Origin: a virus
UHGV virus genome: UHGV-0132372
Reading direction: 5' to 3' (one strand)
Length of the DNA: 36,038 nt
In this document: piece by piece, positions 1-36,038 of the stretch
How the letters are laid out: each line of letters opens with the position of its first letter
Position numbering within the stretch: the first letter of the stretch is position 1
Translations under genes and position numbers: made by a program
Notes under the pieces: generated by a model
What the model was told of the DNA's origin: nothing
The model's database searches: none
What the model saw: only the letters and a program-made list of their open reading frames with translations

Positions 1-49
1 TCGCCGTAGCGAGTTCAGATAAAAGAAATCCCCGCGAGTGCGAGGATTG

Positions 50-334
50 TTATTCATTGCCGATATTCACCTTTATCGCGAACACCTTTACCGGTTTATC
101 GCCGAAGTGCGGATGTGTGATTGTCTTGATTTCATATCCGTCATACGGAACATCAATTCTACGGCTGGAGTCGTCGCGCTTCGGATATCCCTTTGTGATA
201 ATCAGGCGGTCATACTCGCGTAACATAATTCGCTTATTCCAGTAGTCATTACACAGGCGATACTCTTCCGTTTTCTCTCCGCGAATCATGGCATCGAAGT
301 ATTCACCTTTGACGGCAAGTTGCAGGTTAGCCAC
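50..334 (-). CDS. hypothetical protein (start uncertain: GTG at 334 or ATG at 289)
   Basis: ORF track 50..406 minus; the first ~24 codons overlap the upstream gene, so the start is trimmed to the GTG adjacent to the upstream stop. No recognisable motif. Confidence 0.3.
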   Translation of the reverse strand: MANLQLAVKGEYFDAMIRGEKTEEYRLCNDYWNKRIMLREYDRLIITKGYPKRDDSSRRIDVPYDGYEIKTITHPHFGDKPVKVFAIKVNIGNE

Positions 335-1157
335 GGTTAACCTCCAGTTGTGGTGCTGCCTCAAGAGCAGCCCTGTAACCAGCAGCATGACCGCGAAAGT
401 TAGCAATCTCTGATAGCCACGCTTTAATCATGGCCTGAGTTGGCTCCTTCGGCACCATAACCCAACCATCCGGAGTTACCGGAGAGTTGCCAGCCTGAAC
501 AGTAGGCATATCCGGACCTTTGCGAATCGCCCTGGCAAGATCGATTGGGTCGTCGTATAACCAGTCACCTGTTTGCGGATGATTGGCCTCTGCCAGTTGC
601 GCCGCCCATTCAAGGCCGTCTTTGTGACCTTGCAGATAGTCCAACGGCAACTCATCACGATTACTTACGGGTTCGATTTGTTCGGAATTACCGGACAACT
701 GCATGGTACCTTCATTGGTGAGGGTACCATCGGACTGAAGCATGGCGGCGCGGCAGGCGTTCACATCACCGTAAATCGGACCGATTAGATTAAATCCTTT
801 CATGGGCCAGCCAGCAGGAGAATAAGCAACTGAGCCATCATCGGACACGAATAAAAAGCCAACTGGTTTCAAATCAGGCACAGATACCGGCGCTGGCGGG
901 GAGGCGTAAAGCGGCGTTACTTCTCGCAGCGGGTCGGCATAAGCATTGCCACTATCGAAGCTGACGTTGTTTTTTGCGCCGCCGCCTGACAGCAGCCACG
1001 CCACCGGCTCCTGCTCCATGCCAGCCGTCAGCGCTTCCAGTGCGATTTTGAAGATTTGCGCATCGAGTTGCGCTTCTTCAAAATCAGGGTAATGGGTTGT
1101 TACCGCAAGACGGCGCTCAAGCTTCTCAATCAACTGCTCTTTCGTAAATTCAGCCAT
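327..1157 (-). CDS. hypothetical early-left accessory protein (276 aa)
   Basis: Long ORF with a GGGGGAG Shine-Dalgarno before the ATG at 1157; sits in the co-directional pL operon. Confidence 0.6.
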   Translation of the reverse strand: MAEFTKEQLIEKLERRLAVTTHYPDFEEAQLDAQIFKIALEALTAGMEQEPVAWLLSGGGAKNNVSFDSGNAYADPLREVTPLYASPPAPVSVPDLKPVGFLFVSDDGSVAYSPAGWPMKGFNLIGPIYGDVNACRAAMLQSDGTLTNEGTMQLSGNSEQIEPVSNRDELPLDYLQGHKDGLEWAAQLAEANHPQTGDWLYDDPIDLARAIRKGPDMPTVQAGNSPVTPDGWVMVPKEPTQAMIKAWLSEIANFRGHAAGYRAALEAAPQLEVNRG

Positions 1158-1161
1158 ATCC

Positions 1162-1623
1162 CTACTCCCCCTTGATGCCAGCGGCGCTAAGCTTGGTATT
1201 CACATCACCTTCAAAAATAGGCAGTACACCAATTGCAGCGGCCCAGTTTTTAGCTAACTCAGGGTCAGATGTCTCGTCGGTGTAGTCTGATGCCCGCCAC
1301 CCAATCAGTCGTTTCTGACCAGGAATGTCAGAGTTTCGCTTCTCCGTTGCTTGCTCTAGAGCATTAAGAAGTGTACGTATTTCATGCTGCTGAGTAGAGA
1401 TGCTTGAGTCTTTGGCTTCCAGCTCATCCAGCAGCGCCAGCACGGTAGTGGGGTTTGCTGCGGAGTTCAGCGCGTTCAAGGCAGTGATATCTGCATCAAG
1501 CTGAGTTCCTTCTGCCAGTGAGATATCGAAAATGTCATCAGGCGGCATAACACTAAGGCGCTCATGTGCGCCAACTGCTGCCGCTGCGATTTCACGCAGC
1601 GCCTGTTTGTCGATGTTGCTCAT
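1162..1623 (-). CDS. Ead/Ea22-like protein (153 aa)
   Basis: N-terminus MSNIDKQALREIAAAA is shared with the paralog at 1889..2632 and recalls the Ea22-like family of lambdoid prophages. AAGGAA RBS; ATGA stop-start overlap with the upstream gene. Confidence 0.6.
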   Translation of the reverse strand: MSNIDKQALREIAAAAVGAHERLSVMPPDDIFDISLAEGTQLDADITALNALNSAANPTTVLALLDELEAKDSSISTQQHEIRTLLNALEQATEKRNSDIPGQKRLIGWRASDYTDETSDPELAKNWAAAIGVLPIFEGDVNTKLSAAGIKGE

Positions 1624-1892
1624 TGGGCGGTTCCTTCGTAACCGATGGCTTCTGCAATTTCAGCAAGTGTCTCTGCACTTTCACCCACTGGCTCATTCAT
1701 CCAGTCGAAGGAAACAAGCTTACCGCCTTCGATAACGCCGATGTTGAAATCATCACTACCTTGTGTTTTCAGACCATGCTTGATTGCCTTATCGCGCTTA
1801 TCGAAGTCAACGCCGTCTGTCGTGTATTCAACTCCATGGCCTTTCTCGTTGCACCACCAGTACTGCTGAATAACGATGTATGATTTTCTCAT
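1620..1892 (-). CDS. hypothetical protein (90 aa)
   Basis: ORF with ATGA overlaps to both neighbours, suggesting translational coupling. Confidence 0.5.
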   Translation of the reverse strand: MRKSYIVIQQYWWCNEKGHGVEYTTDGVDFDKRDKAIKHGLKTQGSDDFNIGVIEGGKLVSFDWMNEPVGESAETLAEIAEAIGYEGTAQ

Positions 1893-2632
1893 GACTGCAC
1901 TCCTTTGCGAATTTGGTAGGCATGGACGCGCATTATGTCGATTGCCTTCGATGTGACAGGATGCTGATGGTTCATCATCGCAATGACTGTGTTAATCGCT
2001 GAATCCACACCCTGCGCCCGCACTTCAGCCAGAAAAGCATCGGTGGCTGGGGTTTTGTTATCTGACTCCAGCCACTGGTTGTAGTAATAATCGAACATGC
2101 CAGTAGGATAACCACATCCGCTGTGCACGTGGTCTTTCATAGCAGAACCACACATGCAGTAGTCATTGTCAGTATTACTAATGATGTCGATAAGTTGCTG
2201 TGTCCGTTGCTTCAACATCGCATTCTCCGCCGCCAGCGCCGAAAACTTCTCGTGTGCCAACTTAACAGCTGCATCAGCCTGCTTAATTGACTCAGTCGCT
2301 TTCTGGTGGTCTTCGGCCAGCCCTGCTAAATCAGCCTCCAGTTCGGCTAGGCGTTCATTTAATGCATCTCGTTCATCCAGTAGTGCCAGCGCAACATTTG
2401 GATTAAAAGCAGCAATAAATTCAGCGTTTGCATAAGCCTGAACATCTGTTTCAACCAGGCAGTTAACATGACATTCCGCAATCACACCACCGGGTTCTCC
2501 TTTCCATTTTTGACAAACAAAAACTCCTGTTATATTCCCATGCTGATTGCCCGATGTATGCCCTACGATGTAGCTCCCTTTCGTTGCCTGCTCTGCCGCC
2601 TCACGCAGTGCCTGATAGTCAATCTTGCTCAC
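1889..2632 (-). CDS. Ead/Ea22-like coiled-coil protein with Cys/His-rich C-terminus (GTG start)
   Basis: AGGAGG RBS 6 nt before the GTG at 2632; N-terminus [14 protein letters not shown]; central coiled-coil; C-terminal CMCGS...HVHSGCG. Confidence 0.6.
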
Positions 2633-2796
2633 TGGTTGCCTCCTTTGCGCCACATCGCATTCAGATATTTGTTGTCATTAACAGAACCGAAACTCTTTCT
2701 CTTAAGCAATTCCTCTCTCGATGGCATTGGCTTTACGCGTTGGCGAATAATCATTTCTGCCGGAAGAATGCCGGGATTGTATGCAAGTCCTCTCAT
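2629..2796 (-). CDS. small hypothetical protein (55 aa)
   Basis: GAGGAA RBS before the ATG at 2796; stop overlaps the GTG start of the downstream gene (GTGA). Confidence 0.35.
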
Positions 2797-2806
2797 GGTA
2801 AATTCC

Positions 2807-3103
2807 TCAGTCATTACTGATAGCGCCATAGCGTGAGCGGTAATTACGCAGGCGCGGGTCGATATATTCAGGGAAGTGGGTATATGTGGCTTTGCGGAAT
2901 GGTCGGATTGATGTCTGGTAAATTCGCTCGCGTTCTTCTTTCTCTGCAAGCCATATACAATGGCGAAATTCCTTTTCCTCTTTCGTTTCCTGCGGTAGCG
3001 ACATTATCAGGTCGTAGTTTTTTCTGAATTTATCCAGCACCTCCGATACGGAATTGCCGGAACAGCGGCGCGGGTCATCCGCACCATACAGAGGCGCTGG
3101 CAT
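2807..3103 (-). CDS. hypothetical protein (98 aa)
   Basis: ORF track entry in the co-directional operon. Confidence 0.45.
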
Positions 3104-3126
3104 AATGGGAGCCTTATTTTCAGTAA

Positions 3127-3714
3127 TCAGAAAGGAGGGTAATCGTTCTGGCTGTAACCATAATCATCTGCATGATTCTGGCTTACGTTTTTAGAGCGAT
3201 TGTCTTTATCTTTGAGATTGGCAACCATGTTGGCGATAGTTTCTGGTTGCTTGCCTTCTGCCTTTTCTTTAAGGGTTTGACCTGTTTGTGCAATAAACGG
3301 GATGCGTATTTCCATCTGGTAGCTGTCTGCGCCAGTCTTTTTGTTTGTGGTTAATACTTTCTGAAGCACTAACCCGATTTTCTTTCCATGAAATTCAGGT
3401 GCAACAAATTTACTGGCGGAAACCATATGCTGCGTTAATTGTCCAATCCCGGCACACCCCATCATGGCGTGAACGACATTTGCGCCAAATTTGTTTTCCG
3501 TTCCGTCATTTTTCTGAACACAGACGCTAAGATATTGGATTTTACGTCCGTCGTCGGATTCGCCAGAAAACTCAATAAATTTGGCTCCTTTTTCTGATTG
3601 CTTTAGTTCTGCTTCAGTAATGGTAATGATATGAGCGCCAGTTTCGTTAATAAAACCACCTTGCCCTGCGGTCAGTGCTGCTTCTTCGTTATAAGTAAAA
3701 ATCACGTTGCTCAT
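3127..3714 (-). CDS. SSB-like single-strand binding protein (DUF669-like), partner of the Sak4-type ATPase
   Basis: ATGA overlap with the upstream ATPase gene; acidic C-terminal tail ...DDYGYSQNDYPPF resembles the SSB C-terminal tip; location is where the Red/Erf module sits in lambdoid phages. Confidence 0.55.
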   Translation of the reverse strand: MSNVIFTYNEEAALTAGQGGFINETGAHIITITEAELKQSEKGAKFIEFSGESDDGRKIQYLSVCVQKNDGTENKFGANVVHAMMGCAGIGQLTQHMVSASKFVAPEFHGKKIGLVLQKVLTTNKKTGADSYQMEIRIPFIAQTGQTLKEKAEGKQPETIANMVANLKDKDNRSKNVSQNHADDYGYSQNDYPPF

Positions 3715-4391
3715 GCGGCGTTTTCCTTAATTTGATGAACATTATTGATGCCGTAGTAATCACAAACAGTGGCATCGACGAAAGAGAGATCGTTATCAAT
3801 CTCATTGGAATCAAACATTCCCATTGGGGATTTAACAGTGTCTGCACCGTTGTTTTTCGTGGTGAAAAAGAACTGGTCATCGCGGGTAAGAGTGCGAAGA
3901 ACTATAGTAAACATGCCTTCGACAGTGATTTTCTCGTCCAGCATTTTGCCGATAGTTTTCATTTTCACGCGCCCCATAGGGGTTTCTTCGGTGTGCGCAA
4001 GAAAATAGACTCTCAGGTCATCAGGTGCATCCTGTGCAGCCTTAATCACCTCCCATGCGTGGCGGCCTATCTCAGTAAATTTATCAAACGATTTTTCTTC
4101 TGAGCGGCGCATAAACTCATTGCTCATCACATACTGGAAGTCATCAACAATAACGATTCTTTTCCCGTATTCGTGAGCACGCTTAATTACGGCAACTATT
4201 ACGTCCCATTTGTCAGTGGTAACTACGGTTCCTTTTTTTGCTCTGGCATCCCATGCCAGCCATTCTTTTGATTTAAATGGTAGCGGCTTGCCTATTGGTT
4301 TTATAAGTATTGCTTCCTCTGGATTGATATTTCTCATGCTGGTTGATTTTCCGGTGCCAGACTCACCGAGTATTAATGTCGCAGTTCCCAT
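3711..4391 (-). CDS. Sak4-like RecA-family recombination ATPase (AAA_24-like)
   Basis: Walker A GESGTGKST near the N-terminus; ~226 aa; GAGGTGA RBS; sits in the recombination slot of the pL operon. Confidence 0.7.
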   Translation of the reverse strand: MGTATLILGESGTGKSTSMRNINPEEAILIKPIGKPLPFKSKEWLAWDARAKKGTVVTTDKWDVIVAVIKRAHEYGKRIVIVDDFQYVMSNEFMRRSEEKSFDKFTEIGRHAWEVIKAAQDAPDDLRVYFLAHTEETPMGRVKMKTIGKMLDEKITVEGMFTIVLRTLTRDDQFFFTTKNNGADTVKSPMGMFDSNEIDNDLSFVDATVCDYYGINNVHQIKENAA

Positions 4392-4399
4392 AATTCACC

Positions 4400-4588
4400 T
4401 CAGAATGGTAATTCGGATGGGGAGGAAAGAAATTCGCGCTCATTCATGCGCTCTCTTTGTGCTTGCCATAAACAAAGTTGTTTCTTTGATTTATCTCCCG
4501 CTTTACGCCAGTAACGAGCCTCAGCAATGTGATATTCTCTTTTTAATCGACTTAACTCTGGAGTTTTCGCCAGCTCTACCGGAATCAT
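4400..4588 (-). CDS. hypothetical protein (62 aa)
   Basis: ATGA overlap with the upstream small gene. Confidence 0.4.
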   Translation of the reverse strand: MIPVELAKTPELSRLKREYHIAEARYWRKAGDKSKKQLCLWQAQRERMNEREFLSSPSELPF

Positions 4589-4698
4589 TTAGACCTCCAT
4601 TTTCTGTAGGCTTCGACGGCCTCACCAAACATCTTTTCATCGCCAATAAAAGTGGCGATAGTGAATTTAGTCTGAATAGCCATAAGTGTTTTATCCAT
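4585..4698 (-). CDS. small protein, possibly Kil-like (by synteny after cIII)
   Basis: ATG overlaps the cIII stop (AATGGATAA); 37 aa, MDKTLMAIQTKFTIATFIGDEKMF...; the longer ORF-track version (4585..4788) would overlap cIII in another frame. Confidence 0.4.
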   Translation of the reverse strand: MDKTLMAIQTKFTIATFIGDEKMFGEAVEAYRKWRSK

Positions 4699-4837
4699 TT
4701 TTTGGAACTCCTGGCTGATTAAGTACGTCGATGAGTCGTTTCCATCCGTCACGTAATTTACGGGTGATTCGTTCAAGTAAAGATTCATTTAATTGGAAGG
4801 CACCCATGCGAGCGCCTCCCGCGATTGCGTAAATCAT
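4691..4837 (-). CDS. cIII: CIII-like regulator (FtsH inhibitor)
   Basis: Not in the ORF track (48 aa). AAGGAA RBS; translation MIYAIAGGARMGAFQLNESLLERITRKLRDGWKRLIDVLNQPGVPKNG matches the lambda CIII core ESLLERITRKLRDGWKRLID.LNQPGVPKNG. Confidence 0.8.
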   Translation of the reverse strand: MIYAIAGGARMGAFQLNESLLERITRKLRDGWKRLIDVLNQPGVPKNG

Positions 4838-4861
4838 GGGTGGTTCCTTATGTTGGTTTTA

Positions 4862-5830
4862 TTAGTAGGTTATTTTTGTTGCGAATACTTCGCCTTTTAC
4901 GATGGCTGTTATGATATTTTTAGCAACATCTTCTGATGCGCCAACCTTGATAAGGTCAGCAAGTATTTTGTTATTTACTTCTTTCCGGTGAGCTTTATCC
5001 TTTGCTCTACACTCTTCTTCTTCCTTGATTCTTTTTTCTTCTGCTATTCTGGCTTGCTCTTTTGCTTCAGCCTCGCGCCGGATTCGTTCAGCCTCCTCCT
5101 GTGCTTTTCGGCGTTCTGCTTCAATTGCCGCCTGCTTTTCTCTTTCAGCTCGTTCTGCTGCCTCTTTTGCTTCGCGCTGTGCTCGTTGCTCGGCTTCAAT
5201 GCGTTCACGCTCTGCACGTTCCGCTGCGGCCTTAGCTTCTGCTTCTCGCCTTGCTGCTGCTTCAATTTCGGCTTTTGCCTTTGCTTCGGCTTCTGCTCTG
5301 GCTTTCTCTTCAGCTTCTCTTTTTAAGCGTTCTTCATGCTCTCGCTTTTCCTGCTCCGCTTTGAGTCTTGCCTCTTCTCTTTGGCGGTCAAATTCGCGAT
5401 CCATCAAAATAGCTATTTCATGGTCAGACTCAATTTGCTTTGCGAGAGCTTCAGCTGCTGCCTTAGCTTCTTCTTCGGCTTTAATCCGTGCCTGTTCCTC
5501 CTCATAATCAGTAAGAGGCTGGCGTGCCTTGGATTTCAGCTCATCAAGGCGATCACGCACTGTCTTGCGGTTGGCATCAATTAGCTTTGGAATTTCCTTC
5601 AGTTCAGCAACAAGGTCTTTTCCAAGACCATCGAGATATGTTTTCGTCTGCGCAACTTTATACGCCAGAGAAGCGATCTCCTTTCTGCCCTTTGCCGTTG
5701 TGATATCAGGCACAAAGGACATAACTTCACGTTCAACCTTTTGAAGGATTTCTTCAATCTGGTCGGCAGACTGAAATACAGTCATTGCATTTGCTTTTTC
5801 AATAACAACTAAATCTGTTACTTCACTCAT
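4862..5830 (-). CDS. coiled-coil protein with a long Glu/Ala/Arg/Lys-rich low-complexity core (322 aa)
   Basis: GGAGGA RBS before the ATG at 5830 (the ORF-track start at 5884 is probably an upstream extension); ~180 aa of EAKAKAEAE/RREAE repeats between a globular N-terminal domain and a short C-terminal domain. Confidence 0.6.
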   Translation of the reverse strand: MSEVTDLVVIEKANAMTVFQSADQIEEILQKVEREVMSFVPDITTAKGRKEIASLAYKVAQTKTYLDGLGKDLVAELKEIPKLIDANRKTVRDRLDELKSKARQPLTDYEEEQARIKAEEEAKAAAEALAKQIESDHEIAILMDREFDRQREEARLKAEQEKREHEERLKREAEEKARAEAEAKAKAEIEAAARREAEAKAAAERAERERIEAEQRAQREAKEAAERAEREKQAAIEAERRKAQEEAERIRREAEAKEQARIAEEKRIKEEEECRAKDKAHRKEVNNKILADLIKVGASEDVAKNIITAIVKGEVFATKITY

Positions 5831-5964
5831 ATATCCTCCATCAAAAAAATCGCCCTCACATCGGAGGGCAAAGAAGATTTCCAATAATCAGAACAAGTCG
5901 GCTCCTGTTTAGTTACGAGCGACATTGCTCCGTGTATTCACTCGTTGGAATGAATACACAGTGC

Positions 5965-6153
5965 TTATTCGTCATGCATTTCAGGTAATTCTTCGTATTC
6001 GACTCCCCATACGAGTTTACACCAAGTGACTCGCTCATATCTTTTACAAAAATCAGACCACATAACTTGTGTTCCATCATGGTTTGTTATTACTTCTGTA
6101 ATATCACCAACACTAACAAAACTGGTATTAGAAGCAGTTATTTTTACTTTCAT
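5965..6153 (-). CDS. hypothetical protein (62 aa)
   Basis: ORF track entry; adjacent to the stop of the upstream gene. Confidence 0.4.
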   Translation of the reverse strand: MKVKITASNTSFVSVGDITEVITNHDGTQVMWSDFCKRYERVTWCKLVWGVEYEELPEMHDE

Positions 6154-6446
6154 TACTTATCCCCAAGAGCTTTTCTGATTGCTGCAAGACCTTTATTAAC
6201 AGCTTCATACCATTCTGGATATGTTGTCGTTGTTCTATTTTTGGATTGCTTAAGTAATAACTGAAGTGCTTCGAGAAGGTCAGGTGCTGCCGCTATCAGT
6301 AGCGCATCCTCCCTTTCATTTCTTGTTGCTGCTTCAATGTATGTGTCACCAATCGTCACACCATGGAACGTAGTCATCATCTCGTTGACGTTTCTAACCG
6401 TGTACTTCCATTTACCAGGCGTACCCTTAAACTCTTTCATATTCAC
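6153..6446 (-). CDS. hypothetical protein (97 aa)
   Basis: AGAGGTGA RBS before the ATG at 6446. Confidence 0.5.
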   Translation of the reverse strand: MNMKEFKGTPGKWKYTVRNVNEMMTTFHGVTIGDTYIEAATRNEREDALLIAAAPDLLEALQLLLKQSKNRTTTTYPEWYEAVNKGLAAIRKALGDK

Positions 6447-6460
6447 CTCTGTTGTTTATG

Positions 6461-6488
6461 CCCAAAATAAAGGCCGACTATGCGGCCT
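6461..6488 (-). terminator. intrinsic terminator-like hairpin (AGGCCGCATAGTCGGCCT followed by TTATTTT on the minus strand)
   Basis: 6-bp GC-rich stem at 6471..6488 followed by a U-run; part of a ~38-bp element repeated at 6976..7012. Confidence 0.45.
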
Positions 6489-6492
6489 GAAA

Positions 6493-6942
6493 TTACTTAA
6501 CCAATGATGCTGCATATTCGATAAGGTAAAGCTTTGGGGCCAGCCAAATTTTTAACCAAGTCATATTGGTTACTACACCAATAATAAAAATCCCCCACAG
6601 AGTCAAAACTACAACCAATGGCATGATAAGAAGATTAATATCACCTTTGCTATCCCAAACCATTGTCGGCCTGTATTTGGGATTTCCTTTCTCCCATGAA
6701 TATCCTTCATCACCGATTTTACCTGTCTCAACTCTTTGGCACTGCTTCTTCATAAACCAGAAAACCAGTGGGATTGTTAGAATGGCCATTAATGTTTTAA
6801 TCAGACTGTCAACCATATTCCATAGCAGCAACTGATGAACAACATCAGGAATCTGTGCCTGGCTAAATGAAACAGCCGCGTCTATTCCATTACTGGCTTT
6901 TTGCAGTAGTTCTACGAGAATCTTGTTTGCTTGTTCTTCCAT
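6493..6942 (-). CDS. membrane protein with two predicted TM helices (possible superinfection-exclusion type, by position)
   Basis: Hydrophobic segments LIKTLMAILTIPLVFWFM and LLIMPLVVVLTLWGIFIIGVV; GAGGTGA RBS; AT-rich; lies in the N-to-cIII accessory slot. Confidence 0.55.
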   Translation of the reverse strand: MEEQANKILVELLQKASNGIDAAVSFSQAQIPDVVHQLLLWNMVDSLIKTLMAILTIPLVFWFMKKQCQRVETGKIGDEGYSWEKGNPKYRPTMVWDSKGDINLLIMPLVVVLTLWGIFIIGVVTNMTWLKIWLAPKLYLIEYAASLVK

Positions 6943-6990
6943 ATCTCACCTCAAATAATTCAGTGCAGTGTTTATTCTGTTGTTTATGCC

Positions 6991-7012
6991 AAAAGAAGGC
7001 CGACTATGCGGC
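6991..7012 (-). terminator. second copy of the terminator-like element (weaker stem)
   Basis: GCCGCATAGTCGGC hairpin followed by CTTCTTTT on the minus strand; copy of the 6448..6486 element. Confidence 0.3.
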
Positions 7013-7022
7013 ATAATTATTT

Positions 7023-7211
7023 TTAACTATCATCAATACATGGCACTTTATTCCAGTCGATATCGTTTTTATTGTCGTCCCACATGTCTTTGTTTTTGTA
7101 TTTCTCGCTACATCCTAGGCAAATGTTGTATGGCCTACCGATAAGGTTTAACGAAATACGTTGCATTTCATTTGATTCAAACATGTATCCACAGAACTGA
7201 CATTTATGCAT
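7023..7211 (-). CDS. small zinc-ribbon-like protein (62 aa, CxxC...CxxC)
   Basis: MHKCQFCGYMFES...NICLGCSEKY; AT-rich; flanked by the repeat elements. Confidence 0.45.
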   Translation of the reverse strand: MHKCQFCGYMFESNEMQRISLNLIGRPYNICLGCSEKYKNKDMWDDNKNDIDWNKVPCIDDS

Positions 7212-7293
7212 ATCTCACCCCTCATACAGTAGCTTACTGCCTAATTTCATTTTCTGGCGACCAACACAAGTCACACCCATTTCACTGCGTGGC

Positions 7294-7351
7294 TTGCGGT
7301 AGCTCTACGAGAATCTTGTTTGCTTGTTCTTCCATATATCACCTCAAATAA
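7294..7351 (-). pseudogene. duplicated RBS plus first 12 codons of the 6493..6942 membrane-protein gene (truncated remnant, MEEQANKILVEL then out of frame)
   Basis: 58 bp matches 6901..6958 with 3 mismatches and is fused by a TTGC microhomology to a 28-bp copy (7270..7297) of N-gene sequence 7591..7618. Confidence 0.6.
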
Positions 7352-7535
7352 GTGGTTTGCTGCGAAAGTAAATACGCTTAAGTTACCTGTTATTTATCCC
7401 ACCAAGTTCCGTATCTATCTATCCAGTTACACCAATCATCGACACTCCATTTTGTTGTGTCGCATTTTGGCAACTGGCATGAATATCTACCTTCTTTGTA
7501 AAGTCGGCGTTTGACTTTCTTGAGCATGGCTCACC

Positions 7536-7868
7536 TCAATCGTAATAAGCTGGAATTGATTTTCCGCGTTGCTTCTGGCGGCCTGAGCATGTCACACCCA
7601 TTTCACTGCGTGGCTTGCTGTACCATGTGCGATGATTCTTGCGCTCAACAGCTTCAGCGCGTTTTTCCATCTCTTCCCGATACTCAGCCAGCACCGTTAA
7701 ATCAATCGGGTTCAGAGCGCTTTCTACGCGTGATTTAGGCTTTCGAGTCAGCGAGAGAATTTTGCGGGTGTCTGGCTTGGCGCTTACCCCAACTAACAGG
7801 GGGTTTGCTGCTTTCCATTGAGCCTGTTTCTCTGCGCGACGTTCGCGGCGGCGTGTTTGTGCATCCAT
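7536..7868 (-). CDS. N: antitermination protein N
   Basis: Translation MDAQTRRRERRAEKQAQWKAANPLLVGVSAKP...RVESALNPIDLTVLAEY matches lambda N (Arg-rich boxB-binding N-terminus); AGGAGA RBS; nutL lies upstream. Confidence 0.9.
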   Translation of the reverse strand: MDAQTRRRERRAEKQAQWKAANPLLVGVSAKPDTRKILSLTRKPKSRVESALNPIDLTVLAEYREEMEKRAEAVERKNHRTWYSKPRSEMGVTCSGRQKQRGKSIPAYYD

Positions 7869-8136
7869 CTGGATTCTCCTGTCAGTTAGCTTTGGTGGTG
7901 TGGTGGCTGGTAGTCTAGCTCCAGCTTGTTGAGTCTCATTCGGAGGGGTATAACCGGCACCCCAGTGATTTTTCCATGCGACAACGTGCGCGTTATGGCG
8001 GCCTTATCGCCCGCGGCTCCCCATCTCGTCCACGCTATTGCTAGCGTTGGGAGCGCTTCACCGCTCAACAGTAGGTAAGCACTTGCCAGTGACTAGCTGG
8101 CTTCACCACACCCCAAAGCCTTCTGCTTTGAATGCT

Positions 8137-8166
8137 GCCCTTCTTCAGGGCTTAATTTTTAAGAGC
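8137..8166 (-). promoter_or_regulatory. nutL (boxB GCCCTGAAGAAGGGC, boxA GCTCTTAAA on the minus strand)
   Basis: Plus strand reads GCCCTTCTTCAGGGCTTAATTTTTAAGAGC, the reverse complement of lambda nutL; lies between pL and N. Confidence 0.8.
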
Positions 8167-8206
8167 ATCACCTTCATGGTGGTCAGTGCGTCCTGCTGAT
8201 GGCTAG

Positions 8207-8268
8207 ATAATCACAAATTGTGTTCGTGCTGTCAACACGAAATGTGATTGTTTTTATCACAACACGTG
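8207..8268 (-). promoter_or_regulatory. pL promoter with three oL operator repeats
   Basis: Minus strand TTGACA (8230..8235), 17-nt spacer, GATTAT (8207..8212); operator-like repeats ATCACA-N4-GTG at 8210..8222, 8236..8248 (inverted) and 8256..8268. Confidence 0.6.
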
Positions 8269-8308
8269 TTTTCATTGATTTTTAAGGTAATTTAATTTTC
8301 TTTGGGCA

Positions 8309-8331
8309 ACAAAAAACCCGCCGAAGCGGGT
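8309..8331 (-). terminator. intrinsic terminator downstream of the repressor gene
   Basis: ACCCGCTTCGGCGGGT hairpin followed by a U-run on the minus strand, just after the cI stop and before pL. Confidence 0.5.
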
Positions 8332-8356
8332 TTGATGTTTTTAAGTGGCGGGTATA

Positions 8357-8998
8357 TCAGGAGAATTTCATCATCATCTGCACTGCTACGCCGATTATCT
8401 TGCAGTTGCCGTCGATTGGGATCAACGGATAGGCAGGGTTAAGCCCTTTCAGGTATTTGTTACCGCCATCAATGATTAGCTTCTTGAACGTGGCTTCATT
8501 AGCATCTGTCAGCTTCGCAACTACCAGGCTTCCATTAACGGCTTCCTTTCCAGTGTCGAACAGAACCAGCATACCCTCAGGAACGCTAAGGCCGGTAGGA
8601 GCTGTCATTGAGTCGCCCTGAACCCTGAGCCAGAAGGCGTCACCGACAACGTGACAATCTGATTCATACCACTCATCCACTGCCTGAGGGTTGTACGGCT
8701 CTACGGCCTCACTCCATGCACCTGCGCTAACCCAGCTAATCAACGGAAACTTTTCCCCTGGCTTGTATTGTCCCTGATAGTTGTCGCCAAAAAGCAGTTC
8801 TGCCGGAGCGACGCCCAAAGCTTTAGCTATTACCTCTGCGTCATCAACACTAACGCTTCTGGTTCCTGATTCATAGTTGCCGATCCGAGATTGTGAAGCC
8901 CAGCCGCAAAGCTCCGCCAGCGCCTTCTGTGAAAGCCCTTTATCTTCCCGTAATCGCTTGATACGCGCGGCGATAGTTTCTGTTCTGTTCATGCGCAT
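8357..8998 (-). CDS. cI: CI/C2-type prophage repressor (HTH plus LexA/S24-like autocleavage domain)
   Basis: N-terminal HTH (LSQKALAELCGW...NYESG); C-terminal domain PLISWVSAGAW...VQGDSMTAP...VVAKL...ATFKKL matches the P22 C2 / lambda CI S24 domain; divergent from cro across the operator region. Confidence 0.85.
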   Translation of the reverse strand: MRMNRTETIAARIKRLREDKGLSQKALAELCGWASQSRIGNYESGTRSVSVDDAEVIAKALGVAPAELLFGDNYQGQYKPGEKFPLISWVSAGAWSEAVEPYNPQAVDEWYESDCHVVGDAFWLRVQGDSMTAPTGLSVPEGMLVLFDTGKEAVNGSLVVAKLTDANEATFKKLIIDGGNKYLKGLNPAYPLIPIDGNCKIIGVAVQMMMKFS

Positions 8999-9003
8999 TT
9001 TAT

Positions 9004-9069
9004 ATCACATTCCGTGGTTTAAGGCTTTACACGATTTGTGTTGACTATCAATCACAATATGTGTTTAAT
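9004..9069 (+). promoter_or_regulatory. oR operator repeats and pR promoter
   Basis: Three ATCACA-N4-GTG-type repeats (9004..9016, 9030..9042 inverted, 9052..9064); TTGACT (9041..9046), 17-nt spacer, TTTAAT; AAGGAA RBS for cro follows. Confidence 0.55.
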
Positions 9070-9102
9070 AAAGACTGAGTGAACTAGCTCTTAAGGAAAC
9101 CT

Positions 9103-9318
9103 ATGAACAACATTGCCAACGAACGGAAAAAGCTTGGCATCACTCAATCTGCGTTAGCAGGCGCGTGTGGCTGGAACCAGTCCCGCTTAGCTAACTACGA
9201 GTCAGGTATCCGGACTCCAGATTTAGAGTCGTGCCGTCGCCTGGTAAAGGCGCTGAATAAATTGGGGAGCAAGACAACGCTAGATGGCTTGTTCCCGCCG
9301 GAACACAAAGCCGCTTAA
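9103..9318 (+). CDS. cro: Cro-like HTH repressor
   Basis: 71 aa; HTH LGITQSALAGACGWNQSRLANYESG resembles the repressor HTH; divergent from cI. Confidence 0.7.
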   Translation: MNNIANERKKLGITQSALAGACGWNQSRLANYESGIRTPDLESCRRLVKALNKLGSKTTLDGLFPPEHKAA

Positions 9319-9326
9319 GACATTCC

Positions 9327-9358
9327 CGCTCTTACACATCCCCGCCCTGAAAAAGGGC
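9327..9358 (+). promoter_or_regulatory. nutR (boxA CGCTCTTAC, boxB GCCCTGAAAAAGGGC)
   Basis: Direct match to the lambda nutR boxA and boxB sequences between cro and cII. Confidence 0.85.
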
Positions 9359-9437
9359 ATCAAATTAAACCACACCTATGGTGTATGCATTTATTTGCAT
9401 ACATTCAATCAATTGTTATCTAAGGAAATACTTACAT

Positions 9438-9731
9438 ATGGTTCGTGCAAACAAACGCAACGAGGCTCTACGAATCGAGAGTGCGTTGCTTAACAAAATC
9501 GCAATGCTTGGAACTGAGAAGACAGCGGAAGCTGTGGGCGTTGATAAGTCGCAGATCAGCAGGTGGAAGAGGGATTGGATTCCAAAGTTCTCAATGCTGC
9601 TTGCTGTTCTTGAATGGGGCGTCGTCGACGACGATATGGCTCGATTGGCACGACAAGTTGCTTCGATTCTCACCAATAAAAAACGCCCGGCGGCAACCGA
9701 GCGTTCTGAACAAATCCAGATGGAATTTTAA
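9438..9731 (+). CDS. cII: transcriptional activator CII
   Basis: Translation MVRANKRNEALRIESALLNKIAMLGTEKTAEAVGVDKSQISRWKRDWIPKFSMLLAVLEWGV... matches lambda CII essentially end to end; ATG at 9438 (the ORF-track start at 9378 is an upstream extension). Confidence 0.9.
   Translation: MVRANKRNEALRIESALLNKIAMLGTEKTAEAVGVDKSQISRWKRDWIPKFSMLLAVLEWGVVDDDMARLARQVASILTNKKRPAATERSEQIQMEF
9675..9703 (-). terminator. oop-type antisense terminator (to) inside the cII 3' end
   Basis: Plus strand AATAAAAAACGCCCGGCGGCAACCGAGCG is the reverse complement of the lambda oop RNA 3' hairpin and U-tract. Confidence 0.55.
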
Positions 9732-9752
9732 CTGCTTTCTATGGAGTTAATT

Positions 9753-10553
9753 ATGGCAAAAAAACCTACACCAGACCAGGTAAAAAAGATTCGTTCCGGC
9801 ATTACCAAGAAAATACGGTTTGAGGTTTTCAAGCGCGATGGCTTCAAATGCCAGTACTGTGGGAGTTCTGCGCCAGACGTCATCCTTCATGTCGACCATA
9901 TCAACCCAGTTAGCAAGGGTGGCGATAACGACATGATGAACCTTATTACTTCTTGCGATAGTTGTAATGGCGGGAAAAGCGACAAACTGCTCAGCGATAA
10001 CTCAATAATGGAAAAGCAAAGGCAGCAACTCCAGGAACTTAATACCAAGCGAGAGCAACTGGAGATGATGATCAAGTGGCGAGATGGTCTTAAGAGCCTG
10101 AAAGACGATGTTGTTGATATTGTCGCTACCAAAATTGACGACTGCATTGCGCCATTTACTGTTAATGACAATGGGCGAAAATCTATCAAGAGATGGCTTC
10201 GAATATATAAGCTTGAAGAAATCCTCGATGCGATTGAGATTGCTGCAGACAAAAAACTCACCCAAGAAATAACCCATGAGCTTACTGGTGAATTCTTTGA
10301 GTACATCCCTCGCATAGCAGCGACAAAAAGAAAACCGCCAAAAGAACAAAGGATTCTATACATCAGAGGAATCCTTAAAAACCGCATATATATCAATCAA
10401 AACCATGTAATGAGTTATCTCAAGGCATGGCTTTCATACGACTTAGATCTCGATGAACTTACTGAGTTTGCGAAAACAGTACCTAACTGGACAACGTTCA
10501 AGGAGTGGGTATCTGAACGCATTCGTGAAGCTCAGGAAGAACTCCCGTACTAA
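9753..10553 (+). CDS. HNH endonuclease-domain protein (N-terminal HNH, unknown C-terminal domain)
   Basis: Motif FKCQYCGSSAPDVILHVDHINPVSKGGDNDMMNLITSCDSCN; GGAG RBS before the ATG at 9753 (alternative ATG at 9741); sits where lambda has the start of O. Confidence 0.65.
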   Translation: MAKKPTPDQVKKIRSGITKKIRFEVFKRDGFKCQYCGSSAPDVILHVDHINPVSKGGDNDMMNLITSCDSCNGGKSDKLLSDNSIMEKQRQQLQELNTKREQLEMMIKWRDGLKSLKDDVVDIVATKIDDCIAPFTVNDNGRKSIKRWLRIYKLEEILDAIEIAADKKLTQEITHELTGEFFEYIPRIAATKRKPPKEQRILYIRGILKNRIYINQNHVMSYLKAWLSYDLDLDELTEFAKTVPNWTTFKEWVSERIREAQEELPY

Positions 10554-10564
10554 AGGTGGACAAA

Positions 10565-11452
10565 ATGGCACGTTCAAGAAATATCAAACCAGGCTTTTTC
10601 ACCAATGATGAATTAGCTGAGTGTTCTCCATATGCCCGTCTCCTTTTTGCCGGGTTATGGACTATTGCTGACAAAGAAGGGCGGTTGGATGATCGCCCAA
10701 AGAAAATTAAAGCAATGGTACTGCCTTTCGATGATGTGGACTGCAATGATCTGCTTCAGCAACTTCACAGTCACAAATTCATCAATCGATATCAGGTAAA
10801 TGGCGGCTCATATATCCAAATCAATAACTGGAAAAAGCACCAGAACCCTCACTGCAAAGAAGCGGCCAGTGAGATACCAGAACCAGTAGAGAATAATAAC
10901 AGCATCCTGCAAGTACAGTGCAAGGACGATAAAGAGGAAGAGAAGGAGGATACAGAATCACTTCAAGTCATTGAAAACAATGAAGCACCAGAAAAGCACC
11001 ATGCAAGTACAGTGCAAGAACAAGTTGAGAACAGTTTAAATCCTGCTGATTCCCTTAACCTGATTCCTGATTCCCTTAACCTGATTCCTGATTCCCTTTC
11101 TAACACCCAAGCCGCTGACGCGACTTGTGAAGGGGGTGGGGCTGATGTCCATAAAATTTCAAGTCGCTATGCATTCGAAGGAAATATCGTTCGGTTAAAC
11201 CACAAGGATTACGAAGCATGGAAGCGCCTGTATCCGAACATTGACCTGAATTACGAGCTGGAAAGGCTGGATATCGAATTTAGCCATGAGAAGCCAAAGA
11301 ACTGGTTTATCACTGCCAGCCAGAAACTCAGCTACCAGAACAAGCAGGCGTTATCCAGACCGGTACGCAAGGTTGCTAATGGACTTAAGGCTGAAAACTT
11401 TGCCACCAAGGATTACGGACAAACTGAAATGCCTTCATGGGCGCAGGAGTGA
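10565..11452 (+). CDS. putative replication initiator / replisome organiser
   Basis: Position between cII and the DnaC-like loader; AAAGGTGGA RBS; internal iteron-like DNA repeats encode a DSLNLIPDSLNLIPDSL linker. Confidence 0.55.
   Translation: MARSRNIKPGFFTNDELAECSPYARLLFAGLWTIADKEGRLDDRPKKIKAMVLPFDDVDCNDLLQQLHSHKFINRYQVNGGSYIQINNWKKHQNPHCKEAASEIPEPVENNNSILQVQCKDDKEEEKEDTESLQVIENNEAPEKHHASTVQEQVENSLNPADSLNLIPDSLNLIPDSLSNTQAADATCEGGGADVHKISSRYAFEGNIVRLNHKDYEAWKRLYPNIDLNYELERLDIEFSHEKPKNWFITASQKLSYQNKQALSRPVRKVANGLKAENFATKDYGQTEMPSWAQE
11047..11095 (+). repeat. iteron-like direct repeats (TGATTCC x5; 21-bp unit TGATTCCCTTAACCTGATTCC x2) - candidate ori
   Basis: Direct repeats visible in the sequence, inside the initiator gene as in lambda ori within O. 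Confidence 0.5.
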
Positions 11453-11454
11453 AC

Positions 11455-12300
11455 ATGACGCTGGATGAAAAGATCTCCCAACTGGAGAAAAAACTTGCAG
11501 AATTGAGTTCTCCGCCAATTGCTATCGAGCATACAGCTGTAGAAATTGGCACTGGCATCTGTGAAAAACACGGTGAGTTTGAGCAGCGTAACCGTTACTC
11601 GACTGGGCCAATTAAGTTTGCCTCAAGACCTAGCGAATGCCCGGAATGCATGAGAGATGAGCTTATTCGGCTACAGGCAGAGAAGATTAAAATCGACGAA
11701 GAATCACGTAAGCGCAATGTCGAATTTCTGTTGAATAATCTTGATATTCCTGAACGATTCAAGGGTTGCACACTACAGAACTACGAGCCAGTCAACGACG
11801 ATGCAAAGAGAGTGCTCAGGGTGTGTCAGGCATACGCCAGCAAATGGCCTGAGAGGTTACAGAAAGGCGGTGGGCTGGTTATGTGTGGAAAGCCTGGTAC
11901 TGGAAAGAATCATCTTGCACTGGCTATCGCCCGGCACGCAATTACGGAACATCAAAGCTCAGCTATTTTCACAACGGCGCTGAAAATTGCCAGAGAATAT
12001 AAATCAACATGGTCGAAAAACTCCACCCGCACTGAGGATGAAGTGATCCGACAGTTCACTAAACCTGACCTGCTAATTATCGATGAGGTTGGTGTGCAGT
12101 TTGGAAGCGAGGCGGAAAAGATGATCATGTTCGAAATCATCAACACCCGCTACGAGCGCATGAAGCCAACAATCCTGATTAGTAATCAGAGCAAAGATGA
12201 ACTTTCGGCATTCATTGGTGAGCGTGTTATTGACAGGATGAATGATGGCGGAGGGTGCACTCTTGCGTTTACATGGGATAGTTACAGGAGCAGATCGTGA
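11455..12300 (+). CDS. DnaC-like helicase loader (IstB-like AAA+ ATPase)
   Basis: Walker A GKPGTGKNHLALAIA and Walker B LLIIDEVG; GGAGTGA RBS before the ATG at 11455 (the ORF track starts at 11437). Confidence 0.8.
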   Translation: MTLDEKISQLEKKLAELSSPPIAIEHTAVEIGTGICEKHGEFEQRNRYSTGPIKFASRPSECPECMRDELIRLQAEKIKIDEESRKRNVEFLLNNLDIPERFKGCTLQNYEPVNDDAKRVLRVCQAYASKWPERLQKGGGLVMCGKPGTGKNHLALAIARHAITEHQSSAIFTTALKIAREYKSTWSKNSTRTEDEVIRQFTKPDLLIIDEVGVQFGSEAEKMIMFEIINTRYERMKPTILISNQSKDELSAFIGERVIDRMNDGGGCTLAFTWDSYRSRS

Positions 12301-12587
12301 CTGGAAAAGAAATCATCCTGGAATATCTGAAAACTCATGAACAATTCTCCCCACATGAATTAGCACTGATCACCGGAATACCAAATAACAGAATCGCTCA
12401 AGCAGCAAGGCATATGGTGAAACAAGGACATTTGAGTGTTGTTGAGCGTAAGTGGAAGACGGTTATTTATGCAAAACGCAAAGTGAAGAAGGAGCCAATT
12501 AAAAGAAATCCAGATGGTACGGGGTGGGGATGTGCAAATCCAATGACGGCGTTTATTAATAGGGCGCTTATGGAGGTAAGGCAATGA
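12297..12587 (+). CDS. hypothetical protein (96 aa, GTG start coupled to the upstream stop)
   Basis: GTGA overlap; AGGAG RBS. Confidence 0.45.
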   Translation: MTGKEIILEYLKTHEQFSPHELALITGIPNNRIAQAARHMVKQGHLSVVERKWKTVIYAKRKVKKEPIKRNPDGTGWGCANPMTAFINRALMEVRQ

Positions 12588-12611
12588 CCATCTACATCAC
12601 TGAGCTAATAA

Positions 12612-12641
12612 CAGGCCTGCTGGTAATCGCAGGCCTTTTTA
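12612..12641 (+). terminator. intrinsic terminator (tR2-like position)
   Basis: AGGCCTGC-loop-GCAGGCCT hairpin followed by TTTTTATTT. Confidence 0.65.
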
Positions 12642-12673
12642 TTTGGGGGAGAGGGAATTGGAGGCTTTAAGAA

Positions 12674-12889
12674 ATGAGTACGATAGCTGAGCTTGTCAGG
12701 GCTAATTTTCGTGAAGAGTTGGTGCGTTGGTATCGGTATCGTTCATCGTCCAGTTTGCCGATTGATGAGTTGTATGAGCATTCACCTGCTGCACGACGCT
12801 ATCCGCGTGACCGTGTTCTTCGACGGTTGTCCAAACTCAACAATGAGTTTCAGCGCAACAGAATTATTCGGAGTCTGGATTTAAAGTAA
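12674..12889 (+). CDS. hypothetical protein (71 aa)
   Basis: ORF track entry in the nin region. Confidence 0.4.
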   Translation: MSTIAELVRANFREELVRWYRYRSSSSLPIDELYEHSPAARRYPRDRVLRRLSKLNNEFQRNRIIRSLDLK

Positions 12890-12899
12890 ATGAGTGAGC

Positions 12900-13106
12900 A
12901 TGACAAATCAGCAGCAAATAGAGTTCATCCTTGAGCAGATTCGAAAAATGCGAGAAAAGAACCAGCCAGACATGATGGAAATATGGAGACGCCAGCAGGA
13001 AGAATACCGCAAGCATATTTTTGGTGAGAGAAAACAGGATGACTGGAGCCTATATGGCTATGGCACCAGGACAAATAAAAACGGATATAGCCTTTACACA
13101 TATTGA
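12900..13106 (+). CDS. hypothetical protein (68 aa)
   Basis: ATG at 12900 within ORF-track entry 12894..13106. Confidence 0.4.
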   Translation: MTNQQQIEFILEQIRKMREKNQPDMMEIWRRQQEEYRKHIFGERKQDDWSLYGYGTRTNKNGYSLYTY

Positions 13107-13114
13107 GGAATTCC

Positions 13115-13468
13115 ATGAAACAGACAATTTTCCTCAGGAGTAAGCAACAACAGCAAGCCGCAATCACCGCCATCCTCGCAACACCACTCGATAAAGACAA
13201 GCCAGTTACCATCCGCATTACTGACTACAAGCGCAACCTTGACCAGAACGCAAAATTTCACGCGATGCTGGCGGATATCGCAAGTCAGGTTCAATGGTGC
13301 GGCAAATGGTTAAAACCAGAACAATGGAAGGTTTTGTTGATAAGCGGTCATGCAGTGGCAACAAAGCAGGAAGCTGATGTTTTGCCCGGGCTTGAAGGCG
13401 AATACGTCAACATTCGCGAAAGTAGCGCGCAGATGAGCGTGAAGCGCATGGCAAGCCTGATTGAGTAA
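13115..13468 (+). CDS. ninB: NinB recombination protein
   Basis: Similarity to lambda NinB (…RSLDQN.K..A.L.D...QV.W.G.WL....WK…); GAGG RBS before the ATG at 13115. Confidence 0.8.
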
Positions 13469-13521
13469 ACGACAGCATGGGCTATTGGTCAGGGTGTCAG
13501 ATTTACCGACAGGAGGTACGA

Positions 13522-13704
13522 ATGAGACGACAGCGACGAAGCATCACCGACATCATCTGCGAAAACTGCAAATACCTTCCAACGAAACGCTCCAGAAATA
13601 AACGCAAGCCAATCCCAAAAGAATCTGACGTAAAAACCTTCAACTACACGGCTCACCTGTGGGATATCCGGTGGCTTAGAGAACGTGCGAGGAAAACAAG
13701 GTGA
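13522..13704 (+). CDS. ninE: NinE
   Basis: [23 protein letters not shown]...[13 protein letters not shown] matches lambda NinE; AGGAGGT RBS. Confidence 0.8.
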
Positions 13705-13871
13705 TTGACCAAAATCGAAGTTACGAACAAGAAAGCGTCGAGCGAGCTTTAACGTGCGCTAACTGCGGTCAGAAGCTGCATGTGCTGGAAGTTCACGTGT
13801 GTGAGCACTGCTGCGCAGAACTGATGAGCGATCCGAATAGCTCAATGTACGAGGAAGAAGACGATGAGTGA
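13701..13871 (+). CDS. ninF: NinF (GTG start)
   Basis: Not in the ORF track (56 aa); [49 protein letters not shown] matches lambda NinF; GTGA overlap with the ninE stop. Confidence 0.7.
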
Positions 13872-14373
13872 TGTTAAAGAAAAAGATATCCCCGGCTTTG
13901 AGGGTATATATAAAGTAACTGAAAATGGAGACATCATTTCATGCCGTAAATCAAAAAAATTATCTCATGGCATTAAACCAGGAGGATATGCATTTGTCGG
14001 TCTGTATCCAGGTGGCGGGAAAAGACCATCATATAAAATGGTTCACAGAATTGTTGCAGAAGTATTTATTGATAACCCAGATGGCAAACCGGAAGTTAAT
14101 CACAAGGATGGAAATAAACTTAATAATAAAGTTGAAAATCTTGAGTGGGTAACGCGAACAGAAAATGCGAAACATGGATTTGATTCCGGATTGCTTGTTC
14201 ATGGGTTTAATCATCACTTCTGCAAACTAACGCCAGAACAAGTGAAATCAATATATAAATCAAAAGGCAAATACAGAGATATAGCCAAAGAATTTGGTGT
14301 TTGTGCGCAGACAGTGTGCAACATAAAAAACAAATCAGCGTACCGACGTTTTTTGGAGGGGATTGATGTTTAG
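13864..14373 (+). CDS. HNH homing endonuclease (NUMOD4/HNH_3-type) inserted in the nin region
   Basis: IPGFEGIYKVTENG...VHRIVAEVF...NHKDGNKLNNKVENLEWVTRTEN; AT-rich compared with its flanks; paralogous to 26602..27186. Confidence 0.8.
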   Translation: MSDVKEKDIPGFEGIYKVTENGDIISCRKSKKLSHGIKPGGYAFVGLYPGGGKRPSYKMVHRIVAEVFIDNPDGKPEVNHKDGNKLNNKVENLEWVTRTENAKHGFDSGLLVHGFNHHFCKLTPEQVKSIYKSKGKYRDIAKEFGVCAQTVCNIKNKSAYRRFLEGIDV

Positions 14374-14641
14374 AAGCAAAAAATGGCTTCAGGCAGTCAG
14401 GGATATTGAATTTTGCGTTCTTTGCGGAAGATACGGAGTTCAGGCCGCTCATAGAAATGAAGGGAAGGGGGTTGGGATTAAAGTAGATGATTGCCTTACT
14501 GCTGCGCTATGTGTTGATTGTCATTCAAGAATTGATAATGGGAGAGATATGAGCAGGGAAGAGCGAAGGGCTGAAATGGATCGGGCCATTGTGCTTACCC
14601 TTAAAAAATTGGTTAACAATGGGAGGGTGTTTGTCCAATGA
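14366..14641 (+). CDS. YbcO-like (DUF1364) Cys/His-rich putative nuclease
   Basis: CVLCG...AHRNEG...CLTAALCVDCH motif; position immediately upstream of rusA, as in DLP12-type prophages. Confidence 0.55.
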   Translation: MFRSKKWLQAVRDIEFCVLCGRYGVQAAHRNEGKGVGIKVDDCLTAALCVDCHSRIDNGRDMSREERRAEMDRAIVLTLKKLVNNGRVFVQ

Positions 14642-15000
14642 ACGAATATCAGTTTGTGCTTCCATACCCGCCGTCGGTGAACACCTACTGGCGAAGACGG
14701 GGAAGCCAATACTACATCAGCGATAAAGGCCAGAAATACCGAAAAGATGTACAGCAAATAATCCGCCAACTCAAGTTAGACATTTTCACCAAATCACGAC
14801 TCCGCATCAAAGTCATCGCAGACGTTCCAGACTCCCGCCGCCGCGACCTCGACAACATCCTGAAGGGTTTACTCGACTCCCTTATCCACGCCGGATTTGC
14901 GGAAGACGACGAGCAATTCGATGAAATTCGCGTAATTCGTGGTGTGAAAGTACCAGGCGGACGGCTTGGAATAAAAATCACTGAACTGGAGAACGTATGA
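14638..15000 (+). CDS. rusA: RusA Holliday-junction resolvase
   Basis: LPYPPSVNTYWRRRG...VPDSRRRDLDNILKGLLDSL...GGRL matches RusA family motifs including the catalytic Asp cluster. Confidence 0.9.
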   Translation: MNEYQFVLPYPPSVNTYWRRRGSQYYISDKGQKYRKDVQQIIRQLKLDIFTKSRLRIKVIADVPDSRRRDLDNILKGLLDSLIHAGFAEDDEQFDEIRVIRGVKVPGGRLGIKITELENV

Positions 15001-15185
15001 ACGCCACAATTCAAACGATACCAGAGCTTCTTATCCAGACACGAGGCAATCAGACCGAAGTGGCGAGGATGCTTTCCTGCGCAAGAGGAACAGTGCTCAA
15101 GTACAACCGAGACAGCAAAGGCGAGCGTCACGTAATAGTTAACGGCGTCCTGATGGTCAAACAGGGCAAGAGGGGAAGACGATGA
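14997..15185 (+). CDS. ninH: NinH
   Basis: TIPELLIQTRGNQTEVARMLSCARGTVLKYNRD...HVIVNGVLMV matches lambda NinH; ATGA overlap with rusA. Confidence 0.8.
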   Translation: MNATIQTIPELLIQTRGNQTEVARMLSCARGTVLKYNRDSKGERHVIVNGVLMVKQGKRGRR

Positions 15186-15670
15186 GCATAAGAGAAATAA
15201 ACCTCACCAAAGAACAGCACGATTGGCTGAATGGCTGGCTTGAACTGTGGGGCGCATGGGTTTATTCAGGTCGTCTGGAAAAGCGCATGAGCAGCGTAAT
15301 AGCGAAGTTCATGGAGAGCGTAGAGCCGGGAAGAGTTATGACAAGGCCAATGTGTAATGATGATGATGGAATGTTGATTTCTCAGGTCGTCGATTCCGTC
15401 ATGTGCATTGACAAGAAAGCCTTTGGAATCCTCCTCAGCTACTACGCTCATGGCTCTTCCAAGCACGCCATTGCATCTTACTATCATCGCGTCGCAAGAC
15501 CTCGCAAGATGTTATGCCGGGGCGGCGGGCGCATTCAAAAACCATCGCTCGCAACCTGTCGCCGGGAAGTTGACGAAATCCTCAATGCCTCGTTGTTTAT
15601 GATTTATCCGGTTCTGGATAGTGCGTTTAAAAACCGGAAACGTGTAGAGAAAATTAAACATGTAGCATAG
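15182..15670 (+). CDS. late-gene antiterminator Q (non-lambda Q family)
   Basis: Position between ninH and the lysis cassette; Cys-containing ~160-aa protein that I recall as resembling the Phage_antitermQ type; followed by a tR'-like terminator. Confidence 0.7.
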   Translation: MSIREINLTKEQHDWLNGWLELWGAWVYSGRLEKRMSSVIAKFMESVEPGRVMTRPMCNDDDGMLISQVVDSVMCIDKKAFGILLSYYAHGSSKHAIASYYHRVARPRKMLCRGGGRIQKPSLATCRREVDEILNASLFMIYPVLDSAFKNRKRVEKIKHVA

Positions 15671-15715
15671 AACGTGTTGATATCATTGAGCAAATGAGCA
15701 ACACTATTCGCATAA

Positions 15716-15758
15716 GCTGCCGTTAGTGACTCTTAAGTTGCAACGGTGGCTTTTTTTT
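15716..15758 (+). terminator. tR'-like terminator of the short late leader transcript
   Basis: Hairpin followed by T8; downstream context CTTGCACAACAGGTAAGAGCATTGA resembles the lambda sequence just after tR' as I recall it. Confidence 0.5.
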
Positions 15759-16009
15759 GCTTGCACAACAGGTAAGAGCATTGAACCCGCAGACCTCGCG
15801 GAATTGGTGAAAGGTGCCGCGCAGTGCAATTATCGTTGTGGTGAATGCGCAGGCTGATGCGCTAACTTATCAGCTAGATGGTGAGGTAAAGGCTCACCAT
15901 GGCGACGACGGGTAGTTCATTTACATGCCGGAAAACACAGCACCGGTCACCACACACCAAATACATACCAGGACCATAAGAGCAAAAGCTCAACGCACTA
16001 CCCTCTATT

Positions 16010-16035
16010 GCCCACCGCGCCGTGGGCTTTTTTAT
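16010..16035 (+). terminator. stem-loop with U-tract upstream of the holin gene
   Basis: GCCCAC-CGCGCC-GTGGGC hairpin followed by TTTTTTATT. Confidence 0.45.
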
Positions 16036-16141
16036 TGCAGGCCGCAGATATCATTTTCAGATGCCATGTAGCAATCAGAGTCTGACGGCCTTTCCCCTAC
16101 AAACACACACAGCACCATCCGGAAAATCGGAGGTGAGGCCT

Positions 16142-16465
16142 ATGAAAATGCCATACAAACAAGATTTCATCGCTGCGCTACTTGCCGCCAAGGAGCAGGG
16201 TATTGGTGCAATGCTGGCTTTTATCATGGCGTATCTGCGTGGTCGCTATAACGGCGGCGCGGTAACAAAAACGCTAATTGATGCGCTGATGTGCGCGATG
16301 ATTGCCTGGTTCGTTCGTGACCTTCTGGACTTTATCGGCCTGAGCAGCAACCTCGCCTACATAGCCAGCGTCTTTATTGGATACATCGGCACCGATTCGA
16401 TCGGCAATCTTATTAAAAAACTTGCAGCAAAAAAGGCGGGAGTTGACGATGCAAACCAGTCCTGA
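16142..16465 (+). CDS. S: holin S (class I, lambda-type, dual-start Met1-Lys2-Met3)
   Basis: [39 protein letters not shown]...WFVRDLLDF matches lambda S; GGAGGTGA RBS; the ORF-track start at 16022 is an upstream extension. Confidence 0.9.
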
Positions 16466-16898
16466 CGGAATTGCTCTGATAAAAAAATTTGAAGGTTGTC
16501 GGCTGACTGCTTACCCCGACCCCGGAACGGGAGATGCGCCGTGGACCATCGGCTATGGCTGGACCCATCCGGTTGACGGAAAGCCAGTAAAGCGCGGTAT
16601 GACTATCGACCAGCAAACCGCTGACAGGCTTCTGAAAACAGGGCTTGTTGGTTATGAGAATGACGTGCTGAAAGTTGTCAGGGTGAAGCTGACACAAGGC
16701 CAGTTCGACGCACTGGTGTCGTTCGCTTACAACGTTGGGTCGCGTGCTCTTTCCACATCTACACTGCTGAAAAAGCTGAATGCTGGCGATATAAAAGGCG
16801 CGGCAGATGAATTTCTGCGCTGGAATAAATCAGGCGGAAAGGTGATGCCGGGGCTCACGAATCGCCGCAAGGCAGAGCGAGCTCTGTTCCTGTCATGA
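16449..16898 (+). CDS. endolysin, T4/P22-type lysozyme (GH24)
   Basis: [15 protein letters not shown]...WTIGYG...[13 protein letters not shown] motif set; start overlaps the holin 3' end. Confidence 0.85.
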
Positions 16899-17362
16899 TT
16901 AGCGCACTGGTTAAGCGTTACTGGCTGCAGTTGCTGGTGCTGGCGTTAATCGGCGCACTGGCTTTCTTCGTGAACCACTACCGCGACAACGCCATCACTT
17001 ACAGAGACCAGCGCGATAAGGCCACTGAGAAACTCCTCCTGGCGACCGCCACCATTAAAGACATGCAGACCCGCCAGCGTGATGTCGCTGCACTGGATGC
17101 CAAATACACCGGAGAACTGGCTGATGCGAAAGAAACCATTGAGCGTCTGCATAGCGATGTCATTGCTGGCCGTAAGCGGCTGCAAGTCGCCGCCACCTGT
17201 GCAAAGTCAACGACCGGAGCCAGCAGCATGGGCGATGGAGAAAGCCCAAGACTTACAGCAGATGCTGAACTCAATTATTACCGTCTACGAAGTGGAATCG
17301 ACAGGATAACCGCGCAGGTTAACTACCTGCAGGAGTACATCAGGACGCAATGCCTGAAATAA
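16895..17362 (+). CDS. Rz: Rz i-spanin
   Basis: N-terminal TM segment then coiled-coil; follows the endolysin with an ATGA overlap; contains the embedded Rz1 frame. Confidence 0.8.
17124..17309 (+). CDS. Rz1: Rz1 o-spanin lipoprotein (embedded in Rz, +1 frame)
   Basis: [20 protein letters not shown] lipobox followed by a Pro-rich segment; GGAG RBS. Confidence 0.7.
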
Positions 17363-17394
17363 TTTTTTTGCAAATCACAAAGTCCATTTAATGA

Positions 17395-17417
17395 GCCTCG
17401 CGATGCGGGGCTTTTTG
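17395..17417 (+). terminator. intrinsic terminator after the lysis cassette
   Basis: GCCTCGC-GAT-GCGGGGC hairpin followed by TTTTT. Confidence 0.5.
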
Positions 17418-17563
17418 CAATAAATGCGTACCGCAACGCATGTTTTTTACACCGAACCTGCCCCTTTGGAATGGGCCTTTGAGGATACCAGTTAGTGCTG
17501 GCGAGCCTCGGTGGGCTGGTTTCCTGTGCGGCAAAGGTTCATTTCAAAGAGTAGGTACACGCT

Positions 17564-18061
17564 ATGAAATCATTAACCCTCTTCAATCAACCAATTCGTA
17601 TCGGTGAAGATGGCATGATCTGCCTCACTGATATGTGGAAAGCCAGTGGTAAAAGTGAATCTGAATCGCCTTACCACTACCTGCGAAACAAGCAGACCAA
17701 AGAGTTCTTAGCCGAGTTGGAGAAAAACCACGAATCTGTGGTTTTTACTGAGCGCGGTGTACACGGTGGAACATATGGCGGGAAGTTTGTTGCTTACGAT
17801 TATGCGGCTTGGTTAAACCCCGGGTTCAAGTACGCGGCCTATAAAGTCCTCGATGACTACTTCACCGGAGAACTTCAGCATCGCAACAGCTTAAGTGCGC
17901 AGCTCAACATGAAATGTCATGAGTTTGACCAGAAGAAAGACATGGCGAGCTTCTGCGGACAAGGGCTGGCAGCATGGCGCTATACGAAGCCAGTGTTGGT
18001 CGCTGAGATTAACTCCCTGGCTAACCAGCTGCAGATTACGATCCCCGGGCTTCCGGGATGA
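17564..18061 (+). CDS. KilA-N domain protein
   Basis: N-terminus ...IRIGEDGMICLTDMWKASGK...PYHYLRNKQTKEFLAELEK...GGTYGGKFVAYDYAAWLNPGFK fits the KilA-N/APSES-like pattern. Confidence 0.65.
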   Translation: MKSLTLFNQPIRIGEDGMICLTDMWKASGKSESESPYHYLRNKQTKEFLAELEKNHESVVFTERGVHGGTYGGKFVAYDYAAWLNPGFKYAAYKVLDDYFTGELQHRNSLSAQLNMKCHEFDQKKDMASFCGQGLAAWRYTKPVLVAEINSLANQLQITIPGLPG

Positions 18062-18327
18062 GTGATCGTGTCATTGAATGCGCCTCCAGAGCGGGGCGCG
18101 ACTTCTCAGAGTTCATGAAAGGCGAGAAGGGCATGATGGAAGCATTGGCCTCGGTGGATGAGTTTGGCGAGCAGCTGCGCCTCAACGGCTGTGTCAATCA
18201 TCACTTTGTTAGCTACATGATGCGGAACTCGATCATGCAGGCATTCATGGACATGGCAAAAGCCGAGAGGAAAGAAGAGCGCCGGCGTAAGCGAGCGGAA
18301 GCAAAAGCAAAAGCAAAAGTGAAGTAG
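18058..18327 (+). CDS. hypothetical protein with basic coiled C-terminus (89 aa)
   Basis: ATGA coupling to the KilA-N gene. Confidence 0.45.
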   Translation: MSDRVIECASRAGRDFSEFMKGEKGMMEALASVDEFGEQLRLNGCVNHHFVSYMMRNSIMQAFMDMAKAERKEERRRKRAEAKAKAKVK

Positions 18328-18621
18328 CCATTACAAAGCCTATCTACGGATGGGCTTGATAATGAAACCAAAATTTATTCTTGGCAACCAGTTACGGCAG
18401 TACCACGAAGCAACCCAAGCCAGTAAGTGGGGAAATAACACTGGCAGCCACTGAAAGATGAACCTCCTGCCTTATGGCAAAAAAGATTATTTGTGGTGGC
18501 GGACTGATGGAAAGACATCGGTTATTGCAGAGACCATTCAATGAGTGGTCTCGACAATGGCTTATACCCTACACGGGATAACTTAACTGATATCCCTTTT
18601 AACGGATAAACGGAGCCAACA

Positions 18622-18864
18622 ATGGCAGAGATTATTCCCATGACTGAAGAACAGAAATTCCAGTTAGAGATTTACAAGCTGGTCATGAACCAGAACGCAG
18701 CCGCAGAAGAAGCATTTCAATTCATTGGCACTGACGAACTGAAGCTTGAGCTATTTAAAATTCACTTCCAGTCAGGTGGCGCTAATTCAGATATCACGAC
18801 CCGAACTATCGAAGCGGTGCGTAAATCGAGGGAAGCGTTAGACCTGTTCACCACCGGAGCATGA
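18622..18864 (+). CDS. hypothetical protein (80 aa), first gene of the HslV-like cassette
   Basis: GGAG RBS; stop overlaps the downstream start region (ATGATATG). Confidence 0.5.
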   Translation: MAEIIPMTEEQKFQLEIYKLVMNQNAAAEEAFQFIGTDELKLELFKIHFQSGGANSDITTRTIEAVRKSREALDLFTTGA

Positions 18865-18865
18865 T

Positions 18866-19354
18866 ATGACCACTATTGCATGGGATGGAAAGACCCTGGC
18901 ATCTGACACCCAGGCATCATCTGGTGATGTTGTGTGTTCGTATACAGAACAAAAGATTTACACACCGCCAGAATCTGGGTGGGAGGTTTGCGGCAGTAAA
19001 GTGGTTGCATTAGGTTGTTCTGGTGATTGCGGCGCGGAGATGGAATTGCAGGAACTGCTTAAGAACAACCTGACGTATGCATCAGAATTTCTCCCGACAT
19101 TCTCTTTCACCGCGCTTGCTATCATCGGTGCTGGTCGTGCTTACATCATCTCAAAAGAGAAAGGCGAAACGCGGGCGAGTATTTCGCGACAGGTTGAACC
19201 GTATGCCATTGGTAGTGGTTGGCTGATTGCTCGCACAGCCATGCACTGCGGCAAAAATGCGAGAGAAGCGGTACAAGTCGCAATTGATATTGACTGCTAT
19301 TCCGGCGGCAGCGTTGATTCGTTCCCCGCTGGGAAGCAAACAGAAGGGAAATAA
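18866..19354 (+). CDS. HslV/proteasome-beta-like Ntn-hydrolase (peptidase T1-like)
   Basis: N-terminal [18 protein letters not shown] with Thr directly after Met, as in HslV [22 protein letters not shown]; GxSGDxxAExxL and AIGSG blocks align with HslV GFAGGTADAFTL and AIGSGG; 162 aa. Confidence 0.65.
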
Positions 19355-19359
19355 TCAAT

Positions 19360-19848
19360 ATGGCAGCACCAAAGGGCAACCGATTTTGGGAGGCCCGCAG
19401 TAGTCATGGGCGAAATCCTAAATTCGAATCGCCTGAGGCGCTGTGGGCTGCTTGTTGTGAATACTTCGAGTGGGCTGATGATAACCCACTATGGGAGGGT
19501 AAGGTATTTTCATATCAGGGAGAAATAATTAAGGCTAATGTCCCTAAGATGCGAGCCATGACTATTTCAGGATTGTGTACCTTCCTTGATATCACCAGGC
19601 AAACGTGGGGAACCTTCCGGTCAATGGAAGGTTTTTCTGACGTCACATCACGAGCGGAAGACATCATCTACGACCAGAAATTCTCTGGCGCAGCCGCTGA
19701 CCTTCTCAACGCTAACATCATCGCCCGTGATTTGGGCCTCAAAGAGCAGTCGCAAGTTGAAGACGTGACACCTGATAAGGGAGATCGCGATAAGCGGCGC
19801 TCTCGTATCAAGGAGCTATTCAACCGTGGAACTGGACGCGATTCTTGA
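19360..19848 (+). CDS. terminase small subunit (P22 gp3-like)
   Basis: [38 protein letters not shown]... matches the P22 gp3 N-terminus as recalled; immediately upstream of the large terminase. Confidence 0.85.
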
Positions 19849-21322
19849 TAACCTGAGCGACGAAGAGCAAATCGAGTTGCTCGAGCTACTCGAAGAAGAA
19901 GAGAACTACCGGAACACACACCTGCTATATGAATTTACGCCATACAGCAAACAGCGTGAGTTCATCGACGCCGGACATGACTATCCAGAGCGCTGTTTTA
20001 TGGCTGGTAACCAGCTTGGTAAGTCATTTACTGGTGCTGCTGAAGTCGCGTTTCACCTTACCGGGCGTTATCCGGGCACAAAAGGCTATCCTGCTGATGG
20101 TAAATATGGCGGTGAGTGGAAAGGTAAGCGTTTCTATGAGCCTGTTGTCTTCTGGATTGGCGGCGAGACAAACGAGACGGTAACCAAAACGACTCAACGC
20201 ATCCTGTGCGGTCGTATTGAAGAGAATGATGAGCCGGGCTACGGTTCAATACCGAAAGAGGACATCATTAGCTGGAAGAAGTCTCCTTTCTTTCCGAACC
20301 TTGTTGATCATCTTCTGGTTAAGCATCACACGACTGATGGCGTTGAAGATGGCATTTCAATCTGCTACTTCAAACCATACTCGCAAGGCCGCGCTCGCTG
20401 GCAGGGTGACACAATCCACGGCGTGTGGTTTGACGAAGAGCCACCATACAGCATTTATGGCGAAGGTCTTACCCGTACCAACAAATACGGGCAATTCTCA
20501 ATTCTGACGTTTTCCCCGCTGATGGGGATGTCTGACGTTGTTACCAAGTTCCTGAAGAATCCCAGCAAGTCGCAGAAAGTGGTCAACATGACCATCTATG
20601 ACGCTGAGCACTATACCGACGAGCAGAAAGAGCAAATCATCGCATCCTATCCTGAGCATGAGAGAGAGGCGCGTGCTCGCGGTATTCCTACGATGGGTAG
20701 TGGTCGAATCTTCCAGATACCGGAAGAGACTATTAAGTGTCAGCCGTTCGAGTGTCCTGATCACTTCTACGTCATCAATGCAATGGACTTCGGATGGGAT
20801 CACCCACAGGCACACATCCAGCTTTGGTGGGATAAAGACGAGGACGTGATTTATCTTTCTCGCGTCTGGAAGGCCAAACAGAAGAAGGCGACAGAGGCAT
20901 GGAGTGCTGTTAAAGCATGGAGCAAAAACACCCCTACGGCTTGGCCTCATGACGGGCATCAGCACGAAAAGGGAGGCGGCGCTCAGCTCAAGGAACAATA
21001 CGCCGACGCTGGGTTCGATATGTTGCCAGATCATGCAACATGGCCTGATGGAGGTAATGCGGTCGAACCCGGGATAGCAGAGATACGCGACATGATGCTC
21101 GACGGTCGTTTCAAGGTATTTAACACCTGCGAGCCATTCTTTGAAGAGTTTCGCCTGTATCACCGCGATGAGAACGGGAAGATCGTCAAGCTAAATGACG
21201 ACATCCTTTCTGCTGTTCGCTATGGCTACATGATGAGGCGTTTTGCAATACAGATGCGAGACATCAAAGATCCTAAAGAGATTGATTACTCAAGCTACAA
21301 CATACCTTGCGGAGTTGGATGA
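19826..21322 (+). CDS. terminase large subunit
   Basis: Walker [10 protein letters not shown]; ~498 aa; between the small terminase and the portal. Confidence 0.85.
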
Positions 21323-23523
21323 TGGCTGATGATAGAAAGATGACTGACTGGCATCGCAAGGTGCTGTGCAACTTTGATAATGCCTGGTCAGCAACGCAGG
21401 ATATGCGTGAGCAGATTATTGAGGCTCAACGTTTCGTCCGGGTGTCCGGCGCACAGTGGGAAGGCAGCACAAACGCTGGTTACTCATTTGATGAAGGCAG
21501 GTTCGAGCATTATCCGCGTTTTGAATTGAATAAGATTGCCCGTGAATGTGATCGCATCATTGGCGAGTATCGACAGAATCGCATCAGCGTTAAATTCAGG
21601 CCGAAGGACGATAAGGCATCGGAAGCGTTAGCCGAAAAGATGAACGGCAAATTCCGCGCTGACTATCAGGAAACATCCGGTGGCGAAGCGTGTGATAACG
21701 CATTTGATGATGCTGTAACGGGCGGATTCGGTTGTTTCCGCATGTGTGCCGATTACGAAGATGAAATGGACCCAAGTAACGAGCAGCGACGCATCAGCCT
21801 TCTTCCTGTTTACGACCCAGCGACATGCGTCTTCTTCGATCAGGACAGCAAGCAATATGACCGCTCTGATGCTATGTGGGCTATGGAAATGTTCTCCATG
21901 ACGCCTAAAGCGTTCGAAGCTGAATACCCTGATTCCATCGCTGCAAGTCTTTCTCGTGATGACACTGGCACTCAATATGACTGGTCAACTCCTGATGCTA
22001 TCTATGTTGGTCGCTACTATGAAGTCCGCATAGAGAAGGTGAAGCTCACGGCGTGGCGCAACCCTGTTAGCGGAGAAACGGCAATCTATGATGAAGAGCA
22101 AATCAAAGATATTGTCGACGAGCTAACCGATGGCGCATTCGAACTGATTGGTGAGCGAACTGTGAAGAAACGCCGCGTTTATTGCGGCCTTCTGTCTGGC
22201 GCTGAATGGCTGGAAGAACCGAAGCGTATTCCGGGCGAACATATTCCACTCATCCCGGTATATGGGCGTCGCTCATTTGTTGATAATCAGGAGCGAATCG
22301 AAGGCCACGCAGCAAAAGCGATGGATGCACAGCGTCTTGAGAACCTGATGGTTTCCATGATTGCAGATAACGCTACTCAGGCTGGCGGTGATGGCATTCC
22401 TGTAGTTGATGTTGACATGATTCCTGGTCCTCTCGCCAATCATTGGGCGGAGCGCAACAAAAAGCGCCCGGCGTTCCTGCCGATGGTCAGTCTGAAAAAC
22501 AAAAACGGAGATATTACTGCGCAGGCTCAGGTCAGCAGTTATACGCCTCCGACACAAATGCCGCCAGCTCTTGCCGGGCTATTGCAGTACACCGGAACGG
22601 CTATTCAGCAAATTACAGGTGCGTCGCAGCTTGAGAACATGCCGAGCAACGTCGCCACCGATACCGTTGATAGCATCTTTAACCGGATGGACACGCAGTC
22701 CTATATCTACATGGACAACATGGCTAAATCCATGCGCCGCGCTGGCGTTGTGTGGCTTTCTATGGCGCGTGAGGTCTATGGCAGCGATACGCCAATGCGC
22801 ATCGTTAATGAGGACGGCAGCGATGACGTGGCGCTGATGACTGGTGAAGTGATTGACCGTCAGACAGGGCAGGTTATCGCGCTTAACGACCTTTCGCAGG
22901 GTAACTATGAAGTGACTGTCGATGTTGGTCAGTCGTTCGCTACTCGCCGTGATGCAACGGTTAAGTCGTTACTTTCCATGCTGGCACTTATCCCACCAGG
23001 AACGCCGAAGCACGACCTTGTATCGTCGATGATTCTCGACAATATGGACGGCGAAGGGATGGACGACCTGAAAGAATACAACCGCAATCAGTTGCTTCTG
23101 TCTGGCGTTATCAAGCCGAGAACGCCAGAAGAACAGCAAATGGTTGAGCAGGCGAAACAACAACAGGCCAGTCAGCCAGATCCGGCTATGGTTGCAGCGC
23201 AAGGTCAGCTTCTTGCTGGTCAGGCTGAATTGCAGAAAGCGCAGAACGAACAGGCAGCCATTCAGGTTAAAGCATTCCAGGCACAGACTGATGCTCAGGT
23301 TGCAGCGGCAAATGTTGTGAAAATCCTCGCATCTGCCGATAGCCAGCAGAAATCTGATATCCGCGAGGCTCTGAAACTGCTCGGACAGTTCCAGCAACAG
23401 CAAGGAGACAATGCCCGTGCTGATGCAGAGCTTGTCCTGAAAAGTCAGGCACAGGGCCATGCGCAGCGCATGGACATCAGCAGCATCCTGCAAAAATCAA
23501 CTCAGCAACAACCACAGCAGTAA
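21322..23523 (+). CDS. portal protein (P22 gp1-like)
   Basis: Blocks match P22 portal: VKKRRVY...GEHIPLIPVYG, C-terminal QDPAMVAAQGQLLAGQAELQKAQNEQ...ARADAELVLK...HAQRMDI; start ATG at 21319 or 21322, overlapping the terminase stop. Confidence 0.9.
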   Translation: MADDRKMTDWHRKVLCNFDNAWSATQDMREQIIEAQRFVRVSGAQWEGSTNAGYSFDEGRFEHYPRFELNKIARECDRIIGEYRQNRISVKFRPKDDKASEALAEKMNGKFRADYQETSGGEACDNAFDDAVTGGFGCFRMCADYEDEMDPSNEQRRISLLPVYDPATCVFFDQDSKQYDRSDAMWAMEMFSMTPKAFEAEYPDSIAASLSRDDTGTQYDWSTPDAIYVGRYYEVRIEKVKLTAWRNPVSGETAIYDEEQIKDIVDELTDGAFELIGERTVKKRRVYCGLLSGAEWLEEPKRIPGEHIPLIPVYGRRSFVDNQERIEGHAAKAMDAQRLENLMVSMIADNATQAGGDGIPVVDVDMIPGPLANHWAERNKKRPAFLPMVSLKNKNGDITAQAQVSSYTPPTQMPPALAGLLQYTGTAIQQITGASQLENMPSNVATDTVDSIFNRMDTQSYIYMDNMAKSMRRAGVVWLSMAREVYGSDTPMRIVNEDGSDDVALMTGEVIDRQTGQVIALNDLSQGNYEVTVDVGQSFATRRDATVKSLLSMLALIPPGTPKHDLVSSMILDNMDGEGMDDLKEYNRNQLLLSGVIKPRTPEEQQMVEQAKQQQASQPDPAMVAAQGQLLAGQAELQKAQNEQAAIQVKAFQAQTDAQVAAANVVKILASADSQQKSDIREALKLLGQFQQQQGDNARADAELVLKSQAQGHAQRMDISSILQKSTQQQPQQ

Positions 23524-23613
23524 TTAACCCATAACGTGCAATGGCTGTCTTTATGAGGCCTGGCACCCTATTGCCTTCCGATGGGCTGAACATCGAGTAA
23601 ACAGGGGTAACAA

Positions 23614-24507
23614 ATGGACCAGATGGCAGAAAACACACCAGAAGTTGAAATCGAACCCGACGCGTCAGAGCAGATTCCTGATGATGTCGAACTGGCTGAA
23701 GAAGTCGAAAAAGCAGATGGCAGTGAGTCCTCAGGAAATGATGCAGAGGAAGCTACTGACACTGATGACGACGAATCAGAACAGGAATTCTACTTTGGTG
23801 ACGAAAAGCTGGATTCGCCAACCAGCGAAGATGGCGCAGAGCATGGACTGGTAAAACACCTGCGCAAGACGATTAAAGAGAAAGACCGCGAGCTGAAAGA
23901 GCTGATGCGTCAGTCTCAGAAACCCGTCGAGCAGCAGCCGGTAATCACTCAACCACCGCGAATGCCAAAACTGGATGATGAGGACATCGGTTTCGATGAA
24001 GAAATCTACCAGCAACGCATGGCTAAGTGGGCAGAGGATAACGGCAAGTACCAGCAACAGGAGATGGCTCGCAAGCAGAAGGAGCAGGAGCTTCAGGCTG
24101 CCTATCAAGAGCGATTATCCAAATATCAGCAACGTGTTAAGGCTCTCAAAGTTCCTGGCTATCAGGAAGCTGAGCAGGCCGTACTCGAGGAAATCCCCAT
24201 CGAGACACAAAACGCGATCCTGTTTGAGTCAGAGAAGCCGGAAATCGTTGTTCTGGCACTCGGTCGCAACGCTGAACTGCGCAAGCAACTGGCAGAAGCT
24301 ACCAACCCCGTAGCAATTGGTCGTCTGCTGGAACGTATCGAATCGAAGGCCAGAATCATGCCAAAAGCAAAAACCACGGCAGCCACAACCCCGACAGTTA
24401 AGGGGAGCAACGGCGCAGTAATCAACAACCTCGACAAATTGAAAGCCAAGGCGCTGGAAACTGGTGACTGGACGCCGTATTTCGCCGCTAAAAAGGCAAA
24501 AAAATAA
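23614..24507 (+). CDS. scaffolding protein (gp8-like)
   Basis: Acidic N-terminus, coiled-coil, basic helix-turn-helix-like C-terminus; position between portal and coat. Confidence 0.7.
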   Translation: MDQMAENTPEVEIEPDASEQIPDDVELAEEVEKADGSESSGNDAEEATDTDDDESEQEFYFGDEKLDSPTSEDGAEHGLVKHLRKTIKEKDRELKELMRQSQKPVEQQPVITQPPRMPKLDDEDIGFDEEIYQQRMAKWAEDNGKYQQQEMARKQKEQELQAAYQERLSKYQQRVKALKVPGYQEAEQAVLEEIPIETQNAILFESEKPEIVVLALGRNAELRKQLAEATNPVAIGRLLERIESKARIMPKAKTTAATTPTVKGSNGAVINNLDKLKAKALETGDWTPYFAAKKAKK

Positions 24508-24525
24508 CCTATCGGAGCATTAAGC

Positions 24526-25779
24526 ATGGCTAACCAATTAGCAAAAGACCTTGAAATCATGTTCGAAAACTACGTTGAAGGCTTTGAGGCCGCCTGCGTA
24601 GTTTCCCGTAACGCTAAAAAATTCCGTCCCGGTGATACAGCAATGCAGCGAGCAGGTGATGTTCTGTATCGTCCGCAGCATTACCACATGAACATTGAAG
24701 AAGGCCTCGATCTCAGCAGCAAAACGCCAACAGCACTGGTTCAGCGCCTTGTTCCTTCTGTGTTCAAGGAGCCGAAAAACATTCTGTACACTCTGGATGC
24801 GCGTGAAATGCGTGACCCGGAACATAAAACTGAAGCTGGTCGAGCCGCAGGTATGCGCCTTGCTGCACAGATTGACTCTGACCTGATTTCCATGGTCACG
24901 CAGCGTGCTACTAACGTGGTCGCAATTCCTGCCTCAGAAAATGGCTCACGGGGCCTTGCCTTGTGGAATGGTGCGGCAGATATTGATGCCACCATGACGG
25001 CGATTGGTGTACCTCAGGGTATCAACCGTCGCTCTTTCTGGAACCCCTTCAACTACAAAGACCTTGCTGGCGAGCTTGGTCACCGTGCCTACGCTCAGGG
25101 CGCAACCCTGACAGCATACGAAAAAGCGCAGATCCCTCCGGTTGCTTCCTTTGATAGCTACAAGACCGATATTTCTGGTCGATTACCGAAAGGAAGCGCT
25201 GAATCCTTGACAGTATCAGGCCAACCTGAACACAAGGTTGAAGCGAAAGATTCAAATGGTATGCCAGTTGATAACCGACAGGGGACTATTACGGTATCTG
25301 CATCTGGCTTGCAGGTTGGTGATGCGTTCACCATTGCCGGTGTGAATTCCGTACACCAGATCACAAAAGATACCACCGGGCAACCGCAGGTATTCCGTGT
25401 TCTGGCTGTTAGCGGAACTACCGTAACAATCTCTCCAAAGATTCTCCCTGTTGAAAATACCGATGTTGCGAGTCGTCCATATGCAAACGTCGATGCCAAA
25501 CCGGCAGAATCAGCAGCAATCACCATTCTCAACAAGAACGCAGCACCTGCTAACCTGTTCTGGGCTGATGGTTCTGTTGAGCTGATGTACGGCAAACTGG
25601 CGTTCCCGACTGGTCAGGGTCCACAGGTAATGACGGCAACCACCGAGCAGGGCGCTACGCTGATCATGTCTTACGCCTTCGACCACATCAAAGGCGTAAC
25701 CACTGCGCGTTTCACCACTCTGTACGGTTGCTCTGTACTGGTTCCTGAATATACGGGCATCGTTATTGCCTGGCAGTAA
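24526..25779 (+). CDS. major coat protein (P22 gp5-like)
   Basis: Blocks such as MQRAGDVLYRP and RPYANVDAKPAESAAITILNKNAAPANLFWADGSVEL parallel P22 coat; 417 aa. Confidence 0.85.
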   Translation: MANQLAKDLEIMFENYVEGFEAACVVSRNAKKFRPGDTAMQRAGDVLYRPQHYHMNIEEGLDLSSKTPTALVQRLVPSVFKEPKNILYTLDAREMRDPEHKTEAGRAAGMRLAAQIDSDLISMVTQRATNVVAIPASENGSRGLALWNGAADIDATMTAIGVPQGINRRSFWNPFNYKDLAGELGHRAYAQGATLTAYEKAQIPPVASFDSYKTDISGRLPKGSAESLTVSGQPEHKVEAKDSNGMPVDNRQGTITVSASGLQVGDAFTIAGVNSVHQITKDTTGQPQVFRVLAVSGTTVTISPKILPVENTDVASRPYANVDAKPAESAAITILNKNAAPANLFWADGSVELMYGKLAFPTGQGPQVMTATTEQGATLIMSYAFDHIKGVTTARFTTLYGCSVLVPEYTGIVIAWQ

Positions 25780-25786
25780 TTTAGGT

Positions 25787-25808
25787 GGGGCTTCGGCCCC
25801 ATTTTTAT
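25787..25808 (+). terminator. intrinsic terminator after the coat gene
   Basis: GGGGC-TTCG-GCCCC hairpin followed by ATTTTTATT. Confidence 0.65.
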
Positions 25809-25820
25809 TGGGAGAAGACA

Positions 25821-26009
25821 ATGGCACGAACAATGCTCTATAAGCCGGGCAACATGATCACCTGTGGTCAGTTTGCTGTCGATTACATCATTGTTGATGA
25901 CGAAGAAGTTAAATCTCACCTGAAAAAAGGCTGGGTAAAAACTCCTGAAGAAACCGCAACGAAGCAAAAAGTGGCTAAGGCGGAAGAAGATGGCGAAAAC
26001 GAAGGGTGA
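25821..26009 (+). CDS. small hypothetical protein (62 aa)
   Basis: GGAGA RBS before the ATG at 25821; overlaps the gp4 start region. Confidence 0.35.
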   Translation: MARTMLYKPGNMITCGQFAVDYIIVDDEEVKSHLKKGWVKTPEETATKQKVAKAEEDGENEG

Positions 26010-26451
26010 TCTCGTTCTTAAGGCTTTACGAAAAGCCGGGCTGTATTCCAATGCCACGTTGACAGATGCTGACCCTCAGGCAATTGAAGATGCCATTAAT
26101 GACCTCGAAGACATGATGGCAGCATGGCAGGCAAAAGGTATCGAGCTTGGGTATCAGTTTGCTGATACAGAAAACGGCATCATGCCGTTACCTGACGATG
26201 ATTCAGGTATCCCTGCATGGGCAAATGATGGCGTCGCTTTGAAACTCGCTGTGCAAGTGTGCATGGATAACGTCATTCAGCCGTCAGACGCTCTCCTTAC
26301 CGCTGCTGACAGTGCATATCAGACAATCTGTATCGCTTTAACCAAAATACCACCACTTGAGCGGCGAAATGACATGCCTCGCGGTAGTGGTAACAAAAGC
26401 GCGTTTACGTGGAATCGGTTTTACATCGAGAAAGATGATCCGAGTACGTGA
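25990..26451 (+). CDS. portal-closure / tail-accessory factor (P22 gp4-like)
   Basis: KTKGDLVLKALRKAGLYSNATLTDADPQAIEDAINDLEDMMAAW resembles the P22 gp4 N-terminus; gene order. Confidence 0.8.
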   Translation: MAKTKGDLVLKALRKAGLYSNATLTDADPQAIEDAINDLEDMMAAWQAKGIELGYQFADTENGIMPLPDDDSGIPAWANDGVALKLAVQVCMDNVIQPSDALLTAADSAYQTICIALTKIPPLERRNDMPRGSGNKSAFTWNRFYIEKDDPST

Positions 26452-26460
26452 GGTGAATAA

Positions 26461-26565
26461 ATGCCGATTCAGCAACTTCCGCTTATGAAAGGTGTCGGCA
26501 AAGACTTTCGAAACGCCGACTATATCGACTATCTGCCAGTGAATATGTTGGCAATTTTGATATAA
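26461..26565 (+). pseudogene. truncated 5' remnant of gene 10 (34 codons) upstream of the HNH insertion
   Basis: AGGTGA RBS; [31 protein letters not shown] then stop; same peptide as the start of the intact gene 10 at 27134 but with diverged codons. Confidence 0.6.
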
Positions 26566-26601
26566 TAAGTACATGAAAAATCGAAACTTTAAGGAGTAGA
26601 T

Positions 26602-27186
26602 ATGCTTTCTGAGAATGCTAAAGATATACCTGGATTTGAAGGTGTTTATGCCGTAACAGAAGATGGCAGGGTGCATTCTCACTCACGTGTTGTTAAGGCT
26701 GCGCATGGCAGCACGCAACTCAGAAAGGGGCGCTGGTTAAAGCCTAAAATAAATCAGGGAAGGGTGCTTTATAATATCGGAGCAAAATGGACTTTTGCCC
26801 ATCGAATCGTTGCAATGACATTCCTGCCAAATCCTGAAAACAAGCCTCAGGTAAATCATATTGATGGCAATCCACTCAATAATAACGTCAATAATCTTGA
26901 GTGGTGCACTCAAAGCGAAAACATCAAACATGCATACGCCACAGGATTAAAGAAACCAATCAAGTTTTTCGGAACCAAGCACCCAAAACACAAGTTGAGT
27001 GATGACGATGTTCTTGCAATCAAGTCATCAAAAGAAAGCTTGTCAGTAATTGCGGCTAAGTACGGGATATCTAAGACCTGGGCAAGTAGGCTAAAGCGTG
27101 ATGCTAACTGGGTTCATATAAAGGTTGATTCCAATGGCAATACAACAACTACCACTAATGAAGGGATTAGGGAAAAGTGCGGTTAA
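26602..27186 (+). CDS. HNH homing endonuclease (NUMOD4/HNH_3 with C-terminal HTH-like region)
   Basis: IPGFEGVYAVTEDG...AHRIVAMTF...NHIDGNPLNNNVNNLEWCTQSEN; AT-rich; 3' end overlaps the gene 10 start. Confidence 0.8.
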   Translation: MLSENAKDIPGFEGVYAVTEDGRVHSHSRVVKAAHGSTQLRKGRWLKPKINQGRVLYNIGAKWTFAHRIVAMTFLPNPENKPQVNHIDGNPLNNNVNNLEWCTQSENIKHAYATGLKKPIKFFGTKHPKHKLSDDDVLAIKSSKESLSVIAAKYGISKTWASRLKRDANWVHIKVDSNGNTTTTTNEGIREKCG

Positions 27187-28552
27187 TGCTGATTATATAG
27201 ACCAACTTCCAGTCAATCTTTTAGCTACGCCCAAGGAGGTGTTGAATTCATCGGGATATCTTCGCTCATTTCCGGGCATTGCCAAACGCTCTGATGTGAA
27301 CGGCGTATCTCGCGGAGTCGAGTACAACATGGCGCAGAATGCTGTTTATCGCGTGTGTGGTGGCAAACTGTACAAAGGAGAAAGTGAAGTCGGTGACGTC
27401 GCCGGAAGTGGTCGCGTATCAATGGCGCATGGTCGGACATCTCAGGCTGTAGGCGTTAATGGTCAACTGGTCGAGTATCGCTATGATGGCACGGTTAAAA
27501 CCGTCTCAAACTGGCCTACAGACAGCGGATTCACGCAGTATGAGTTAGGTTCGGTTCGTGACATTACTCGCTTACGTGGGCGTTATGCGTGGTCAAAAGA
27601 CGGTACTGATTCATGGTTCATCACTGACCCTGAAGACGAATCGCATCCTGACCGCTACAGTGCACAATATCGTGCAGAATCGCAGCCGGACGGCATCATC
27701 GGCATCGGAACATGGCGAGACTTCATCGTCTGCTTTGGTTCATCGACGATTGAATATTTCTCCCTGACTGGTGCAACCACCGTTGGTGCTGCTTTGTATG
27801 TCGCACAGCCATCGTTGATGGTGCAGAAAGGCATTGCAGGAACCTACTGCAAAACGCAGTTTTCTGATTCGTATGCGTTCATCAGCAATCCGGCAACAGG
27901 TGCGCCGTCTGTTTACATCATCGGATCCGGTCAGGTGTCACCAATCGCCAGCGCGAGCATTGAGAAAATCCTCCGCTCCTACACCGCGGATGAACTGGCT
28001 GATGGCGTGATGGAGTCTCTGCGATTTGATGCGCATGAACTGCTGATTATCCATCTTCCGCGCCATGTCCTCGTGTACGACGCATCTTCAAGCGCCAATG
28101 GTCCGCAATGGTGCGTACTGAAAACAGGACTGTATGACGATGTGTACCGCGCTATCGACTTCATTTACGAAGGCAATCAGATAACGTGCGGCGATAAGCT
28201 GGAATCCGTGACCGGGAAATTGCAGTTCGATATCAGCAGCCAGTACGACAAGCAGCAGGAACACCTGCTGTTTACTCCGTTGTTCAAAGCGGATAACGCC
28301 AGAGTGTTCGACCTTGAGGTTGAGTCGTCAACTGGCGTTGCGCAGTATGCTGACCGCCTGTTCCTCTCTGCAACCACTGACGGCATCAATTACGGACGTG
28401 AGCAGATGATTGAGCAGAATGAACCGTTCGTTTACGACAAACGCGTTTTGTGGAAGCGAGTCGGGCGCATCAGGAAAAATGTCGGCTTCAAATTGCGCGT
28501 TATCACGAAGTCACCTGTCACTCTTTCTGGCTGCCAGATAAGGATTGAGTAA
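27134..28552 (+). CDS. tail hub / head-completion protein (P22 gp10-like)
   Basis: Long collinear similarity to P22 gp10 as recalled (…[27 protein letters not shown]…SGCQIR.E); ATG at 27134 (the ORF track starts at TTG 27125). Confidence 0.85.
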
Positions 28553-29253
28553 TGGCGGATTCATCACTGAATAATCCTGTCGCGGTTCAGGCTACGCGCC
28601 TTGATGCTTCAATTTTGCCACGCAATATCTTCTCGCAGTCGTATCTGCTGTACGTTCTCGCGCAAGGTACTGATGTTGGTAACGTGGCGAACAAGGCCAA
28701 TGAAGCAGGGCAGGGCGCTTATGATGCACAGGTCAGGAACGATGAGCAGGATGTGATTCTGGTCGATCACGAAGAAAGAATTCGTCAGCTCCGCATTGAA
28801 GTAGATGACCATGAAATCCGTATTGCTGCGAATACTGCGGCAATTGCAGCGCTGGATGTCAGACTAACCACGGCTGAAGGAGAAATAGTCACTTTACAGG
28901 CTGACGTCAGCGCTCTTGATGGCCGGGTTACGACTGCTGAGAGCAACATTTCTGCATTACAGGACGACTATGTATCGAAAACAGCCACTGCAACACAATC
29001 GCTGGCATCTCCCCTCAATGTAACAACATCCTATTCGGTCGGCGGCACCAAGGTTATTGGTGCTCGTCAGACAGGGTGGACAGCGGCTACAGGTACGGCT
29101 CTTCGCGGCTCATTCAACGCTAACCAGACATACACGGTAAGTGCCACATACACACGGTCTGAGGTGTCGGCTATGGCTACAGGATTGCAGCAGGCGCGGC
29201 AGCGTATCAAAGCTCTGGAAGATGCATTACGGACTCATGGGTTGATTGACTGA
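28552..29253 (+). CDS. tail needle (P22 gp26-like)
   Basis: [35 protein letters not shown]...coiled-coil...ALRTHGLID matches P22 gp26. Confidence 0.9.
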
Positions 29254-29708
29254 TGATTACATTCAAACCAACGCGAAACATCGACCTGATAGAAGCAGTA
29301 GGAAATCACCCTGACATTATCGCCGGGAGCAACAACGGTGATGGATACGACTACAAACCTGATTGCCGTTACTTTGAGGTGAACGTGCACGGGCAGTTCG
29401 GCGGCATTGTTTACTATCAGGAGATTCAGCCGCTGACATTCGATTGCCACGCCATGTACCTGCCAGAGGTTCGTGGCTTCAGCAAGGAAATCGGGCTGGC
29501 GTTCTGGCGATACATTCTGACTAACACCACCGTTCAGTGCGTCACATCGTTCGCCGCACGCAAATTCCGCCACGGGCAGATTTACTGCGCAATGATTGGC
29601 CTTAAGCGTGTCGGAACCATCAAGAAATACTTTAAAGGCGTGGATGACGTGACTTTTTACAGCGCCACACGCGAAGAACTAATCGACTTCCTGAATCACG
29701 GGAGATAG
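29253..29708 (+). CDS. head assembly / ejection-associated protein (gp14 position)
   Basis: Assigned by gene order after gp26. Confidence 0.55.
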   Translation: MITFKPTRNIDLIEAVGNHPDIIAGSNNGDGYDYKPDCRYFEVNVHGQFGGIVYYQEIQPLTFDCHAMYLPEVRGFSKEIGLAFWRYILTNTTVQCVTSFAARKFRHGQIYCAMIGLKRVGTIKKYFKGVDDVTFYSATREELIDFLNHGR

Positions 29709-29710
29709 CC

Positions 29711-30403
29711 ATGTTATATGCATTTAAGCTGGGCAGAAAACTGCGCGGCGAGGAACCTTATTGCCCTGAAAAAGGCGGGAAAGGTGGCAGTTCTGATAAA
29801 AGCGCAAAGTATGCAGCAGAAGCCCAGAAGTATGCCGCAGACCTGCAAAATCAGCAGTGGCAGACGATCATGAAAAACCTTGCTCCGTTCACGCCGCTTG
29901 CGGAGCAGTATGTTAACCAGCTTCAGAATCTTTCCAGTTTAGAAGGTCAGGGGCAGGCACTTAATCAGTATTACAATTCTCAGCAGTATAAAGACCTTGC
30001 AGGTCAGGCTCGTTACCAGAGTCTTGCTGCTGCGGAGGCGACTGGCGGACTTGGTTCGACAGCTACAAGCAATCAACTGGCTACGATCGCGCCGACTCTC
30101 GGTCAGTCGTGGTTATCAAACCAGATGAGCAATTACAACAATCTGGCAAACGTTGGGCTTGGTGCGCTGCAAGGTCAGGCAAACGCTGGGCAGACATACG
30201 CCAACAACATGAGCAGCATTGCACAGCAAAGTGCAGCACTTGCCGCTGCTAATGCCAATAAACCATCAAGTCTTCAGACTGCAATTAGCGGTGGCACGTC
30301 TGGTGCGATTGCCGGTGCAGGTCTTGCCAGTCTTTTGGGAACATCAACGCCTTGGGGCGCTGGCATTGGTGCTGGTATCGGATTGCTTGGCTCGTTGTTT
30401 TAA
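29711..30403 (+). CDS. ejection protein (gp7-like)
   Basis: Gln/Ala/Gly-rich 230-aa protein with a Gly-rich hydrophobic C-terminus; gene order. Confidence 0.65.
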   Translation: MLYAFKLGRKLRGEEPYCPEKGGKGGSSDKSAKYAAEAQKYAADLQNQQWQTIMKNLAPFTPLAEQYVNQLQNLSSLEGQGQALNQYYNSQQYKDLAGQARYQSLAAAEATGGLGSTATSNQLATIAPTLGQSWLSNQMSNYNNLANVGLGALQGQANAGQTYANNMSSIAQQSAALAAANANKPSSLQTAISGGTSGAIAGAGLASLLGTSTPWGAGIGAGIGLLGSLF

Positions 30404-30412
30404 GGGGTAATC

Positions 30413-31801
30413 ATGGCTACTTGGCAAGGAACAAACGGCGGATTGTTGGCTGGTATCGGCGGCGTCAACTCAAACGCTCCGAGCGTAAATGACATCGGCA
30501 ATACGCTTCAGCTTATCAGGCAGAACAATGATATTGAGCGTTCAGGCGCTAACAATGTTGGGCTGACTGCTTTGCAAGGCCTTTCAGGTATTGCAGGGGT
30601 GTTTCAGCAGGAAAAGCAGGCTCAGCGGCAGAAAGAATTTCAGCAGGCGTACGCTAATGCTTATGCGTCTGGTGATCGCGGCGCTTTGCGTCAGTTGGCT
30701 ACTCAATATCCAGACCAGATTGAATCCGTTCGTAAAGGCATGGGATTCATTGATGAAGACCAGCGTAATTCTATCGGCACCTTAGCGGCTGGCGCACGCC
30801 TTGCGTCATCGTCTCCAGAAGCAATGCAATCATGGCTGCAAAACAACACCAAGGAACTGACTCGCGTCGGTGTTGACCCTAACAGCGTTGCTCAGATGTA
30901 TCAGCAGAACCCTTCAGGATTTGGTGAGTTTGTTGATCACCTTGGAATGGCTGCTCTTGGTCCGATTGATTACTTCAATGTTCAGGACAAGATGGCTGGT
31001 CGTGAAATTGACCGAGGCAGGCTGGCAGAGACAATCCGCAGCAATCAGGCTGGCGAGGCGCTAACAGCACGAGGTCAGAACATCACGATGCGCGGTCAGG
31101 ATTTATCTGCTTCTACTGCGCGACGCGGGCAGGATTTGGCAATGCAGCGAGCGTCAACAAGAGGAACCGCTGGGAATGATGAGCGTACAGTTCAGTTATC
31201 AGATGGCAGAACTGTAACGGTAGGCGGGAAACTTCACGGCGCTGGGGCTAATGCGTTCTACGAAGGTATCGACAACGAGGGGAATATGGTTCGCGTCCCT
31301 GCTGGCTCTATTGCCGCTCCGGCTACATCGGCAGCAAGCGCGCAGAATTACGCAATGAAGAAAGATCTTGATGCAATTTCTGGTGCATCAATTGACGATC
31401 TTGGCTTCATGACTGGCATTACAGGCTCTTCAGGTTCTCCTGCTCTTGGTGCAGATATTCGTAGCCGTGCATCTGGTGGTGATCAGAGGAAACTATACAA
31501 CGCTGCACAGCGAATCCAAGGAAAGATGCAGAATCAGGGCATTGCAGCAGCCAGAGACATGGGGGCATCCGGTATCAACACCGTTGCAGAAGCAAAGCTG
31601 TATTTTCAAGGTATGCCACAGGTTGATTTCTCAAGCCCTGAAGCACTGCAACAATCAATGCGCGACATTCAGCAATATACCGACAATTACAACCAGCAAT
31701 ATAACGTTAATGTTGGTAAATCTCAGCGGCAGCAATCTCAACCTACACAGGTATCACAGCCAGCAGCCAGCAGTAATTTTTCTTCACTATGGGGTGATTA
31801 A
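30413..31801 (+). CDS. ejection protein (gp20-like)
   Basis: Gene order and size (462 aa). Confidence 0.65.
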
Positions 31802-33798
31802 TGGCTAAAGCATGGAAAGATGTTATCGCCTCTCCACAGTATCAGGCGTTAGCACCAGAACAAAAAGCGCAGGCTCAGGAGCAATACTTCAATGAAGTCG
31901 TGGCCCCGCAAGCCGGAGAAAATGCAGAGCAGGCTAAGCAAGCTTTCTATGCTGCCTATCCATTGCCATCTGCGCAGCCAGTTGATACACAGCAACCAGT
32001 AGCACAGCAACAACCACAGCAAAGTGGATTTATGTCTGATCTTGGCGAAGCAGTAAAAGAGACTGGTCGCGGACTGGTACAGGCTGGCGTGAACGTGGCA
32101 AACATACCTGCATCAGTTGCCGATGCTGTAACAAGCGCGGCGGCATGGGCTGGCGGTAAACTCGGTATTGGTGATGGTACATATCAACCAGCGCCACGAG
32201 TAACAACGCAGGGATTAGAGCAGGACTTTGGCCTTCAGCAAGGCGCGCTGACTCCACAAACTACAGAGGGAAGGGTATTTGCTGAGGCATTGCCTTACCT
32301 CACTCCTGCTGGCATTGAGAGAGCGGCAACACAGGCACCAACACTCGCTGGTAGAATTGCTCAGGGTGCAACTCGCCTTCTCGCTGAAAACGCAGTCGGG
32401 TCACTTGCTGCAAATAGTGCGAAAGATGATGCGGAAGCCCTCGCCACCGATTTAGGCGTTGGTGTGCTGGCTGGCGGTGCTATTAACGCTGCCGGACGTG
32501 GATTAGGTGCTGCTTATCGTGGCGTTCGTGGTGCTATTGCGCCAGAAGCGCAGCAGGCTATCAGATTTGCAGAGCGTGAAGGAGTTCCTCTGCACACCAC
32601 AGACCTGTTACAGCCTACTTCCCGCGTCGGAAAAATGGCGCAGACGACAGCGGAAAATATCCCCCTGGCTGGCACAAGCGGAATGAGAGCAACGCAACAG
32701 GAAGCGAGAAGCCAGTTGGTGCAGAGATTTGCTGATAAATTCGGTGAGTATGATCCAGCAGTTGTTATTGACAGCCTTAAAGCGAAAACATCAGGAATTC
32801 GTCGTGCCGCCGGGAACCGTCTTGAGCAGGTTCAGAATGCAATGGCGGGAGTCAATATCCAGCCTGCGCGAGCAATTCAGCAGATTGATACAGAAATATC
32901 TAACCTGCAGAAGCTTGGTAAGGTCGCCGATAACGAGACTATTTCAAAACTTCAGTCCTATCGTGATGAGCTTGTTCGCAATGCTGGCCCTGATGGTCCG
33001 GTAAATCTGGACTTGAAGCAATTAAGCGATCTGCGCAGCCAGTTCAGAATGGACGTGAAGGGTGAGCGACCAGTGTTACCAAACCGTTCCGATGCCGCCA
33101 TTCAGCGCGTTTACAAGGCGATGACCGACGATATCAATGGTGCCATTGGTCAGAATCTTGGCAACGATACTCTCCGTAAATATCAGCAGGCCAATGCCGT
33201 CTACGCTGACGAAGCGGCGAAACTCAAGAATACCAGGCTGAAGAATGTTCTCATGAAAGGCGATCTGACGCCGGAAGTTGTCAATAACATGCTATTCAGC
33301 AAGAACAAATCTGAAATTAAGACACTGTATAACTCAGTTGGTCGTGTTGGCAGGGCGCAAATGCGCAATGGCATCATTGGAAAGGCGATGGAGAAATCAG
33401 GTGGATCCCCTGACCAGTTTCTGAGGCAGGTTAATTTGATGTCTAACCAGACGGGAATTGCGTTCAAAGGGCGTGATGCTGCGTATCTGAAAGGGATGAA
33501 GAACTACCTAGAGTCGACCAAGAGAGCAGGGCAGGCCAGAGTCACAACGCCAACTGGTCAGCAGGCTATACCGTTCATTATGGGTATAGGCTCTGTAGTA
33601 AATCCTAAAGTAGCTGCAATTGGTGGTGGCTACGGACTTCTTGCAAGAATGTATGAAAGCGAACCTGCACGCAATGCAATGCTTCGCCTGGCTAATACAC
33701 CGAGAGGCTCAACCGCATTTGAGAAAGCGTTATCTGATGTCGAACGTGTTGTTAACTCATTCGCTCAGGGTGCTAAATCAGAAGCTTTAAGCGAATAA
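31801..33798 (+). CDS. ejection protein (gp16-like)
   Basis: Gene order and size (665 aa). Confidence 0.65.
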   Translation: MAKAWKDVIASPQYQALAPEQKAQAQEQYFNEVVAPQAGENAEQAKQAFYAAYPLPSAQPVDTQQPVAQQQPQQSGFMSDLGEAVKETGRGLVQAGVNVANIPASVADAVTSAAAWAGGKLGIGDGTYQPAPRVTTQGLEQDFGLQQGALTPQTTEGRVFAEALPYLTPAGIERAATQAPTLAGRIAQGATRLLAENAVGSLAANSAKDDAEALATDLGVGVLAGGAINAAGRGLGAAYRGVRGAIAPEAQQAIRFAEREGVPLHTTDLLQPTSRVGKMAQTTAENIPLAGTSGMRATQQEARSQLVQRFADKFGEYDPAVVIDSLKAKTSGIRRAAGNRLEQVQNAMAGVNIQPARAIQQIDTEISNLQKLGKVADNETISKLQSYRDELVRNAGPDGPVNLDLKQLSDLRSQFRMDVKGERPVLPNRSDAAIQRVYKAMTDDINGAIGQNLGNDTLRKYQQANAVYADEAAKLKNTRLKNVLMKGDLTPEVVNNMLFSKNKSEIKTLYNSVGRVGRAQMRNGIIGKAMEKSGGSPDQFLRQVNLMSNQTGIAFKGRDAAYLKGMKNYLESTKRAGQARVTTPTGQQAIPFIMGIGSVVNPKVAAIGGGYGLLARMYESEPARNAMLRLANTPRGSTAFEKALSDVERVVNSFAQGAKSEALSE

Positions 33799-34083
33799 AA
33801 GCTTTCCTACAACAAGTCCGAACATTAAGAACGCAAAGTTCAATAAATCTCTGTCCATAAATCCTCCTGTTTACCAAAACTATATCAAACTTTAACGCAA
33901 TGCTGCGCAACTTAAGTGACTTTCAGGTTGATAACAGACACTCTTTTTTGCATGATTCCTTTAGACCATCACAATTGATGAAGAATCATGAAAAGAAGAA
34001 CTCTTCTAAAGTCTTTGCTCGGCCTGACGTCACTCTTACCAGTTAAGTTTGCAGCATCTCAAAACCTGCAAGGTAAAAGTATA

Positions 34084-35988
34084 ATGTCAGACATTACACC
34101 CAATGTTGTAGTGAGTATGCCTTCGCAACTCTTCACTATGGCTCGTTCTTTTAAAGCCGTAGCTAATGGTAAAATTTATATCGGTAAAATTGACACTGAC
34201 CCGGTAAATCCTGAAAACCAGATTCAGGTTTATGTGGAAAATGAAGACGGTTCTCACGTTCCTGTTTCGCAACCAATCATCATTAACGCTGCTGGATATC
34301 CGGTATATAACGGACAGATTGCCAAGTTCGTTACTGTGCAAGGCCATTCCATGGCTGTTTATGATGCGTATGGGGCGCAACAATTCTATTTTCCAAACGT
34401 ATTGAAGTATGATCCAGATCAATTAGAAAGCAGGTTGTCGGAAACTAATAGTACAGTAATGATATCTGGAGTAACCGCATCAAAAATAGCAAGTAATGTT
34501 ATTGCAACAGAATATCTTGAGTCGCCAAATGTATATGATGTGTTTGTTACGTATGGGCAGTCAAATAGCGCAGGTGAGGCTATTTTATCTGGCGATACGT
34601 CAGGCTTTCCTGCCGCTCTGCCGAAATCACTAATGTATGATTTTAGTGATGGAGCAATAAAGCCAATTATACAGAATGTGGTTAGTTCTTCTGGCGTTGC
34701 ATCATCTGGACATGCATGGGGGGAATTCGAGAATGAATGGTATCGCCTTAGCGGGCGCGGTTCAGTGGAGGTACACTGCGGCCGTGGCGCAACTACCATT
34801 GCACAGCTATCAAAAGGGACCACATACTACACGCTGTTGGTAAATGCCGTGGCGTCAGCTAAACAGGCAATGATTGCCGCTGGTTTGCCTGTCGGTAAAA
34901 CGTACGTGATGTACCACCAGGGTGAGTCGGATATGACGGCAGGGACAACATACAATGCTTATAGAGACAGCTTTATAGCCTTGATAGATGATCTGAAAAC
35001 CGATATTAATTTTGATTTATTTTGTAATTTTACCGTTGGTTGCCCGGGGAACCGAACGGAAGAATCATGGGCTGCTATTCAAAATGCGCAAAGGTGGGTT
35101 TGTAATAGCAAGACTAACGCTGTGACAGTATTTGACGGTTGCCCTTCATTTTTAAAAGGCGATGGCAATATTGGCACTACTGATGGAGGCGTTCACTATA
35201 CGCAACGCGGTTACAATACAATGGGGCGAGAAGGTGCCAGAGGATTATGGTCATTAGTTAAAGGTGGGGCAAGCAATAAAACCTCAACCGATTTAGCACA
35301 ATATTCAAATTTTGCCCCACCGTGGACAAGGGCGAAATTAGTCGCCGGTACTATTAAATACAGCAATGATAACGCTAAATGGGTTCTTTTATCTAAAGAA
35401 GTAAACAGTGAATGGAAAGTTTCCAATGCCCATAAATTAGTTGTTTCTGCTGATGGGGAATATTTTTCTGTAGAAATTGCAGACAATGCCGAAAACTGGT
35501 TTTATGCCGCCGCGGGCGTCGACCGCGCTACAGCTATAACAGGTGTCAGGTCCTACGCAGAACCTCTTCGTGTGGGAAATGCATTCACATTAAAAATTAC
35601 TATGCATGCCGACGTTTCTTTCCTTGTTAATACAAAAACAGGAGTCATTCGTTATGGAAGACCGCCTTCAGGCTCTGGTGTCCCAGAGTGGATTAGAAAT
35701 AATATCTCTGTTTCTGTGGTGAGTGCTGGCATCGTGGAAATAACGCATGGCCGCACTGCAACAATGCCATCAGCAACATATTACGCCACTAGTGACGGAA
35801 CATTATCTGCGGCAAATGTATCTGTATATGCCGGGTCAACCACAACGACAAGAGTTTATTGTGATAAAGCAAACACTGATAATCCCTGGGTGGTTGTTAC
35901 ACTTAGAGATTTACTAATTACTCCTGCCAACATGCAACATTACGATATTTCAATTAACTTTAACGGAATTTATGCGCCATCCGCATGA
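34084..35988 (+). CDS. tailspike: P22-type head-binding domain fused to an SGNH/SASA-like esterase receptor domain
   Basis: N-terminus [12 protein letters not shown]...[23 protein letters not shown]...[13 protein letters not shown]...NVLKYDPDQ matches the P22 gp9 head-binding domain; downstream GQSNSAG and HQGESDM motifs; start placed at ATG 34084 (the ORF track extends to 33988). Confidence 0.8.
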
Positions 35989-36038
35989 TATTTCGATGGT
36001 TATGTAATTAATATATTCTGTAGAATAACCCCACATTA

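Follow-up and report, generated by a model that had tools for sequence, protein, structure and literature searches.

A predicted PPH-type, proteasome-like threonine peptidase encoded directly upstream of the terminase genes of a P22-like phage

Results and Discussion

Gene Order at the Peptidase Locus

The window, by which we mean the whole stretch of DNA that was analysed (36,038 nt, UHGV virus genome UHGV-0132372), derives from a P22-like (Lederbergvirus-type) temperate phage or prophage, as judged by the Pfam and PHROG matches of its ORFs. A gene for a predicted peptidase of 162 aa is located between a DUF2560 gene and the gene for the small terminase. The features of this region are:

15182..17362, + strand: upstream late-operon context, comprising Q antiterminator, holin, lysozyme and Rz
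15182-15670, + strand: Q antiterminator (Pfam Phage_antitermQ)
16022-17362, + strand: holin, lysozyme and Rz (Pfam Phage_holin_3_1 for the holin; ORF list)
17564-18061, + strand: KilA-N protein, the ORF between Rz and the 89-aa ORF
18058-18327, + strand: 89-aa ORF (ORF list)
18328-18621, + strand: gap of 294 bp 5' of the DUF2560 gene, in which the + strand has only ORFs of ≤35 aa
18622..18864, + strand: DUF2560 gene, 80 aa (Pfam PF10834, 1.1e-43), a P22-like backbone gene
18856..18859, + strand: GGAG ribosome-binding site of the peptidase gene, within the end of the DUF2560 ORF (read from the sequence)
18862..18868, + strand: mosaic junction TGA-T-ATG, at which homology with other P22-like phages stops (alignment, megablast)
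18866..19354 including the stop codon, + strand: peptidase gene, 162 aa, predicted PPH-type proteasome-like Ntn peptidase with the N-terminus MTTIAWDGK
19360..19848, + strand: small terminase of the P22 gp3 type (Pfam GP3_package, 8.3e-31; PHROG 606)

The small terminase gene begins 5 nt 3' of the peptidase stop codon and is followed on the + strand by the genes for the large terminase, portal, scaffold and P22 coat protein. On the other side, a single nucleotide separates the TGA of the DUF2560 gene (18862-18864) from the ATG of the peptidase gene (18866), and the GGAG sequence is positioned 6 nt 5' of this ATG. Because of the 1-nt spacing and the location of GGAG within the upstream ORF, translational coupling of the DUF2560 and peptidase ORFs is plausible. 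The ORF coordinates, the coupling geometry and the 294-bp spacer had been described in an earlier note on this DNA, and all of them were correct when the sequence was read again.

The 294-bp gap (18328-18621) had no Rfam match, and an Rfam scan of positions 17300-19900 revealed nothing credible, the sole match being GlsR20 with an E-value of 0.23. No sigma-70-like promoter was found on the + strand in the same region, and the terminator-like matches obtained there corresponded to a weak consensus only. We also searched the window for a potential ATPase partner. Its only AAA-type ORFs encode a DnaC/IstB-like loader (11437-12300) and an AAA_24 protein (3711-4391), and a Clp/HslU-type ORF was not present, in agreement with the earlier statement that the window encodes no HslU-like ATPase.

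The 162-aa Protein Is a Proteasome/HslV-Type Ntn-Hydrolase

The peptidase was assigned to PHROG 1040, "peptidase HslV family", with an E-value of 3.7e-37. The single sequence was not sufficient to recognize this relationship by other searches: no Pfam family, Proteasome PF00227 included, matched the 162-aa protein, and phmmer with the single sequence gave no match in the PDB. In NCBIfam only TIGR03634 (archaeal beta subunit) appeared, scoring 14.7 bits where the cut-off is 224; HslV models were not among the matches. The PADLOC defence models did not match the peptidase at E≤1.

We built an alignment and a family profile from 49 diverse homologs, and only this profile was successful against the PDB. 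It matched proteasome beta subunits with an E-value of 8.1e-10 (best match, the beta subunit of M. jannaschii) and HslV with E-values from 1.6e-8 to 1.8e-7. Alignment of the profile to E. coli HslV by hhalign resulted in a probability of 96% and an E-value of 2e-9. The AF2 model calculated with the 49-homolog alignment had a pLDDT of 95.1 and a pTM of 0.89, and its predicted fold is the proteasome-like Ntn alpha-beta-beta-alpha fold. PHROG assignment, PDB profile matches and structural model support that the ORF 18866-19354 encodes an N-terminal-nucleophile hydrolase of the proteasome/HslV type (MEROPS T1 type), as had been proposed from the sequence before.

The same proposal had been based in part on three motifs shared with E. 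coli HslV at the same relative positions. Two of these, A-x-D-x-Q-A-[ST] and AIGSG, are indeed shared; in the first block HslV has one extra residue between the leading Gly and the Ala. The third motif, GxSGDxxAExxL, is shared only loosely, since HslV reads GFAGGTADAFTL at this position and the phage protein has a different segment of 12 residues. The phage segment fits the proteasome-beta pattern A-G47-x-x-G-D better than it fits HslV.

The gene is under strong purifying selection. Compared to the copy in phage Dewey (90% identity at the amino acid level, 85% at the nucleotide level), the dN/dS ratio was 0.085.

N-Terminus and Active-Site Residues

An in-frame TAG is located 9 codons 5' of the peptidase ATG, and no ATG, GTG or TTG is present in between. 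Therefore, the Thr residue directly follows the initiator Met, and the concern that the true start might lie further upstream, leaving Thr internal, does not hold. Among 245 retrieved relatives, 228 begin with MT and 6 with MS; those with neither are mostly mis-called starts or fragments. The peptidase has no propeptide. The positions expected to be important for catalysis are:

18869..18871, + strand: codon of Thr2, the predicted nucleophile after removal of Met1; Thr in 49/49 homologs
18905..18907, + strand: codon of Asp14, equivalent to Asp17 of proteasome and HslV (aligned to HslV D17); conserved in 49/49 homologs
18953..18955, + strand: codon of Lys30, equivalent to Lys33 (aligned to HslV K33); conserved in 49/49 homologs
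19013..19027, + strand: G50-C-S-G53-D54, matching the oxyanion-hole region A-G47-x-x-G-D of proteasome beta
19211..19219, + strand: G116-S117-G118, equivalent to proteasome G-S129-G and HslV G-S124-G (HMMER alignment)
19292..19306, + strand: D143-C-Y-S146-G147, equivalent to proteasome Asp166/Ser169/Gly170 (aligned to ERDTFSG of the archaeal beta subunit)

At residue 50, 30 of the 49 homologs have Gly and the other 19 have Ala, and G53 is invariant (49/49). G116 and G118 are each found in 49/49 homologs, with Ser or Thr at residue 117 in 47/49. D143 is conserved in 48/49 homologs, a Ser or Thr at position 146 in 47/49, and G147 in 47/49. The active-site set of the phage protein thus consists of T2, D14, K30, G50/G53, S117, D143 and S146. 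As read from these alignments, the complete proteasome-beta set (Thr1, Asp17, Lys33, the Gly47 region, Ser129, Asp166 and Ser169) is conserved, and the peptidase is almost certainly an active N-terminal-threonine enzyme, as predicted from its sequence.

Two further elements are near-invariant among the 49 homologs: the W6-D7-G8 turn close to the N-terminus and the block A..AM.CGK.A.EAV..A...D.YSGG, which spans H3-H4. They may form an oligomer or partner interface.

The Peptidase Fits the Phage Proteasome Homologs

A phage clade of proteasome homologs, PPH, was described from sequence data in 2021 by Fuchs et al. (PMC8665760). According to that study, PPH radiates from the BPH cluster, PPH and RPC are unique in lacking helix H2 and also lack a propeptide, and PPH members have ~140 residues and no C-terminal extension (representative WP_042125023.1). 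The AF2 model of the phage peptidase has one helix only (57-66) between the strands 48-53 and 81-88. In the hhalign alignment a gap of 15 residues (12+3) lies opposite HslV residues ~70-86, where HslV has H2. The single helix and missing H2, the lack of a propeptide, the catalytic residues and the phage setting support that the peptidase is of the PPH type, when judged by the published description.

The difference in length, 162 aa versus ~140 aa, is explained by two insertions. The larger one is located at

18962..19006, + strand: residues 33-47, an insertion of ~12 residues, predicted beta-hairpin (gaps in short homologs; hhalign)

and is absent from HslV and from the family members of ~140 aa; DSSP assigned strands 40-41 and 44-45 to it in the model. 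The second insertion comprises 4 residues near residue 100. No extra domain is present in the 162-aa protein. Lengths of 150-170 aa are no rarer among the relatives than lengths of 140-150 aa: of the 245 sequences, 51 have 140-149 aa, 57 have 150-159 aa and 60 have 160-169 aa.

The window protein shares with PPH the residues Thr1, Asp17, Lys33 and Gly47 on a proteasome-like fold, the absence of a propeptide, of H2 and of the C-terminal S12/H5 elements, and the occurrence in tailed phages and prophages of Proteobacteria. It differs by its length and by its location in the slot between the DUF2560 and terminase genes of a P22-like phage, which does not appear in PMC8665760.

The similarity to HslV (ClpQ) is more limited. 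Common to both are the similar size, an MTTI... N-terminus that in HslV is matured by Met removal alone, and the A-x-D-x-Q-A-T and AIGSG motifs. However, identity is only ~20%, the phage protein lacks H2 and the residues of the pocket for the HslU tail, no hslU gene adjoins it, and it scores below the curated Pfam and NCBIfam models for HslV and the proteasome. Its D166/S169-type motif (D-x-Y-S-G-G) is more like that of proteasome beta. HslV assembles as a dodecamer of two hexameric rings. The 20S proteasome beta subunit provides the best profile match (E 8e-10) and has the full catalytic set including Ser129, Asp166 and Ser169, whereas the phage protein has no propeptide and no alpha partner, is ~40-60 residues shorter and lacks H2 and the C-terminal elements. 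BPH and Anbu are, like the phage protein, stand-alone proteasome homologs with no known ATPase partner and no propeptide, but they are cellular, longer (~185-230 aa) and have kept both H1 and H2; BPH forms heptameric double rings.

The kind of protein is, therefore, already known: PHROGs names the family and Fuchs et al. (PMC8665760) describe PPH. New at this locus are one more member, its short hairpin insertion and the newly documented P22-like location.

The Peptidase Gene Occupies a Variable Slot next to DUF2560

We compared the DUF2560-plus-peptidase stretch to other genomes by megablast. DUF2560 is present in 898 of 5426 complete E. coli genomes, and the full stretch in 10 of these. Among phage records, 194 matched the DUF2560 part of the query and a single phage, Dewey, matched the full stretch. 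Thus, ~890 E. coli genomes and ~190 phage records have DUF2560 without the peptidase. The match to other phages stops at query position 535-542. An alignment of the junction from the window, Kapi1, HK620, SEN22 and Dewey shows identity through ACCGGAGCATGA and unrelated sequence directly after it, so that the inter-phage homology break coincides with the DUF2560 stop codon. In HK620 and Kapi1 the slot contains hkbN, an unrelated gene for 59 aa that likewise starts 1 nt after the DUF2560 stop; in SEN22 the slot is empty; and in Dewey it harbors a 96-aa ORF, which separates DUF2560 from the peptidase, in addition to the peptidase gene. Since homology breaks exactly at the DUF2560 stop, we conclude that the peptidase gene is accessory and horizontally mobile, and that the interval from DUF2560 to the small terminase gene, in which it lies, is a variable slot.

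The earlier note had taken the 80-aa ORF and the peptidase for a two-gene cassette, and these data bear on whether the two genes are a functional unit. The geometry would agree with a cassette, with stop and start codons 1 nt apart and the ribosome-binding site within the upstream ORF, and E. coli MS 115-1 and the 0H-series strains have kept the pair, matching the window at 100% identity over the DUF2560-plus-peptidase stretch. However, co-occurrence is limited to 10 of the 898 E. coli genomes with DUF2560, another ORF lies between both genes in Dewey, and in the contexts inspected no distant peptidase homolog had a DUF2560 neighbour. As hkbN uses the same spacing at the same junction, the 1-nt coupling is a property of the slot and not of the gene pair. 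The distribution effectively refutes the cassette, and we give it hardly any credence. The AF2 model of DUF2560 calculated from the single sequence had a pLDDT of 57, too poor for a fold search.

Distribution of the Family and Gene Contexts in Other Phages

At E≤1e-3 the family comprises 1320 representatives of 50%-identity clusters. Relatives were found by tblastn in 183 phage GenBank records, many of which are already labelled "peptidase HslV family", and in BFVD 41 viral structural relatives were detected. Carriers include SPN3US-like, EL-like and Erwinia jumbo phages, Jedunavirus, Jerseyvirus and Kagunavirus-like phages, Xanthomonas Autographiviridae, Vibrio phages and Aeromonas phages. 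The jumbo phages, Jerseyvirus and Autographiviridae are strictly virulent. For nearly all of the 183 phage records the host belongs to the Proteobacteria, and all metagenomic contexts inspected were phage-like. Matches in Microbacterium phages, which covered the AIGSG region only (23% of the query), were left out of the family.

Sixteen gene contexts, the window included, were inspected. The peptidase gene lies directly 5' of the terminase genes in the window, in Dewey and in contexts L015 and L016, and 1.6 kb 5' of them in L013; in VLCpiS13a it is located between the large terminase and portal genes. It is found directly 5' of holin genes in Ivi, 5sent1 and TPH05A, and directly 3' of spanin genes in Xanthomonas phage L13.2 and L016. 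In Gungnir39, Jedunavirus and L014 it lies within head/tail modules, between the head-tail adaptor and head-closure genes in Gungnir39 and adjoining the major capsid gene in L014. The jumbo phage SPN3US has it at the annotated genome start, in L011 it belongs to a series of small ORFs close to an Acb3-family gene, and the metagenomic contig P0082 shows no informative neighbours. None of the 16 contexts (16/16) had an AAA+ unfoldase gene adjoining the peptidase gene.

From gene order alone, i.e., location on the same strand, no internal promoter-like site, and homologs beside lysis, terminase or head genes, we infer that the peptidase gene is co-transcribed late with the lysis and packaging genes in a Q-dependent manner. 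Its repeated occurrence beside lysis and terminase genes may be functional, or it may reflect permissive insertion sites alone.

A literature search for functional work on phage HslV/PPH proteins gave annotation-level mentions only and no biochemical or genetic data. A bioRxiv preprint lists gp116 of phage RAY as an accessory protein of the "HslVU protease family", among nuclear and cytoplasmic proteins; the legend of Figure 4 in the same preprint has gp116 as an HslU-superfamily homolog among the nuclear-localised proteins. The genome announcement of phage Dewey does not discuss the peptidase gene (PMC12243541).

Proposed Role and Alternative Explanations

We consider it probable (roughly 0.6) that the gene encodes a threonine peptidase of the PPH type that is activated by Met removal, is produced late, and needs no dedicated ATPase to act on peptides, on unfolded proteins or on a single particular target. 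The gene would be transcribed from the Q-dependent late promoter together with the lysis and packaging genes. Host methionine aminopeptidase would cut off Met1, as it does for E. coli HslV, and this would free the alpha-amine and the hydroxyl group of the Thr for catalysis. The product would be a self-contained peptidase and probably a homo-oligomer, in line with current views of BPH and Anbu, and its substrates late in lytic growth might be peptides, unfolded proteins, or a specific protein of the host or the phage. HslV alone is a very weak protease, and a ring peptidase lacking an unfoldase may, therefore, act little on folded proteins. Fuchs et al. (PMC8665760) remarked for some homologs that H2 loss may conflict with stacked rings, and by analogy stacked rings may be incompatible with the loss of H2 in the phage protein as well. 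As to its purpose, our preferred guess is host takeover or counter-defence, given that the gene occurs sporadically, moves horizontally and is found in strictly virulent phages, too.

It had been suggested before that the enzyme may pair with host HslU. More broadly, the peptidase could dock to host HslU or another AAA+ unfoldase, replace or compete with HslV, and redirect ATP-dependent degradation during infection. The lack of a phage-encoded ATPase would be consistent with this, as would the host range, since Proteobacteria possess HslU. HslV-like genes lacking an HslU gene have also been remarked on in a jumbo-phage paper (PMC7823757). Against this stands the structure of the known interface, in which the C-terminal tails of HslU enter pockets between HslV subunits that are formed by F54/F57 (H1), A79/K80 (H2) and Q114 (PMC6429459). 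In the phage protein H2, which bears A79/K80, is deleted according to both the hhalign gap and the model, and M59, Q62 and S106, which align to pocket positions, are unlike the HslV residues. HslV K28, which presumably has a role in HslU binding, aligns to C24, a variable position among the 49 homologs. With H2 deleted and the aligned pocket residues not matching, canonical HslU docking is unlikely as judged from alignment and model. A host AAA+ unfoldase could still be contacted by a non-canonical interface, and in total we regard the use of a host unfoldase as unlikely. A proteolytic role in the phage's own morphogenesis or lysis, by cutting a virion, scaffolding, terminase or lysis protein, appears improbable to us. 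It is suggested by the location beside terminase, head, holin or spanin genes in unrelated phages, but it is well known that accessory genes insert at junctions between lysis and terminase genes, so that position is weak evidence. Moreover, P22 heads need no protease, the relatives SEN22, HK620 and Kapi1 assemble without the gene, and of the 898 E. coli genomes that contain the P22-like DUF2560 backbone, just 10 have the gene. The earlier argument that capsid assembly of the P22 type does not explain a T1-family hydrolase is supported. Known prohead proteases have a different fold, that of herpesvirus-protease-like or ClpP-like serine proteases, and are conserved in the head module. The identity as a capsid-maturation protease was rejected, since the fold is Ntn/proteasome-like and the gene is sporadic and missing from most P22-like phages.

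Other explanations depart further from the self-contained peptidase proposed above. One is an Ntn enzyme with a non-degradative function, either a site-specific transpeptidase or ligase like archaeal connectase or a small-molecule amidase. In its favour are the W6-D7-G8 and H3-H4 blocks, the near-invariance of which has no explanation so far, and H2 loss, which may preclude the classical chamber architecture. The full proteasome-type residue set, including the equivalents of Ser129, Asp166 and Ser169, has been kept, however, and we hold such a function to be very unlikely. Even less can be said for a gene of lysogenic conversion or prophage defence that is expressed from the resident prophage and benefits the host. 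It would suit the variable accessory slot of a temperate phage and the occurrence in a minority of prophages. On the other hand, no promoter-like site was found upstream on the + strand, the gene starts 1 nt after the stop codon of a late-operon gene, PADLOC gave no match, and homologs are common in strictly virulent phages, which argues for a role in lytic growth and not in lysogenic conversion. A wider generalization is doubtful and is put forward as a speculation: PPH proteins might be viral "mini-proteasomes" that are made late, do not depend on HslU and have a specific task as the lytic cycle ends, and the adjacency to lysis and terminase genes in unrelated phage lineages would then be functional and not an insertion bias. 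Such a task could be the destruction of a host effector of abortive infection or immunity by which late proteins are sensed, or the tuning of lysis or packaging. In a variant of this idea the protein could dock to a host AAA+ unfoldase via the near-invariant W-D-G turn or the H3-H4 block.

Significance of the Locus

Viral proteasome homologs have been catalogued, and the question on which the locus bears is their function, whether they form a chamber, whether they need an unfoldase, and what their substrates are. By itself the finding adds a member and its context and not a new principle. It places a well-conserved PPH member in P22-like phages of E. coli, a genetically easy system, with phage Dewey, the MS 115-1 prophage and the natural slot variants as tractable entry points. 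The cultured phage Dewey holds the 90%-identical copy of the peptidase, and natural relatives differ only at the slot, which is empty in SEN22 and occupied by hkbN in HK620 and Kapi1. The Dewey copy and these variants make the role of viral proteasome homologs directly testable by deletion or swap. Phage Dewey forms plaques on E. coli K-12 in which the O16 antigen has been restored (PMC12243541).

Conserved blocks of the peptidase

In the alignment of homologs of the phage proteasome-like peptidase (PPH) family, two blocks of the peptidase encoded in the window were almost invariant:
18866-18907, +, residues 1-14, a block of 14 residues
19226-19309, +, residues 121-148, the block A..AM.CGK.A.EAV..A...D.YSGG
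Homologs with both blocks showed an overall identity of just 30-40%. Judged by the alignment, conservation of the two blocks is stronger than catalysis alone would account for, and they may mark an interface for oligomerization or for a partner.

The region around DUF2560 in related phages

The DNA of the 294-bp gap 5' of DUF2560 (18328-18621) was 93-97% conserved in about 190 records of P22-like phages. The plus strand of the gap contained no ORF of more than 35 aa, and an Rfam search of the gap gave no match. In relatives, accessory genes were inserted into the equivalent of the gap and broke its continuity, as seen for a Gp49 family gene in phage phiKp_30 and for genes annotated as "anti-CRISPR" in phage Huey.

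Phage Dewey harbors an extra ORF of 96 aa (3540-3827 of the Dewey locus L001) between DUF2560 and the PPH gene, showing that the same slot can take more than one accessory gene. For E. coli 0H24, 0H25, and 0H26 (NZ_CP081778.1, NZ_CP081694.1, NZ_CP081786.1), the identical pair of DUF2560 and peptidase was present in the chromosome and also in circular "plasmid" records of 29.7-39.4 kb from the same assemblies. Since NZ_CP081786.1 (39.4 kb), the sole record inspected in full, was a complete P22-like phage genome, the circular records are probably excised or replicating prophages captured by the assembly.

Distant homologs of the peptidase

Two features were considered on the metagenomic contig L011:
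2982-3803, Acb3-family gene (PF25187)
6001-6417, PPH homolog of 138 aa, among a run of small same-strand ORFs without assigned function
The presence of the Acb3-family gene about 2 kb upstream of the homolog hints at an anti-defence neighbourhood.

On another metagenomic contig with a PPH homolog, SRR22388147_12038, the region 4800-5246 occupied the exact expected position of the small terminase gene, and no Terminase_2-type ORF was called upstream of it.

Other features of the window

33988-35988, +, tailspike ORF
9741-10553 and 13864-14373, +, ORFs for two endonucleases of the HNH type (early and nin regions)
The tailspike ORF matched the P22 head-binding domain PF09008 (4e-67) and the SASA carbohydrate-esterase domain PF03629 (6.6e-14). 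This combination of domains suggests a receptor-binding protein of the O-antigen deacetylase type and not a P22-type endorhamnosidase. One of the endonucleases was a plain HNH, the other a NUMOD4-HNH protein, and both ORFs are probably homing-type insertions.

Follow-up and report, generated by a model that had tools for sequence, protein, structure and literature searches.

A putative free-standing HNH homing-endonuclease cassette that replaces the 5′ end of tail gene 10 in P22-like phages

Introduction

I-HmuI of Bacillus phage SPO1 is a strand-specific nicking enzyme encoded by a group I intron. More generally, homing endonuclease genes in essential phage genes have been described in introns, in inteins and, rarely, in a gene that is split (PMC10448857). 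Free-standing endonuclease genes of T4-like phages, namely the seg and mob genes (with products such as SegF, SegG and MobE), spread by "intronless homing" (PMC2988022). These enzymes cut the allele that lacks the endonuclease gene near the position of that gene, and the host allele is immune by sequence differences. A free-standing gene has also been found inside a coding sequence: in Aeromonas phage Aeh1, insertion of MobE splits nrdA and yields "genes in pieces" (PMC10448857, PMC2988022). In that case, both halves of nrdA are reported to be needed and to reassemble as two polypeptides.

A different architecture is found in fungal mitochondria, where mORFs carry a foreign gene terminus. This was first described for Allomyces macrogynus atp6 and later for Glomus atp6, atp9, cox2 and nad3, Rhizopus atp9 and Mortierella cox2 (PMC3630166). 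There, it is the 3′ end of the gene (the C-terminus of the protein) that the foreign copy replaces, often with the ORF fused in frame. In home-and-rescue gene drives, a nuclease cassette is placed in an essential gene together with a recoded, cleavage-immune copy of the part that it disrupts. Such recoded-rescue CRISPR drives in essential genes have been reviewed (PMC11432399, PMC9240394).

Here we describe a locus in P22-like phages at which an HNH endonuclease gene lies within tail gene 10. As in the T4-like seg and mob systems, there is no intron or intein, the gene has its own translation signals, and homology appears to be needed on both sides. The T4-like genes are intergenic, whereas the cassette described here lies inside a continuous essential frame and, unlike them, has made an intergenic space for itself through duplication of the gene start. 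As in nrdA and mobE of Aeh1, a free-standing HNH gene occupies an essential coding sequence whose function is apparently retained; here, however, a full-length frame lies downstream, and the piece upstream of it is redundant. With the fungal mORFs, the locus shares the linkage of an endonuclease ORF to a foreign gene end that is conserved as protein and diverged as DNA, and the persistence of the displaced native end as an adjacent remnant (untranslated or truncated in the fungal cases) that matches insert-free relatives. It differs from them in that the replacement concerns the 5′ end (40 codons), the gene restarts inside the endonuclease ORF, the enzyme is of the HNH type, and the element resides in a temperate phage, for which population data indicate repeated transfer. 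The likeness, which is drawn by analogy, is one of architecture and not of descent. I-HmuI is the closest solved relative of the enzyme; it is intron-encoded, whereas no intron was detectable here. Home-and-rescue drives are synthetic, RNA-guided and built for diploid eukaryotes, whereas the phage cassette is natural and would be protein-guided.

Results

Organization and boundaries of the element

The window, i.e. the whole stretch of 36,038 nt that was analysed (UHGV-0132372), is a P22-like prophage (Lederbergvirus, CUS-3/Sf6-type). The studied region was 100% identical to the chromosome of E. coli MS 115-1, and the cassette described below lies in the late operon. An earlier note, made from the sequence alone, had described a gene-10 remnant with its own RBS, an HNH ORF and a restart of gene 10 at 27134, and all of these were found at the coordinates that it gave. 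The parts of the locus are as follows.

25990–26451: gene 4 (PF11650), upstream of the 34-codon remnant ORF
26461–26565, + strand: gene-10 remnant, consisting of native codons 1–31 followed by ILI and TAA, with a second TAA at 26566–26568
26534–26553, + strand: inverted repeat TGCCAGTG..TGTTGGCA, whose end falls precisely on the left junction (consensus scan)
26553–27253, + strand: putative mobile unit, 701 nt in place of native gene-10 nt 93–120 (28 nt)
26558–26566, + strand: candidate extended −10 motif TGATATAAT, overlapping the stop codons of the remnant (read from the sequence)
26591–26596, + strand: AAGGAG RBS of the HNH gene, 5 nt 5′ of the ATG (sequence)
26602–27186, + strand: I-HmuI-like HNH homing endonuclease ORF, with NUMOD4, HNH_3 and a C-terminal helix-turn-helix-like region (Pfam, PDB 1U3E)
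27121–27124: weak AAGG RBS of functional gene 10, inside the mobile unit and 9 nt upstream of the start
27134–27253, + strand: putative rescue 5′ end of gene 10, codons 1–40, differently coded and carried by the mobile unit
27134–28552, + strand: functional gene 10, a chimera of cassette codons 1–40 and resident codons 41–472

The locus was compared with the insert-free phages CUS-3, vB_EcoP-720R6 and P22 and with at least 120 insert-free IMG/VR contigs, which were chosen by a pattern overlapping the site and were used for the flanks only. In insert-free phages, gene 10 is a continuous 1419-nt ORF across the insertion point, and the insertion thus lies within the coding sequence of the insert-free allele and is not intergenic. 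The proposal of an insertion into gene 10 was borne out by alignment to insert-free P22-like gene 10, in which the HNH gene appeared as an insertion at one fixed point: relative to CUS-3, vB_EcoP-720R6 and P22, the sequence is interrupted after nt 92 of gene 10, following ...AATATG(T/C)TGGC. The junctions were identical in all 28 loci checked and in L315.

The extent of the unit was defined by two IMG/VR prophages, the insert-bearing L094 and the insert-free L238, in which only one other base differed in ~7.3 kb. There was no mismatch in 3951 nt of the left flank, gene-10 nt 1–92 included, and a single mismatch in 3367 nt of the right flank; in the functional copy of gene 10, 45 of 120 nt differed, all of them within nt 4–120. 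These differences indicate that the unit corresponds to window positions 26553–27253 (701 nt). It contains in-frame stop codons, an RBS, the HNH gene and gene-10 codons 1–40 in different codons, and the full-length gp10 frame continues from the latter. Tail gene 10 is therefore unbroken by the insert, because the 701-nt unit brings its own copy of the first 40 codons. The native stretch that it replaces, nt 93–120, reads TACACCCAAAGAAATCCTGAACAGCAGC, and 13 of its 28 positions differ in the version carried by the cassette. We also considered whether the target is an unusually conserved stretch and rejected this: nt 58–125 are 91% identical between P22 and CUS-3, as against 84% for the whole gene, which is only mildly conserved, and several other stretches of gene 10 are more so. 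A divergent natural gene-10 allele, CCAATCAATATGTTGGCCACACCGAAAGAAGTCCTCAACTCATCGGG, was seen in L326 and others.

The endonuclease gene

The AT-rich ORF had been proposed in the earlier note to encode an HNH homing endonuclease, and domain searches agreed. The ORF matched HNH_3 (PF13392; E 9e-11, 41.7 bits against a cut-off of 24.8) and NUMOD4 (E 3e-8, 34.1 bits against 23.4), both above the Pfam gathering scores, and residues 7–116 of its product (WP_000947777.1) aligned to I-HmuI (PDB 1U3E, E 4.6e-8). Its GC content was 0.42, compared with 0.52 in the rest of gene 10. N85, H86, N94, N95, N98, N107 and H110 were invariant among three HNH paralogs. Judged by its sequence, the enzyme is an ordinary I-HmuI-like HNH homing endonuclease. 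The ORF was intact in 30 of 30 loci, and its variable sites comprised 12 synonymous and 7 non-synonymous ones, 3 of the latter in or just before a non-conserved tail; the intactness and the synonymous excess are consistent with purifying selection.

This tail, the last ~19 residues, reads through the gene-10 start, and the paralogs end ~19 residues earlier, at W-V/R-H. Since the ORF extends past the paralog ends and across the gene-10 start, ribosomes translating it would cross that start. In phage HZ41, in L114–L125 and in 17 complete E. coli genomes, a paralog is situated between genes 10 and 26; it also overlaps the start of its downstream gene, and its RBS region is ~87% identical in nucleotides to that of the cassette. 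Close relatives of the HNH protein were not found in species-representative genomes, where the best match was 49% identical and came from unrelated taxa, and the matches in IMG/VR fell into a 98–100% group separated by a gap from one at 61%.

I-HmuI and its relatives are typically intron-encoded, and a join of 26552 to 27227 would restore the frame. A self-splicing group I intron at ~26553–27226, which would connect the remnant to codon 32 and render the downstream ATG copy irrelevant, was therefore weighed. A scan of 26300–27500 gave no match to a group I intron or other relevant Rfam family at E ≤ 10, and two stop codons directly at the junction end the remnant frame. In addition, a complete, ATG-initiated and protein-conserved copy of codons 1–31 would be needless under splicing, and the altered coding runs 27 nt beyond the supposed 3′ splice site. 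We thus consider an intron highly improbable. The HNH ORF is a separate gene with its own RBS, bounded by stop codons and not contained within an intron or intein, and the best explanation of its sequence context is that the cassette occupies gene 10 by replacing the 5′ end of the gene.

The remnant and the left junction

Upstream of the remnant ORF stands GAGGTG, the native Shine-Dalgarno sequence of gene 10. The ORF matched positions 1–28 of PF11134 (Phage_stabilise; Pfam) with an E value of 7e-11, which argues that it is not a chance ORF. Its nt 1–92 are homologous to uninterrupted gene-10 alleles, with identity up to nt 92, and carry standing polymorphisms seen in insert-free alleles; the ILI and double stop at its end are cassette sequence and not gene-10 sequence. 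PGAP annotates the remnant as a pseudogene. A functional small protein encoded by this 34-residue ORF, e.g. an assembly modulator derived from gp10, might be suspected from the retention of the strong native RBS and from the intactness of the ORF in 30 of 30 loci. However, an ORF of only 105 nt gives such intactness little weight, its polymorphisms are those of the 5′ end of insert-free gene 10, and its tail is contributed by the cassette. We regard a small-protein function as improbable, and it would be compatible with the homing explanation set out below and would not replace it.

At the left junction, the inverted repeat, together with the following ATTTTGATAT, gave a terminator-like score (26534–26553); the repeat is native gene-10 sequence. 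The motif TGATATAAT is a perfect extended −10 and might, speculatively, serve as the HNH gene's own promoter. A two-hexamer promoter scan reported nothing at the left junction; it missed this motif because there is no −35.

Functional gene 10 and its differently coded 5′ end

Functional gene 10, the product of which is the tail hub, or packaged-DNA stabilisation protein, matched PF11134 over its full length (positions 1–469 of 469, E 4e-297) and was intact in all 29 loci containing the complete gene. Its start at 27134 overlaps the HNH ORF by 53 nt. The earlier description of the duplicated start as conserved in protein and diverged in DNA held when the two 93-nt copies (codons 1–31) were compared: 24 of 31 residues were identical, as against 60 of 93 nt. 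The N-terminus reads MPIQQ in the native copy and MAIQQ in the cassette copy. Among codons that specify the same residue and are degenerate, 16 of 22 were changed, and the longest identical run was 5 nt. The differently coded stretch extends beyond codon 31, to codon 40 (window 27253). The GC content at third positions was 0.35 in the recoded end and 0.39 in the HNH gene, compared with 0.60 in the native 5′ end.

Two further proposals of the earlier note needed correction. It had taken the resident copy to be recoded; instead, the recoded 5′ end was imported with the unit, considering that it and the HNH gene are jointly invariant and both low in third-position GC, and it is the remnant that represents the resident sequence. 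The note had also proposed that recoding confers resistance to cleavage. For nt 1–92 this is ruled out: native coding persists in the remnant, so that recoding of these nucleotides cannot confer immunity. Given that nt 1–92 presumably escape cleavage in the remnant, the probable target site must involve nt 93–120, the only native stretch missing from insert-bearing genomes.

The gene-10 RBS within the cassette is weak, which counts against our main explanation. We also asked whether the gene-10 start might be coupled or masked by RNA structure, and the fold of 27085–27200 was no better than that of shuffled sequence (z = −0.12). Gene 10 is essential for P22 head completion. Salmonella phage UPF_BP1, which carries the cassette and was deposited as a complete phage genome, is presumably a propagating isolate; if so, gp10 made from the cassette start is functional. 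In the UPF_BP1 record, gene 10 is annotated from an internal ATG.

Distribution of the cassette

The cassette was present in 18 of 5426 complete E. coli genomes. The gene-10 5′ region occurred in ~916 of these genomes, which gives a cassette frequency of ~2% of carriers; these frequencies are rough. It was also found in 28 IMG/VR contigs, 7 metagenome contigs and UPF_BP1, and it thus spans two host genera. Of the 80 loci listed in an IMG/VR sample whose anchor lay elsewhere in gene 10, 4 had the cassette. The IMG/VR contigs are not all independent and include near-duplicates (e.g. L001 and L111 are the same phage). Decayed copies also exist: an IS21-family element is inserted in that of L321, and the copy in strain ES5 is 1 nt shorter. 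The duplicated gene start has an odd look, which is all that would recommend an assembly or sequencing artefact, or a tandem duplication peculiar to one strain. The occurrence of identical junctions in so many independent assemblies (the E. coli, IMG/VR, metagenome and UPF_BP1 sequences above) excludes an artefact, and we give this explanation practically no credence.

A degenerate-codon search for the peptide of the recoded N-terminus returned only cassette-bearing contigs (27 in IMG/VR and 7 in JGI metagenomes). The recoded end was never seen without the HNH gene, indicating that the two form a single unit. The same arrangement lacking an HNH gene, which the earlier note had named as the observation that would speak against it, was not found among these 27 IMG/VR and 7 metagenome contigs.

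Other sources of the recoded end were also sought. A distant blastn search of 27120–27262 against phages found only UPF_BP1, the degenerate-codon pattern gave only the cassette in IMG/VR and the JGI metagenomes, and the 46-residue N-terminus, used as query in a word-indexed protein search, yielded just short fragments of the native type. A donor lineage of the recoded end thus did not emerge from the blastn and pattern searches or from the search for close HNH relatives, which counts against the main explanation.

Population evidence for movement

Among 28 aligned insert-bearing loci, π was 0.000–0.013 within the unit (26561 to 27260), compared with values of 0.065 and 0.026 for the two remnant halves and 0.04–0.10 from 27261 on. 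The trough in diversity thus coincided exactly with the cassette. Over gene-10 nt 121–1000, insert-bearing and insert-free alleles were fully interleaved: the mean pairwise distance was 0.063 among the former, 0.069 among the latter and 0.066 between the groups. Variable sites in the flanks were common to both groups at similar frequencies. On the left, sharing began at nt 88, 5 nt off the junction, where the T:C ratio was 10:20 in insert-bearing and 33:33 in insert-free alleles; on the right, it began at nt 141–156, i.e. 21–36 nt beyond the cassette edge. Upstream, the 200 nt that make up the 3′ end of gene 4 were of four unrelated types, each of which occurred with both states (insert-bearing/insert-free: 16/22, 6/25, 6/17 and 2/1).

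UPF_BP1 was 99.2% identical to P22 over 6.9 kb, ending at nt ~94 of gene 10. To the right of the cassette, its genes 10–20 were only ~82% identical to those of P22 and 91–95% identical to the E. coli type. The cassette therefore sits exactly on a mosaic boundary, and the presence of nuclease genes at mosaic boundaries has been described in general terms (PMC10448857). As a whole, the population data led us to infer that the cassette has been transferred repeatedly and has not spread by vertical descent alone.

A simpler history would be one ancient insertion whose endonuclease is now passive, with the present distribution produced by ordinary homologous recombination among mosaic prophages. 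P22-like phages are strongly mosaic, and insert-free phages also switch gene-4 type precisely at the gene boundary; the rarity of the cassette and the existence of the decayed copies in L321 and ES5 would likewise fit. However, linkage to the flanks is lost already 5 nt to the left and 20–36 nt to the right, and random crossovers would rarely fall so close on both sides in most lineages. Nor does this history fit well with the sharp diversity trough or with an ORF that is intact in every locus and shows a synonymous excess, and the L094/L238 pair, identical apart from the cassette, points to recent gain or loss. We therefore think a passive insertion unlikely. Part of the flank mixing could stem from a single insertion followed by the mosaic recombination that is general among P22-like phages.

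Discussion

Considering the boundaries, the gene content and the population data, we think it probable that 26553–27253 is a free-standing HNH homing-endonuclease cassette that moves by double-strand-break repair, with the remnant serving as its left arm and the recoded copy as a rescue that the enzyme cannot cut. Movement would take place where an insert-bearing and an insert-free P22-like genome share a cell, as in a superinfected lysogen, a co-infection or a polylysogen. In insert-free gene 10, the enzyme would cut or nick a site encompassing nt 93–120. The left end of the break (nt 1–92) would then pair with the 92-nt remnant and the right end with gene 10 from nt 121 onward, and repair synthesis would copy the cassette, bringing along the replacement start as well as the HNH gene and the stop codons. 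The insert-bearing genome would be immune, carrying nt 93–120 only in the altered form in which 13 of 28 nt differ. Homology of ~90 nt is ample for phage Red- or Erf-type recombination and for RecA. Since the two 5′ copies share no identical run longer than 5 nt, they would not recombine with each other and delete the cassette; since the left arm is gene 10 itself, spread would be independent of homology in the highly mosaic gene 4.

Breaks that are repaired with little resection would fit the very short range over which flank markers stay linked. In UPF_BP1, the right crossover may have been forced much further by a recipient gene 10 that is only 82% identical, which also fits this scheme. 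I-HmuI-type enzymes nick and do not cut both strands, and the initiating lesion is thus uncertain; it is common for free-standing endonucleases to cut some distance away from their own gene, and the target could thus extend beyond nt 93–120. The frequency of the cassette (~2%) is lower than expected for an efficient drive, which counts against the homing explanation.

The third-position GC of the recoded end matches that of the HNH gene, which argues for a common lower-GC origin and not for recoding in place. Since the paralog between genes 10 and 26 overlaps the start of its downstream gene, the ancestral state was likely intergenic, directly upstream of gene 10. The likely source is hence an endonuclease gene in that position in a lower-GC, distant P22-like phage. 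Its capture would have been a single event, in which an illegitimate join on the left, to a phage whose gene 4 was not homologous, produced the duplication.

A more far-reaching reading, which we offer tentatively and, taken with all of its parts, hold to be doubtful, is that the recoded 5′ end is adaptive and an integral part of a natural "home-and-rescue" gene drive. The recoded end would then permit life inside an essential frame, provide immunity and prevent loss by recombination between repeats, and a left arm made of the gene start would let the cassette invade any P22-like phage whatever its gene 4. The TGATATAAT motif might let the prophage express the enzyme, which would then cleave gene 10 in superinfecting relatives and so serve the lysogen as an interference weapon.

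To our knowledge, an arrangement in which a gene end is replaced is otherwise known only from the 3′ ends of fungal mitochondrial genes. Searches of full-text literature found neither this element nor an equivalent arrangement in phages, within a coverage that leaves out many subscription papers; one paper returned, PMC4837284 (Bardina 2016), deals with UAB phages and not with UPF_BP1. If the homing explanation is correct, replacement of a gene end by a differently coded copy would be a fourth way, besides the intron, the intein and the split gene, for a homing endonuclease gene to reside in an essential phage gene, and it would give recoded-rescue gene drives a natural precedent or counterpart. 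The cassette would also explain the sharp mosaic boundary of UPF_BP1, with P22 sequence on its left and E. coli-type sequence on its right. P22, Sf6, CUS-3 and HK620 are among the best genetic systems, and their tail machines have solved structures. The cleavage site, the length of co-conversion, the need for the 92-nt arm and the fitness cost of the cassette are thus directly testable in this family.

The insertion point and a divergent gene 10 class

In gene 10 of the prophage, the cassette (the 701-nt mobile unit comprising stop codons, the HNH gene and recoded codons 1–40) is inserted after nt 92, at the exact end of an inverted repeat in the native gene 10 sequence. This repeat, combined with the T-rich start of the cassette, gave a terminator-like score. 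A divergent natural class of gene 10, sharing 72% identity with CUS-3 and 77% with P22, was observed among the compared loci.

Window 26534–26553: inverted repeat in native gene 10 sequence (TGCCAG...CTGGCA in P22)
L326, L337, L343, L345, L347 and L354, gene 10 nt 58–130: divergent natural gene 10 class

At the site that the cassette replaces (nt 93–120 of the uninterrupted gene), this class carries CCAATCAATATGTTGGCCACACCGAAAGAAGTCCTCAACTCATCGGG, and it shares with the cassette version the position of a Val codon and the TCA TCG serine codons. The class may be naturally resistant, or may be kin of the donor lineage, the lower-GC, distant P22-like relative that is the likely source of the recoded 5′ end.

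Annotation and decay of cassette copies

L001 (Salmonella phage UPF_BP1, NC_047875) 2502–3283: stretch with the remnant and the annotated gene 10 start
L321 (metagenome copy) 905–2854: IS21-family element inside the cassette HNH ORF

In the UPF_BP1 record, gene 10 begins at an internal ATG (locus position 3283, 1311 nt) rather than at the cassette ATG, and the remnant (the native gene 10 5′ end) is not annotated; PGAP classes this remnant as an incomplete pseudogene in the E. coli entries. The cassette copy of L321 is decaying: an IS21-family element with IstA-like (340 aa) and IstB-like (260 aa) ORFs is inserted near codon 25 of its HNH ORF. Strain ES5 has a copy shorter by 1 nt, in which the annotation divides the HNH gene into two ORFs.

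Other endonuclease genes related to that in gene 10

Related genes were found at other positions, one of them in the same prophage.

Window 13864–14373, + strand: second HNH/NUMOD4 endonuclease gene, 39% identical to the gene 10 endonuclease
L004 (phage HZ41) 3130–3675, L006 3024–3569 and L114–L125: paralog between genes 10 and 26, 54% identical
L127 4001–4519, also ST-35, N7 and L126–L131 (other P22-like phages): third paralog, 47% identical

The second endonuclease gene of the prophage maps to the nin-like early-right region, where its ORF overlaps the ORFs on either side. The third paralog is flanked by a gene 23-like late regulator and lysis genes, and shares the N-terminus MLSENAKDI with the gene 10 endonuclease.

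Among cassette-bearing loci, diversity rose to 0.13–0.20 over the final ~340 nt of gene 10 (window 28211–28551) and was higher still in gene 26; this stretch, onward into gene 26, is a second mosaic boundary. It is situated near the place where the 54%-identical paralog is inserted. That paralog, which 17 complete E. coli genomes carry, overlaps the start of gene 26, and in HZ41 the 3′ end of gene 10 is diverged where the paralog adjoins it. Because its ribosome-binding region and first ~47 codons are ~87% identical in nucleotide sequence to those of the gene 10 endonuclease and the remainder is diverged, the comparison suggests that modules have been exchanged between endonuclease genes with different targets.

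Follow-up and report, generated by a model that had tools for sequence, protein, structure and literature searches.

Background

Receptor-binding proteins of the SGNH superfamily form an established class, which has been widely discussed since 2025-26. In phage G7C, gp63.1 (PDB 4QNL) is a podovirus tailspike with an SGNH-superfamily esterase, and it deacetylates the O-antigen without cleaving it (PMC10743462). In epsilon15, the petal domain of gp20 is an SGNH esterase with demonstrated activity, combined there with an endorhamnosidase beta-helix. Two SGNH fibres of Klebsiella prophages (164_08-KL2 and 174_38-KL55) are active on pNP-acetate (PMC13123978). Esterase activity has thus been shown for all of these proteins, while the members of the SASA cassette described below are known from sequence. 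Esterase receptor-binding proteins are common in temperate phages, and few of them have a known substrate.

On the other hand, the tailspikes of the P22-like phages P22 (gp9), Sf6 (gp14), HK620 and CUS-3 carry a beta-helix or beta-propeller glycanase as their receptor-binding part. For P22 and Sf6, in vitro assays for LPS-triggered DNA ejection are established.

We analysed a stretch of 36,038 nucleotides (UHGV-0132372), called the window here. It is a P22-like (Sf6-like) prophage of E. coli MS 115-1 and appears to be intact. Its tailspike gene occupies the same position, on the same virion chassis, as in P22, Sf6, HK620 and CUS-3, and its head-binding domain is 88-93% identical to those of Sf6, HK620 and CUS-3 (74% to the P22 domain, 1LKT). 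Unlike in these phages, an esterase cassette follows after residue ~113.

The first-pass annotation had compared this protein with the esterase tailspike of G7C. The comparison holds for the proposed mode of action but not for the family, since the esterase belongs to PF03629 whereas that of gp63.1 is of the GDSL type (PF00657 and PF13472). Gp63.1 also differs in its PF18668 anchor and its G7C_GBD and G7C_C domains; a Pfam search found no G7C_GBD, G7C_C or PF00657 in the MS 115-1 tailspike. Homology between the two proteins was rejected, as they have no BLASTP similarity and different domain sets, and a profile of the tailspike family reaches 4QNL solely by way of the PF18668 anchor that other family members carry.

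True homologues of the whole cassette are gp84 of the N4-like phage KP8, whose annotation names a tail fibre and an SGNH esterase domain, and proteins of the Przondovirus phages VLCpiA3b, phi1_146018 and K48PH164C1. They differ in their N-terminal anchors, in their Klebsiella hosts and in the depolymerase tailspike that accompanies them (gp83 in KP8); no biochemical characterisation of them was found in the literature searched. The Klebsiella prophage proteins mentioned above are, as here, SGNH receptor-binding proteins of temperate phages, but they are fibres and track the capsule type. More distant are the tailspike of cyanopodophage Pan3 (PDB 9VYH; 16% identity, cyanobacterial host) and the enzymes At4g34215 (2APJ), CAC0529 (1ZMB) and E. 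coli NanS (3PT5). The last three share the fold, GQSN and (H)QGE at 14-19% identity, but are soluble, single-domain, non-virion enzymes with other substrates (sialic acid, possibly acetylxylan).

The MS 115-1 tailspike therefore adds a member to a known class of esterases and is not a new principle. RefSeq already holds it together with dozens of near-identical proteins, with Pfam domains assigned. In the literature searched we found no description of a P22-like phage with an esterase as its only spike, of the SASA and beta-sandwich cassette as a unit, or of a link between an esterase tailspike and O155-type loci.

Prophage and tailspike gene

The prophage occupies the lambda attachment site, flanked by ybhC and ybhB/bioA, and the tailspike is the final gene of the late operon, adjoining the chromosomal ybhB/bioA side. 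Upstream of it are homologues of gp4, gp10, gp26, gp14 and, as ejection proteins, gp7, gp20 and gp16, and the tail genes match phrog_1219, 598, 917 and 770. The coordinates of these and all other features are given in Table 1. No second tailspike or fibre gene appears among the PHROG matches or in the RefSeq annotation of the complete prophage, and therefore we take the esterase tailspike to be the virion's sole receptor-binding enzyme. The same annotation lists no gtr or oac genes for O-antigen conversion.

The open frame of the tailspike (33988-35988) is longer than the gene, and the start at ATG 34084, which gives a 634-aa product, was borne out in three ways. A ribosome-binding site stands 10 nt upstream, the N-terminus agrees with all P22-like tailspike starts, those of Sf6 and P22 included, and RefSeq places the start of the MS 115-1 protein (WP_024198346.1, "phage tailspike protein") at the equivalent of 34084. 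The same three observations ruled out the in-frame ATG at 33988. The 32 codons open before the start (33988-34083, plus strand) would encode a product resembling a Tat/Sec signal peptide, and this likeness is probably due to chance. The receptor-binding part (34450-35988) has 99.9% nucleotide identity to the MS 115-1 gene for WP_024198346.1. A scan for promoters and terminators gave signal at background level only.

Some other features of the prophage were noted. An HNH homing-endonuclease ORF (26602-27186, plus strand) separates the head-completion genes of gp4 and gp10 type and overlaps the gp10 start; just 5' of it RefSeq annotates a 93-bp gp10-type gene fragment that resembles the scar of an insertion. 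The nin region has two further HNH/NUMOD4 genes. The gene-16 homologue and the tailspike are separated by an AT-rich spacer of 285 bp (33799-34083; GC 0.37), at the position of immI (mnt, arc, ant) in P22 and in the prophage of strain EC6622 described below. The MS 115-1-type prophage has no immI.

Table 1. Features of the tailspike gene, its prophage and the related loci. Positions refer to the window unless another locus (L007, L008, L009, L011) is named; residues are those of the tailspike.
Feature	Position	Strand	Residues	Basis or remark
Tail needle, P22 gp26-like	28552..29253	+		PHROG matches
Ejection proteins	29711-33798			Complete P22-type tail together with the tail needle
Ribosome-binding site AAGG	34070..34073	+		10 nt 5' of ATG 34084 (sequence read)
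Tailspike gene	34084..35988	+	634 codons + stop	ORF list
P22-type head-binding (particle-anchor) domain	34084..34422	+	1-113	PF09008, E 3.7e-67, full profile
Recombination boundary	34421..34432	.		End of nucleotide similarity to Sf6, Gally, 720R6, IME10
Neck/linker	34423..34533	+	114-150	Alignment consensus, per-domain identities, model secondary structure
SASA-family SGNH esterase domain	34534..35238	+	151-385	PF03629
Block I GQSNSAG	34555..34575	+	158-164	Predicted nucleophile Ser160, oxyanion-hole Gln159
SASA Block III HQGESDM	34915..34935	+	278-284	Carries (H)QGE
His371 codon (GGVHYTQ)	35194..35196	+	371	Predicted Block V general base; position in family alignment
C-terminal all-beta domain	35296..35985	+	~405-634	Two beta-sandwich lobes
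Cassette on other anchors	L009 8001-10199; L011 7152-9095			86-92% aa identity
wzx + 155-aa Hexapep acetyltransferase module, gnd-ugd	L007 30024-31787; L008 32115-33878			Host chromosomes

Domain layout and predicted fold

From Table 1, the tailspike consists of an anchor, a neck, an esterase domain and an all-beta domain. The assignment of the first ~115 residues to the P22 gp9 head-binding domain, made from the sequence in the first-pass annotation, was confirmed by the full-length PF09008 match. In the PDB, the anchor matches Sf6 gp14 with an E-value of 1.7e-64 and P22 gp9 with about 1e-49, and it is 88-98% identical to the tailspikes of isolated E. coli P22-like phages. The neck has predicted helices at 111-118 and 132-143 (model secondary structure), and its motif NSxVxIxGVxAS...YLE is common to cassette homologues with unrelated anchors. 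The match to phrog_8280, labelled 'colanic acid degradation', was set aside because it covers only residues 1-133, the anchor, and is uninformative on the substrate.

A profile search, as had been proposed, matched PF03629 to the esterase domain at profile positions 2-221 of 226 with an E-value of 5.8e-14 and 52.7 bits, which is above the curated cut-off of 24.8 bits. No NCBIfam profile matched the tailspike, and among Pfam and NCBIfam there was no match to pectin-lyase, glycoside hydrolase or lyase profiles.

An AlphaFold2 monomer model was computed from an alignment of 28 homologues. The pLDDT is mostly 80-96 across residues ~150-634, while the N-terminal 118 residues are predicted poorly, the anchor alignment being shallow. 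In the model the esterase domain has the SGNH alpha/beta/alpha fold, and the beta-rich C-terminal region expected earlier is present at residues ~405-634. No right-handed parallel beta-helix of a glycosidase tailspike is seen; the model has an alpha/beta esterase and beta-sandwiches instead. The C-terminal domain probably serves trimerisation, glycan binding or both.

Catalytic motifs of the esterase domain

The SASA family is defined by a Gln beside the nucleophile Ser in Block I and by (H)QGE in place of the classical GxN, and (H)QGE positions the Block I Gln in an 'inverted' oxyanion hole (PMC9487903). Both defining features are found in the tailspike. The first-pass annotation had recognised GQSNSAG and HQGESDM as signature blocks, and the alignment to solved structures supports it: Block I aligns to GQSNMAG of 2APJ, and Block III to HQGESD of 1ZMB and YQGESD of 2APJ.

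Conservation was scored in the alignment of 28 homologues, which reaches down to about 32% overall identity. G158, Q159, S160, N161, G164, H210, H278, G280 and E281 are invariant, as are G352-C353-P354 and H371-Y372, and Q279, D283 and D351 are at least 90% conserved. After residue 405, only Tyr407 and His555 are invariant. That the catalytic motifs are invariant down to about 32% identity argues for retained activity.

A downstream D...H pair had also been proposed, and this holds in part. His371 is invariant, and from its place in the family alignment it is predicted to be the Block V general base, but the acid before it shifts position between homologues: here it is D367, at -4, while the homologues have E at -3 or D at -2. 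The Block V pattern of the SASA family has Asp three residues before His (DxxH), and NanS is an active SASA esterase that lacks the Block V Asp (PMC9487903). As a side observation, a weak Foldseek match (rank 12, E 1.2e-5) is PDB 9H4U ('Deacetylase FI8 ... the diluted triad'), a solved 622-residue deacetylase with an unconventional catalytic triad, and it may bear on the shifting acid.

Module exchange and the mobile cassette

Nucleotide similarity to Sf6, Gally, 720R6 and IME10 spans gene 16 and the anchor and then ends at the conserved KYDPDQ that closes the anchor domain (megablast of window positions 31800-36038; query positions 2622-2633). This end of similarity, together with the same cassette on other anchors, bears out the module exchange that had been suggested from base composition. 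The base composition itself is a different matter. The AT-richness is true in numbers (GC 0.43 for the tailspike gene compared with 0.51 for the head genes) but does not mark the module boundary; we rejected GC as a marker of exchange because the drop begins near 33,600, upstream of the gene, and takes in the conserved head-binding domain, which has a GC of 0.41.

The cassette is found behind PF18668 Tail_spike_N anchors and behind 730-aa fibre-like N-termini at 79-92% amino acid identity, and in proteins that also bear the T7-type PF03906 at 54-57%. It also occurs in an unrelated E. coli prophage, where it adjoins holin and GH19 lysis genes, and in two gut-metagenome phage contigs. The best full-cassette relatives among isolated phages are those of Klebsiella phages (51-53% identity over residues 107 or 150 to 632), and homologues of lower identity come from Hafnia, Lelliottia, Enterobacter and Pseudomonas. 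The cassette genes at L009 and L011 each come after a gene for an 824-aa protein with no Pfam match.

The two domains of the cassette diverge at different rates. The SASA domain keeps 49-72% identity where the C-terminal domain drops to 23-45%, and the latter is the fastest-diverging and least conserved part of the protein. From this, fine specificity is likelier to be carried by the C-terminal part than by the SASA domain. In a HMMER scan of 1.84 billion representatives, the C-terminal domain was found in 12 clusters only. Since a SASA domain directly precedes the C-terminal domain in every cluster tested, we regard the two as an obligate cassette. Besides the GDSL type as in G7C, the SASA subfamily has been recruited into tailspikes, and it moves as a fixed two-domain cassette between P22-like, N4-like, T7-like and other phages of Escherichia, Klebsiella, Hafnia, Lelliottia, Enterobacter and Pseudomonas.

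Host O-antigen loci

The tailspike was searched for in 5,426 complete E. coli genomes by megablast and blastn. The full receptor-binding part was present in only two of them, MS 115-1 (99.9%) and EC6622 (88.5% nucleotide identity). In EC6622 it belongs to a different P22-like prophage, which is inserted at argW and has an immI region. The tailspikes of ECONIH6, 98195 and 23GD11002 were excluded, as they have about 72% nucleotide identity in the SASA core only and their specificity probably differs. Strain IH5 was also excluded from the association count, as a likely assembly artefact. The region in question (NZ_CP168949.1, 5,076,941-5,087,521) is 10 kb of almost nothing but truncated gene fragments, including fliC, fliF, wca genes, intS, replication protein P and a 744-bp piece of the esterase gene.

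In MS 115-1, the interval between gnd and ugd contains wzx followed by a gene for a 155-aa hexapeptide-repeat acetyltransferase, and PGAP names its wzx and wzy 'O155 family'. EC6622 has the matching pair in the same place (wzx 90% and acetyltransferase 87% amino acid identity). The galF-gnd part of its locus differs from that of MS 115-1 and holds rfbBDAC and other glycosyltransferases.

The acetyltransferase gene linked to wzx is rare. It was found in 10 of the 5,426 complete genomes, and 8 of these 10 have no tailspike. If the hosts were random draws, the chance that both tailspike hosts fall within the acetyltransferase set would be 45 in 14.7 million (about 3e-6), a value that rests on a small sample of two genomes. 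Because the prophages, the attachment sites and the backbones of the O-loci all differ, the two hosts look like independent associations, that is, separate acquisitions. As both tailspike hosts have the rare pair of wzx and acetyltransferase, a putatively O-acetylated O155-type O-antigen is favoured as the receptor.

Proposed mode of action and alternatives

The phage probably recognises its host by deacetylating an O155-type O-antigen. The acetyl group of the substrate would be added by the small hexapeptide-repeat acetyltransferase encoded beside wzx. Six trimeric spikes would dock through the P22-type anchor, with residues 1-113 at the tail hub as in P22 and Sf6, and the cassette would bind the acetylated O-unit. 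Ser160 and His371 would then hydrolyse the O-acetyl ester, and the oxyanion hole of Gln159 and HQGE would stabilise the intermediate. By repeated cycles of binding and deacetylation, the virion would move down the intact chain until its needle meets the outer membrane. Descent along the glycan chain by repeated cycles has been argued for G7C and for podoviruses generally (PMC10743462). We consider it rather likely that the spike works in this way, binding an O-acetylated O155-type glycan, hydrolysing the acetyl and leaving the backbone uncut, with a descent like that of G7C. The stricter proposal, that a P22-like phage crosses a full-length O-antigen with only a non-depolymerising SASA spike, which would be specific for the acetyl of one rare acetyltransferase, is offered tentatively, and we lean slightly against it.

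The esterase could also be real and act on a different substrate, such as a capsule (a K antigen of group 1 or of Klebsiella-like type), colanic acid or some other exopolysaccharide with acetyl groups, which we regard as unlikely. The closest relatives in isolated phages (51-53% identity) are those of KP8, VLCpiA3b and K48PH164C1, Klebsiella phages of a kind that typically depends on the capsule, and in Klebsiella prophages the SGNH receptor-binding proteins follow the capsule locus (PMC13123978). At 51-53% overall, however, the specificity is expected to differ, as the C-terminal domain is only 23-45% identical in comparably distant homologues. Colanic acid is also O-acetylated and both hosts have its acetyltransferases, wcaB and wcaF, but these are near-universal E. 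coli genes and cannot explain why both hosts fall within a set of 10 in 5,426. Moreover, the O-antigen is what most characterised P22-like coliphages use. If sialic acids of mucus or of a sialic-acid capsule were the substrate, the tailspike would be a literal sialate 9-O-acetylesterase like the prophage-encoded NanS-p. We find this scarcely credible: the family name is no evidence of substrate, since SASA also holds acetylxylan esterases (PMC9487903), the tailspike and NanS are 14% identical, the domain belongs to the sole tailspike and is joined there to a virion anchor, and no link to a sialic-acid capsule was seen.

The other alternatives concern the activity. Deacetylation might accompany cleavage, as in epsilon15, by a second, depolymerase activity in the C-terminal beta domain or at the trimer interface. 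Here there is neither a beta-helix nor a glycoside hydrolase or lyase profile, and the C-terminal domain, being the least conserved part of the protein with Tyr407 and His555 as its only invariant residues, has no conserved acidic cluster; such an activity is improbable. It is more improbable still that the SASA domain is catalytically inactive and, like a lectin, does no more than bind glycan. The lack of a fixed position for the Block V acid would agree with a dead module, but active NanS lacks that Asp as well. Catalytic constraint is likely from the retention of Ser160, Gln159, Asn161, HQGE and His371 across the 28 homologues, and the motifs persist even in those with an overall identity of about 32%, or 49-51% over the SASA domain.

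Deacetylation of an O155-type O-antigen gives a concrete prediction of both the receptor and a route to resistance, namely the O155-type O-antigen and the acetyltransferase linked to wzx. With this spike as the only one on the best-understood podovirus chassis, the tools of P22 and Sf6 can be used on the question of whether deacetylation alone suffices. If the proposal is true, the ejection assays would allow a direct test of whether the spike clears the glycan or pulls the virion along it.

Annotation of the O155-type loci

The two loci that contain the module of wzx and acetyltransferase have unrelated galF-gnd parts, and they bear different labels. One is 'O155 family' by PGAP, while the EC6622 locus is identical, protein for protein, to that of a strain deposited as O155:H21. 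This gene content suggests that in-silico O155 calls lump two structures.
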